Shown: in pieces, positions 1 to 47,701 of the stretch
Layout of the letters: each line of letters begins with the position of its first letter
Numbering within the stretch: position 1 is the first letter of the stretch
NCBI GenBank assembly: GCA_045804705.1
Contig: JBJMMQ010000193.1
Location: forward strand, 1 to 47,701
Source of the DNA: Chloroflexota bacterium
Lineage (GTDB): Bacteria > Chloroflexota > Limnocylindria > Limnocylindrales > CSP1-4
Length of the DNA stretch: 47,701 nt
Direction: 5' to 3'
Made by a program: the position numbers and the translations under genes
Notes under the pieces: model-generated
What the model saw: only the letters and a program-made list of their open reading frames with translations
Told to the model about the DNA's origin: nothing
Databases searched by the model: none

Positions 1-652
1 AGTTCTTGGTCGCCCTCGCCGTCTTGACGGTGGGCAGGATCCGCTGGATGACGATCAGCGAGACGATCCCGATCGGGATGTTGACGTAGAAGATCCAGTG
101 CCAGCTCAGGTTCTCGGTCAGCCAGCCGCCGATGAGCGGGCCGGCGACGAACGCGATACCGAAGACCGCGCCGAAGAGTCCCTGGTACTTGCCGCGCTCC
201 TGCGGCGTGAACATGTCGCCGATGATCGCCAACGCGACAGGGAAGAGGGCGCCTGCGCCGATGCCCTGGAATCCCCGGAAGAGGATGAGCATCCCCATGT
301 TCTGGCTCAGGCCTGACAAGGCGGACCCGATCAGGAAGATCGTGATGCCGATCATGAAGATCGGCTTGCGGCCGTAGACGTCCGACAGCTTGCCCCAGAA
401 CGGGACGCTGATCGTGCTCGTCAGCAGGTAGATGGTGATGGCCCAGACGTAGTAGTCGTTGCCACTCAGCTGGGTGACGATGGTCGGCAGGGCAGGACCG
501 ACGATCGTCTGGTCCAGTGCGCCGAGGAAAAGACCGAGCATGACCGCGAAGAGGATCTCCATCTTCTCGCGGTGGCTCAGGCCGAGGGCCGGATCCTCCT
601 CGAGCGTGGGGATGTACTCCTCGCCGCCTTGCGCGGCCGGGAACGCTTCCAT
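1..652 (-). CDS. MFS drug:H+ antiporter (DHA2/EmrB-QacA family), N-terminal part, runs off the window edge
   Basis: Manual translation from ATG 652: MEAFPAA...VMLGLFLGALDQTIVGPALPTIV...WGKLSDVYGRKP...FRGFQGIGAG...PQERGKYQG...GPLIGGWLTENLSWHWIFYVNIPIG (DHA2 motifs D1, A, C, H). SD-like GGGAGGGAG upstream. Absent from the ORF track because it is truncated. Confidence 0.9.
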   Translation of the reverse strand, partial: MEAFPAAQGGEEYIPTLEEDPALGLSHREKMEILFAVMLGLFLGALDQTIVGPALPTIVTQLSGNDYYVWAITIYLLTSTISVPFWGKLSDVYGRKPIFMIGITIFLIGSALSGLSQNMGMLILFRGFQGIGAGALFPVALAIIGDMFTPQERGKYQGLFGAVFGIAFVAGPLIGGWLTENLSWHWIFYVNIPIGIVSLIVIQRILPTVKTARATKN

Positions 653-660
653 GTGGTTGT

Positions 661-1149
661 CTACTCCCTCCCTTGGGGTTGGTGGCTGTGGTGGGCTCCG
701 GATGACGGATCGGAATGTGCCGCGAGGAACGCGACGCGCAGGGCGGCCATCGCCGTCGCGATCCCTTCGAGCTGGGACGGGTCGATCTGGTCGAGGACCT
801 GGCGCATGATCTCGGCTCGAGACGCCTCGACGTCCTCGAGCGTCTGCCGACCGACGGGCGTGATTCGGACGAGGACGATCCGGCGATCCTCGGGAACCCT
901 GATGCGCTCGACGAAGCCGCGCTCCTCGATCCGATCGATGAGCCCGGTCGCTGCCGAGTCGGACACGTCGAGCATCTCCGCGAGGCGGCTCATCGCGATC
1001 TCGCCGTGGCGCTCGAGCAGGTGCATGACGTGCAACTGGGTCATGCTGATGCCGAGACGGACCAGGCGCTCACTGCCGACGCACTTGAGTTCGCCGAACG
1101 AGGCGCGGAGGTCGGACAGGATGGCCGCCTTCGTCTCGTCGGGGGACAT
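661..1149 (-). CDS. MarR-family transcriptional regulator
   Basis: ISMTQLHVMHLL...MSRLAEMLDVSDSAATGLIDRIEERGFVERIRVPEDRRIVLVRITPVG, a MarR wHTH with the DRR wing. Directly upstream of the MFS gene. Start placed at ATG 1149, downstream of the promoter. Confidence 0.92.
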   Translation of the reverse strand: MSPDETKAAILSDLRASFGELKCVGSERLVRLGISMTQLHVMHLLERHGEIAMSRLAEMLDVSDSAATGLIDRIEERGFVERIRVPEDRRIVLVRITPVGRQTLEDVEASRAEIMRQVLDQIDPSQLEGIATAMAALRVAFLAAHSDPSSGAHHSHQPQGRE

Positions 1150-1168
1150 GCTTCGTATCACGCGAACA

Positions 1169-1204
1169 ATCATACTCTCGCGAACGATACTGTCAACGTT
1201 GACA
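1169..1204 (-). promoter_or_regulatory. Sigma70-type promoter for marR-MFS overlapping a 14-bp palindrome (candidate MarR operator)
   Basis: Minus strand TTGACA (1196-1191), 16 nt, TATGAT (1174-1169). Perfect palindrome TGTCAACGTTGACA at 1191-1204. Confidence 0.7.
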
Positions 1205-1226
1205 ATCAGTGAGCCGTGGAGGATGG

Positions 1227-2207
1227 ATGCGCTTCGCTCTCATGCTCGAATCGCAGCAGGGCCTGAGCTACGGGGACCACGTCGCGATCGCCAAGCGAGC
1301 CGAGGCGAATGGGTTCGAGACGCTCTTCCGCTCGGACCATTTCCAGAGCTTCCCGGGTCCGAGTGGCCAGCCGACCACCGACGCCTGGTCGGTCATCGCC
1401 GGTCTCGCTCGCGACACCGAGCGCATCGGCCTCGGGGTGCTCGTCTCGCCGGTCACCTTCCGACACCCCGGGACGTTCGCCAAGGTGGTGACGACGGTCG
1501 ATGAGATGAGCGGCGGCCGCATCGAGGTCGGTGTCGGGGCAGGCTGGAACGAGATCGAGCATCGGGGGCTGGGACTCGATTTCCCGCCGATCAGCGAGAG
1601 GGCCGATCTGATGGAGGATCAGCTCGCGATCCTGCACGGCTTGTGGGGTGAGCCCGATGGCTGGTCGTACGAGGGGCATCAGGTCTCGATCCAGGAGGCG
1701 GAATTCCACCCGAAGCCCGTCGATGTCCCGGGACGGCCACGCACGACGATCGGTGGCGCCCGGCCCCGCCTGCTCGTCGGTGGCCAGGGATCGCCGCGCT
1801 CGTACCGGATCGCAGCGCGCTACGCGGACGAGTTCAACCTCAGCTCCTCAGGGCCGGACCGGGCGCGAGAGGCGTTCGCGGCCGTCGACGCGGCGTGCGA
1901 GGCGATCGGGCGCGATCCGGCGACGCTCACGCACTCGACGATGGCCGGCATCCTCATCGGACGCGACGAGACGGAGATGGCCGATCGCCTGGCCGCGGCG
2001 GTGCGTGCCTTCGGGGCGGACGAGGACGATCGCGATTGGCTCGATCAGCGACTCGAGCGATGGATCACCGGGAGTCCTGACGAAGCACAGGACATGGTCC
2101 GCCGGTTCGCGGAGGCAGGCGTGGAGCGGATCATGCTCCAGGACTTCCTGCCGTGGGACCTCGACATGATCGACGTCATGGGTGAGGTCCTCGTCGGACA
2201 CGTCTGA
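1227..2207 (+). CDS. Luciferase-like monooxygenase (LLM) class, probable F420-dependent oxidoreductase
   Basis: MRFALMLESQQG...FETLFRSDHF...DAWSVIAGLARDTERIGLGVLVSPVTFRHPG...DEMSGGRIEVGVGAGWNEIEH. SD GGAGG before ATG 1227. Confidence 0.88.
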   Translation: MRFALMLESQQGLSYGDHVAIAKRAEANGFETLFRSDHFQSFPGPSGQPTTDAWSVIAGLARDTERIGLGVLVSPVTFRHPGTFAKVVTTVDEMSGGRIEVGVGAGWNEIEHRGLGLDFPPISERADLMEDQLAILHGLWGEPDGWSYEGHQVSIQEAEFHPKPVDVPGRPRTTIGGARPRLLVGGQGSPRSYRIAARYADEFNLSSSGPDRAREAFAAVDAACEAIGRDPATLTHSTMAGILIGRDETEMADRLAAAVRAFGADEDDRDWLDQRLERWITGSPDEAQDMVRRFAEAGVERIMLQDFLPWDLDMIDVMGEVLVGHV

Positions 2208-2218
2208 GTCGACGCCGG

Positions 2219-3406
2219 CTAGTTCCCGGCTGCCTCCGCGGCGGCGCGGTAGGTGTCGTCGTCCCGGCGGATGAGGTCGGGGTTCGTCCCGCGTGCGCGC
2301 GCGATGCGCTCGGTCAGGAGCTGGAGCGGGGTCACGCTGCTGACGAGCGTTCCGACGCGGGCGGGAAGCATGGGTGACTCGGCGACGACGAGCCGCCCGA
2401 GCGGCGTCAACGCCGGGTCGATCGCCTCGCTCGAACCCTCGGCAAGGATGGCGCCCACGCGAAGCCCGATGACTCGAGCAGCCTGGAGGGCCTGGCGCGC
2501 GCGGACCGCACGCTCTGGCCGCCGCTCGGGATCGGTCAGGATGAGGACGAGCCCGCTGTCGGCGCCCGTCGCCGGAAGATGCCCGTGCAGGACGGTCTCG
2601 AGGTCGCGATACGTCGACGGAAGCCACGAGGCTTCCTCGACCTTGATGACGAGCTCGCGGCCGGCCGGACGGTCGGCCCCCGAGGCGATGACGAGCAGCC
2701 GGTCCACGCCGGAGATGCCTCCAGCCATGCGCTCGGCGGTGGCCGTGTCTTGCAAGCCGTCTGCGAGGAGTCGCTCCACAGCGCGGGGTTCGAGGCGACG
2801 GCCGGACAGATGCGCGCCGACGGCCGCGCCGGCGAGGATGGGGCTCAGGTAGCCGACGGTGTGACACCACCCCTGGTCGAGCTCCGCGGTCTCGACGGCG
2901 ATGTCGGCGAGCGATCCCGCCGGCGACCTCCTGCTCACCGTGATGACGGCTGTCGCGCGGCCCGCATCTCGGGCAGCCCGCAGCGCCTCCCTCGTCGCGA
3001 CGGTGCCGCCCTCATGCGTGACGCCGATGACGAGACCGCGCTCGGGAGGAGCCAGGGAGAGCTCGAAGGCTTCCTCGGACCGAATGGCGGACGATGGGAG
3101 TCCGGCCGCGTCCGCTGCCTCGCGGATGATCTCGGCGATCGCTTGCGCGCCGTGCTCGGACGTGCCGCAGCCGGCCGTGACGACCGGTTCACCCGCTACT
3201 AGCGTGGATCTGATCGCGTCCGCCAGTCGAGCGGCATCGCTACCGGGGTCCGCCAGTCGCGTCAGGATCCTGACTGCCAGCGCCGGCTCCGCGGCGATCA
3301 TGTCGGTCATGTGGAATGGCGGTCCGGACCGGAGAGTGGGCGTCTGCGCCTCTTCCCAGGGCTCGGGCGGCCCGGGCAGGACAGCGGTCGGATCGAAGTC
3401 ATTCAT
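2219..3406 (-). CDS. Double SIS-domain sugar-phosphate isomerase/deaminase-like protein (GlmS/FrlB isomerase-like, no glutaminase domain)
   Basis: FHMTDMIAAEP, AGCGTSEHG, GVTHEGGT, CHTVGY, E..LHGH, and C-terminal PLQLL..RIARARGTNPD. Confidence 0.8.
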   Translation of the reverse strand: MNDFDPTAVLPGPPEPWEEAQTPTLRSGPPFHMTDMIAAEPALAVRILTRLADPGSDAARLADAIRSTLVAGEPVVTAGCGTSEHGAQAIAEIIREAADAAGLPSSAIRSEEAFELSLAPPERGLVIGVTHEGGTVATREALRAARDAGRATAVITVSRRSPAGSLADIAVETAELDQGWCHTVGYLSPILAGAAVGAHLSGRRLEPRAVERLLADGLQDTATAERMAGGISGVDRLLVIASGADRPAGRELVIKVEEASWLPSTYRDLETVLHGHLPATGADSGLVLILTDPERRPERAVRARQALQAARVIGLRVGAILAEGSSEAIDPALTPLGRLVVAESPMLPARVGTLVSSVTPLQLLTERIARARGTNPDLIRRDDDTYRAAAEAAGN

Positions 3407-3488
3407 CGGTCGGGCTCCTGAGGACCTCGAGGATAGGCCGCCGGGACCTGGTGCCGTCCCCCGGTTCGGTCCACGCGACAGCTCCCGC

Positions 3489-3905
3489 TCAGGCGGGGCC
3501 GTGCGGTCTGGCGATCCGCCCGAGGCGTCGCAGCGGCGCGTAGCGGAACCAGGCTCGTCCCAGGAGCTGCTCGACTGGGACCGGGCCGTAGCGGCGTGAA
3601 TCGATCGGCTCGCCGAAGCCCGCCGCCTCGGTCATCGCGGTCGTGGCGTCGCTGACCAGCCAGGCCTCGTCATCAGCGAGCTCGAGGTAGCCGTCCGCGA
3701 ACGCCACCTTGTCACCAGGGCCAGCCGCGACGCGCTTGACTGCCAGGTCGCCGCCATCCGGCTCGCGAAAGACGACGACCGTGCCACGACGCGGCCAGCG
3801 CGTGACCGTCGGGTCCACCAAAATCCAATCGCCGGCCAGGATCGCAGGCGCCATGCTCGCCTCCTGGACCGCGAGCCGCCACGGGCCGCGAAGACGCTCC
3901 CGCAT
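3489..3905 (-). CDS. sodX: Ni-SOD maturation protease (S26 peptidase family)
   Basis: SMAP..AGDWILV...VVVFREP...AVKRV...DSRRYGPV, an S26 Ser-Lys dyad. Immediately downstream of sodN. Confidence 0.85.
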   Translation of the reverse strand: MRERLRGPWRLAVQEASMAPAILAGDWILVDPTVTRWPRRGTVVVFREPDGGDLAVKRVAAGPGDKVAFADGYLELADDEAWLVSDATTAMTEAAGFGEPIDSRRYGPVPVEQLLGRAWFRYAPLRRLGRIARPHGPA

Positions 3906-3934
3906 CGGGGCCGCTCGCCGCGGCCTGGAGGAGG

Positions 3935-4348
3935 CTACTTCTTGGTCGCCCAGAAGATCTCGCTGAACTCCTTGACCGCCGCCTCGAGCTGGGCCGCAGC
4001 GTCAGCGTCGATGTTCTGCTTGTTCTTGGACGCGAGCTTGAGGATGTTCCAGACCTTGTCGTGGAGGTCGGGGTAGGCCGTCAGGTGTTCCGGCTTGAAG
4101 TAGTCGGACCAGATGACCTGCACTTCGCGCTTGACCCTCTCGGCGTGGTCTTCCTTCACCAGGACACACCGCTCGAACTTCTGGTGGGATGCGGCGTCGG
4201 TGCCGTCGATCCCGCCGATGAGTTCGACCATCCGGGCCACGGTCCGGGCTGCGACCTCGGCCCCATGGGGGTCGTAGATGCCGCATGGGATATCGCAATG
4301 GGCGCGCGCCATGGTCGTCGGGGCGAGCCAGCGGGTCAGTCGAGACAT
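3935..4348 (-). CDS. sodN: Nickel superoxide dismutase precursor
   Basis: Short leader MSRLTRWLAPTTMARA followed by the Ni-hook HCDIPCGIYDP; also WSDYFKPEH and C-terminal IFWATKK. SD AAGGAG. Confidence 0.97.
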   Translation of the reverse strand: MSRLTRWLAPTTMARAHCDIPCGIYDPHGAEVAARTVARMVELIGGIDGTDAASHQKFERCVLVKEDHAERVKREVQVIWSDYFKPEHLTAYPDLHDKVWNILKLASKNKQNIDADAAAQLEAAVKEFSEIFWATKK

Positions 4349-4476
4349 GGGACTCCTTCGTTCAACAAGGTGGGCACTGCCCTCGTCTCTGGGGTTTCAA
4401 GAAGTGTCCGAGCCGCCGTGGGCGCTGTCAAACGGGCTTGCGTCGTATGGTCGCACCTGTAGCGAGGAGGAGATGG

Positions 4477-5040
4477 ATGCGCAGCGTGACCTATTCGATG
4501 GGCATGTCAGTCGACGGCTACATCGTCGGCCCGGACGGTCGCTTCGACTGGACTGCGCCCGAACCAGAGGTCTTCCGGTTCTGGATCGACGAGATCCGGG
4601 ACGTGGACGTGCACCTCATGGGTCGGCGGCTCTACGAGACGATGCTGTACTGGGAGACCGCCGGGGAGGATCGGGCGCTCGACGACGACGAGCTCGAGTG
4701 GACAGCGCTTTGGAACCCGCTCCCGAAGGTCGTCTTCTCGACCACGCTGTCGACCGTCCAGGGCAATGCCCGCCTGGCCTCCGGCGGCCTCGCCGAGGAG
4801 ATCGACCGGCTTCGAGCCGAGCCAGGGGATGGCCAAATCGCGATCGGTGGCGCGACGCTCGCGCACCAGGCGGCGGCGCTGGACCTGATCGACGAGTACC
4901 GGGCGATCGTCCACCCTGTGCTGGTCGGCGGTGGCCTCTCGTACTTCCCGCGAGCCGAGCGCCGGGTCGATCTCGAGCTCGTCGAGACGCGCCTCTTCAG
5001 CTCGAAGTTCGTGTACGTCCGTTACCGCGTCAATCGGTAG
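4477..5040 (+). CDS. Dihydrofolate reductase-like (RibD C-terminal) protein
   Basis: MRSVTYSMGMSVDGYI...LMGRRLYE...PKVVFSTTL...IGGATLA...LIDEYRAIVHPVLVGGG. SD GAGGAGG before ATG 4477. Confidence 0.9.
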   Translation: MRSVTYSMGMSVDGYIVGPDGRFDWTAPEPEVFRFWIDEIRDVDVHLMGRRLYETMLYWETAGEDRALDDDELEWTALWNPLPKVVFSTTLSTVQGNARLASGGLAEEIDRLRAEPGDGQIAIGGATLAHQAAALDLIDEYRAIVHPVLVGGGLSYFPRAERRVDLELVETRLFSSKFVYVRYRVNR

Positions 5041-5062
5041 CGGCCGAAAGAGGCCCGCGGTG

Positions 5063-5341
5063 TCAGCGATGCTGCAGGTAGAGGGCTCGAACGCCGAGTC
5101 GGATCCGATCCAGGACCAGCTGGTCGCGGAGCGCAGCGTGCGCCGCGACGACGGTCTCGCCTCGACCCTCGCTGGTCTGATCGGCCGCGCCAAGGTGGTA
5201 GCTGAGGCGGAGGACCACCTCGCCGTTGGCGTCGACCTCGAGCCGCCGAACCTCGATCCCGCTGCCGAGCAGCTCGGTGCAGTCCTCGACGACCCGCTCG
5301 AGGTAGCCCCGATCCGCGTTCGAAACGTCCGCCATCCGCAT
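5063..5341 (-). CDS. Hypothetical small cytoplasmic protein (~92 aa)
   Basis: Protein-like composition (YLERVVEDCTELLGSGIEVRRLEVD...LRDQLVLDRIRLG). Fills the gap divergent from the LysM gene. TACGAT -10-like hexamer just upstream of ATG 5341. Confidence 0.6.
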   Translation of the reverse strand: MRMADVSNADRGYLERVVEDCTELLGSGIEVRRLEVDANGEVVLRLSYHLGAADQTSEGRGETVVAAHAALRDQLVLDRIRLGVRALYLQHR

Positions 5342-5438
5342 CCCGGCGTGATCGTAGGCCACGTCCCGCCGCGATCACAAGCATCCGAGGGGCGTTCGTG
5401 GCGGTGCGACCGCGTCGGCAGCGGGTATCATCCGCGCG

Positions 5439-6839
5439 ATGACTGAGCGAGCGCTGCCCGGCATGGACGGTGCCCCGGCGTGCCCGTTCGTCGCGTTCGG
5501 TGACGACCGTGAGGCACGGTCGACGAGCCCGGATCATCGACATCGATGCTTCGCCGAGTCACCGCCCGCGCCCCGCGCCCTGGCCCACCAGGAGGCGTAC
5601 TGCCTCTCCTCGGCATTCCCGGTCTGTCCGACGTTCCAGGACTGGGCGCGTCGTGAGGCCGCCCACGCTCGAGCCGCGAACGAACAGTCGGCCACTCCGG
5701 CGGCTTCGACGCCGGCGCCTGCCGCCCCAGACCCCGAGCCGACCTCACCACCGCGTGTCTACGATCTGTACGCAGACTGGTCCGTGCCTGCGCCTGACCC
5801 GGCCCCCTCGGACGTCGAGGCAGGACCGCACCAAACACCTCCCGACGGCGACGAGCCGATCGAGCGAAACCCGCCGCGCGACTGGGCGGCTCCACCGCCG
5901 TGGGCGACGGGCGCCGCGGCCGCTGCTGCGTTGTCCGGGCAGGCGGCCGCTCCAGGGACGCCGTCTGGCGGAAGCTCGACGCCTGGGCAACCTCCGACCC
6001 AAGGGCCCGTCGAAGGCCAGGGACTGGCCGGGAGCCCTGCCGACAGGCTCGCCGCGGGCGAGGTCCCGGCCGCCGTCGCCTGGTCGGCGTCGGGAGGCGG
6101 GCACGCCTCGACGGCTCCCGACGACGAGCTAGCGGGACTCGTCCAACCTCGTCCGTCGGCGCAGGGATCGACGCCGGCAGAGACGTCAGCGGCGGGCCCT
6201 TCGGCCTCCGGAGATGACTCCGTGCCGGCCGCTGCACTCGCCGCGGCCGCTGCGGCAGCCTCGGCCTCGGCGCCCGCTCAGGCCGCTCCCTCACCGCAGC
6301 CGATCGTCCGATCGAGCGAGCCGTACCCGCCCTCGACCCGCACCGGCAAACGACCAGCCGTCAGCTCGACCCGGGACACCGTCGCGGGACCGTCGTGGGA
6401 GCGGATGCAACGGATCGACACATATCCGGCGATCAAGGGCGGTTCGTCGATGCGAGGCGTCCCGCGGCTGGCGCTCTTCGCGGGCGCGCTCGCGATCGCG
6501 GCGCTCATCCTGTTCATGCTCCCGGCCATCATCGGGATCGGCGGCGGCGGCGGTTCGGCCAGTGCGAGCCCGAGCGGCAGCCGGCCCGCGGCGACGAAGA
6601 GTGCTGCGCCGTCGGTCGTCGCGGCGCCCACGCCCGTCGTCTACGTCATCAAGAAGGGCGACACGCTCTCGAAGGTGGCCAACAAGTTCGATGTCGAGCT
6701 CGAGGATCTGCTCGCCGCGAATCCCGAGATCAAGGATCCGAACAAGGTCTCGCTCGGCCAGGAGATCGTCATCCCGACGCCGCCTGCGGCGACGCCTGAA
6801 GCGTCTACAGCGCCCGTGGAGTCGACCGCCCCCGAGTGA
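5439..6839 (+). CDS. Membrane-anchored LysM protein with N-terminal Cys/His-rich domain and Pro/Ala-rich linker
   Basis: N-terminal CPFVAF...HRC...HQEAYCL...CPTF; single TM LALFAGALAIAALILFMLPAIIGI; C-terminal LysM YVIKKGDTLSKVANKFDVELEDLLAANPEIKDPNKVSLGQEIVIP. Confidence 0.88.
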   Translation: MTERALPGMDGAPACPFVAFGDDREARSTSPDHRHRCFAESPPAPRALAHQEAYCLSSAFPVCPTFQDWARREAAHARAANEQSATPAASTPAPAAPDPEPTSPPRVYDLYADWSVPAPDPAPSDVEAGPHQTPPDGDEPIERNPPRDWAAPPPWATGAAAAAALSGQAAAPGTPSGGSSTPGQPPTQGPVEGQGLAGSPADRLAAGEVPAAVAWSASGGGHASTAPDDELAGLVQPRPSAQGSTPAETSAAGPSASGDDSVPAAALAAAAAAASASAPAQAAPSPQPIVRSSEPYPPSTRTGKRPAVSSTRDTVAGPSWERMQRIDTYPAIKGGSSMRGVPRLALFAGALAIAALILFMLPAIIGIGGGGGSASASPSGSRPAATKSAAPSVVAAPTPVVYVIKKGDTLSKVANKFDVELEDLLAANPEIKDPNKVSLGQEIVIPTPPAATPEASTAPVESTAPE

Positions 6840-6863
6840 CCCGCGCCGGACGTGGCGCGAAGG

Positions 6864-7193
6864 CTACCGAGGCGCGATGTTGATCGCTGTGATCTTGCCG
6901 GCCTCGACGCGGAACGTCGCGTCGATGTGCTGACTCTGGGCCCCGGGCCGGACGACCAGCAGGTCCGCCTCCCAGGTGTTCCCGGTGTCGCGGATCTCGC
7001 CGGGGATCATCCGCAGGCCCTGATCGCCGCGGAGGAACCAGCCTCCCACGCGCTCGACCCCTCGGAGCGTCTGGACGCTGTCACCGACGTGGACTCGCAT
7101 CTCGGTCTTCTCGTCCATGAGCGCGACCGCGGCCTCGCGTTCGCCGGCATTCAGCTTCTCGAAGAACTCTTCCATCGTCTCGACAGCACCCAT
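6864..7193 (-). CDS. NTF2/SnoaL-like small protein
   Basis: MGAVETMEEFFEKLNAGEREAAVALMDE...LRGVERVGGWF...TFRVEAGKITAI resembles the NTF2-like pattern. Start reassigned to ATG 7193. Confidence 0.65.
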   Translation of the reverse strand: MGAVETMEEFFEKLNAGEREAAVALMDEKTEMRVHVGDSVQTLRGVERVGGWFLRGDQGLRMIPGEIRDTGNTWEADLLVVRPGAQSQHIDATFRVEAGKITAINIAPR

Positions 7194-7218
7194 GGGCGGA
7201 GTGTACCGTCGGCCGCCC

Positions 7219-7875
7219 ATGGATGCCCGGACCGCCCTGACCGATGCCTGGCCGCTCTTCGGCCTGCGTTTGCGGACGGAGCGACTCGTGCTGCGGATGC
7301 CGACCGACGACGACCTGCCCGGGCTGCTGGCGGTCGCGAAGGCGGGCCTCCACCCGCCCGAGACGATGCCGTTCGGCGTGGCCTGGTCCACCCTCCCGAG
7401 TCCTGCCTTCGAGCGCGGCTTCCTCCAGCACTACTGGCGGCTGCGAGCGACCTGGTCGGCGGATGCCTGGGCCCTCAATCTCATGGTCGAGCTGGATGGG
7501 CAGCCGATCGGCGCGCAATCGATCGACGCCGCGTCCTTCGCGGTCCACCGGAGGGTCCACACCGGCTCCTGGCTCGGGCTGCCCTTCCAGGGCCACGGCT
7601 ATGGCAAGGAGATGCGCGCCGCGGTCCTGGCCCTCGCATTCGACGGACTGGGCGCCCGCGTCGCCGAGACGGAGGCGTTCCTCGACAACGCCCCCTCGAA
7701 CGGCGTGTCGCGGGCGCTCGGTTACGACCCGAATGGGCTCGGCAGCCTCGCGCCCGAGGGTGTCTCGCGTGAGACGCAGCGATTCCGGATGACGCTCGAT
7801 GGGTGGCGTTCTCGGGAGCGCGGTCGGGTCGATATCGACGGCCTCGAGCGCTGCCGCGATCTGTTCGAGGGCTAG
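7219..7875 (+). CDS. GNAT acyltransferase (RimJ/RimL type, Rv0802c-like)
   Basis: WPLFGLRLRTERLVLR...TGSWLGLPFQGHGYGKEMRAAVLALAFDGLG...DNAPSNGVSRALGY, containing the acyl-CoA QGxGxG motif. Confidence 0.88.
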   Translation: MDARTALTDAWPLFGLRLRTERLVLRMPTDDDLPGLLAVAKAGLHPPETMPFGVAWSTLPSPAFERGFLQHYWRLRATWSADAWALNLMVELDGQPIGAQSIDAASFAVHRRVHTGSWLGLPFQGHGYGKEMRAAVLALAFDGLGARVAETEAFLDNAPSNGVSRALGYDPNGLGSLAPEGVSRETQRFRMTLDGWRSRERGRVDIDGLERCRDLFEG

Positions 7876-9617
7876 AAGCCGCCGCCGGCGCCGCCGCCGC
7901 CCCCGCCCGAGCCGCCACCGCCGAACCCGCCACCTCCACCGCCGCCCGATGACGCAGGGGAATTGCCGATGGTCCCCAGCGCGGACATCATCCCGCCGAT
8001 GTCGGGGATCCCGGAGTCCGAGAACATGCTGACGTGGCCGCCGGCCGCCGCGGACGATCCGAGGAACGGCGATCCATTCGAGTTCTGGTACCAGATCGGG
8101 AAGTAGGGGACCGCGCCCGCCGTCGTGCCCGCCTTGAGGTCGGCCATGCTCCGGGACAGGACGCCCTCGATGTCTCCCTGCAGACCGAGCGCCGTCCCCC
8201 ACACGACGGCCTGATCCGGCGTGTCGAGCCACGGGAGACCGGCTTCGGCGATGACCTGGTCCATCGATCGCGCCTGCTCCATCGTCTTCTGGAGGGTCCG
8301 GCGGTAGGCGGCGAGCATCGCGCGGATCATCGCGCCCGACATCGTCACCGCCGGCATCACCCGGGAGAAGAGGAGGATGACGATCCCGCCACCGACAGCG
8401 GCGGCTCCGATGAGGGTCAGGCCCGACACCGGGATGTTGAAGCCGGCCCAGATGCCGACGATCCCGGCGATGACGGCGAGCACGCCGCGACCCGTCCAGC
8501 GGCTGGCCACCTTGCTCGGTCGCTCGTCGAACCAGCCACGATCGACGACGTGGCTCTCGAGCGCCGTATCGAAGGCGGCCACCTCCGAGCCGAACTTGGG
8601 CAGGTCATCCGGGCTGATGAACCCGCCCTCGGATCTGCCGAGCATCTGCAGCTTGCGCATCGCAACGTCCTCGGCGGGGCCCGTCGGGCGTCGCGCGTTA
8701 AGCCGGCGCTGTGCTTCGACCTCGGGGTCACCAGCGGCGGGTTTGACATCGACCCCGACCTTCTTGCCACCGATCCCGAGCAGTCCACCCTGGTCCTCGC
8801 GAAACGCGATGAGGCCGCGAGAGGCGAGGTCGAGCATGGCAGTCGTCAGCGCCCGGCGGGACGTCGACCCGTCCATCACCATCGCGCCCGACGCGGCGGT
8901 CAGGTCGGGCGGCGGCGCTGGCATCAGGACCGATGAGTCGTCGAGGTAGACAGGGTCCTTGCCGTACCTCCGCCAGTGGAACAAGGCCCAGCCGGACAGG
9001 CCGAGGAAGACGATCGGCGCTCCGACGAGGCCGAGGACGGCATTGATCTGGCGCGACTGCTGAAGCTCGGCCGCGTGCGCCGGCGACGCCGCGGCGTCGA
9101 CCTTCTGGAGCGCGACGCGGAGAGCGGCATCGAAATCCCCGCCGCGGAGATAGGGAAGCATGTCGTCCTCGAAGATCGACTGCCGCTCCTCGTTCGACAG
9201 GAATTTAGCCCGGAACCCCGGACCCGCGAACAGCTGCACCTGGCCGTGCTCGAGATTGGGCTCCATGTCGAAGAAGATCACCAGGCCATCGTCGAAGCCC
9301 GCGCGTCCGACGCCCCATTGATCCATCAGCGCCCGCGCCTTGGCCTCCGTCTGCTCGGTCGTCGGACGCTCCCCGCTGTCCTGGGTGTACACGACGACCT
9401 CGGCGCCCGTGCGGGCCTCGATGCCGTCGATGACCCGCTCGGCGTTCGCGATCGCGGTCGGCGACAGGATCCCGGCATAGTCGTAGACGGTCCGGTCGGT
9501 CTCCGGCGGCGGGAATGGCGGCCCGGGAGGCACGGACGCGGCCCGTGTGACGCCGGCTGCGGCGAGGATCAGGAAGCCGAGGGCGAGCAGGGGCAGGAGA
9601 GCGATCGCGCGGCGCAT
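7872..9617 (-). CDS. TPM (DUF477) domain membrane protein with DUF2207-like C-terminal region and Gly-rich tail
   Basis: Signal peptide; VYDYAGILS...TGAEVVVYT...WGVGRAGFDDGLVIF; TM segments; TAMLDLASRGLI; tail GGGFGGGGSGGGGGGAGGGF. Start at 9617 or 9641. Confidence 0.8.
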   Translation of the reverse strand: MRRAIALLPLLALGFLILAAAGVTRAASVPPGPPFPPPETDRTVYDYAGILSPTAIANAERVIDGIEARTGAEVVVYTQDSGERPTTEQTEAKARALMDQWGVGRAGFDDGLVIFFDMEPNLEHGQVQLFAGPGFRAKFLSNEERQSIFEDDMLPYLRGGDFDAALRVALQKVDAAASPAHAAELQQSRQINAVLGLVGAPIVFLGLSGWALFHWRRYGKDPVYLDDSSVLMPAPPPDLTAASGAMVMDGSTSRRALTTAMLDLASRGLIAFREDQGGLLGIGGKKVGVDVKPAAGDPEVEAQRRLNARRPTGPAEDVAMRKLQMLGRSEGGFISPDDLPKFGSEVAAFDTALESHVVDRGWFDERPSKVASRWTGRGVLAVIAGIVGIWAGFNIPVSGLTLIGAAAVGGGIVILLFSRVMPAVTMSGAMIRAMLAAYRRTLQKTMEQARSMDQVIAEAGLPWLDTPDQAVVWGTALGLQGDIEGVLSRSMADLKAGTTAGAVPYFPIWYQNSNGSPFLGSSAAAGGHVSMFSDSGIPDIGGMMSALGTIGNSPASSGGGGGGGFGGGGSGGGGGGAGGGF

Positions 9618-9637
9618 CGGCCGCAGGATAGAGCCGT

Positions 9638-10930
9638 TCATGCCCGGGCCGCGCGGGCCAGGCGCAAGCGACCGTCAGTCTCGAGGAAGACCTGCGGCGG
9701 CCGGCGGCGGCCGTTGTAGGTGGAGGCGAGCGAGGCCGCGTACGCACCAGCGTCCCGGATCGCGACCAGGTCACCTCTGCGCAATGCCGGGAGGTCGTGG
9801 ATGCCGAGGGCGTCCGTCGATTCGCAGATCGGACCCTCCACCCGGGTCGGGGCGATGTCGGCGGCGGCGATCCTCGTCGCGTCCTCGACCGCGGCGCCGT
9901 CGACCGGACGCCCGAGCGAGGTCAGCGCGAGGATCGGGTGGCGTGCGCCGTACAGCGCGGGGCGGATGAGCTCGGTCATCCCTGCGTCGATGACGACCTG
10001 GCGGCCGCCGCGCTCTCGCACGTGGAGGACGCGGGCGACGAGCCAGCCCGAGCGGGCGACGAGGGCGCGGCCGGGCTCGATGGCCAGCCGCGACGGCCGG
10101 CGATCGTCCGGCAGCGCCTCGAGGAGCTCGGGCACCTCGCGTGCAAAGCGCTCCGCTCCGGGCGACGGCTCGTCGGGTGGGAAGACCGGGAAACCGCCAC
10201 CGACATCGAGCGTGTCGAAATCCTCGAGCGTCCCGCGAAGGAGGGCGACGACCGCGAGTCCACGCCGGACGGCGTCGCGCCACGCGTCGACCGCTCGGAG
10301 CTGCGAGCCGACGTGGAGCTGCACGCCCCGCGGCCTGACCGCGCCACCCCCGCCCCTCGCCAACCAGCCGACGACGCCTGTGGCCTCGGTCTCGGTCATG
10401 CCGAACTTCGAGGCCCCGGCGCCGACGGCGAGAGCATCGATCGTTTCCGGGGTCACGTCAGGGTTGAGCCGGACGAGCACGTCGAGCGGGGGCCGTCCCC
10501 CGCGACCGAGCTTGGCCGTGTGGGCCAGCCGGCTCACCACTTCGGCCTCATCACCCGACTCGATCGCGACCCAGAGGAGCGGCGTGCTCGTGGCCGCGGC
10601 CCGGACGGCGGCCCGGAGATCGCCGTCGGTCTTGCCGATCCCCTCGAGCGTGATCCGGTCGTTCGAAAGCCCGGCACGCCGCGCCGCCGCCCACTCTCCC
10701 CTGGAGACGACGTTCGCGCCGAAACCGCGCGCGGCGACTTCCGCCACGATCGCGGGGACGTCGTTCGCCTTGACCGAGTACTGCCGGATCCACGGGTCGG
10801 GGAACGCCGAACGAACCGCCGCCGCGGCCCTATCGAGCTCCGTGAGATCGGTGACGTATGCGGGCGTCCCGAACCGATCGGCGGCGTCGCGAAGAGCCCC
10901 CGCGACCGACGCCTCAGTCGCGGACGACAA
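9638..10930 (-). CDS. lysA: Diaminopimelate decarboxylase (PLP fold type III)
   Basis: FGTPAYV, YSVKAN (PLP Lys), SKFG, HVGSQ, LDVGGG, IEPGR, LIRPALY, GPICESTD, AGAY...YN. Confidence 0.85.
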   Translation of the reverse strand: MSSATEASVAGALRDAADRFGTPAYVTDLTELDRAAAAVRSAFPDPWIRQYSVKANDVPAIVAEVAARGFGANVVSRGEWAAARRAGLSNDRITLEGIGKTDGDLRAAVRAAATSTPLLWVAIESGDEAEVVSRLAHTAKLGRGGRPPLDVLVRLNPDVTPETIDALAVGAGASKFGMTETEATGVVGWLARGGGGAVRPRGVQLHVGSQLRAVDAWRDAVRRGLAVVALLRGTLEDFDTLDVGGGFPVFPPDEPSPGAERFAREVPELLEALPDDRRPSRLAIEPGRALVARSGWLVARVLHVRERGGRQVVIDAGMTELIRPALYGARHPILALTSLGRPVDGAAVEDATRIAAADIAPTRVEGPICESTDALGIHDLPALRRGDLVAIRDAGAYAASLASTYNGRRRPPQVFLETDGRLRLARAARA

Positions 10931-11303
10931 GCCGGACGGCGGTACTGACGAGGCTCAGGACGACCGCGCCGACGACAGCCGCGACGATGGTGTCGATGGA
11001 CAGGAGGGTCGGCGGAAAGTCGCCGATCGTGAGGTCGAACTTGAAGGCCTGGGCGATGACAGCCGTCAGGAGCAGCAGGCCGGCGTTGATGGCGAAGCCG
11101 ATCAGCCCCATCGTCATGAACGTCAGCGGCAGCGCGAGGGTCCGGACGATCGGGCCGATCAGGCCGTTGACCACGCCGAAGATCGCGGCGAGCACGAGCA
11201 GACCGAGGATCTCACCCTCGTAGTTGACGTACTGGGGCAGGAACCGCGTCAGGATGTAGAACGCGATCGCGGTGATGATCGTCCCGACGATGAAGCCTCT
11301 CAA
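10914..11303 (-). CDS. 4-TM membrane protein, YvlD/DUF360 (phage holin superfamily IV-like)
   Basis: AAIFGVVNGLIGPIVRTLALPLTFMTMGLIGFAINAGLL signature. TTG start with GGAGG. Confidence 0.85.
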   Translation of the reverse strand: MRGFIVGTIITAIAFYILTRFLPQYVNYEGEILGLLVLAAIFGVVNGLIGPIVRTLALPLTFMTMGLIGFAINAGLLLLTAVIAQAFKFDLTIGDFPPTLLSIDTIVAAVVGAVVLSLVSTAVRLVVRD

Positions 11304-11379
11304 GGCGGTCCCTCCGAGTGGTGGGCGATGATCGCAGAGAGTCCCTTAGTGAGGATGTCCCGGTCAAGGCGCGCGGTCC

Positions 11380-11976
11380 TCACCGCGCCAGCCCCGCGAG
11401 CAGGCGATCTTTCACGGCGGGCCACTCCTCCGAGGTGATGCTGAAGTAGGCGGAGTGGCGGACGGATCCGTCGGGCATGATCATGTGGTTCCGGAAGACG
11501 CCCTCGAACGTCGCGCCGATGCCCGCGAGCGCGTTGCGCGACCTCTCGTTCCGTGAATGCGTCTTGAACTCCACCCGCTGTGCGTCGAGCGACTCGAATG
11601 CGTGGGTCAGCTGGAGCAGCTTCGCCTCGCGGTTCGCCCCCGTTCGCTGCCAGCTGGTCCCGACCCACGTCCAGCCGATCTCGAGGCGGCGGTGCTCGGG
11701 GACGATCGACATGAACCGGCTGCTGCCGATCGCCCTGCCCGTGGCCCGGTCGACGGTCGCGAACGGACGCTCGATGCCCTCGGCAGCGTTGGCGAGCGCG
11801 GTATCCACCCAGCGCCGCAGACCCGCCTCGTCCTGAGGACCCATGATCGTCCAGCGCCAGACGGGCGGGTCGAGGCCGACGACCAGCAGGTCCGCGAGAT
11901 GGTCCGCGCGGAGTGGCTCGAGGCGGACGCGATCGCCCTCGAGGACGACCGGTTCGACCCACGTCTGTCCTGGCAT
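11380..11976 (-). CDS. GNAT N-acetyltransferase (RimJ/RimL family)
   Basis: LEGDRVRLEPL...RLEIGWTW...WQRTGANREAKLLQLTHAFE...RVEFKT..RNERSRNA...GATFEGVFRNH. Confidence 0.9.
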   Translation of the reverse strand: MPGQTWVEPVVLEGDRVRLEPLRADHLADLLVVGLDPPVWRWTIMGPQDEAGLRRWVDTALANAAEGIERPFATVDRATGRAIGSSRFMSIVPEHRRLEIGWTWVGTSWQRTGANREAKLLQLTHAFESLDAQRVEFKTHSRNERSRNALAGIGATFEGVFRNHMIMPDGSVRHSAYFSITSEEWPAVKDRLLAGLAR

Positions 11977-12014
11977 CGTCGGATGGTAGACCGGCCGACT
12001 GCTAGGATGCCCGG

Positions 12015-12446
12015 GTGAACCGCGGTCTCTCCGTCGAGCAGTTGGACGGGCTCCTCGACGAGCGCCGGCTTGCGGTCATGTCCACTTTTCGAGCCGACGG
12101 GACGGTCCTCCTGTCGCCGCTCTGGTTCGTCTGGGAGGACGGCGGGTTCACCATCGCGATGGCCGCCGGCGACGGCAAGCTGAAGCACCTCCGACGCGAT
12201 CCGCGCGTCACGATCGTGGTCAACGAGGACGATTTCCCGTACCGCGGCTTCGAGGTCCGCGGCGTCGCCATCCTCCTCGATGTTCCCTACGGCCCGGTCG
12301 TCCGCCGGATCGCGACGCGCTATGTCGGCGAGGCGGCGTCCGCCTTCTACGACGACGAGCACGGTGGCACTGTCGCCCGGATCGAACCCGGGCACGCGCG
12401 CGGCTGGGATTTTCGCGACGACCTCGCTGCGATGGGCGTGCTGTAG
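12015..12446 (+). CDS. PPOX-class (pyridoxamine 5'-phosphate oxidase-like) probable F420-dependent enzyme
   Basis: LAVMSTFRADGT..LSPLWF...KLKHLRRDPRVTIVV...YRGFEVRG. Confidence 0.85.
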   Translation: MNRGLSVEQLDGLLDERRLAVMSTFRADGTVLLSPLWFVWEDGGFTIAMAAGDGKLKHLRRDPRVTIVVNEDDFPYRGFEVRGVAILLDVPYGPVVRRIATRYVGEAASAFYDDEHGGTVARIEPGHARGWDFRDDLAAMGVL

Positions 12447-14201
12447 GTGGCCACATTCGCCGAGACCGTCGACGCGTTCCTGGCCGACACGTTCGAGCGC
12501 GATCCCGTCTTCGCGACGTCCATCGGCGAGCACGCGCACGACGCGCTCTGGCCGGACTTGTCCTCGCGCGGCCGTGCCGAGCGCCTCGCGGCGAACGAGC
12601 GGTGGCTGACGACGTTCCGCGAGATGACGGACCTCTCGGCCGACGACGCCATCGACCGCGACCTGCTGATCGGCGAGCTCGAAGCCGCGGTCTTCGCCGA
12701 AACGACTCTTGCCGAAGACGCCTGGAACCCTCTGGCGTGGGTCTACCTCATCGGTGAGGGCCTGTTCGCGCTCCAGGCCCGCGAGTTCGCGCCGCTCGCC
12801 GACAGGCTGTCGTCCGTCGCCGGACGGCTCGAGCGGCTCCCTCCGGTCCTCGACGCCGCCCGCGAGACGCTCGTCGGCCACGACGGACGACCCGTCGCGC
12901 GTTTCCACACTGAGACGGCGCTCCGACAGCTGGCCGGGATCGGCGAGCTCATCGACGACGCCTTGTCCTCGGCGGATGAGGCCGGCCCGAGCGACGCTCG
13001 GGTGGAGACGCTGGTGCCTCGCCTGGCCGCGGCCGCCGACATCGCTCGGGCCGCGCTCGCCGCCTTCGAGACGCACCTGCGTGACGTCGTCCTTCCTGCG
13101 AGCGACGGCGAGGGACGGCTCGGGCATGAGCTCTTCGCCGAGAAGATGCGGCACACCATGCGCTCCGAGACACTCACTCCCGACCGACTGCTCGCCTCCG
13201 CGGAGCGGGATTTCGGCGCCGTCCGCGCCGAGATGGTTCGGCTCGCGGGCGAGCTCTGGCCGACGTGGAGACCCGACTCCCCGCGGCCCGACGATGAACA
13301 AACGCTCGTCCGGGGGGTCCTCGATGCGATCGCCGCGGAGCACCCGGCCGCCGACGACCTTCTCGACTTCTGCCGCTCGGAGAACGGGCGGATCGAGGCG
13401 TTCTGCCGGGAACGCGACCTGATCGGATTGGCCGACGAACCCCTGATCATCCGCTGGACGCCGGTCTTCCTCCGCTCGTTCGGAGGCGCGATGCTGTCGT
13501 CGCCCGGCCCGCTCGACAAGGGACAGAAGGCGTTCTTCGCGATCACGCCGATGCCCGAGGACTGGTCCGATGAGCAGCGCGAGTCCAATCTCCGCGAGGA
13601 CAACGATCGGATGTTGCGCGTCCTGACCATCCATGAGGCGGTCCCGGGACACTACCTCCAGGGCGTCTACGCGAACCGCTGCCCCTCGATCGTGCGGGCG
13701 ATCTTCCAGAGCGGGCTCTTCGCCGAGGGCTGGGCGGTGTACGTGACCCAGGTGATGATGGACCAGGGGTATGGCGCCGATGACCCGGCGCTGATGCTCG
13801 TCCACTGGAAGTTCTATCTGCGCTCGATCACGAACGCGATCATCGACAGGCGCATCCACTGCGACGACATGACCGGCGACGAGGCGGTCGCGTTGATGGT
13901 CGACGGCGGTTTCCAGGAGGAGGCCGAGGCACGCGCCAAGTTCGACCGGGCGCGTCTGTCGTCGACGCAGCTGACGACGTACTACGCCGGTTCACTGGAG
14001 ATGTGGGAGATCGAACGTGAGGCGCGCATCCGCGCCGCAGCGGCGTCCGGGGATCCGCGCGGCGAGTCAGCGGTGCCGGCGCAACGGGTCGTCGGCGATC
14101 TCGGCGACACACCCGGGTTCGTTTATCGGACGCACCTCGAGTCGGTCATCGCCCACGGCGCGCCACCGACGTCACTCCTGCGCAGGATCCTGTTCGACTG
14201 A
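12447..14201 (+). CDS. DUF885 family protein (putative metallopeptidase-like)
   Basis: PVFATSIG.H..D; HEAVPGHYLQ; FAEGWAVY; QLTTYYAG motifs typical of DUF885. GTG start abuts the upstream stop. Confidence 0.85.
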   Translation: MATFAETVDAFLADTFERDPVFATSIGEHAHDALWPDLSSRGRAERLAANERWLTTFREMTDLSADDAIDRDLLIGELEAAVFAETTLAEDAWNPLAWVYLIGEGLFALQAREFAPLADRLSSVAGRLERLPPVLDAARETLVGHDGRPVARFHTETALRQLAGIGELIDDALSSADEAGPSDARVETLVPRLAAAADIARAALAAFETHLRDVVLPASDGEGRLGHELFAEKMRHTMRSETLTPDRLLASAERDFGAVRAEMVRLAGELWPTWRPDSPRPDDEQTLVRGVLDAIAAEHPAADDLLDFCRSENGRIEAFCRERDLIGLADEPLIIRWTPVFLRSFGGAMLSSPGPLDKGQKAFFAITPMPEDWSDEQRESNLREDNDRMLRVLTIHEAVPGHYLQGVYANRCPSIVRAIFQSGLFAEGWAVYVTQVMMDQGYGADDPALMLVHWKFYLRSITNAIIDRRIHCDDMTGDEAVALMVDGGFQEEAEARAKFDRARLSSTQLTTYYAGSLEMWEIEREARIRAAAASGDPRGESAVPAQRVVGDLGDTPGFVYRTHLESVIAHGAPPTSLLRRILFD

Positions 14202-17200
14202 CGCCGGTCGTCGCCTCCCGCGCGCAGCGGCTCGCGCGCCGGACGGCGTCAGAAGGGCGTCGATGCGGTAGCCGGCCGCCTCCGCCATCTCGGCGATCCG
14301 TGTCGGGAAGGCGGTGTCGGTGGCCTCGGGGTCCGCGATGAGCGTGTCGAGCATCGCCGCCCAACGTGCCAGGTCGATGACGCGTTCGCGATCGACGTAC
14401 TCGACTCCCTCCCAGGTGTTGACCCCGAGGGCGGTCCGGACAGTCGCGTCGGCGAGCCACGCGCTCAGCAGCTTCACGTCACGACTCTGCGCTGTACCGC
14501 TCACCGTCGACGGCCGGGCGAGTGCGAGCAGGACGCGGACACGGTCGGCCACCTGCCACGCCGAAGCCTCATCGAGCCCGAACCGCCGCAGCCCCTGCGC
14601 GAGTGGCGCGGCAAGGCGCAGCTCGTCGTACCAGGCGCGGGTCGTTGCCGCCGGGTCACCCGTCGGGGCGAGGCGGCCCATCGGCTCGAGGACCAGCCAG
14701 GCGAACAGCGCCGCCCGATCCAGCGGATCAGGGCCGACGGCGGTGGAGGAGGGAGCTGCCGCTGTTCGTTCGGCCGCTGTCGCGGCAAGCTCGTCCGCCG
14801 CCGAGGCGGGGACGCCGGTCGCCTCGGCGACCGACGTGTACAACGCGGTGACACGTTCAGGGGTCGCGGCCGGGCCAGTTTCGGCCCCCGGTCGCGCTGC
14901 GTCCTCGAAGACCGCCCTGAGCGGCGCGTGAACGGGTTCGAGCTGGAGCTCCCGCATCGCCTCATCGAGTGAGCGGACGCCGGCTCCGCCAAGCCGGGCC
15001 GCGAGCCGCGACCACTGCCCCGCGATGCCGTCGTGGACCTCCCGGAACTCCCAGAAGACGTGGCTCCCGTAGGCATCGAGCGAGAACTCGAGGCCGCGCT
15101 CGCGGATCTCGGCGCACGACCGGACGTACTCGAGCCTCGTGCGGGAATCCCGGAAGGTGACGAACATCGATGCGTCCCCTGGCAGCCCGAGACCATCGGC
15201 CAGCGTCCGCCGGACGATGCGTTTCGACCCGTCCGGTGACTTCACGGCGTAGCGAGCGGAGCGGTGGATGCGTCCTCGGGTCGAGGCGAACCGGGTGTGA
15301 TACAGGACGAGCGATCGATCCGGTCCGGACCCGTTCGAATAGGCGAGCACGGCCTCGTCGACGCCGTCCGGCGTCACGAAGTCATACAGCAGGAAATCGG
15401 CCGCCTCGGCGAACCACGCCCGGCGATGAAGGAGCGGGAAGATCTCGCGCTCATGGCGTTCGACCAGCCACGGGTCCGGCTGCTCGTCGAGCATCGCCCG
15501 GCGGAACTCCATCCCGTACTTCTCGCCGAAACCCTGGACCTGGCCATGGCCGAGCATCGGCAACCCGGGGAGTGTCGCGAGGACGGTCGCGACGCCGAAG
15601 TACTTGTCGCCCTTGCCGAACTGCTCGAGGGCCGTCTTCTCGTCCGGGTTGCTCATGAAGTTGACGTAGCGCTTGAGGATCTCGGGATCGAATTCGATCG
15701 TTTCGCGGATGACCTTCCGGTAGCCCTTGCCGTCCTCGTCACGGAGCATGTGCATGAATGCGCTGTTGTAGACGCGGTGCATCCCGAGCGTCCGGACGAA
15801 GTAGCCCTCGAGGAGCCAGAACGCTTCCGCGAGCAGGAGCGTGTCCGGCACTTCGGCGGCGACGCGATCGACGACCTCGCGCCAGAACTCGACGGGCATC
15901 CGTCGTTCGAACTCCTCCTTGGGCATCGCGTGCTCGGCGCGTGACGGGATGCCGCCGCCCTGGCCGGGCTCCGGCCACCACAGCCGCTCGATGTGCTTCC
16001 GGGCAAGGACCATCGCGGCGTCGAAGCGGATGATCGGGAAGCGCCGGGCGACCTCGATGATCGTCCGGATGACGTGCTCGCGGACCGTCGCATCGAGGAA
16101 ATCGAGCTGTGCCGTGTCATTCCACGGGAAGCTCGTCCCGTCGTTCCCGTGGTAGACGTATCGCGCATCGCCCGTCCGGTGGTCGTACCGCTTGAACACC
16201 ACCGCCGCATCGCTGTCGTCCCAGTAGTGGTCCTCGAGGACGATGGAGACCCGCGGGTCAGGCGAGAGGTCAGGCCCGGTATAGGTGTAGGCGGGGTATG
16301 GGGGCTCCGGCAGCGAAAGGAACCACTCCGGGTGATCGATGACCCAGCGCGAATCGATGCCCATGTGGTTGGGGACCATGTCGCTGGCGAGCCGGATGCC
16401 GTGGCCCCAGGCCCTGTCGCGTAGGTGCGCGTACGCGCCCTCGCCGCCGAGGTCGTCCGCGATGCGGTAGTCGTCGAGCGAGTACGCCGAGGCGACCGCG
16501 TCCACGTTCCCGCGCATGCGCTTGATCGTCGCCGACGCCGTGGAGCGCTCCCACAGGCCGATGAGCCACAGGCCCGTGACGCCCCAGCGGGCAAGCGTCT
16601 CGAGTTCCTCATCGGGGATGGCGTCGAGCGTGCGGATCTCGCGCCGGTAGGTCCGCGACAGCTGGTCGAGCCAGACGTACGTGCTCTTGGCCATGAGCAC
16701 GACCTGAGGCATCCAGGCGGAATCGGATGAGAACGCGTCGGGCTCGTCCGCGGCGCCCGCGAACGACGGCGTCTCCGGTCGGCCACCGGCGCCGTCGCCA
16801 CCACCACCGAACCGCAGATGCAGCGCCCGCTCTTCGTCGGCGAGGATGCCGAGCGCGAGGTCGAACCGACGGAGGAGGTCGTCGAGTCCGGCTCCCAGGA
16901 TCGAGCCCCACCGAGCCCGGACGAACCGGAGCTGCGCGGCAAGGGACGTCGGCGCCTGACGAGCCGGCAGCCGGATCAGCTCGATCAGCGATCCACCGTC
17001 GCCTTCGAGCGGCGGCCCCGCGGCGAAGATGGCCTCGAGCTCGCTGATCGCGGCCGTGTAGCGAGTCCGCTCGGCCAGCGTCCGGTCGTCGACCAGCTCC
17101 TGGATCGCTCCGATCGCCGGGTTCTCGTTGGCGATGCGCGTCAGCAACAGCTCCTCGAGGCGCTCGGTCGTCGGTTCCGGGTCCGGACCCGCGCCCGGGA

Positions 17201-17531
17201 ACTCGTCGGCGAACCGATCGAGCAGCCGGTCGGCGTCAGGCCCGAGGCTGCCTTCGAGCTTCTCGAGTGCACCGGCCATCGCCCCGGGCTGGACGGTCGT
17301 CTCGTAATGATCGATGAGCAGGTGACCGACCTCGTGGAGCAGCCCGAGGGCCGCGATCTCGCCGGCCTGGACGGACGGCGCACCGTCGGCCCGCGCGCGG
17401 TTCATGCGATCGGCCAGCCTCCGGATGCCCGCCGTGTCGCTGACGACGAGGTCGCCGCGGATGCCGACCAGAGGCCGCCTGACGGCATATCGATCGCGCG
17501 GCTCGCGGCGGACGTGGAAGTCACGGTCCAT
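14172..17531 (-). CDS. Large GH13 alpha-amylase-family glycoside hydrolase (~1120 aa)
   Basis: GH13 regions DMVPNH (I), RFDAAM (II), LLAEAFW (III), FMSNPDE (IV), plus WNDTAQLD and TLPGLPM. Start taken as ATG 17531. Confidence 0.88.
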   Translation of the reverse strand: MDRDFHVRREPRDRYAVRRPLVGIRGDLVVSDTAGIRRLADRMNRARADGAPSVQAGEIAALGLLHEVGHLLIDHYETTVQPGAMAGALEKLEGSLGPDADRLLDRFADEFPGAGPDPEPTTERLEELLLTRIANENPAIGAIQELVDDRTLAERTRYTAAISELEAIFAAGPPLEGDGGSLIELIRLPARQAPTSLAAQLRFVRARWGSILGAGLDDLLRRFDLALGILADEERALHLRFGGGGDGAGGRPETPSFAGAADEPDAFSSDSAWMPQVVLMAKSTYVWLDQLSRTYRREIRTLDAIPDEELETLARWGVTGLWLIGLWERSTASATIKRMRGNVDAVASAYSLDDYRIADDLGGEGAYAHLRDRAWGHGIRLASDMVPNHMGIDSRWVIDHPEWFLSLPEPPYPAYTYTGPDLSPDPRVSIVLEDHYWDDSDAAVVFKRYDHRTGDARYVYHGNDGTSFPWNDTAQLDFLDATVREHVIRTIIEVARRFPIIRFDAAMVLARKHIERLWWPEPGQGGGIPSRAEHAMPKEEFERRMPVEFWREVVDRVAAEVPDTLLLAEAFWLLEGYFVRTLGMHRVYNSAFMHMLRDEDGKGYRKVIRETIEFDPEILKRYVNFMSNPDEKTALEQFGKGDKYFGVATVLATLPGLPMLGHGQVQGFGEKYGMEFRRAMLDEQPDPWLVERHEREIFPLLHRRAWFAEAADFLLYDFVTPDGVDEAVLAYSNGSGPDRSLVLYHTRFASTRGRIHRSARYAVKSPDGSKRIVRRTLADGLGLPGDASMFVTFRDSRTRLEYVRSCAEIRERGLEFSLDAYGSHVFWEFREVHDGIAGQWSRLAARLGGAGVRSLDEAMRELQLEPVHAPLRAVFEDAARPGAETGPAATPERVTALYTSVAEATGVPASAADELAATAAERTAAAPSSTAVGPDPLDRAALFAWLVLEPMGRLAPTGDPAATTRAWYDELRLAAPLAQGLRRFGLDEASAWQVADRVRVLLALARPSTVSGTAQSRDVKLLSAWLADATVRTALGVNTWEGVEYVDRERVIDLARWAAMLDTLIADPEATDTAFPTRIAEMAEAAGYRIDALLTPSGARAAARGRRRPASVEQDPAQE

Positions 17532-17637
17532 GGCATGAAGGATGGCACGCGGCGATCGTGGACGACGCGTCCGTTGCCGCCTCCGGTCCTCACCACGCAC
17601 ACGCGCACTCGCCGTGCGCTTCGCGAGACCATCGAGG

Positions 17638-18609
17638 TCAGGTGGCGATCACGACGTGCTCTACCGCGCGCCTGAGCAGTTCGAGCCCGGACGGGTCGAA
17701 GTCGTAGGTCCACGGGCGGATGCGGTCCGGCCGCGAGAACCGGCCCTGGAGACCCGCCGCCAGCGCCTCGCGCGACAGCAGGATGAGCGTCGCGGACTGA
17801 TCGATGAGCTCCACGTCCTCGGGCTGCTCGATGAGGGCGGAGACGATCTCCACGCCGGTCGTGCCCGACAGTGTCAGCGTCTCACGCATGTTCTCGGAGC
17901 CCCGCGATGAAGCGCACACGAGCCCGACCGTCGAGCCCGCCGGCAGCGCCGCGATCTCGTGGACCAGCTCGACATAGCCGGGACCGACCAGCATCGCCAC
18001 GACGGGGACGCGGCCGGCCACCAGCGCCTGTGCCTCGTCGGCGTGGAACGTGGTCGTCGCGACCAGGTCGTAGTGGAAGCGTTCGAGCCGCTCGGGCAGG
18101 TCGTCGAGCAGGGCGCCCTCGACGTCGATCGTGCCGGCGAACTCGTCGGACAGGCGCTCCGCGTCGTATCCGGCGTCGGCGCTCGTGCACTCCGCGAAGA
18201 GGACGCGCACGTGCGGTCCGGGACGCTTCCGCTCGGTGGCTGCGGCGAACGTGGCCGCAGCCAGCTCGTCGGCGGTGAACCCTGCCTGCGCGGCTCGGCG
18301 CAGCATCTCGGCGACGATGCCCGCCAGTGCCTCCGCGCCGCGTCGCTGCGGGGGTCGTTCCGCGACGTGCGTTCCCGCGCCGTGGCGACTCGTGACGTAT
18401 CCCGAATCGGCCAAACGACGATAGACCGCCCTGATCGTATTGGGGTTCACTCGCAGAGCCGCACCAAGCTCGCGTACGGGCGGCAACCGAGAACCGGGTA
18501 ACAGTCGACCGGAATCGATCTGGTAGCTCAGCTGCCAGAAGATCTGGGTCGAGATCGGGACGTCCGAATCACGCTCGACATCGAGAGCGCCACCGGAAGT
18601 GCCGGTCAT
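17638..18609 (-). CDS. GntR-family transcriptional regulator with extended C-terminal alpha/beta domain
   Basis: DSDVPISTQI...GRLLPGSRLPPVRELGAALRVNPNTIRAVYRRLADSGYVTSRHGAGTHV, a YtrA-type wHTH, plus ~200 aa C-terminal region. Confidence 0.9.
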   Translation of the reverse strand: MTGTSGGALDVERDSDVPISTQIFWQLSYQIDSGRLLPGSRLPPVRELGAALRVNPNTIRAVYRRLADSGYVTSRHGAGTHVAERPPQRRGAEALAGIVAEMLRRAAQAGFTADELAAATFAAATERKRPGPHVRVLFAECTSADAGYDAERLSDEFAGTIDVEGALLDDLPERLERFHYDLVATTTFHADEAQALVAGRVPVVAMLVGPGYVELVHEIAALPAGSTVGLVCASSRGSENMRETLTLSGTTGVEIVSALIEQPEDVELIDQSATLILLSREALAAGLQGRFSRPDRIRPWTYDFDPSGLELLRRAVEHVVIAT

Positions 18610-18699
18610 GGAGCCGGGTCGAAGCTATTTGACATAGTGTGCTAGTCCAAACTCGGTTCGACTTGGCATAGGAACCATAGCAAGCAGGACGGACCCTCA

Positions 18700-18840
18700 A
18701 TGGACGCTTTCATCATGCTGGTCGCCGTGATCGCGGCCCTCGCGCTGTTCGCGGGCTTTGCAGCCCGGTTCGGCGTCGACAGCCGCGTCGATTCGACCGA
18801 TCCCCGCAGCCCGGCGTATCCGGTCGGCATCACCAGCTAG
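18700..18840 (+). CDS. Unannotated 46-aa single-TM peptide with FGVDSR motif
   Basis: Manual translation MDAFIMLVAVIAALALFAGFAARFGVDSRVDSTDPRSPAYPVGITS*. GC3-rich codons, AGGA upstream, divergent from GntR. Below the ORF-track length cutoff. Confidence 0.7.
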   Translation: MDAFIMLVAVIAALALFAGFAARFGVDSRVDSTDPRSPAYPVGITS

Positions 18841-21001
18841 CGGCTCTCTCATCCGCCGCGAGATCGGTTGACGTGGTGACGACGTGGCTGATGGTCACGG
18901 TTCGCCTCGATCCGGGCATGAGCGACACGGGCCACGACACGAGGATCCCCGCTCCCTGGTAGACACGCTCGAACCCACCCTCGGAGTTCGAGATGGTCTC
19001 GACGGGCGCCCACCACAGCGCAGCGGTTTCCGACAGGGTGGTTTCGATGGAGACGCCGACGTCGTCGTTCCCCTGGGCGAACGAGATGACGTCCGAACGC
19101 GCGCCGCTGCCGTCATGGCGATCCCGGATGCCGTCGGATTCGAACCAGGCCGATGGATTGCCGCCGCCGCCGAGCAGCATGATCGTCCACTCGACTCCGA
19201 GGAGTCCCTCGACCGTCCGGTCGCCCGCGTTGGTGACCTCAACGGCCAATGAGAGCGTCGGCGTCCGACGGTCACCGCCGATGGCGATGACCTTCCTGAC
19301 GTGGACAGGCGTTTCATCGACCGTCGCGTCGCGCTCCACGACGACCCGACCGGGCTCGAGTGCCGTCACCTCGAAGGCCCCATCGACGGCATCGCCGAGC
19401 TCGGTTGCGTCGCCGTCGGCCCAATCGGCAGCGGTCGTCCCTGGCGCCAGGAACCGGACGAGCCCCGCGCGCCGTTCGTACGGGTCGTAGTGGAGGCGGT
19501 CGGCCAGACCCGTCTCCTTGGTCAGGACGACGTCATGGATCGAGGCCGGTGGGGTCGTCCCGCTCTCGTCGGCGGCATCGCCCGCCGCGCGACGGGCCAG
19601 TGACGCCTCATGGTCGCGAAGCGTCTGGTGGTAGGCCTCGGGTCGCCGGCGCATGACCGCCGTCAGCGCGTGTCGGACCGGCCGGATGTCCCAGCCGCCG
19701 ATTCCGGCGCCCTCGGTCAGCTCGATCGTCACGACCTGACCGGCGCCGGCGAGCCGCACGTCGTCCTGCCCGTCGAGATCGAGGTCCGCGAGCGTCGCCG
19801 CCTCCAGCCGGCCTGCGGCGGCATCGGCGAGGTCCTCGGCCGCGATCAGATGGGCATACGTCGCGAGCCGCATGTGTCCGATGTAGACACCACCGAAGAC
19901 GCCATGCCAGTAGCAGTCGTTCGACTGGCCGCGATAGAGGTGGTCGATCGCCCGCGATCGTTCCGGGCCATCGGCCATCCCGTCGACGGCGTCCGAGGTC
20001 CGGAGCATCTGCTTGTGGAGGTCGTTGATCTCCCGGTACTTGACCTGGAAGTTGCGCCAGGAGGCCCCCCGCAGCCAGCGCGCTTCGGGTCGGCCGGCCG
20101 CCTTGTCCGCGGCGAGCGTGGCATGGAAGAGCAGGCTCTCGTCGGCGGGCAGCGCCCACTCGCCCATCTCCTCGTACGACGCCGTGGGGATGTAGACCCG
20201 GCCGATCGGGCGGTGATCGGCGAGCCACGTGGATGGTGTCGTCGTCGTCAGCCACGCCGCGTTCGCCGTGAGAGCATCGAAGAACCGGTCGACCCAGCGG
20301 CCCGTTCCCCAGCAGTGATCCCAGGTCGACGGCCACGAACCGAACTTCTCGCCATCGTCGCCCATCGTCCCGATCCGCTCGCCGTCCTCGGTCGCGTGGT
20401 CGCGCAGGTAGTCGATGACCTCGTCGACCTCGCGGAACGGGACGCGGTACCGAAGGCCCTGCTCGGTCGCGAAGACCCGCAGGAGCTGCCCCTGGTCGTC
20501 GGTGGAATAGGGGCCCCAGTGCATCGCCTCCGGGATGGACGCCGCACGGAGATGGGCGTCGTCCACGATCGTCCAGTCGTAGCCGCCGAGGACCAGCGAC
20601 GTCGGTAGATCCGGCTCCCACACACGCTCGGCCAACCATGCGCCTTGAGGTCGCCGTCCGAACATCGCCTCGAGCTCCGACCCCATCCGCAGGAGCTGCC
20701 CGACCCTGTCGCGCTCGGGCAGCGACGCGAGGACCGGCTCGTAGTAGCCGCCGCCGAGGATCTCCACCTGCCCGCGCCCGACAAGCGCCGCGACCCGACC
20801 GATGAACTCCGGCTGCTCGGTGCGCAGCCACTCGAGCAGCGGTCCCGTGTAGTGGAGCGAGATGTGGACCGTCGGGTGCCGCTCGAGTGCCGCGACCATC
20901 GGCTCGTATGCTGCCTCATAGACCTCGGACAGCACCCATCCGAAGTTGCCGACGGGCTGGTGGTTATGGAATGCCAGCGCGAGCGAGATGCGCCCGGTCA
21001 T
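18830..21001 (-). CDS. GH57 4-alpha-glucanotransferase/alpha-amylase (AmyA-type, DUF1925/DUF1926 C-terminus)
   Basis: HNHQPVGN, GGYYEP, WLAERVWEP (nucleophile E), GDDGEKFG (acid/base D), QSNDCYWHGVFGG, SEGGFERVYQG. Confidence 0.92.
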   Translation of the reverse strand: MTGRISLALAFHNHQPVGNFGWVLSEVYEAAYEPMVAALERHPTVHISLHYTGPLLEWLRTEQPEFIGRVAALVGRGQVEILGGGYYEPVLASLPERDRVGQLLRMGSELEAMFGRRPQGAWLAERVWEPDLPTSLVLGGYDWTIVDDAHLRAASIPEAMHWGPYSTDDQGQLLRVFATEQGLRYRVPFREVDEVIDYLRDHATEDGERIGTMGDDGEKFGSWPSTWDHCWGTGRWVDRFFDALTANAAWLTTTTPSTWLADHRPIGRVYIPTASYEEMGEWALPADESLLFHATLAADKAAGRPEARWLRGASWRNFQVKYREINDLHKQMLRTSDAVDGMADGPERSRAIDHLYRGQSNDCYWHGVFGGVYIGHMRLATYAHLIAAEDLADAAAGRLEAATLADLDLDGQDDVRLAGAGQVVTIELTEGAGIGGWDIRPVRHALTAVMRRRPEAYHQTLRDHEASLARRAAGDAADESGTTPPASIHDVVLTKETGLADRLHYDPYERRAGLVRFLAPGTTAADWADGDATELGDAVDGAFEVTALEPGRVVVERDATVDETPVHVRKVIAIGGDRRTPTLSLAVEVTNAGDRTVEGLLGVEWTIMLLGGGGNPSAWFESDGIRDRHDGSGARSDVISFAQGNDDVGVSIETTLSETAALWWAPVETISNSEGGFERVYQGAGILVSWPVSLMPGSRRTVTISHVVTTSTDLAADERAASW

Positions 21002-21012
21002 GCCGTCGTCCG

Positions 21013-23211
21013 TCAGCCGGGTTCCGTCACGAGTGATGGCGGCGCCTCGGAACCGGTGGCCGGAACGGAGGTTCGAGTCGAGGTCGGAGCCGATGGCAGG
21101 TACAGCATCTCGGTGTACTCGTGGAGCATCCGCGTGGTCGAGAATCGCCAGAGCGCGCTCGACATCGCCCGACGCATGACGGCCAGCCAGCGCTGTGGCG
21201 GAGTACCGGATTCGCGCTCGTAGTAGGCCGGGATGATCTCCTCCTCGAGGATCCGGTACAGGTCCTGGGCGTCGCGCCAGTCCTGGGCTGCCTCATCGGG
21301 ATCAGTCTCGCGGCCGCCGATCGCCCAGCCGTTGTCCTCGTCGAAGCCCTCGTCCCACCAGCCGTCGAGGACGCTGACGTTCGGGACCCCGTTCTGGGCG
21401 GCCTTCATGCCGGACGTCCCGGACGCCTCGAGCGGGCGGCGCGGGTTGTTCAGCCAGACGTCGACGCCCTGGACGAGGAAGCGGGCGACGCGCATGTCGT
21501 AGTTCTCGAGGATGTACACCCGGCCACGGAGTTGCGGCGAGCGCGAGCGCTGGAAGATCTCCTGGATGACCCGCTGACCGGGCCTGTCGGCCGGGTGCGC
21601 CTTGCCGGCGAAGACGACCTGGATGGGCCGCTCCGGATCCCACAGCATCCGCGCGAGCCGATCGATGTCGCTGAACAGGAGCCCCGCCCGCTTGTAGGTC
21701 GCGAACCGCCTGGCGAAGCCGACCGTCAGGACGTCCGGATCGAGCGCCATCTCGAGCTCGGCGAGGACCGTCGGCGATTCGCCGTGCCGAGCGAACTGGC
21801 TGCGCAACCGTCCCCGAGCGAAATGCGCGAGCTCGCGCTTCTGTCGGAGGTGGGCGTCCCATAGGTCCTGCGCCGGGATACGGTCGACCCGCTCCCAGAA
21901 CCGGCCGCCTCGCCGGTTGGCGTCGAGGTCGTCGAGGTCGGCGCCGAGTCTCTCGAGCGGCTCGGCGATCGGGTGGCCGATCCAGGTGGGGCCATGGATG
22001 CCGTTGGTGATGCCGAGGATCGGCCGTTCGACGACAGCGTGCCATGTGTCATTGGCCGTCTGCGCGTGCAGCTGGCTGACCGCGTTCGCGCCGCGCGTCA
22101 GACGGAGCGAGAACGCGGTCATGTCGAATTGGTTCGTGTCCCCGTCGACACCCAGCCCAAGCTGAAGGACGTCCGTCACCGGGACGCCGCCGGCGTCGAG
22201 GAGCGGGCCGGCCAGGCGCCGGACGAGATCGGTGTCGAAGCGCTCGTTGCCCGCGGACACCGGCGTGTGGATGGTGAACACGCTGTCGCGGCGCACGTCG
22301 GCCCACGCCTGCGCGAGCGAGCGGCCACTCGCCACATGCTCACGGGCGCGTTCGGCAAGGAGGAATGCTGAGTGGCCCTCGTTCAGGTGCCAGACCGAAG
22401 GCTCGAGCCCGAGCGCCCGGATGGCACGGACACCACCGATGCCCAGCACGAGCTCCTGATGGAGCCGCATCTCGCGGCCGCGGACGTACAGGATGTTCGT
22501 GATCGGCCGATCCGCGGCGGCGTTCTCGGCGATGTCCGTATCGAGCAGGAGGACGGGCACACGCCCGACCTGGGCCACCCACACCGCCGCGAACAGGTCG
22601 CGGCCCGGCAGCTGGACGGTGACCGTCAGTGGCAGCCCGGTCTGATCCTGGACCCGTCCGAGCGGCAGGCGCGACAGGTCGTAATCGGGGTAGTCGTGCT
22701 CCTGGTGGCCGTCGGCGTCGATCGTCTGCCGGAAATAGCCCTTGCGGTACAGCAGCCCGACGCCGATCGCGGGCAGGGCCATGTCGCTGGCCGACTTCAT
22801 GTGATCGCCGGCGAGGACGCCGAGACCTCCGGAGTAGATCCCGAGCGACTCGTGGAACCCGTATTCGGCACAGAAGTAGGCGATCGGACCGTTCAGCCTG
22901 CCTGCGTACTTGCGCTGGAACCAGTGATCGGAGCCGTTCGCCATGTAGGCGTCGAACTCCGCGAGGACATCGTGGTATTCGGCCAGGAACTTCACGTCGT
23001 CGAGCAGGCTCGGCCATTCGACCGCGCCACTGATGACGGGGATGGGGCTCCTGTAGCGGGCCCAGCCGGTCGAATCGATCCGATCGAACAGGCCGCGCGT
23101 GCGCGGATGCCACGCCCAATGGAGGTTGTAGGCGAGGCGCCGCAATCCTTCGAGCCGCGGCGGCAACATGAAGCTCGCCGCCGGGATCGACGGGACGCGG
23201 ACTGGATCCAT
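21013..23211 (-). CDS. glgP: Alpha-glucan (glycogen) phosphorylase
   Basis: YSGGLGVLAGD, HLNEGH, FARRFATYKR, GKAHPAD, EASGTSGMK (PLP Lys). Confidence 0.96.
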   Translation of the reverse strand: MDPVRVPSIPAASFMLPPRLEGLRRLAYNLHWAWHPRTRGLFDRIDSTGWARYRSPIPVISGAVEWPSLLDDVKFLAEYHDVLAEFDAYMANGSDHWFQRKYAGRLNGPIAYFCAEYGFHESLGIYSGGLGVLAGDHMKSASDMALPAIGVGLLYRKGYFRQTIDADGHQEHDYPDYDLSRLPLGRVQDQTGLPLTVTVQLPGRDLFAAVWVAQVGRVPVLLLDTDIAENAAADRPITNILYVRGREMRLHQELVLGIGGVRAIRALGLEPSVWHLNEGHSAFLLAERAREHVASGRSLAQAWADVRRDSVFTIHTPVSAGNERFDTDLVRRLAGPLLDAGGVPVTDVLQLGLGVDGDTNQFDMTAFSLRLTRGANAVSQLHAQTANDTWHAVVERPILGITNGIHGPTWIGHPIAEPLERLGADLDDLDANRRGGRFWERVDRIPAQDLWDAHLRQKRELAHFARGRLRSQFARHGESPTVLAELEMALDPDVLTVGFARRFATYKRAGLLFSDIDRLARMLWDPERPIQVVFAGKAHPADRPGQRVIQEIFQRSRSPQLRGRVYILENYDMRVARFLVQGVDVWLNNPRRPLEASGTSGMKAAQNGVPNVSVLDGWWDEGFDEDNGWAIGGRETDPDEAAQDWRDAQDLYRILEEEIIPAYYERESGTPPQRWLAVMRRAMSSALWRFSTTRMLHEYTEMLYLPSAPTSTRTSVPATGSEAPPSLVTEPG

Positions 23212-23300
23212 CGCGCGGCATCATACCCGCTCGTCCGTCGCCGGCGACTGCCGGCTGACCGGACGACGTGGTGGCCGGGGCGGCGCGTACGATGCGGTCG

Positions 23301-24803
23301 ATGCCGTTGCGTGTGGCGATGATCGCGTCCGAGTGCGAACCGTGGGCGAAGACCGGCGGTCTCGCAGACGTCGTCGACGCACTCGCGCGGGCGCTCGCGG
23401 TCGTCGACGGCGCGCCGATCGAGCGGCCTGTCGACGTCTTCCTGCCGCGCTACCGGGGGGTCCCGGATCCGGACCCCAGCCGCGTCGAGCGGACGTCCGT
23501 CCTCCGCGTGCCCGACCCGATGTCGCCGTCCGGGAACAGCTCCGTGACCGTCATCGACGTCGCCGCCGATGGGTACCGGCTCCGACTCGTGGACCATCCG
23601 TCAGCGTTCGACCGCGAGGGCTACTACGGCGACGCCGCCGGTGATTACCCGGACAACGCATGGCGGTTCGGGTTGCTCTGCCGGACGGCGTTCGAGGCGC
23701 TTCGTGCGGACGGACGGCCGCTCGACGTCGTCCACCTGCACGACTGGCACACGGGACCTGCGGCGATATTTCGCGAGGACCGATACGCGGACGATCCGAT
23801 CATCGGCCGCGCGGCGATGCTCATCACTCTGCACAACCTCGCGTATCACGGCTGGACGCCACTCAGCGCGCTCGGTCAGCTCGGCCTGAGACCGGGCGCC
23901 GGCATCGTGGGGGCGAACGCCGACGGGATCGACCTCCTGCTCGCCGGCATCGAGGGCGCGGAACTCGTGAACACGGTCTCGCCCGGGTTCGCGGCGGAGG
24001 CGCTGACCCCCGAGTTCGGGATGGGACTCGACGCCGCGCTGCGCGCGAAAGGCGACCGGTTCACCGGCATCCTCAACGGGCTCGACACCGGGGTCTGGGA
24101 CCCCGCGACCGACCCGGACCTCGCGGCCCCGTATTCGGCCAGCGATCGGTCGGGCAAGGCAGCGTGCCGGGACGATCTGTTGACGACGCTCGGCTTCGAT
24201 CCGCGCGACGACGGCGCTGTGATCGGGATGATCGGACGGCTCGACCCGCAGAAGGGGTTCGACCTGCTCGCGGACGCGTCGCCGACGCTCCTGGCCCGCG
24301 GCGTACGACTGGTCGTCCAGGGCAGCGGGCCCGCGTCGCTCGCAGATCCGTTCCGCGAGATCGCACGGGCTCACCCCGCACAGGTCGCGTTCATCGAGCG
24401 TTTCGATCGCGTCATGGCCCGGAAGATCTATGCCGGCGCCGACTTCTTCGCGATGCCCTCGCGATTCGAACCGTGCGGGCAGGGCCAGATGATCGCGCTG
24501 CGCTACGGAACGCCGCCGATCGTCCATCGGGTCGGCGGGCTGGCCGACACCGTCGTCGACGAGACGAGCCACCGGGGTGCCGGTACCGGGTTCGCCTTCG
24601 AAGACGAGACCGTGGCCGGGCTGATCGCCGCGTGCGAGGCGGCGGTCTCGCTGCGAACGGCGGGCGGGACCGCGTGGCAGTCCCTGCTCGATCGTGGGAT
24701 GGCGGTCGATTTCGACTGGGTCACGGGGTCGGCGCCGAGATACGTCGAGGCGTACAGACGCGCCGTCGACCTGCGCGCACGCCGCCTCGCGCTTTCCGGT
24801 TAG
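23301..24803 (+). CDS. glgA: Glycogen synthase (GT5)
   Basis: SECEPWAKTGGLADV, HLHDWH, TLHNLAYHG, GILNGLD, RLDPQKG, MPSRFEPCG, GGLADTV. Start at ATG 23301 (or 23292). Confidence 0.95.
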   Translation: MPLRVAMIASECEPWAKTGGLADVVDALARALAVVDGAPIERPVDVFLPRYRGVPDPDPSRVERTSVLRVPDPMSPSGNSSVTVIDVAADGYRLRLVDHPSAFDREGYYGDAAGDYPDNAWRFGLLCRTAFEALRADGRPLDVVHLHDWHTGPAAIFREDRYADDPIIGRAAMLITLHNLAYHGWTPLSALGQLGLRPGAGIVGANADGIDLLLAGIEGAELVNTVSPGFAAEALTPEFGMGLDAALRAKGDRFTGILNGLDTGVWDPATDPDLAAPYSASDRSGKAACRDDLLTTLGFDPRDDGAVIGMIGRLDPQKGFDLLADASPTLLARGVRLVVQGSGPASLADPFREIARAHPAQVAFIERFDRVMARKIYAGADFFAMPSRFEPCGQGQMIALRYGTPPIVHRVGGLADTVVDETSHRGAGTGFAFEDETVAGLIAACEAAVSLRTAGGTAWQSLLDRGMAVDFDWVTGSAPRYVEAYRRAVDLRARRLALSG

Positions 24804-25657
24804 TCGAGGACCCCAAGCAACGCCGCAGTCAGCTCCGCCGGATGCGTGCGTTGGGGTGAATGCGGGGCACCCGCGAGCGTGACGATGTGGTCCGCACCGA
24901 TCCGTGCCTCGAACCCGGGGAGTGCCGCGTCGGGCACGAGCCCTCCACGGCCGGGGTCACCGCGGATGAGCCAGATCGGGATGCCCGCGGCGGCGGGATC
25001 GCCGATATCGGCAAGACCGCCATCCCAGTCGCCGTTCTCGAGCACGACCGATCGAGCCGCCTCGACCTCCAGTTGGGTCAACGCCTCTGCCTTCGCGCGA
25101 ACGTCCTCGGCCGGCCAATGCGGGTTCAACCGCCCGAGCTCTCGGACGGCACTGTCGAGGTCGGGATAGGACACCTCGGACGGGTCCGATGCCATCTGCG
25201 CGATGAACGCGTAGGGGATCGCCGGCGGATCGAGCAGGACGAGCGCCGCCGGCCGGATCCCGGCGACTGGGAGCGCCGCGCTGGTCATCGCGCCCCAGCT
25301 GTGACCGACGATCTGGAGGCTCGGGACATCGAGGCCCGTCGCCCGGATCCAGGCGGCGACATCCGCCGCGTTGTCGCGGAACCGGTGGTGGCCTGCCCAA
25401 TGTCGCGTGTATCCGTGTCCCGGCATGTCGGGAGCGACGACGCGGCGCCCCGACGCGGCCAGCGCCGGGCCGACACGCCACCAGATCCGCGCGGACGCAG
25501 TGATGCCATGGATCAGGACGAGCGGCCGGTCGGCTGCATCTCCCCAGGCCAGCGAGGAGAACGGGATCCCCGCCGCGACGGTCACCGACCGTTCGCCCGC
25601 ATCGACGGTATCGGGCGGGGCGTCGAGGACCGCGTCGACAGCAGACGGCAGCGACAT
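24800..25657 (-). CDS. Alpha/beta-fold hydrolase
   Basis: LVLIHG, APDMPGHG, nucleophile elbow GHSWG, C-terminal GAPH. Start reassigned to ATG 25657. Confidence 0.88.
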   Translation of the reverse strand: MSLPSAVDAVLDAPPDTVDAGERSVTVAAGIPFSSLAWGDAADRPLVLIHGITASARIWWRVGPALAASGRRVVAPDMPGHGYTRHWAGHHRFRDNAADVAAWIRATGLDVPSLQIVGHSWGAMTSAALPVAGIRPAALVLLDPPAIPYAFIAQMASDPSEVSYPDLDSAVRELGRLNPHWPAEDVRAKAEALTQLEVEAARSVVLENGDWDGGLADIGDPAAAGIPIWLIRGDPGRGGLVPDAALPGFEARIGADHIVTLAGAPHSPQRTHPAELTAALLGVLD

Positions 25658-25738
25658 GCGGGGACGGTACCAGTCGTCCGCGGATAGGATTGTCGGCACG
25701 CGACGCCGGCGACCGGCGGCGCCGCACGCGGAGGCAGC

Positions 25739-26131
25739 ATGGCCAAGCAGTTCGTCGTCCAGCTGAAGAACGAACCCGGTGCGATGGCGTCGCTGGCCGA
25801 GGCCCTCGCGGAGCGCGGCGTCGACCTCCGGGCGATCGGCGGCGGGAGCATGGGCGAGAGCGGCCACGTGATCATGACCACCGCGGACGACGAGACGGCA
25901 GCAGCGGTCCTCGACGAGCGGGGCTATACGTACATCGAGGGCGAGGCGATCCTCGCCGAGGTCGACGACCAGCCGGGTGGGATGGCCCGGCTCGCTCGCG
26001 AGCTCGCGGATGCGGGCGTCAATATCTACGGCCATCTGTTCCTCGGCCGATGGGGCGATTCGGCGACCTTCACCTTCGTCGTCGACGATCCCGAGAAGGC
26101 GCGCCCGATCCTCGAACGCAAGGGCGCCTGA
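25739..26131 (+). CDS. Tandem ACT-domain protein
   Basis: QFVVQLKNEPGAMASLAEALAERGVDL and EVDDQPGGMARLARELADAGVNI. SD GGAGG. Confidence 0.88.
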   Translation: MAKQFVVQLKNEPGAMASLAEALAERGVDLRAIGGGSMGESGHVIMTTADDETAAAVLDERGYTYIEGEAILAEVDDQPGGMARLARELADAGVNIYGHLFLGRWGDSATFTFVVDDPEKARPILERKGA

Positions 26132-26295
26132 CCCGCCGATCCGCGATATCGGGTATGCTCCCGACCGTCGTGCTCGAAGGGCGCTCCGGTCAGCGCCCCG
26201 GCCCTCAACCGTTTCGACCCCGATCCACGTCACACTCAGCGCCCTGACCGGGCCCCGCCAGAAGGCGGGAGGGCCTCGTCAGGAGCAGCTTCTCC

Positions 26296-27912
26296 ATGTC
26301 ATTCGATCAACTCGGGCTGTCGCCCGAGCTCCTTCGCGCCGTCGCCCACGAGGGCTACACGGAACCAACGCCTGTCCAGGCACAGGCCATCCCGCTCGTC
26401 CTTGCCGGACGCGACGTCCTCGCGGGGGCCCAGACGGGCACCGGCAAGACCGCGGCGTTCGTCCTTCCGCTGATCCAGCGGCTCCACGGCTCCCGTCCCC
26501 AGACCGGGCCGCGTGCCATCCGGGCGCTCATCCTCACGCCCACCCGCGAGCTCGCGCTCCAGGTCGAGGAGAGCGTGCGCACGTACGGCGCCCAGAACCC
26601 GATCCGGTCGACGACCATCTATGGCGGCGTCGGCTTCGATCCACAGGTCCGCGCACTGCGCTCGGGCCCCGAGATCGTCGTCGCCACCCCCGGCCGACTG
26701 CTCGACCACCTCGGCCAGCGAACGATCGACCTGTCGCGGGTCGAGATCCTCGTCCTCGACGAGGCCGACCGGATGCTCGATATGGGCTTCATCCGCGACA
26801 TCCGCAAGATCCTCGCGATCCTGCCGGCACGACGCCAGAACCTGCTCTTCTCGGCGACGTTCTCAGACGAGATCCGTCGCCTCGCGAACGACCTGCTCAC
26901 GGACGCGGCCCACGTCCAGGTCACGCCTCGCAATACCCCGACCGAGCTCGTGACCCAGGTCGTCCACATGGTCGACCGGGAGCGGAAGCGTGAGCTGCTG
27001 AGCCATCTCATCCGGACCGGGCGGATCGACCAGGCACTGGTCTTCACCAGGACCAAGCACGGTGCCAACCGGCTCGCCCAGCAGCTCGAGAAGGACGGCA
27101 TCGCCGCCACTGCGATCCACGGCAACAAGAGCCAGCCGCAGCGTGTCCGTGCGCTGGCCGACTTCAAGGCCGGCAGGTTCGCGATCCTCGTCGCGACCGA
27201 GGTCGCTGCTCGTGGGCTCGACATCGAGGCTCTGCCCCACGTCGTGAACTTCGAGCTCCCGATGGTGCCCGAGGACTACGTGCATCGCATCGGCCGGACG
27301 GGCCGTGCCGGCGTCGATGGCGACGCGGTCTCCCTGGTGTGTGTCGACGAGCTGAAGCTCCTCAACGACATCGAGCGTGTCCTCGGGCGAGGGATCCCGC
27401 GCGAGACGATCGCCGGCTTCGAGCCCGATCCGCGGATCCGACCGGAGCCGATCCTTCGCGGCGGCCTCGGCGGGGTCCGTCCGTCGCGATCGATGAGCGG
27501 CGTCGGAGCGCCTCGTCACGGCGGCGCGCCCCGATCCGGACAAGGGCGACCCGGCGGGCAGCCGCGGCCGGCGGGTCATCCGCGTCCCGTGGGCGCGCCA
27601 CGTACTGCTTACGCGGACACCGGCCCTTCTGCTCGGACGTCGGGAACGGCCCGCCCGGCCGGCGGCCCGAACGCGACCGCGAACGCGCCACGACCGGGTG
27701 GTTCACGTCCCGGCAACCGCGGCGCGGGCTTCGCCGGTCCACGTCGGCCGGGCCAGGGGATCGGCAACAGGCAAGGCCAGGGCCCGCGGCCGGTCGGGCA
27801 GAACGGACAGCCGGGCCAGCGACCGCAGGGCGGCCATCATCGGTCGGCCGGTCAGGGCACCGTCATGCCGGGTGAGCGCATCTCACGTCATGGCGGCCGC
27901 GCACAGGGCTGA
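26296..27912 (+). CDS. rhlE: DEAD-box RNA helicase (RhlE-like) with Gly/Arg/Pro-rich C-terminal tail
   Basis: Q motif [50 protein letters not shown]; GFEPDP..RPEPI is typical of RhlE. Confidence 0.9.
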
Positions 27913-27918
27913 ATCAAC

Positions 27919-27946
27919 GGCCCTCGGGGCTCGCGTCCCGAGGGCC
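27919..27946. terminator. Hairpin between convergent genes (probable terminator)
   Basis: GGCCCTCGGG-N8-CCCGAGGGCC, a perfect 10-bp stem a few nt after the helicase stop. No strong U-tract. Confidence 0.5.
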
Positions 27947-28009
27947 ATCGATCGCGTCTGATCTTCCGAGCCGGAACGGCCGACCGCGCCGGCGAACAGT
28001 CAGTGCTCC

Positions 28010-28771
28010 CTAGGGCTTGCCGTGGCCCTTGCTCTTGCCCTTGCCGTGACCACCCTTCGTCGCGTTGCCGTGCGGACCGGAGTGGTCCTTCTTCGCTGCT
28101 GCGCTGACCGCTCCGCCGTGGTTGCAGTTCTTGCCACCGACGGCATCGGACTTCGCGACCTCGGAGACCGCCTTGCCGTGGGCATTCGGGCTCGTGTCGA
28201 CGGGTGCCTCGACGACCGGGGCGGACACGACGGGCGGTGCGCACTCGGTCGGCGCCTCATCGGCCGCCTCCGTCTCCGTCTCCGCATCGCACGATGCCGC
28301 GACCGTGGTCGTGGTGCTCGCGAGCGTCGCGTCGCTCTCTCCGTCCTCGTCCGATCCTTCGTCCGTCCCAGCGGCGGGGGCCTCGGCGTCGCCGCACTCC
28401 TCGGACCCCTGGGCTACGCCGCTCACGTACCCGCCGTGATTGCAGTTCGTCCCGCCGGTCCAGTCGCTCTGGGCGGCCTCGGACGTCGAGATCGTGCCAT
28501 CGCCGTCGAGGTCGACCGCGATCAGCGCCGCAGCGGCAACCTCGGGCGCTGCGACCGGAGCCGCGTCCTGACAATCGTCGTCGACGCCGTTCCCATCCAC
28601 GTCCTCGAACGTGAGGGTCGTATCCGTCGGGGGCGCCGGGTCCTCCGTCGTCACGCCCTGATCGGTCGTGTCCGAGACGAGGCTCGCCGCCGCCGCCATC
28701 CCGCTCAACGACATCACCAGCAGGATCGCCCCGCCGCCTGCGAGCCATCTCGAACGAAGCCGTGTCACCAT
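28010..28771 (-). CDS. Secreted acidic protein with EF-hand-like Ca-binding loops and repeated NCNHGG motif
   Basis: Signal peptide MVTRLRSRWLAGGGAILLVMSLSGMAAA; DVDGNGVDD; canonical DLDGDGTISTSE; two GGxNCNHGGxVS repeats; Lys/Gly/His tail. Confidence 0.75.
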   Translation of the reverse strand: MVTRLRSRWLAGGGAILLVMSLSGMAAAASLVSDTTDQGVTTEDPAPPTDTTLTFEDVDGNGVDDDCQDAAPVAAPEVAAAALIAVDLDGDGTISTSEAAQSDWTGGTNCNHGGYVSGVAQGSEECGDAEAPAAGTDEGSDEDGESDATLASTTTTVAASCDAETETEAADEAPTECAPPVVSAPVVEAPVDTSPNAHGKAVSEVAKSDAVGGKNCNHGGAVSAAAKKDHSGPHGNATKGGHGKGKSKGHGKP

Positions 28772-29044
28772 CGATTCGCCTTCTCCCTGCCCCCGGAAGC
28801 GGTCGACCGACGATCCGCCGGCCACGGGACGATGCCCGAACCCGAGTATCGATAGCCCTCCGCGATGGGCAACGGTACGTTCGGGCTACGCTGCCCAGAG
28901 GGGACGCGCCGGCCCGGGTCGTCGTGGTGGTGTACGGACCCGGCAGGAGCGGTCCGATGCGGTGCGAACCCGCACCGGGACTTCGCCTCCACCTGTCGCT
29001 GAACCGATGGCGGTGGCGTTCGGCATGAGGCAAAATCGCCCGAC

Positions 29045-30061
29045 ATGTTGATCCGGATCGTCCACGGGCGACGCGACAGGACGGGGGACAGCGGGGACGG
29101 CGACGATCGTCGGACCCTCGATCGCGACCGATTGACGCGAGCGGCGACCCGCATCGCCGGCCTCGAGACGTTGATCGTCGGCTGGCGTGAGGACGACTTC
29201 GGATCCGGACCCGACGTCGCCGTGCTGTCATGGCTCGACGTCGCCTCGATGGTGAATGCGACAGGTGCCGACGACGCCGCCTTCCTTCGCGACCGGCTCG
29301 GCCTGGACATGACGATCGCGGACGCCGACTCGTACGAGCTGATGAGCCGCACATTCGGCTCCCTCCCGACCCCGACATCGATCCTGCGGATCATCACGAT
29401 GGCCGCTCGGCCGTCGGCCGAGGCGGACCTGTTCGAGCGGCTGCGCGACATCCAGGAGCGGCTGACCGGGCTCGGTCTCGTCGCGTCGCAGGTCGCTCGC
29501 CGCGTCTCACACGACGGGATCGAGGCGATCGTCGTCGGGCTCTGGCGGGACGAGGTCGCGGTCGTCGAGGCGACGGCTGGTCAGGCGGGACGTCCGGCCT
29601 TCGGTGACGAGTTCGAGCAGTGGGTCGAGTCGGTCGCGGTCTCGACCTACCAGGCGATCGAGATCGCTCCACGGCTGCCGATGGCGTCGGGACCGCCCCT
29701 CCTCCTGCTCGATGACGGAGGTCGAGTCGTCGACCTGACTCCCTCGGCCGCGGCCGCTCTCGGCCGGACCCAGGATGAGGCGGTCGGCCTCGTCGTCGCC
29801 CAACTGATGGACGACCCCGACATCTGGGGCGACACCCCTGGCGACGAAGTGTCCCAGGACGCTGCCGGGCGGTCCGGGTCACCGCTCGAGTTCGGAAGCG
29901 TCCGGGTCCATTGGCGGCTCCGTCGGGACGTCCCCGTCGAGCATCGCCACGTCCTCCTCGTCCGGCGCGAGCACGAGACCGAGATCACGGCGGACGACAT
30001 CGACGCCGCGGTCGCGGACGCCTTCCCGATGACCGACGAGGCCACTGGCACGTCCTTGTAA
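29045..30061 (+). CDS. Hypothetical protein: ABM-like (dimeric alpha/beta barrel) repeats plus C-terminal PAS-like domain
   Basis: Two segments ending VAVLSWLD / IVVGLWRD, then PLLLLDDGGRVVDLTPSAAAALGRTQDEAVGL, which resembles a PAS N-terminus. Confidence 0.6.
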   Translation: MLIRIVHGRRDRTGDSGDGDDRRTLDRDRLTRAATRIAGLETLIVGWREDDFGSGPDVAVLSWLDVASMVNATGADDAAFLRDRLGLDMTIADADSYELMSRTFGSLPTPTSILRIITMAARPSAEADLFERLRDIQERLTGLGLVASQVARRVSHDGIEAIVVGLWRDEVAVVEATAGQAGRPAFGDEFEQWVESVAVSTYQAIEIAPRLPMASGPPLLLLDDGGRVVDLTPSAAAALGRTQDEAVGLVVAQLMDDPDIWGDTPGDEVSQDAAGRSGSPLEFGSVRVHWRLRRDVPVEHRHVLLVRREHETEITADDIDAAVADAFPMTDEATGTSL

Positions 30062-30158
30062 CGGGCGCCCTCGGGGCGACCATGGCCGAGGGACCGCGGT
30101 CCGGGCGAGCATGGACGCACCCCACAGAAAGCTGACGGTATTCGAAGGAGGTCCCTAC

Positions 30159-30650
30159 ATGTCCCGTTTCGAGGAATCGATCACCGTCGACGTCCCCGTG
30201 CGCGTCGCGTACGACCAGTGGACGCTGTTCGAGGAGTTCCCGCGTTTCATGGACGGTGTCGAACAGGTCCAGCAGCTCGATGACAAGCGGCTCCGGTGGC
30301 GGGCGCAGATCGCCGGCAAGACCAAGGAATGGACGGCCGAGATCACCGATCAGACCCCGGACACCCGTGTCGCGTGGCGGAGCATCGAGGGTGCCGAGAA
30401 CGATGGCGCCGTGACCTTCCGTCCGATGGGCTCGAACCAGACCGAGATCACCCTCCGGATCGACGCGGACCCCGAGGGTCCGATCGAGGGTGCGGGCGAT
30501 GCCCTCGGGTTCCTGCAGCGCCGGGTCCATGGCGATCTCGAGCGCTTCAAGGAGCAGATCGAGCGACAGGGCGGCAACGGCAAGGGCTGGCGTGGCGAGA
30601 TCCACGGCGACGAGGTCCAGCCGGACCCCGTCGAGATCCGCAACCGCTGA
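30159..30650 (+). CDS. SRPBCC (polyketide cyclase/dehydrase-like) stress protein
   Basis: EESITVDVPVRVAYDQWTLFEEFPRFMDGVEQV...W.AEITDQTPD.RVAWRS...GDLERFK. SD AAGGAGG. Confidence 0.92.
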   Translation: MSRFEESITVDVPVRVAYDQWTLFEEFPRFMDGVEQVQQLDDKRLRWRAQIAGKTKEWTAEITDQTPDTRVAWRSIEGAENDGAVTFRPMGSNQTEITLRIDADPEGPIEGAGDALGFLQRRVHGDLERFKEQIERQGGNGKGWRGEIHGDEVQPDPVEIRNR

Positions 30651-30667
30651 CACACCCGACCGGTCGA

Positions 30668-31356
30668 ATGCAGCCGACGACCGGCTGCGGACCTACCGGT
30701 CCAAGCGTGACTTCACGGCGACCCCGGAACCGCCCGCCGAGGCGGCTTCGGGGTCGCTGCGCGTACCCGGCCCCGTCACCGGTCGCTTCGTCGTCCAGCG
30801 ACACAGGGCATCGAGCCTTCACTACGACTTCCGGCTCGAGGTCGATGGCGTCCTCGCTTCATGGGCCGTCCCACGCGGCCCGACCCTCGATCCCGCCCAG
30901 CGCCGGCTCGCTGTGCGGGTCGAGGACCATCCCCTCGGCTACTTCGACTTCGAAGGCGTCATCCCCGCGCACGAGTACGGCGGCGGCGACGTGATCGTCT
31001 GGGACTGGGGCACGTACCGGGCGGACCCGGACACACCCGACCCGGCGAAGGCGATCGAGGGCGGCCAGTTCAAGTTCGAGCTCGACGGAGAAAAGCTCGA
31101 GGGTGCGTTCGTGCTCGTCCGAACGGCGGGATTCGGGCGGCAGCGGGCACGACCACGGCCGGACGGCACACGCGCGAAGTGGCTGCTCATCCACAGGAGG
31201 GACGGCGCCGCCATCCCGGATTGGGATGCGGAGGACACGCGACGAAGCGTCAAGACAGGCCGAACGAACGAGGAGGTCTCGGCCGGGCGGCGACGGCCGT
31301 CTGCCAGACGCTTGCAACGCCCCAGCCCGGACCCGCGAGCGAGCCAACGGCTGTAG
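30668..31356 (+). CDS. Stand-alone LigD 3'-phosphoesterase domain; start codon anomalous (possible frameshift or pseudogene)
   Basis: LRTYRSKRDFTATPEP...FVVQRHRASSLHYDFRLE.DGVLASWAVPRGP...EDHP..YFDFEG.IP..EYGGGDVIVWDWG...SVKTGRT.EE. The nearest ATG (30668) is out of frame. Confidence 0.85.
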
Positions 31357-31411
31357 CCGCCTACCGTCCGAGGGACAGTCCATCCGTGAGAGAGACAAGG
31401 AGACCGTGCCC

Positions 31412-31867
31412 GTGGATGCCCTCACGCTGCTCAAGGAAGACCACGACAAGGTGAAGAAGCTGCTCAGTGAGCTCGAATCGACGACCGAGCGTGGTCTCAA
31501 GACGAGGAGCGACCTCTTCGCGACCATCAAGGGCGAGCTCACGGTCCACGAGATCATCGAGGAGGAGATCTTCTACCCGGAGCTTCGGGACCATCCCAAG
31601 GCGAAGGACATCGTGCTCGAGGGCTACGAGGAGCATCACGTCGTCGACCTGTTGATGGGTGAGCTCGAGTCCCTGGACGTCGGTGACGAGACGTGGGGTG
31701 CGAAGGCTGTCGTCATGAAGGAGAACGTCGAGCACCACATCGAGGAAGAGGAAGGCGAGATGTTCCAGAAGGCTCGCCAGGTCTTCGACCGGGCCGAGCT
31801 TGACGATCTCGGGCAGCGGATGGCGACGCGCAAGGCATCGGCCAAGCAGGAGCTCAATATCCCCTAA
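31412..31867 (+). CDS. Hemerythrin/HHE cation-binding domain protein
   Basis: DALTLLKEDHDKV...ELTVHEIIEEEIFYP...EEHHVV...EHHIEEEEGEMF. SD AAGGAG before GTG. Confidence 0.9.
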   Translation: MDALTLLKEDHDKVKKLLSELESTTERGLKTRSDLFATIKGELTVHEIIEEEIFYPELRDHPKAKDIVLEGYEEHHVVDLLMGELESLDVGDETWGAKAVVMKENVEHHIEEEEGEMFQKARQVFDRAELDDLGQRMATRKASAKQELNIP

Positions 31868-31882
31868 GGGCGGGAGGTCACC

Positions 31883-32677
31883 ACGGCCCTCGATATCGGG
31901 ACCTCAGGGTTCCTGTACGAGCACTGGCGGGGCCGCTTCTATCCGCCATCTGCGCGCGGCTCCGAGCTGGAGTTCTTCGCGGAGCGCTTCGACACGGTCG
32001 AGCTCAACGTCACCTTCTACCGGATGCCGTCGAGCGCGACCTTCCGTGGGTGGGCAGCGCGTGTCCCGTCGCATTTCACCTTCGCGGTCAAGGCCAGTCG
32101 CTATCTGACCCACATCCGCCGGCTCGACGAACCGCGTCAACCGGTGGCGTACCTCATGGAGCGGGCGAGCGAACTTGGATCACACCTGGGCCCGGTGCTG
32201 CTGCAGCTCCCACCGGATATGCCGGCCGACCTCGACCGGCTCGCTCGAACGCTCGAGGCGTTCCCGCGGACGGTCCGAGTGGCCGTCGAGCCGCGGCACC
32301 CCTCGTGGTACACGGACGCCTTCCGGCAGCTCCTGACCGAGCGAGGCGTCGCCCTGTGTCTGGCGGATCGGCGTGGCCCACTCATGCCCGCGTGGGCCAC
32401 GACCGACTGGGCGTATCTGCGGTTCCATGGCGGTCGAGCGCAACCGCCATCGTGCTACAGCGAGCGTGCCCTCGCGCGCTGGGTGGACCGGATCCGTGAT
32501 GTCTGGGGACCGGATCCGTCTGGATACGCCTACTTCAACAACGACCACATGGGCTGCGCGCTGCGGGATGCGGCCGTGCTGGGACGGCTCCTCGAGAAGG
32601 ACGGGATCGCAGTCGCACGTCGGCCGGCCATCACCGACGAGGTCCTGCGGGTCCTGACGCCTCCAGCGGTGCGTTGA
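31883..32677 (+). CDS. DUF72 family protein, apparent ACG start codon
   Basis: Conserved N-terminus IGTSGFLYEHWRGRFYP...FDTVELNVTFYRMP lies upstream of the ORF-track ATG 32024; also AVKASRYLTH, LLQLPP, EPRHPSW, YLRFHG, YFNND. GGAGGT followed by ACG at 31883. Confidence 0.85.
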   Translation, partial: TALDIGTSGFLYEHWRGRFYPPSARGSELEFFAERFDTVELNVTFYRMPSSATFRGWAARVPSHFTFAVKASRYLTHIRRLDEPRQPVAYLMERASELGSHLGPVLLQLPPDMPADLDRLARTLEAFPRTVRVAVEPRHPSWYTDAFRQLLTERGVALCLADRRGPLMPAWATTDWAYLRFHGGRAQPPSCYSERALARWVDRIRDVWGPDPSGYAYFNNDHMGCALRDAAVLGRLLEKDGIAVARRPAITDEVLRVLTPPAVR

Positions 32678-33572
32678 CCGGGCGGACCTCGACGCGGTCG
32701 ACCGGATTCCGCAATATGCCGAGCGGCCCGCCGTCGATCTCGACGTCGTCGCCGGGCTGGAGCGTGAACGAGGCGTCGGGCACGATTCCGGTGCCGGTCA
32801 TCAGCAGGGCGCCGTCGGGGAAGTCCAACGCGCGGCCGAGCCAGGCGACGAGTTCGTCCGGCGAGCGTCGAAGGGCCGCCGTGGAGGTCGAGCCGGCGAA
32901 CGCGACGTCAGCGCCGCGGCGAACGGTCAACGAGATGTCGAGCGGCAACTCGACCGCGTCCGCCGGGACGAGGGCCGGCCCGATCGCACAGGACCAGCGG
33001 TAGAACTTGGCCTGGGGCAGGTAGAGCGCGTTGTCGCCCTCGATCGAGCGGCTCGAGACGTCGTCGCCGAGGGCGTAACCGGCGATCTCAAGGCTCGGAG
33101 TGACGACGAGGATGAGCTCTGGCTCAGGGACGTCCCAGCTCGAATCCGAGCGGATGCCGATCGCCTCGGCGGTCGCACGGACACGGGCGGCGGTCGACTT
33201 GAAGAAGAGCTCGGGCCGGTCCGCGACGTAGACCTTGTCGTAGACCGACGGCTCCGACGCCTCCTCGACGCGAGCCTCGTGCGATCGCCGGTACGTCACG
33301 CCGGCCGCCCAGACCTCCTGGGCGTCGAGAGGGGCGAGGATTTTGGCACCCGTGGGGACGGGGCCGGCGGTCGGCCCGGCGACCGCATCGCTGAGACCGC
33401 GGCGTCCGGCCCGGAGGATGTCTGCGATCGTCCTGTCCGGGCCGATCAGATCGGTCGGACCGCCACGGGTATCGCCGGCGGCCAGGCGGACCGAGCCGTC
33501 GGGCAGCGCCACCCGGAACAGGCCACGGACGCCCGACTCGACGACGTCGGTGGGCGTTCTTCCCGAGGTCAT
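32631..33572 (-). CDS. Fumarylacetoacetate hydrolase family protein (2-keto-3-deoxy-pentonate dehydratase-like)
   Basis: QEVWAAGVTYRRS..AR, RPELFFK, W.VPEPEL, DVSSRSIEGDNALYLPQAK, LMTGTGIVP. Confidence 0.88.
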   Translation of the reverse strand: MTSGRTPTDVVESGVRGLFRVALPDGSVRLAAGDTRGGPTDLIGPDRTIADILRAGRRGLSDAVAGPTAGPVPTGAKILAPLDAQEVWAAGVTYRRSHEARVEEASEPSVYDKVYVADRPELFFKSTAARVRATAEAIGIRSDSSWDVPEPELILVVTPSLEIAGYALGDDVSSRSIEGDNALYLPQAKFYRWSCAIGPALVPADAVELPLDISLTVRRGADVAFAGSTSTAALRRSPDELVAWLGRALDFPDGALLMTGTGIVPDASFTLQPGDDVEIDGGPLGILRNPVDRVEVRPVNAPLEASGPAGPRR

Positions 33573-33709
33573 GTCAGCCAGCTCACGCTGACGAGGATAA
33601 CGGCGGTGCGCGGCCGTCACCGCCTCGGATCCAAGGGATGGGTCGACAGCGAGCCCTTCGCCCGGAGCCCGATGATCGCCTGAGGACCGCGAGACGCGGC
33701 CGGATCTTG

Positions 33710-33844
33710 TCAGTAGGCGGGGCCGCCGCCGGTCCCCTTGCTGCACGCCGCGAGGAGTGTCAGGAGCAGTGGCATCAGCGCAACGAGGCGCCATGCCGCC
33801 CCGACGTGATGCGTCGAAACCGTTCGAAGCCGACTGATGGACAT
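33710..33844 (-). CDS. 44-aa micro-lipoprotein (signal peptide II + 11-residue mature peptide)
   Basis: MSISRLRTVSTHHVGAAWRLVALMPLLLTLLAA-CSKGTGGGPAY*, with lipobox LAAC. GGAGG upstream of ATG 33850/33844. Confidence 0.65.
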   Translation of the reverse strand: MSISRLRTVSTHHVGAAWRLVALMPLLLTLLAACSKGTGGGPAY

Positions 33845-33867
33845 CGACATGAACCTCCACCAGTCGG

Positions 33868-33892
33868 TACGAGCCCGTAGCGTCTTCGGTTC
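33868..33892 (-). promoter_or_regulatory. ECF-sigma-type promoter for the micro-lipoprotein
   Basis: Minus strand GAAC-N17-CGTA directly upstream of the SD. Confidence 0.5.
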
Positions 33893-33903
33893 TTCCGCGG
33901 ATG

Positions 33904-34452
33904 TCAGATGGCAGCCAGCCGGCGACGGAATGTCTCGACGGCGCTCACGCGAAGGACGAACGTCACGCGCTCGATGCCCGTTTCGCCCAGCAGGTAGTCG
34001 CGGCTCGTTCGCAGCGCGACATCCGCTGCGGCCTCCGACGGGAACCCGAAGGTGCCGGCGCTGATCGCCGGCGAGCAGATCGTCCTCGCACCGAGCTCGT
34101 CGGCGACCTCGAACGCCGTGCGATAGGCGGACGCGAGCAGATCGAGCTTGTCCTGCCCACCCTGGCCCCACACCGGTCCGACCGCGTGGATGACCCACCG
34201 GGCGGGGAGGGCGTAGGCGGCCGTCTCCACCGCACTGCCGGTCGCCGTGCCCGCCGGGTAGCGGCGGCGCATCTCGCCGGACAGTTCGGGACCTGCCGCT
34301 CTTCGAATCGCGCCGTCGACGCCGCCGCCCGCGGCGAAGGCGTTGTTCGCGGCGTTCACGATCGCGTCTGCCGGGACTCGGGTGATGTCGCCCTCGATGA
34401 CTGCCAGGACGGATCGACCAAAGGTGCGCGTCGCCACGGGCGGCTCAACCAT
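33904..34452 (-). CDS. Macro domain protein (O-acetyl-ADP-ribose deacetylase, YmdB-like)
   Basis: EGDIT...DAIVNAAN...GGGVDGAI.RAAGPEL...VIHAVGPVW...PAISAGTFGFP. ATG overlaps the upstream stop (ATGGTTGA). Confidence 0.93.
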   Translation of the reverse strand: MVEPPVATRTFGRSVLAVIEGDITRVPADAIVNAANNAFAAGGGVDGAIRRAAGPELSGEMRRRYPAGTATGSAVETAAYALPARWVIHAVGPVWGQGGQDKLDLLASAYRTAFEVADELGARTICSPAISAGTFGFPSEAAADVALRTSRDYLLGETGIERVTFVLRVSAVETFRRRLAAI

Positions 34453-37228
34453 CGACGGATCCGACGGGTGCCGGCAGCCCTTCCACGCGGTCGGCCAGAC
34501 GAGGTCCAGCGACCAGTTCGACGATCGCCGGCAGTCGAAGCGCATGGCCTTCAGCGCGGAGCCGGTCGAACACGTCGGCGCCGAGCGCGGCGCCCAGCGT
34601 CTCCACCGTGCGCTCGTATTCGGCCGGCGCCCAGATCCGCAGGCGCGCCTCGGCTCGAAGGCGGTCGGCCATGCCGACGAGACGTGCCGCCTGCACAGGG
34701 TCGCGCTCACGTTCGATGGTCGCCAGGCTATCGAGCGCATCGACGATCCCGATGCGAAAGCCGATGTCGGCCGCGTCCCGCACGACCCCGCGGAACATCG
34801 GGCCTGCCTCGTCGTCCTGGCCCGCGGCGTGGAGGACCTTGGCGCGCAGGGAGTCCGAGTCGACGATCCAGTCCGGGAACAGTTCGGCAGCCGCCTCCAG
34901 CACTTCCAGCTCCTTGATGTAGTGCAGGGCCGTGGCGACGTCCCCTTCATCGAGCGCCAGCTCGACCAGCGTCACCACCGTGTGCGCCCGGCTGAGCGGA
35001 TCCTCAGCGGGAAAAGCGTCATGGATCGCGAGTGCCTCAGCCAGGAGGGAGTGCGCGGTCGCGAAGTCGCCGCGGCCCGCATGGATCGAGGCCATGTCAT
35101 CGAGGATCGTCGCGATGTCGTGATGGTCCCCTGCCGCGCGTGCCAATTCGAGGGCCTCGGCCTTGAGGCGAAGGGCCTGTTCGGCATCGCCGCTGAACCG
35201 CGGATACTCGCTGAGCGCCGCGAGCGGCTGCCTCAACTTCGCCGGGTCGCCGAGGCGTCGCGCTGCTGCGATCGCGGCCTCGCCCCACCGTTGGCCCTCA
35301 TCGACCGCGCCGACCATCATCCAGAACATGCCTGTCGCGCGGAACAGCAGGAGGATCGCGTCCGCGTCGTCCGATGCCACCGCCCAGTCGAAGGCGAGCC
35401 GAAGGTTGTCGCGCTCGGTCATGCACATGACGACCCAGGCATTGCCGGCCATGTTGCCGCCCTCGGTCGTGCCGCGTCGCGTGGAGCCCGCGACGGCGAC
35501 GTAGTGGGCAAGGTGACGGTCGCGCGCCGCGGACGTCTCACCCTCCACCCCGGCCCGTTCGGCCGCGAACTCGCGGATCGTCTCCAGCATCGAGTATCGA
35601 TCGTCGGCCCGGCGCAGGAGGCTCTGGTCGACCAGCTCGGCGATGGTCTCGAGATCCGTCGCGCCGATCGCCTCGGCAGCGGCGAGGTCGAATCCCGCGG
35701 CCGGGATGGACAGAGCGCGAAAGGCCGATCGCGCGGACGTACTGAGGAGGTCGTAGCTCCACGCGATCGTCTCGCGCAGGGTCCGGTGGCGCTCGGGCGC
35801 GTCGCGCGGTCCCGCCGTGAGCAGCGTCAGCCGGTCGGCCAGCCGATCGCGGAGTGCTTCCGCAGACAGGACCCGGACGTGCGCCGCTGCGAGCTCGATG
35901 GCCAGGGGCAGTCCATCAAGCCGACCGACGATGTCGTCCAGGACGGCCTCATCCGACTCGACCGAGTAGAGGCCGGCGCGGCTGCGGTCCTCGAAGAGTG
36001 CGATACCTGCTGCGCGCGGGAGTGGCGGGACGTCCAGCTGGCGCTCGCCCCGGATGCGGAGCGGCGTTCGACTCGTGACGAGGATGTGCAGTGATGGGCA
36101 GCGCTCGAGCAGCTCTGCGATCGATGGCGCCGCGTCCACGACCTGCTCGAAGTTGTCGAGCACGAGGAGGATGCGCCGGTCCCCGATGACCGCCGCCGGC
36201 CGCTCACCGCCGCCGGTCGCCTCACCGATCCGGGCGATCACCTCGGCCGCCACACGAGTGTTCGACAGGTCGACGAAGAGGACACCGTCGGGGAAGTCGG
36301 CAAGCAGCGCATGAGCGACGAGGATCGCCAGTCGTGTCTTGCCCACGCCGCCCGGCCCGGTGAGCGTCAGCAGACGATGGACGCGCAGTGTCGCGACGGC
36401 GCGGTCGAGCTCGTCGCGCCGGCCGACCAACGATGTCGACGGGACCGGGAGCCGGTGCAGCGGGAGGATCGGCCCTGGGCCCGGTCCGTCGAGCGTCGGG
36501 TCCTGCCGAAGGATCCTCCCTTCGAGGCGTTGGATATCGGGAGACGGATCGATCCCCAGCTCTTCGACGAGGGCCAGGCGGAGACGACGGTAAGCGGCGA
36601 GCGCGTCCGCCTGTCGGCCCGACCGGTACAGCGCGAGCATCAGTTGTCGCCACAACCGCTCGCGCAATGGATGTTCCCGGACGAGAGCGGCAAGCTCCGC
36701 CGTCAGGTCCGCGTGACGGCCGAGCTCGAGGTCGGCATCGATCCTGCTCTCGGTGGCGGTCAGCCGCAGCTCCTCGAGTCGTGCTCCCGCAGGCCCGAGG
36801 TAGCCCGAGCATGGGATATCCGCGAGCGCAGGCCCACGCCACAGGTCGAGTGCCCGACGGAAGCCGTCGGCCGCCTCGTCCCAGCGCGAAAGACCGGCTG
36901 CGCGCGTGGCGGCGGCAAGCTCGTGCTCGAAGGAACGAACGTCGAGTTCGCCGACGGCCGCTCGAACGAGGTAGCCGCCGGGCTGGGTCACGACGCGATC
37001 TGCGCCAAGCTCCCGCCGGAGGCGTGAGACGTGCGCCTGGAGCGACGCCTCAGCGGCAGGTGGTGGATCGTCACCCCAGAGCGCCTCTGACAGGCGGGCA
37101 GGGGAGACCGGGCGGTTCGCCTCGAGCAACAGCGCGGCCAGCAACGCCCTGCGCTTTGGCGCAGGGACCGCGATGGCGTCGCCCTCTTCCGTGACGACTT
37201 CGAGCGGACCGAGCAGGCGGTACTCCAT
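34445..37228 (-). CDS. AfsR/SARP-family regulator: OmpR-type wHTH + BTAD + NB-ARC (STAND) ATPase + TPR
   Basis: YRLLGPLEV...ALWGDDPP; ALDLWRGPAL, HPLRE, LMLALYRSGRQADAL; Walker A GPGGVGKT, Walker B LVLDN, GLPLA; helical repeats. Start at 37228 (ATG) or 37252 (GTG). Confidence 0.93.
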   Translation of the reverse strand: MEYRLLGPLEVVTEEGDAIAVPAPKRRALLAALLLEANRPVSPARLSEALWGDDPPPAAEASLQAHVSRLRRELGADRVVTQPGGYLVRAAVGELDVRSFEHELAAATRAAGLSRWDEAADGFRRALDLWRGPALADIPCSGYLGPAGARLEELRLTATESRIDADLELGRHADLTAELAALVREHPLRERLWRQLMLALYRSGRQADALAAYRRLRLALVEELGIDPSPDIQRLEGRILRQDPTLDGPGPGPILPLHRLPVPSTSLVGRRDELDRAVATLRVHRLLTLTGPGGVGKTRLAILVAHALLADFPDGVLFVDLSNTRVAAEVIARIGEATGGGERPAAVIGDRRILLVLDNFEQVVDAAPSIAELLERCPSLHILVTSRTPLRIRGERQLDVPPLPRAAGIALFEDRSRAGLYSVESDEAVLDDIVGRLDGLPLAIELAAAHVRVLSAEALRDRLADRLTLLTAGPRDAPERHRTLRETIAWSYDLLSTSARSAFRALSIPAAGFDLAAAEAIGATDLETIAELVDQSLLRRADDRYSMLETIREFAAERAGVEGETSAARDRHLAHYVAVAGSTRRGTTEGGNMAGNAWVVMCMTERDNLRLAFDWAVASDDADAILLLFRATGMFWMMVGAVDEGQRWGEAAIAAARRLGDPAKLRQPLAALSEYPRFSGDAEQALRLKAEALELARAAGDHHDIATILDDMASIHAGRGDFATAHSLLAEALAIHDAFPAEDPLSRAHTVVTLVELALDEGDVATALHYIKELEVLEAAAELFPDWIVDSDSLRAKVLHAAGQDDEAGPMFRGVVRDAADIGFRIGIVDALDSLATIERERDPVQAARLVGMADRLRAEARLRIWAPAEYERTVETLGAALGADVFDRLRAEGHALRLPAIVELVAGPRLADRVEGLPAPVGSVDG

Positions 37229-37286
37229 CGATCCCCCAGGATCGGCGGCCACGACGCCGCAGTATCAGCGTCGCTGTGCCCGCGGC

Positions 37287-37329
37287 GCAAGAGCGCGGCA
37301 AGCGAGCGGCAAGAAGGTCGTGTCACGGT
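37287..37329 (+). promoter_or_regulatory. Three 11-bp-phased GCAAG repeats plus -10-like CACGGT (SARP-type activation site)
   Basis: GCAAG at 37287, 37298 and 37309. The last heptamer GCAAGAA ends 8 nt before CACGGT (37324-37329). Confidence 0.65.
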
Positions 37330-37390
37330 CTGCCCACACGGCGTCGAGTCCAACGGCGCCAGCAGCGACGGACCCTGGAGGTGCACGGAC

Positions 37391-37783
37391 ATGCGAAGGA
37401 TCGCAGCCCTGTTCGGACTCGTGGCGGCTCTGACCTTGATGCCCGGTCTCGCACTCGCGGCGCGGCCGGTCGCGGGCTGCCCGGCTGATACGTCCGGCTA
37501 CTTCCTCGTCGACCAGCAGACCTGGTGGGATCGCACGGTCGCGGGCTTCGAGGCCGAGGGGATCGCCGTCTACGACCAGGCGAACGCGTTCACGGCCGAG
37601 TTCGACGCATTCGCAGCCGATGCCGGCTTCGGCAGCGGACAGGGTCTGTACGACTTCGTGTGGGTCACCCAGTGGGCGGGCATCGACAAGAACGGCGATC
37701 TCAGGGTGTGCATGAAGGACCGCCCGCACACACCCGGCAATCCGGCCTACTTCTTCAACGGGGTCGACAACACCTCGCGGTAA
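37391..37783 (+). CDS. Small secreted protein with two Cys and a DxNGD loop
   Basis: Signal peptide MRRIAALFGLVAALTLMPGLALA; GCP; IDKNGDLRVCMK. SD GGAGG. Confidence 0.8.
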   Translation: MRRIAALFGLVAALTLMPGLALAARPVAGCPADTSGYFLVDQQTWWDRTVAGFEAEGIAVYDQANAFTAEFDAFAADAGFGSGQGLYDFVWVTQWAGIDKNGDLRVCMKDRPHTPGNPAYFFNGVDNTSR

Positions 37784-37887
37784 CTGCGCACGCCGATGAT
37801 CGGCCGACGACGACCGCCGCGAGGCGGTCGTCGTTTTCGATTCCCGACTCGCGGGTGACCTGTCGTCTTCCGCAGTAGGCTGCGCCC

Positions 37888-38553
37888 ATGCTCCCCAAAC
37901 GAAGGCCTTCGAACAACGAGCGCTCGCCCCGCGTGGAGTCCGCGCTCGCGCTGTCGATCCTCGTCGGCAAGGCGTCGACGGTCGCGTTCGCCGTCGACGC
38001 GTTCGCGAATGCGGACACGCCGCGCTTGCGAGGCAAGGCGATCCGCACCCGGGCGATCGGTTATGCCGGGGCGCTGCTGGTCGTGCCGATCCTCTGGTGG
38101 CTACTTCCCGGTCGCGACCGATACCCGCGCGCGCTCGACCTCGCCGTGACGGTCCCGCTCCTGCTGGATGCCGGCGGGAACGCACTCGATCTGTACGAGG
38201 AGGCGCACATCGATGACCTCGTCCACATCGCGAACTCGGGCATCGTCAGCGGCGTCGCCGGATCCCTTTTCGCACCCAAGGTCGACGAACGCTGGCAGGC
38301 GGCTCTCATCGGGGCCGGCGTGTCGATCACGGCGGCGGCAGCCTGGGAGCTCGCTGAATACGGGGCGATGCGGCTCGGAGCCGACGGGATGGACCTGACC
38401 TACGACGACACGATGGCAGACCTCGCCGAGGGATTCCTCGGCGCTGCACTCGGCGCTCTCTTCACCTTGACTCGAGTGCCGCGTGCACGATCCGACCGGA
38501 AGCGACGTGGCTGGCGCGAGCCGCTCGGACTCCGCGATCAGCGGTCGAGTTGA
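37888..38553 (+). CDS. Integral membrane protein (YjdF/DUF2238-like)
   Basis: GN.L.LY...DDLVH...WELAEY...YDDTMADL...LGA pattern with several TM helices. Confidence 0.7.
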   Translation: MLPKRRPSNNERSPRVESALALSILVGKASTVAFAVDAFANADTPRLRGKAIRTRAIGYAGALLVVPILWWLLPGRDRYPRALDLAVTVPLLLDAGGNALDLYEEAHIDDLVHIANSGIVSGVAGSLFAPKVDERWQAALIGAGVSITAAAAWELAEYGAMRLGADGMDLTYDDTMADLAEGFLGAALGALFTLTRVPRARSDRKRRGWREPLGLRDQRSS

Positions 38554-38560
38554 CGGTGCG

Positions 38561-39310
38561 GTGGGAACGGGCCTGCGACTGACGTACATCGGCCATGCGA
38601 CGGTCCTCATCGAACTCGATGGGGTGCGCTTTCTGACCGATCCATTGCTGGGCACGAGACTCGGGCCATTGCGGCGACTCGGCGCGGCGCCCGATCCAGC
38701 GCGGATCGGGCCGGTCGACAGCGTTCTGGTCTCGCACGCGCATCCGGACCACTTCAACCGCGCCTCCCTTCGCGCGGTGACGGGTGAACCCTTGATGGTG
38801 TTGCCGCGAGGTCTTGGGCGTCACTCTCCGGGTAGCCGCCGTCGGATCCGAGAAGTCGAACAGAACGACCGAGTCGAGTTCGGCCAGGTTCGAGTCACTG
38901 CTGTCCCGGCACGTCACGCACGCTGGCCGGGTCAGCCGGAGGCAAGACCACTCGGCTACCTGATCGAGGGATCGACGCGGGTGTACTTCGCAGGGGACAC
39001 CGACATCTATCCGGCGATGGATCGATTGGCGGGTCATGTCGATGTCGCACTCCTCCCGGTCGGCCGGTGGGGACCGCCACGAGGCCCCGCACGACTCGAC
39101 CCGTCGACCGCCGTCGACGCCGCCATGCTCGTCGGCGCGACCGTCGCGATCCCGATCCATTGGGGCACGCTCTATGTGCCGGGGTTCGCCAACGGCAGGT
39201 GGGGCTGGGGTTCGTTCGACGCGGGCGACAGGTTCGCCAGGGAAGCCGCCCGGCGGATACCCGGACTCGACGTTCGCGTGCTTCGACCCGGCCAGTCCAC
39301 GGATCTCTGA
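38561..39310 (+). CDS. Metallo-beta-lactamase-fold hydrolase (UlaG/NAPE-PLD-like)
   Basis: LTYIGHATVLIE...LTDP; SHAHPDH; PARH; YFAGDT; AIPIHWGT. Confidence 0.9.
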   Translation: MGTGLRLTYIGHATVLIELDGVRFLTDPLLGTRLGPLRRLGAAPDPARIGPVDSVLVSHAHPDHFNRASLRAVTGEPLMVLPRGLGRHSPGSRRRIREVEQNDRVEFGQVRVTAVPARHARWPGQPEARPLGYLIEGSTRVYFAGDTDIYPAMDRLAGHVDVALLPVGRWGPPRGPARLDPSTAVDAAMLVGATVAIPIHWGTLYVPGFANGRWGWGSFDAGDRFAREAARRIPGLDVRVLRPGQSTDL

Positions 39311-39404
39311 ACCCGACGAAGGCTCAGCGGTCGCCGCCGGTTCCGGTCGGCTAACGTAAGACTTGGCCATGCTGGCAACCTCCGCCGTGGATCGAGGTGC
39401 GAAG

Positions 39405-40322
39405 ATGCGAATCCTGATCGCGTATGACGGATCCGCTGGCGCCGAGCAGTCGCTGCGACTGGCCGATTCTCTCGACTGGCCACCCGACTCGACGCTTCGC
39501 ATCGCATCCGTCATCGAACCGACGCTTCTCTTCGTCGGAGCCCCGACCCCTGGCGGGCTCGATATCCCGCCGCCGGAAGTCGACGCCGAGATCAGCGCGC
39601 ATCAAGAGGATCTCGTCACTGAGGCGGCTGCGAGGCTCGGATCCGCCGGCCGGACGGTCGAAGGCACCGTCCTTCGGGGACGGCCCGCGACCGCTCTCGT
39701 GGAAGAAGCGACGCGGCTCCGCGCCGATCTTGCGATCGGGGGATCCCGTGGGCACGGTTCGATCTCGCGCCTTCTCCTGGGATCGGTCTCGGCCGAGCTC
39801 GTCGATCAAGCGCCGTGTCCCGTCCTGGTTTCCCGGACCCCGTCGATCGGTCGAGTCATCTTCGCCACCGACGGCTCGGTTCCTTCGGGTGCGGCCGAGG
39901 CCGTCGTGTCCACCTGGACGATCTTCGACGACCTCCCGATCCATGTGGTCAGCGTCGCCGACGTCTCCGAACCGTGGCATACGGGGATGGCGCCCGGGAT
40001 GTATCGCAACGTCATCGATGCACACGCGAAAGACCTCGTCGACGCCCGGGGGGAGCACGGGCGCATCGCCGAGGAGGCGGCCGAGCGGCTTCGCGCGGTG
40101 GGGCGACAAGCCGAAGCAGTGAAGCGGACGGGCGACGCCGCGGGGGAGATCATCGCTGCGGCTGCGGATCTCGCTGCAGACCTCGTCGTGATGGGGTCCC
40201 GCGGCCGAACGGGATTGGCGCGAGTCGTCCTCGGTAGCGTTGCACGGAACGTGCTGCAGGGGAGCACGACTTCGGTCCTGGTGGTGCGCGAACCGAAGCG
40301 ATCGGACGTGCCGCGGACCTAG
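39405..40322 (+). CDS. Tandem-domain universal stress protein
   Basis: MRILIAYDGS...GSRGHG...LLGSVSAEL...APCPVLV and ATDGS...MGSRGRTG...LGSVARNV. Start could be 39369. Confidence 0.93.
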   Translation: MRILIAYDGSAGAEQSLRLADSLDWPPDSTLRIASVIEPTLLFVGAPTPGGLDIPPPEVDAEISAHQEDLVTEAAARLGSAGRTVEGTVLRGRPATALVEEATRLRADLAIGGSRGHGSISRLLLGSVSAELVDQAPCPVLVSRTPSIGRVIFATDGSVPSGAAEAVVSTWTIFDDLPIHVVSVADVSEPWHTGMAPGMYRNVIDAHAKDLVDARGEHGRIAEEAAERLRAVGRQAEAVKRTGDAAGEIIAAAADLAADLVVMGSRGRTGLARVVLGSVARNVLQGSTTSVLVVREPKRSDVPRT

Positions 40323-40353
40323 AACGGGTGTCGCCGAGGATCTCCCAAAAGCC

Positions 40354-41049
40354 CTACGACGGCGCGATGAAGCGGTAGCCGAGTCCGCGCTCCGTCTGGA
40401 TGTAGCGCGGTGCCTCCGACGAATCGCCGAGCTTGTCGCGAAGCCTCCGGATGTACACCCGGATGTAGTCGACCTCGTCGACGTACTCTCGACCCCAGAC
40501 CTTGGCGAGCAGCGTCCCATGCTCGAGGATGTGGCCGGCGTTGCGGACGAGGTGGTAGAGCAGCTTGTATTCGGTGGGCGTCAGGTCGAGCCGCTCGCCG
40601 CGAAGCCGCGCCTCGTGCTTCGCGAAATCGACCTCGAGTTCCCCGGACTTGAACGATGGGGCCCGGCTCGTCGGAGCCGGCATCTCCAGGCGCCGGAGCA
40701 CGGCCTTGACCCTCGCCATCAGCTCGAGATGGTTGAACGGCTTCGTGACGTAGTCGTCCGCCCCGAGCTCGAGACCCTTGACCTTGTCCATCGCGTCATC
40801 GCGCGCCGTGAGCATCACGACCGGAACGTCCGAGAACGCCCGGATCTGGCGGAGGACCTCGTAGCCGTCGATGCCCGGCAATCCGACATCGAGCAGGACG
40901 ATGTCGGGATGCTCCCGCTCCACGATATCGAGCGCCGTCTCGCCCTCGCCGGCGCCGAGCACGTCGACGTCGCGCCATTGCAGCGTGAAACCAAGACGAA
41001 CGGACTCGACGACGTCCGGCTCGTCATCGACCACAAGGATCCGCATCAC
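40354..41049 (-). CDS. OmpR/PhoB-family response regulator
   Basis: ILVVDDE, PDIVLLDVGLPGIDG (phospho-Asp), MLTA, GADDYVTKPF, LTPTEYKLL, VYIRRLRDKL, TERGLGYRF. Confidence 0.96.
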   Translation of the reverse strand: MMRILVVDDEPDVVESVRLGFTLQWRDVDVLGAGEGETALDIVEREHPDIVLLDVGLPGIDGYEVLRQIRAFSDVPVVMLTARDDAMDKVKGLELGADDYVTKPFNHLELMARVKAVLRRLEMPAPTSRAPSFKSGELEVDFAKHEARLRGERLDLTPTEYKLLYHLVRNAGHILEHGTLLAKVWGREYVDEVDYIRVYIRRLRDKLGDSSEAPRYIQTERGLGYRFIAPS

Positions 41050-42035
41050 GCCTCCTCGGGTGGTCCGGCGACTGGGACGACCAGGGTGAAGGTGCTTCCC
41101 CGGCCCAGCCGGCTTCGGACTTCGACCGTCCCGCCGTGTGCCTGAGCGATCGCGAGCGCTCGGGGCAGGCCGAGACCGACTCCTTCCTGGGGCGCGTTCG
41201 GACTCCGCGGCCCGACGAAGAATCGCTCGAACAGGTGTGCCTGGTCGACCGCCGAGATCCCCGGCCCGTCGTCCTTCACCGACCAGCGGATCGTGCCGTC
41301 CTTCGGACCTTGCACACGAACCGTGATCCGGCCTCCATCAGGAGCGAAGTGATGAGCATTCGCGACGAGGTTGAGCAGCGCCCGATCGAGGCGCGCCCGG
41401 TCGCCGTACACGCGCGGTCCCGGTCCGCGCGGCACGCGCAACTCGACCGTCTGGCTTCGTCGTTCAGCAAGCGGTCGGATCGTCGCCACCGCGGACTCAG
41501 CGAGCTCGACCGCGTCGAACGGGCGCAGCTGGAGTCCGATCGTCCCGGCGCGATATCGAGCGAGGTCGAGGATCTCCCCGACGACGTCCTGCATCCGTTC
41601 GGCGTTGCGCTCCATGGTTTCGAGCATCGTGCGGCGCTGCTCGGGCGTGGGCTCTGAGGCAGGGTCGAGCAGCAACCCTGTCAGCGTCCGCATCACCGTG
41701 ATCGGCGTCCGCAACTCGTGGGCGATCACCGACAGGAAGTCGGTGCGCATCCGCTCCAGGTCCCGCATCGAGACCGCCGTATCGGTCGACGCGCCCTGTT
41801 CGACCAGGCGCCGGCCGAGACTCGACAGGACGTACTCGGGAGGAGGTCCTCCCCGAGCGACACGCACGAGTCCCAGCGATTCGAGCTCCGTCAGGAGCTC
41901 GTCGGCGATGCCCGCCCGAAGGTCGCCCCCGTTCTCGGAGAATCGACTCTCGAGGTCCGCGACCGTTGCCCCCTCGTGCACGAGGGGGAGCGCGGCAACG
42001 GCCAGGGGCGAGATCCCGGCGCCAGGCGTCGTCAT
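41046..42035 (-). CDS. Soluble sensor histidine kinase with N-terminal winged-helix-like domain
   Basis: H box AHELRTP, N box NLVANA, G1 DDGPGI, F box LFERFF, G2 GVGLGL. No TM segment. N-terminal TVADL...ELLTELESLGLVRV...YVLSSLGRR. Confidence 0.9.
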   Translation of the reverse strand: MTTPGAGISPLAVAALPLVHEGATVADLESRFSENGGDLRAGIADELLTELESLGLVRVARGGPPPEYVLSSLGRRLVEQGASTDTAVSMRDLERMRTDFLSVIAHELRTPITVMRTLTGLLLDPASEPTPEQRRTMLETMERNAERMQDVVGEILDLARYRAGTIGLQLRPFDAVELAESAVATIRPLAERRSQTVELRVPRGPGPRVYGDRARLDRALLNLVANAHHFAPDGGRITVRVQGPKDGTIRWSVKDDGPGISAVDQAHLFERFFVGPRSPNAPQEGVGLGLPRALAIAQAHGGTVEVRSRLGRGSTFTLVVPVAGPPEEA

Positions 42036-42055
42036 GCACCGGAGCATACGGCCCG

Positions 42056-42505
42056 TTACTCGATGGAAAGCACCGTCACGCGTCTGCGTCCGAGCGGCGC
42101 ATCGACCTCGACGCTCGCACCGCCGGTGCAGCCCAGGAGGGCAGCTCCCAGCGGCGAATCGGCCGAGACCGATCCCCGGTCGGGGTCTCCCTCCCCGGGA
42201 AGGGCCAACTCGTACGTGACCGAGTCGCCTTCATCCTCGAGGACGGTCACGCGGCGGCCGATGACTGCGAGATCCGCTTCGTCGACCCTTTCCGAGGCAT
42301 CGAGCACGGCCGACAGCAGGTCCAGGCGCCTGACGGCGTTGAACGCCTGGAGATGGACCAGGCCATCGTCCCGAACGCTCGGCGCAGCGCTGCCCGCGCG
42401 TTCCGCTCGCAAGCGGCCGACCTCATCGACGAGCGTAAGCCAGGCCTCGTTCGTCATGGGCCACGGGCGCTGCGGTGACGGCTGTCGGATCGCCAGCTCG
42501 TTCAT
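42056..42505 (-). CDS. GreA/GreB-like factor with shortened coiled coil (Rnk/Gfh-like)
   Basis: C-terminal AVIGRRVTV...YELALPGEGDPDRGSVSADSPLGAALLG..GG.VEVDAPLG..RVTVLSIE. SD GAGGAGG. Alternative start at 42457. Confidence 0.85.
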   Translation of the reverse strand: MNELAIRQPSPQRPWPMTNEAWLTLVDEVGRLRAERAGSAAPSVRDDGLVHLQAFNAVRRLDLLSAVLDASERVDEADLAVIGRRVTVLEDEGDSVTYELALPGEGDPDRGSVSADSPLGAALLGCTGGASVEVDAPLGRRRVTVLSIE

Positions 42506-42662
42506 GGTCGTTGACCTCCTCATCGTAGGAACAGAGGCACGGTCCCCCCGCCACACAACCGGAGCAGCAGAACGGAAGACCGACGTGAAAGACGGGCTGC
42601 CCGAAGATCTCGGCTTCGCACGTCACGCAGGTAAAGGGGTATCGGGCCGTCGAACGGTGCAT
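42423..42662 (-). CDS. Small Cys-rich putative metal-binding protein (79 aa)
   Basis: FTCVTCEAEIFGQPVFHVGLPFCCSGCVAGGPCLCSYD: 7 Cys in a CxxC...CCxxC...CxC arrangement. Confidence 0.65.
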   Translation of the reverse strand: MHRSTARYPFTCVTCEAEIFGQPVFHVGLPFCCSGCVAGGPCLCSYDEEVNDHERAGDPTAVTAAPVAHDERGLAYARR

Positions 42663-42728
42663 CAGGGGGAACCTCGGCTGGGCGCTGGCGCGTCGGTGAC
42701 GCGGCGTTGGCATGGACGTGTCCAGGCG

Positions 42729-42860
42729 AAGCTACGCACGTCCCCTGAAGGTCCCCGGGAACAGAGATGAAGAAAGCGTGAATTGCTAGCGATCACACCC
42801 TCCGCGTTCATGTTCTGTTCACGCGTTTTTCGGGATCCGTTCGTGTCGTGGCACGACGCT
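42729..42860. promoter_or_regulatory. Divergent control region with two opposed arrays of 11-bp-phased TTC(A/G) repeats (OmpR/PhoB-type boxes)
   Basis: Plus strand TTCA 42807, TTCA 42818, TTCG 42829, TTCG 42840. Minus strand TTCA (read as TGAA on plus) at 42779, 42768 and 42746. Minus-strand TAGCTT lies 11 nt beyond the last repeat. Confidence 0.6.
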
Positions 42861-42902
42861 AGGCAGACGACTTCGGACGACAGATATGCCGGGAGGCAAG
42901 AG

Positions 42903-44180
42903 ATGCAAACGGTCGGGGCGCAGGCGGCGCCTTCCTCAGGTTCACGTGCGTTGGCGGCTGCGCTCGCCCAGTTCGACGCGGCGGCTGACCACATCGACCT
43001 CGAGTCCGGCCTGCGTGCCGTGCTGCGCGTTCCGCAGCGAGAGTTCACCGTCCATTTCCCGGTCAAGCGGGACGACGGCTCAGTGGAGGTCTTCCAGGGC
43101 TATCGCGTCCAGCACAACGTCGCGCGGGGGCCCGCGAAGGGCGGACTGCGGTTCCATCCGAGGACGGATCTCGACGATGTCCGTGCGCTCGCGATGTGGA
43201 TGACGTGGAAGGCAGCCCTCGTCGACGTCCCGTTCGGTGGCGCGAAGGGTGGCGTGACCTGCGATCCGAGTTCGATGAGCTCCAAGGAGCTCGAGGCCCT
43301 CACCCGACGCTTTGCGACCGAGCTCGAAGGCATCATCGGCCCCGACTCCGACATCCCCGCCCCCGACGTCGGGACGAACGCGCAGACGATGGCCTGGATC
43401 ATGGACACCGTCTCCATGCACCGCGGTTACTCGGTGCCCGGCGTGGTCACCGGCAAGCCGGTCGCGATCGGCGGTTCGGTCGGTCGGTCCGACGCGACCG
43501 GCCAGGGAGTCGTCTACACCGTCGCGGACGCAGCACGCCGGAGCGGTTTCGCGCTTCAAGGCGCGCGCGTGGCGATCCAGGGTTTCGGGAACGTCGGCGA
43601 GGCGACCGCCCGGCTGCTCCATGAGGCCGGCGCTCGCGTCGTGGCGATCACGGATGTCCATGGCGGTGTTGCGAATGCCGGCGGCCTCGACGTCCCGTTC
43701 CTTCGACGTTTCCTTGCTGAGCACGGAACGATCGCCGGCGCACCCGGAACGAGGCCCATCGACAACGACGAGCTCTTCGGCCTTGATGTCGATGTCCTCG
43801 TCCTCGCCGCTCTCGAGGGTCAGATCACGGCTGCGAATGCCGGCACCGTTCGGGCCCGGATCCTCGCCGAGGCAGCGAATGGCCCGGTCTCACCGGATGC
43901 GGACCCGATCCTCCAGCGCAACGGCGTGGTCGTTCTCCCGGACATCCTCTGCAACTCGGGTGGGGTCATCGTCAGCTATTTCGAGTGGGCCCAGAACCGA
44001 GCGGCACTCGCGTGGACGATCGACGAGATCAACGAGCGTCTGCGTCGTCAGATCCTGACCGCTGCGGATGCGGTCTGGGCGCGCGCGAGCGTGGATGCGA
44101 TCGAGCCGCGGCTCGCTGCACAGGCTATCGCCGTCGAACGGGTGGCGGACGCGACCCAGCTCCGCGGTCTGTATCCGTAG
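42903..44180 (+). CDS. gdhA: Glu/Leu/Phe/Val dehydrogenase (glutamate dehydrogenase)
   Basis: GYRVQHN.ARGPAKGGLRF, MTWK, PFGGAKGG, DIPAPDVGT, TGKP..GGS.GR..ATG, QGFGNVG, EAANGP, GGVIVSYFEW. SD GGAGG. Confidence 0.93.
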   Translation: MQTVGAQAAPSSGSRALAAALAQFDAAADHIDLESGLRAVLRVPQREFTVHFPVKRDDGSVEVFQGYRVQHNVARGPAKGGLRFHPRTDLDDVRALAMWMTWKAALVDVPFGGAKGGVTCDPSSMSSKELEALTRRFATELEGIIGPDSDIPAPDVGTNAQTMAWIMDTVSMHRGYSVPGVVTGKPVAIGGSVGRSDATGQGVVYTVADAARRSGFALQGARVAIQGFGNVGEATARLLHEAGARVVAITDVHGGVANAGGLDVPFLRRFLAEHGTIAGAPGTRPIDNDELFGLDVDVLVLAALEGQITAANAGTVRARILAEAANGPVSPDADPILQRNGVVVLPDILCNSGGVIVSYFEWAQNRAALAWTIDEINERLRRQILTAADAVWARASVDAIEPRLAAQAIAVERVADATQLRGLYP

Positions 44181-44210
44181 CCGTCCTTCTGTGTCGGGAT
44201 CGCGCGCCGT

Positions 44211-44246
44211 GTGACTTTGGTCCCGACAGCCCGAGACCGCCGGCCC
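44211..44246 (+). promoter_or_regulatory. Tandem DosR/DevR-like (NarL-family) boxes
   Basis: GTGAC-TTTG-GTCCC (44211-44224) and GAGAC-CGCC-GGCCC (44233-44246), starts 22 bp apart. Confidence 0.45.
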
Positions 44247-44341
44247 TATCTCGACTGAACGTTAAGCCACAGGATGACGGCCTGACAGGGTGAGCCGGAT
44301 CTGGCTCGAGCAGCCGACGCGAGGCCGCCCAGGAGGCCGTC

Positions 44342-45157
44342 ATGCGTGCGCTCGACACCCCAGGATCAGGGCACGGTAGAGCATCGGAGATCGCGTCGGC
44401 CGGTGCTCCCTTGGCCGGCCTCCCACCGCCAGTGGCGCGCTTCCGGGACCTTGCCAAGACCGACGTTCCGATCGAGACCGTGGTCATCGAGGCGAGTGCC
44501 GTGATGCGGCGGCCACGGATCCCGCCGATCCCTCTCGAGATCCGAATGGCACATCGCCTCGGTCGCGAGTTCGTCCACCAGATCCGCATCGGCCGAGGAT
44601 GGCTCTCGTTCGCGTTCGGCCTTGACGCCTACGTGGACGGGCGCGGTCTGATGAAGATCGGACCGTCGATCCAGGCCGGCGCGCACTTCGATCAGGGTGC
44701 CCTGATCGCGCTGTGGGGCGAGGCTCTCGGGTTCCCGTCGGCGTGGGAGTGTCGCAACGACGTTCGCTGGGAGGAGATCGACGACGTCACGGCGCGTCTC
44801 GTCGTCCCGGGACCGGAAGGCGAGATCGCCATCATGGTCGGCTTCGATCGTGTGACGGGCTTTCCGGCGACATGCGAGGCCGATCGCTACAAGTCCACGG
44901 GGCCGAAGGTCCACTGGATCGGTCGACTCAGCGACTGGCGCCGCACCGACGGCGGCGTTCTCGCGCCGTGTCGATTCACAGCGCAATGGGCGGATGAACC
45001 CAGTCCATGGATCGACATCCGGACCAAGGGCATCGTCGCAAATTCCTCGGTCGATGACCTGCTGCGCGTCGGTCGAGAAGCGCTCCGAGCTGTAGCGCGT
45101 CGAGGGCAACAGGACGCCGCTGAGCTGCGGCCCGGTGACGTGTCGAAAGGAGACTGA
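44342..45157 (+). CDS. Hypothetical protein (DUF6544-like)
   Basis: LAGLPPPVARF, D.YVDGRG.M, DQGALIALWGE..GFPSA, VRWEEIDD..ARL, EADRY. SD GGAGG. Confidence 0.65.
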   Translation: MRALDTPGSGHGRASEIASAGAPLAGLPPPVARFRDLAKTDVPIETVVIEASAVMRRPRIPPIPLEIRMAHRLGREFVHQIRIGRGWLSFAFGLDAYVDGRGLMKIGPSIQAGAHFDQGALIALWGEALGFPSAWECRNDVRWEEIDDVTARLVVPGPEGEIAIMVGFDRVTGFPATCEADRYKSTGPKVHWIGRLSDWRRTDGGVLAPCRFTAQWADEPSPWIDIRTKGIVANSSVDDLLRVGREALRAVARRGQQDAAELRPGDVSKGD

Positions 45158-45239
45158 CAATGGCGGTCGGATTCGCGCTCGGCTTCATCGGACTCTTCTG
45201 GCACCGCCGAACGGGCCAGATGCGGCGCTGGTGAGCGCC

Positions 45240-45926
45240 ATGATGACGACAGACGCGGTGCACATCGCGCCATCCCACTTCGCGACTCGGGCCCGCACGG
45301 CCACCGATCTCAGGATGGGTGGCGGCCTGCTGTTCCTGGCAGGCGCGACGATCCTGATGGGCATCATCACCGCGGAGGCACTCTACCCGGGCACCTTCTC
45401 GACGGCGGCGAACGAGATCAGCGATCTCGGCGGGACCCGGCCGCCGAACAGCGTGATCCACCAGCCGTCCGCGACGCTCTTCAACCTGTCGATGCTGTTC
45501 GTCGGGATCGCGGTGATGGCGAGCGCGTGGTTCATCCACCGCGCCTTCGGCCGTCGCTCGGTGACGACCCCGGTCGCGCTCCTCGGCATCGGTGCGTTGG
45601 GCGTCGGCCTCTTCCCGGGGAACACAGGTGCGCCGCACGCCCTCTTCTCGATGGTGACGTTCTTTGCAGGCGGGATCACCGCGATCGCTGCGGCGCGAGT
45701 CGCCAATGGCCCGTTCCGATACCTGTCGGGCGCCCTCGGCGTCGTCGCCCTGGTGGCATTGGCCTCGACGTTCCTCGGTGAAGACTCGCCGCTCGGTCCG
45801 CTCGGGATCGGCGGGATCGAGCGCTGGATCGCCTACCCGGTCGTGCTCTGGTTGACGGCGTTTGGTGGCTACCTGTCCGGCCGTGGCGAGAGCGTCAAGG
45901 ACGAGGCCGGGGAGGGCCGAGGATGA
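45240..45926 (+). CDS. DUF998 family membrane protein
   Basis: EALYPG...N.ISDLG; GVGLFP..TG..H; G.GGIERWIAYP; multiple TM helices. Confidence 0.8.
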   Translation: MMTTDAVHIAPSHFATRARTATDLRMGGGLLFLAGATILMGIITAEALYPGTFSTAANEISDLGGTRPPNSVIHQPSATLFNLSMLFVGIAVMASAWFIHRAFGRRSVTTPVALLGIGALGVGLFPGNTGAPHALFSMVTFFAGGITAIAAARVANGPFRYLSGALGVVALVALASTFLGEDSPLGPLGIGGIERWIAYPVVLWLTAFGGYLSGRGESVKDEAGEGRG

Positions 45927-46276
45927 CGAGGCAAACCGGTCATCCCGCCGGGGTGGCGGCCCTCAAGGCCATTCACACCCTCGTGTTTGCCGGGGAACTC
46001 GCGGCCATCCTGTGGCTTGTCGTCTCCGGTCTCGTCGGGAGGCGCGACCGGAGCGTCCGCCTCGCGACGGCGGCCGTCGGGGCCGAGGCACTCGTATTCG
46101 TCGCCAACGGCGGCGTGTGCCCAATCACGCCGATGACCGAACGACTCGGTGCCTCCAACGGCTCCGTCTCCGACATCTTCCTTCCGGGTGCGATCGCGAG
46201 GACGATCCCGATGTGGTCGACGGCGCTTATCGGTCTCGCGGTCGTCCTGCATGCCCGATCGTATCGAGCGCGCTAA
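45923..46276 (+). CDS. Small membrane protein (DUF2784-like, H...CPIT motif)
   Basis: KAIHT; NGGVCPITPMTERLG...SDIFLP. ATGA coupling to the upstream gene. Confidence 0.7.
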   Translation: MTRQTGHPAGVAALKAIHTLVFAGELAAILWLVVSGLVGRRDRSVRLATAAVGAEALVFVANGGVCPITPMTERLGASNGSVSDIFLPGAIARTIPMWSTALIGLAVVLHARSYRAR

Positions 46277-46294
46277 GCGACCGCCGGAGCCGGA

Positions 46295-47467
46295 TCAGGT
46301 CACGGGCGTTTGCGGAGTCGGTCCCGGCTGGACCCAGCCTCCCGGCGCCGCGACCTCGCTCGTTCCAGTCCGTCGCCGCCAGGCGATCAGAACGGCACCG
46401 AGGCCGAGTAGGACCACGACCAGCTTCACCCACGGCCCGATGACCGGCAGGGACGAGAGCAGGACGACGACGGCCGCACCGACCGCCAGCACAGCCAGCT
46501 CGCGCCACCGACTTGCGTTCTCGCCGCGCATCACAAGGCTGGCCAGGGTGACCCCGACGAGGGCGTCCGCGAGGTAGCCGGCCGCGATGGAGAACAGGAG
46601 ACTCGCGCCGAGGATCGCGACGGTCCCGCCCAGAAGGTCGATGCCGACGAGGTCGCCGAATCCGAGCAGGCCGAACACCACGGCGAGAAGGATCACGGCG
46701 ACTAGCATCAGGATGAGGAACACGATGAAGCCAAGGATCGCGACGACGCCCCAGCCGACCGCGGGCAACGGTCGTTCGCGAAGTGCCGTTTTCATCGCAG
46801 CGTAGGGTCGGGGCGCGAACCAGATCAGCAACGCGCCGACGAGAACGACCACCAGGAAGTGACGCACGCCGTCGATCACCTGTTGGGTCGCCGTCGGGGT
46901 GGCACCGGGTTGAGGAGCCTGATCGCGAGGGGTGATCGTCACATCCTCGCTCCCGCCGATCGTGCCGGCCTTGGCGTACGTCCCGGTTCGCGCCAGGACG
47001 TCGCCCGTGACCGCACCGTCGATCGTCAGCTGGCCGGTCGCGGCGATCACGTCTTCGCCGACGGTCCCCGCTGATGTCACCGTGAGCTGGCCGCCCGCGG
47101 CGAGGAGATCCTCCTTGACATTCCCACCCACCGACAGCGTCCCGCCCGCGACGCGGGCGTCACCGTTGACCGTGCCTGTGATGGTGACGCTGCCCCCGGC
47201 CGCGAGGACGTCGCCGGTGACGGTCCCCGCGACATCGATCTGGCCACCGCTCGCGATCAGGTCACCGTCGATCGTGCCGTCGACGCGCACCGTCCCCGCG
47301 AACGCATACACGTCGTTCGAGACCGTCTCGCCGGCGCCGATCGTCACCGTGTCGCCAGACCGGAACTTCTCGCCGATGACGCCCTGCGCGACGGCGACTC
47401 CGGTCAGCGTCACCAGCAAGGCGATGCATGCCATCGCTGCCAACAGAAGTCGGTTCCCGTGCCTCAT
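46295..47467 (-). CDS. Membrane protein with exported beta-helix (bactofilin/polymer-forming-like) repeats and C-terminal TM bundle
   Basis: Signal peptide, ~15-aa repeats (V.GTV.GDVLAAGG.VT), then several TM helices ending LPVIG..V..VVVLLGLGA. Confidence 0.8.
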   Translation of the reverse strand: MRHGNRLLLAAMACIALLVTLTGVAVAQGVIGEKFRSGDTVTIGAGETVSNDVYAFAGTVRVDGTIDGDLIASGGQIDVAGTVTGDVLAAGGSVTITGTVNGDARVAGGTLSVGGNVKEDLLAAGGQLTVTSAGTVGEDVIAATGQLTIDGAVTGDVLARTGTYAKAGTIGGSEDVTITPRDQAPQPGATPTATQQVIDGVRHFLVVVLVGALLIWFAPRPYAAMKTALRERPLPAVGWGVVAILGFIVFLILMLVAVILLAVVFGLLGFGDLVGIDLLGGTVAILGASLLFSIAAGYLADALVGVTLASLVMRGENASRWRELAVLAVGAAVVVLLSSLPVIGPWVKLVVVLLGLGAVLIAWRRRTGTSEVAAPGGWVQPGPTPQTPVT

Positions 47468-47701
47468 GACCTGGCCCCCGCTTGGAATCTGGTGGTTATC
47501 CTCTCCGCCCAGCCGCGATCCACGATCGAAGGAGCGTCCCAAAAAGCCTACTCGTGGTCACGCGGATGTGCCTGCCCGCAGAGCTGGTCCCGGTCCGGGC
47601 GGATCGGACTGGTACCTATGCCTGCAGTCCCGGTACGACTTTCCCAGGACCCGTGGCGGTCCGGGTGCCAGATGATGATTCCGGTGCGGTGAGCCAGGAC
47701 T

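Follow-up and report, generated by a model that had tools for sequence, protein, structure and literature searches.

Do the four packed minus-strand genes at 40354-44180, together with the glutamate dehydrogenase (GDH) gene opposite them, form one signalling system? The segment lies in a 47,701-nt stretch of DNA (the window) from a high-GC soil member of the Chloroflexota, whose relatives are Limnocylindrales-type MAGs. An initial annotation had read it as a candidate undescribed signalling system. What it had observed was confirmed, and its interpretation was supported in part.

Layout of the locus and its two-component pair

The following features were assigned.

39363-40322, plus strand: tandem-domain USP gene
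40354-41049, minus strand: OmpR/PhoB-family response regulator, 231 aa, receiver and winged-helix DNA-binding domain (Pfam)
41046-42047, minus strand: soluble class-I histidine kinase, 333 aa (Pfam HisKA 2e-18, HATPase_c 1.5e-24)
41793-42011, minus strand: N-terminal input domain of the kinase, residues about 13-85, winged-helix-like topology (AF2), no named family
42056-42505, minus strand: Gre-family factor, 149 aa, shortened coiled coil, no canonical acidic tip (Pfam, alignment)
42423-42505, minus strand: out-of-frame overlap of the Cys and Gre genes, 83 nt, Gre frame +1 relative to Cys frame (ORF calls)
42423-42662, minus strand: Cys-rich microprotein, 79 aa, unnamed family (ORF)
42663-42902, unstranded: 240-bp divergent control region between the Cys and GDH genes, common to the operon and GDH
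42745-42782, minus strand: operon-side array of four direct repeats, TTCAC / TTCAT / TTCCC / TTCAG, predicted regulator boxes (starts 42782, 42771, 42761, 42749; spacing 11, 10, 12)
42807-42844, plus strand: GDH-side array of four direct repeats, TTCAT / TTCAC / TTCGG / TTCGT, predicted regulator boxes (starts 42807, 42818, 42829, 42840; spacing 11, 11, 11)
42903-44180, plus strand: cassette-specific GDH paralogue, 425 aa (ELFV_dehydrog 2.3e-69, its N-domain 2.3e-58, domains complete)

The four minus-strand genes follow each other in the order Cys-Gre-kinase-regulator, with GDH opposite them, 240 bp away. By ORF coordinates, the Gre and kinase genes are 8 nt apart, and the regulator start shares 4 nt with the kinase stop. 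No membrane segments were found in the Cys, Gre, kinase and regulator proteins (maximum Kyte-Doolittle 19-residue mean 0.90-1.41). The tight packing and the lack of membrane segments were thus as first described, and so was the convergence of the USP gene, which ends 31 nt from the regulator stop. As a conserved member of the unit the USP gene was rejected, being present in only 5 of the 27 loci found with the Cys protein and 2 of the 80 Cys-motif loci. A soil-metagenome contig matched 42078-43391 with zero differences, covering Gre, the Cys/Gre overlap, the spacer and the GDH start; it gives independent support for the assembly, although its run may be the source sample. RNA-library contigs of 183 nt (exact over 41686-41868) and 268 nt (within GDH, 4 differences) count weakly in favour of the mechanism proposed below, and transcription is not proven by such contigs.

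Both regulator domains were complete (Response_reg 2.7e-29, Trans_reg_C 9.6e-25). Its nearest solved chains were RegX3 (9.4e-49), MtrA (7.7e-46) and PhoP (1.4e-44), and it scored under every NCBIfam equivalog cut-off (MtrA 212.5 of 300, PhoB 190.5 of 296). The kinase, too, stayed below the cut-offs of its best NCBIfam match, PhoR (162.9 of 334), and of MtrB (142.7 of 450). Its H110, HELRTP motif and N/G boxes were invariant across 23 sequences. The AF2 model had a mean pLDDT of 75.8 and a core resembling DivL, ThkA and HK853 (Z 19-21). An alternative start exists at residue 5 (position 42035), where the Atlas entry for the kinase begins.

The kinase has no hydrophobic segment and no membrane or PAS part. 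Residues 1-95 matched no Pfam family, even at E<=10. AF2 placed elements at H14-23, H29-38, H47-57, E61-65, E71-74 and H76-84 (block pLDDT 72-89), and profile matches to winged-helix proteins were all weak (eS25 0.0037, Zur 0.063, ArsR 6.5). At E<=1e-12 this domain was found in 8 of 401 phylum genomes, solely inside cassettes. A Cys gene lay within 2.3 kb of it in seven of the eight; the remaining one is at a contig edge.

The actinobacterial systems SenX3-RegX3, PhoPR and MtrAB likewise combine a HisKA kinase and an OmpR-family regulator with direct repeats of 11-bp period (predicted sites here). In contrast to those systems, the kinase here is soluble and carries a winged-helix domain where they have membrane and PAS parts, and scores fall below every equivalog cut-off. 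The cassette is also accessory and patchy, not universal, and its link is to GDH instead of pst genes or cell-cycle loci.

The divergent spacer and the inheritance of the cassette

The spacer measured exactly 240 bp and carried the opposed repeat arrays, as had been claimed. TTCAY-N6-TTCAY occurred twice in the window, both times in the spacer, against a shuffle expectation of 0.04; two or more were seen in 0 of 100 shuffles. The 2.99-Mb genome held 6 matches, compared with about 2.4 expected from base composition. The motif was kept in all 21 orthologous spacers and the mirrored pair RTGAAH-N4-7-RTGAAH in 20 of them. Boxes upstream of Cys were retained in 4/4 loci without an adjacent GDH. They also precede unlinked cassette-type GDH genes in L044, L045, L047 and L049. 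Of the seven GDH loci inspected in the genomes whose Cys lacks an adjacent GDH, four had boxes, and those lacking them were either housekeeping-type genes (55-56%) or a fragment. A further TTCAC-N6-TTCAC lies at the dnaN start. The genome-wide box scan gave no clear further regulon members, and a consensus scan gave no sigma-70-like promoter. In actinomycetes, the OmpR-family proteins GlnR and AfsQ1 control gdhA. The likeness is an OmpR-type regulator with direct-repeat boxes (predicted here) upstream of a GDH gene; the differences are the box sequence and, in our locus, the cognate soluble kinase, the dedicated GDH paralogue and the Cys/Gre partners.

Twenty-four of the 27 Cys-protein loci had a regulator of at least 75% identity and a winged-helix kinase; GDH was present in 21 and Gre in 12. 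Regulator identity among cassette loci was 81-96%. The gene set appeared in at least eight orders, distant families included (HK, kinase; RR, regulator; <>, divergent):

GDH<>Cys-Gre-HK-RR: window, L001-7, L012-13, L125, L175, L180, L219
GDH<>Cys-HK-RR: L015, L017, others
RR-HK<>GDH-Cys: L021, L049, L104
Cys-GDH<>Gre-HK-RR: L057, L069
RR-HK-GDH<>Cys: L220
Cys-HK-RR, then convergent Gre: L010
Gre<>UDG-Cys-HK-RR: L014, L018
box-Cys-GDH operon, unlinked: L044

In two Chloroflexota genomes that belong to other families, G186 and G357, all five genes were present. The neighbourhood search with the kinase N-domain and the Cys protein showed that the association of Cys, kinase, regulator and GDH survives repeated changes of gene order; the genes co-occur elsewhere and are one conserved functional unit.

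Co-inheritance was scored in 25 family genomes, one per genus plus the window's own, with thresholds of at least 75% identity for the regulator and at least 68% for GDH. Regulator and GDH co-occurred in three (G000, G414, G427), and the other 22 had neither. The regulator orthologue was absent even from a same-genus genome that is 94% complete. Orthologues of the cassette GDH were confined, in this set, to genomes that also hold the regulator orthologue. The best NCBIfam match of this GDH, GdhA_Arch, was below cut-off, and the genome has two further GDH genes, 57% and 54% identical to it. The divergent GDH gene was therefore correctly noted, but it is not the housekeeping gdhA; it is a dedicated extra paralogue co-inherited with the regulator.

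Judged by these sequence comparisons, the cassette is accessory, patchily inherited, and reshuffled yet kept together across the Chloroflexota. Our literature searches returned no description of a system with this gene composition, in keeping with the original claim: the combination of a Cys mini-protein, a short Gre factor, a soluble kinase, a regulator and an extra GDH is undescribed.

The Cys-rich domain and the Gre-like factor

The conserved core of the Cys protein spans residues 9-47 (42522-42638) and reads PFTCVTCE-x9-FHVGLPFCC[SA]GCVAGGPCxCSYD, or in short form CxxC-x16-CCxGCxxGGPCxC. C12, C15, H26, C32, C33 and C36 were invariant, and C42 and C44 near-invariant. The protein matched no Pfam family at E<=10, metallothioneins included, and no NCBIfam model at E<=1. 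Its best PDB profile match was a LIM zinc finger (E 0.036), and no solved metallothionein appeared in that search. The nearest named Atlas cluster was prokaryotic metallothionein (score 0.88, 172 shared features), which is a lead only. The AF2 model was unusable (mean pLDDT 49.8). The CxxC-x16-C-x3-C spacing and '[FY]C[CS]xxC' knuckle resemble TRASH/FCS motifs. Compared with TRASH/YHS/FCS zinc ribbons and the metallothioneins SmtA/BmtA, the protein has no Pfam or NCBIfam match, carries three further invariant or near-invariant cysteines in a GGPCxC tail, and belongs to an essentially Chloroflexota-confined family.

Homologues fell into 81 unnamed clusters at 90% identity, and 362 representative clusters were found at E<=0.001, almost confined to the Chloroflexota. 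The Cys domain occurred in 50 of 401 phylum genomes, compared with 8 for the kinase N-domain; 58 of the 80 Cys-motif loci had no cassette partner at all, and at 13 there was a regulator with 45-75% identity. In other classes of the phylum, genes for the Cys domain adjoin regulators of 49-72% identity and kinases without the winged-helix domain (L056, L068, L080, L086, L094, L100, L103 and others). The Cys protein is thus a member of a wider Chloroflexota domain family, mostly found without this kinase. Since most Cys-domain proteins occur without the kinase, the primary role of the domain cannot be kinase input.

The only Pfam match of the Gre-like protein was the GreA_GreB C-terminal domain (4.3e-17). 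Its start is an ATG 9 nt after GAGGAGG. Aligned with the canonical GreA of the same genome, it has lost the DLKENAEY tip and the flanking turns, so that the description as tip-less was correct. It carries a conserved N-terminal extension, MNELAIRQPS..WPMT. NCBIfam scores were far under cut-off (GreA 43.7 of 139; Rnk models 31.8 of 109 and 31.2 of 126).

The 83-nt Cys/Gre overlap recurs in L001-L005, L007 and L012. In four representative clusters (P0087, P0190, P0193, P0213) and at the genome locus L092, the Cys domain and Gre-like factor form one in-frame ORF; the four clusters each carry the Pfam GreA_GreB C-domain and are under 50% identity. Where present, the Gre-like orthologue is either joined to the Cys domain in one protein or no more than about 1.2 kb away from the cluster. 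It was absent genome-wide in 5/5 tested genomes with a Gre-less cassette, of which 15 loci existed. Within the cassette the Gre gene is an accessory part (12/27 close loci), and elsewhere it is fused to the Cys domain.

Among non-cleaving Gre-family proteins, Rnk has a much shorter coiled coil and unknown function, and Gfh1 and Rv3788 inhibit catalysis (PMC4598747). Our protein shares with these three the Gre C-terminal domain, and it has a shortened coiled coil without the canonical tip; its scores are far below the Rnk models. The N-terminal extension, the pairing with or fusion to a seven-cysteine domain, and the two-component/GDH setting are not described for these three in the available part of that source (PMC4598747).

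Proposed mechanism and alternatives

We propose an accessory autoregulated two-component cassette that controls a dedicated GDH isozyme, with the Cys/Gre pair, predicted to respond to metal or redox state, as input and RNA-polymerase arm; we give this reading an even chance. On comparative grounds, the phosphorylated OmpR-type regulator very probably binds both outward-facing arrays of 11-bp-spaced GTTCAY repeats, and through them would control its own operon (Cys, Gre-like, kinase, regulator) and the extra GDH isozyme. The domain of roughly 40 residues and seven cysteines would bind metal, zinc or an iron-sulphur cluster, and may act with the short Gre factor as one unit. In other lineages one polypeptide carries both, so here they would most likely form a complex at the rim of the RNA-polymerase secondary channel, placed like the zinc-finger globular domain of DksA. 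DksA is a coiled-coil secondary-channel factor with a four-cysteine zinc finger that acts as a thiol switch. The likeness, a coiled-coil channel factor with a small Cys-rich module outside the channel, is a works-like analogy for the Cys-Gre fusions, not membership: the sequences showed no relationship, our factor has a globular domain of Gre type, and the Cys module is N-terminal, often separate, and has seven cysteines instead of four.

The Cys domain may also be the signal input of the kinase, because the only non-catalytic part of the kinase is a winged-helix domain found only in Cys-gene cassettes. Its metal or redox state would set kinase activity and hence GDH isozyme expression, and the Gre-like arm would tune RNA polymerase directly. 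FixT, Sda and KipI are small accessory proteins that modulate histidine kinases, and FixT reportedly carries an iron-sulphur cluster. The Cys protein resembles them in being small, in being encoded alongside the two-component pair on which it may act, and in probably being under the control of that pair. However, its fold and family are unrelated, and it has further partners, an RNA-polymerase factor and an enzyme (predicted interaction).

It is possible, though we think it rather unlikely, that the winged-helix domain of the kinase responds to a different signal, such as a metabolite (glutamate or 2-oxoglutarate, for instance) or another protein. Cys with Gre would then be no more than a product of the regulation, induced along with GDH and serving as a metallothionein-like metal buffer or as a stress-time RNA-polymerase factor. 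Boxes front Cys genes even where the kinase is unlinked (L044), and the Cys domain is far commoner than the kinase domain. The Cys genes beside related regulators and kinases without the winged-helix domain fit a regulated target as well as an input. The Atlas lead to metallothionein speaks for a buffer, whereas the Pfam and PDB searches yielded no metallothionein. The restriction of the winged-helix domain to Cys-gene cassettes argues against a mere product, as does the first position in the kinase operon, which would be typical of accessory modulators.

The Cys domain might instead serve the cassette GDH above all, as a subunit that regulates it or delivers metal to it, with the two-component pair only setting transcription of both; we regard this as doubtful. 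In one record, P0082, a GDH carries two Cys domains as an N-terminal fusion, and in L044 a Cys paralogue shares 4 nt with the start of the GDH gene in the same operon. These cases suggest a direct role on the enzyme and count against our main reading. Cys also lies directly downstream of GDH in L021, L049, L057, L069 and L104, GDH<>Cys is retained without the cognate kinase and regulator in L026, and the domain is an N-terminal add-on elsewhere (14 of 24 longer homologues carry PF01242 PTPS). However, Cys-HK-RR is kept without an adjacent GDH in L009, L014, L016 and L018, the P0082 fusion is a single record whereas fusion to the Gre-like factor is recurrent, and hexameric GDHs of this family are not known to have a metal cofactor.

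An ordinary Pho-/Mtr-type system lying beside unrelated genes by inherited synteny is already disfavoured and most improbable: the nearest solved regulators, the PhoR match, the dnaN repeat and 11-bp GTTCAC-type repeats that we take to resemble actinobacterial PHO boxes would fit it, but the equivalog scores are far below cut-off, the kinase lacks membrane and PAS parts, phoU is on another contig with no regulator adjoining, the regulator orthologue is missing in 22 of 25 genera of the family, and the set is kept, with fusions, while its order is reshuffled.

Under the preferred reading of a metal- or redox-responsive cassette, one may speculate that the GDH route of ammonium handling would be switched on when cysteine-bound metal centres are compromised.

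Anatomy of the cassette

The cassette in the window (G+C 65-73%) consists of four minus-strand genes and a divergent gene for glutamate dehydrogenase (GDH), separated by one spacer.

Genes and spacer of the cassette, with the convergent neighbour
39363-40322, converging on the regulator gene: tandem-domain USP gene
40354-41049, minus strand: OmpR-type regulator (RR), 231 aa
41046-42047, minus strand: HisKA/HATPase_c kinase (HK), 333 aa; residues 1-95 match no family
42056-42505, minus strand: Gre-family protein, 149 aa; ATG 9 nt after GAGGAGG; matches the Gre C-terminal domain only
42423-42662, minus strand: Cys-rich protein, 79 aa, ATG at 42662; without Pfam or NCBIfam match
42663-42902: GDH-operon spacer, exactly 240 bp
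42903-44180, divergent from the four minus-strand genes: GDH, 425 aa

The Cys and Gre genes overlap by 83 nt (42423-42505) in different frames, the Gre frame being +1 relative to Cys. The Gre and kinase genes are separated by 8 nt; those of the kinase and the regulator overlap by 4 nt. The initial annotation had described four packed minus-strand genes divergent from GDH over 240 bp, and the ORF list and domain scans confirmed this layout. The USP gene said to converge on the unit was also present. None of the four minus-strand proteins has a hydrophobic stretch of membrane-spanning length, which agrees with their earlier description as free of membrane segments. A consensus scan gave no convincing terminator inside the operon, only one chance-level terminator-like site within the regulator gene, and no promoter was found by consensus scan.

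A soil-metagenome contig was identical to positions 42078-43391, covering Gre, the Cys/Gre overlap, the spacer and the start of GDH; it may come from the source sample. Contigs from RNA libraries matched short portions of the genes for the kinase and GDH, which is no proof of transcription. These contigs were mostly short conserved parts from other organisms, and the parts of the cassette that they leave uncovered are uninformative. The flanking genes encode a metallo-beta-lactamase-fold protein (38483-39310) and a DUF6544/DUF6920 protein (44342-45157). A homologue of the former flanks GDH in one related locus (L020) too.

The cassette proteins

The regulator carries Response_reg (2.7e-29) and Trans_reg_C (9.6e-25) domains in Pfam, and both ELFV domains are present in GDH (2.3e-69 and 2.3e-58). 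The kinase matches HisKA (2e-18) and HATPase_c (1.5e-24). Its H110 and N/G boxes are invariant in 23 sequences, and its structural core aligned to solved kinases with Z of 19-21. We compared the pair with PhoR/PhoB, SenX3/RegX3 and MtrAB. The kinase scored 162.9 against the NCBIfam cut-off of 334 for PhoR and 142.7 against 450 for MtrB; the regulator scored 212.5 against 300 for MtrA and 190.5 against 296 for PhoB. Those kinases are membrane-anchored and have PAS or HAMP input, whereas the cassette kinase has neither such domains nor a hydrophobic segment.

The N-terminal domain of the kinase was modelled with AF2 (mean pLDDT of the kinase 75.8). Residues 14-84 form three helices, then a wing of two strands and one more helix, and the domain leads directly into the DHp helices. 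This topology fits a helix-helix-helix-strand-strand arrangement with a wing (block pLDDT 72-89), and the sequence matches to winged-helix proteins are weak, including those from a PDB profile search. In a structural search with the model of the entire kinase, kinase cores took up the hit list. The N-domain had no usable or named match among the named Atlas clusters.

To survey the N-domain, we ran a whole-genome profile search of 401 genomes of the phylum, with E<=1e-12 as a strong match. Strong matches were found in 8 genomes, all 8 of them inside cassettes. In seven of the eight the Cys gene lies at most 2.3 kb from the N-domain kinase; the eighth (G152) ends at a contig edge that would cut off any Cys gene downstream of GDH. 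Since every strong match falls within a cassette, the N-domain is cassette-specific, unlike the Cys domain. Five weak matches (E 1e-6 to 2e-8) were discarded, none of the cassette genes being present in their loci.

The initial annotation called the Gre-family protein a tip-less Gre factor. We aligned it to the canonical GreA of the same genome, which carries the DLKENAEYHAAREEQ tip, and to relatives at nine further loci. The tip and the adjacent turns are deleted relative to this GreA, as proposed. A conserved DG is left at the hairpin, and a conserved extension precedes the coiled coil at the N-terminus. The C-terminal globular domain (PF01272) spans residues 78-149 (4.3e-17), and the GreA/GreB N-domain has no Pfam match in the protein. 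Identity as a canonical GreA was rejected (NCBIfam GreA 43.7, cut-off 139), as was identity as Rnk (PRK05753 31.8, cut-off 109; PRK05892 31.2, cut-off 126). By the NCBIfam cut-offs, the cassette falls outside the Pho, Mtr, GreA and Rnk families. In one review, Rnk is described as having a much shorter coiled coil and no known function, and Gfh1 and Rv3788 as inhibitors of catalysis (PMC4598747). The canonical GreA sequence itself takes up the C-terminal third of an open frame of 510 aa (L174:941-2473, contig C100 of the window's genome), the remainder of which is an N-terminal extension or a high-GC artefact.

Fifteen loci have a cassette without the Gre-like gene. Five of their genomes were searched, and all five contained only distant, partial paralogues of 31-40% identity, so the orthologue is confined to the cassette or lies beside it.

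The Cys domain has no name in Pfam, NCBIfam or Atlas. Its invariant core is P9, C12, C15, H26, G28-L-P-F-C32-C33 and C36, followed by a near-invariant G40-P-C42-x-C44. Among named Atlas clusters, prokaryotic metallothionein comes closest (0.88, 172 shared features), which we treat as a lead only. The metallothionein family PF02069 gave no hmmscan match at E<=10, though the speed filters may hide weak ones. A PDB profile search returned no solved metallothionein and nothing significant, the best match being a LIM zinc finger at E 0.036. TRASH, YHS and zf-FCS gave no Pfam match; by eye, the cysteine spacing is compatible with that of TRASH/FCS zinc ribbons. The domain is probably a small metal-binding fold. 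The AF2 model of the Cys protein (26-row alignment) had a mean pLDDT of 49.8, too poor to use. A complex prediction with kinase residues 1-175 and Cys residues 1-55 gave 0.00 in both runs and carries no weight either way.

A near-length word-index search found 81 unnamed clusters for the Cys domain. An HMM search of 1.84 billion representatives found 362 at E<=0.001 and 132 at E<=1e-10. One hit, P0196 (2878 aa, 10 'stretches'), lacks the Cys motif and was set aside as a false positive. In the collection of species genomes, the back-translated pattern CCxGCxxGGPCxC matched at least 120 stretches, of which 80 were returned as loci. These are nearly all from Chloroflexota: Ktedonobacteria (with cultured Dictyobacter), Anaerolineae, Dehalococcoidia, Thermoflexus and Limnocylindria. 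Of 401 genomes sampled evenly from the phylum, 50 have the domain, a count that takes in one genome flagged as unpublished (G237), used for no other claim.

Conservation, gene order and repeat arrays

Relatives of the Cys protein come from MAGs of Chloroflexota that bear the labels Limnocylindrales, Limnocylindria or 'Chloroflexia'. One locus, L014, is listed under Acidimicrobiia; it is almost identical to L018, which is from Chloroflexi. We counted 27 true loci, leaving out L011 as a false hit. A regulator of at least 75% identity and the winged-helix kinase occur together in 24 of them, GDH in 21 and the Gre-like gene in 12. Identity is 81-96% for the regulator and falls to ~50% for the kinase and ~49% for the Cys protein. 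The five genes were arranged in several ways.

Gene orders in related loci (<> marks divergent genes)
GDH<>Cys-HK-RR: seen in addition to the window's own order
RR-HK<>GDH-Cys: L021, L049, L104
Cys-GDH<>Gre-HK-RR: L057, L069
RR-HK-GDH<>Cys: L220
Cys-HK-RR, then convergent Gre: L010
Gre<>UDG-Cys-HK-RR: L014, L018

One genome (G008) contains a pair of paralogous cassettes (L016 and L045), only one of which has GDH next to it. Another locus (L044) is an unlinked operon with a box, in which a Cys paralogue and GDH overlap by 4 nt. All five genes are present in G186 and G357, genomes of ~7 Mb each from other families of the phylum. The neighbourhood conservation search found the gene set co-occurring in other genomes, in reshuffled orders. 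The set is shuffled but kept together, a classic sign of functional coupling, and the refuting condition named in the initial annotation, that these genes do not co-occur elsewhere, does not hold. USP genes lie near the cassette in 5 of the 27 loci and in 2 of the 80 pattern loci, in variable positions, a loose link. At a single locus (L026, 6258-8657), GDH<>Cys is kept without the cognate kinase and regulator. Its Cys gene is followed by a convergent gene for a 799-aa amino-acid permease and then by a DUF4118 (KdpD-like) kinase with its own regulator.

The window's genome contains two more GDH genes, with 57% and 54% identity to that of the cassette. We examined a family sample of 25 genomes, one per genus, including the window's own (G000). 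Only G000, G414 and G427 have a regulator of at least 75% identity, and the same three have a GDH of at least 68% identity beside it. The remaining 22 have GDH only at 55-59% (one at 61%, a partial match) and regulator paralogues of at most 54%. A genome of the same genus (G134, 94% complete) is without the regulator orthologue, the kinase N-domain and the Cys domain. By these identities, GDH is best described as a dedicated paralogue and the cassette as accessory.

The initial annotation placed opposed repeat arrays in the 240-bp spacer. Two arrays were indeed present, facing outward. The plus-strand repeats start at 42807 (TTCAT), 42818 (TTCAC), 42829 (TTCGG) and 42840 (TTCGT), and the minus-strand repeats at 42782 (TTCAC), 42771 (TTCAT), 42761 (TTCCC) and 42749 (TTCAG). 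The pair TTCAY-N6-TTCAY occurs twice in the window, both times in the spacer; shuffles predicted 0.04, and none of 100 had two or more.

We compared this spacer with the GDH-Cys spacers of 20 related loci. The operon-side TTCAY-N6-TTCAY is kept in all 21, and the mirrored GDH-side pair, RTGAAH-N4-7-RTGAAH, in 20, the exception being L026. The inner repeats mostly stand 21-23 nt apart. Visual inspection also shows a conserved TAGC(G/T)T downstream of the operon-side array, possibly a -10 element.

In all four Cys-HK-RR loci without adjacent GDH (L009, L014, L016, L018), operon-side boxes lie upstream of Cys. We also checked seven GDH loci in the genomes behind these four and L028. Boxes were found upstream of GDH in four (L044, L045, L047, L049), all cassette-type with 75-82% identity. 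No boxes were found before GDH in the other three (L046, L053, L048), which hold housekeeping-type genes of 55-56% identity or a fragment. That the predicted boxes track the genes is the strongest computational support in this analysis for regulator control of GDH and of its own operon.

The whole genome (2.99 Mb) has 6 TTCAY-N6-TTCAY matches versus ~2.4 expected from composition. The remaining pairs, near chance, are at the dnaN start (contig C61), in a triple repeat at the tgt 3' end (C158) and in C56. At dnaN, just downstream of dnaA, TTCACGTCGGGTTCAC spans the GTG start (C61:5091-5106, equal to L030:2592-2607) and may be chance. The tgt-like gene has three exact 11-bp repeats (TTCACGCCGAC, TTCACGCCGAC, TTCAC) within its 3' end, near the contig start (C158:431-457, L029).

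Fusions of the Cys domain and a proposed circuit

We examined 24 longer homologues of the Cys domain. In 14, it is joined to a PTPS/QueD-like domain (PF01242). Six have no Pfam domain, and four of these share a Pro/Ala-rich linker and an unknown C-domain. One (P0087) is a fusion of the Cys domain to a Gre-like factor. The search of representatives gave three further Cys-Gre fusions (P0190, P0193, P0213), mutually less than 50% identical, and the Pfam GreA_GreB C-domain is found in all four. In one genome locus (L092), Cys and Gre are in one frame with no intervening stop. In every fusion the linker runs into the 'PMT' start of the coiled coil, equal to WPMTNEAW in the window, and the window's Cys and Gre therefore represent the split form of a single protein. 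A +1 shift after the Cys core would be predicted to recreate this natural architecture, and with the overlap some fused Cys-Gre protein might arise by frameshifting.

Other apparent fusions were rejected. Three Cys-kinase fusions (P0083, P0084, P0101) are probable frameshift artefacts, their C-terminal halves being read out of frame. The 448-aa Cys-kinase ORF of L014 (5992-7338) is probably an assembly indel, as in the near-identical L018 the two genes are separate and occupy different frames. In the GDH-Cys stop-to-stop ORFs of L069, L073 and L104, GDH and Cys are in different frames.

The PTPS fusions (P0085-P0105, P0143; L056, L114, L115, L130) are proteins of 450-500 aa from Chloroflexota/Dehalococcoidia. 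At the N-terminus they carry one or two Cys domains; a long acidic linker then leads to a PTPS/QueD-like domain at the C-terminus. Several of their genes adjoin an OmpR-type regulator 49-50% identical to the window's. In a second family (P0092, P0094, P0098, P0102, P0093; L054, L066, L087, L095, L119), a Pro/Ala-rich linker joins the N-terminal Cys domain to a conserved C-terminal domain without Pfam family, with the motif …HLTLVVYPFHSF.ALNEFQ…RRFYRGTLHLAVDY….

The anatomy, conservation, fusions and co-inheritance of the cassette are direct observations. On sequence grounds, the regulator very probably binds the two arrays and controls its own operon and the dedicated GDH. The Cys domain probably binds metal; at RNA polymerase, it and the Gre-like factor would act as one unit, and it may signal to the kinase through the winged-helix domain.

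Two other readings of the Cys protein are live. It could be a regulated product only, and in this respect the Cys domain is often found without this kinase (58 of the 80 pattern loci lack all the cassette partners within the 8-kb locus) and adjoins related regulators with other kinases. It could also be mainly a GDH partner, since the domain was fused once to GDH: P0082 (1 of the 24 longer homologues, 555 aa) has two tandem Cys domains before a cassette-type GDH, in a single metagenomic record. The proposed signalling role for the Cys domain can be taken one step further. A seven-Cys adaptor, switchable by metal or redox state, would divide between the channel-docked short Gre factor and the winged-helix domain of the kinase, and so pass the state of the polymerase-bound factor through two-component signalling to GDH transcription. 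We consider this adaptor improbable. If true, it would be a direct wire joining the secondary channel, the kinase and nitrogen metabolism, with a GDH isozyme free of metal cofactor.

All parts of the cassette belong to known superfamilies except the Cys domain and the kinase N-domain. A full-text literature search, with subscription journals and supplementary files outside its scope, gave no description of the cassette or the Cys domain. We rate it as a two-component cassette in which two modules are new and whose link to both a secondary-channel factor and a dedicated enzyme has no precedent. The new modules are a phylum-restricted Cys-rich domain (362 representative clusters, unnamed in the libraries searched) and a kinase input domain. 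Both genetically and through fusions, an RNA-polymerase secondary-channel factor is connected here with two-component signalling and an enzyme of metabolism, a link for which no report was found. What short Gre homologues like Rnk do is called an open question in PMC4598747. A lineage where one of them is joined to a probable sensor domain, and inherited together with kinase, regulator and target gene, offers a concrete context for the role of such factors. The cassette also provides a first predicted set of regulator, box and target for the abundant, mostly uncultured soil Chloroflexota.
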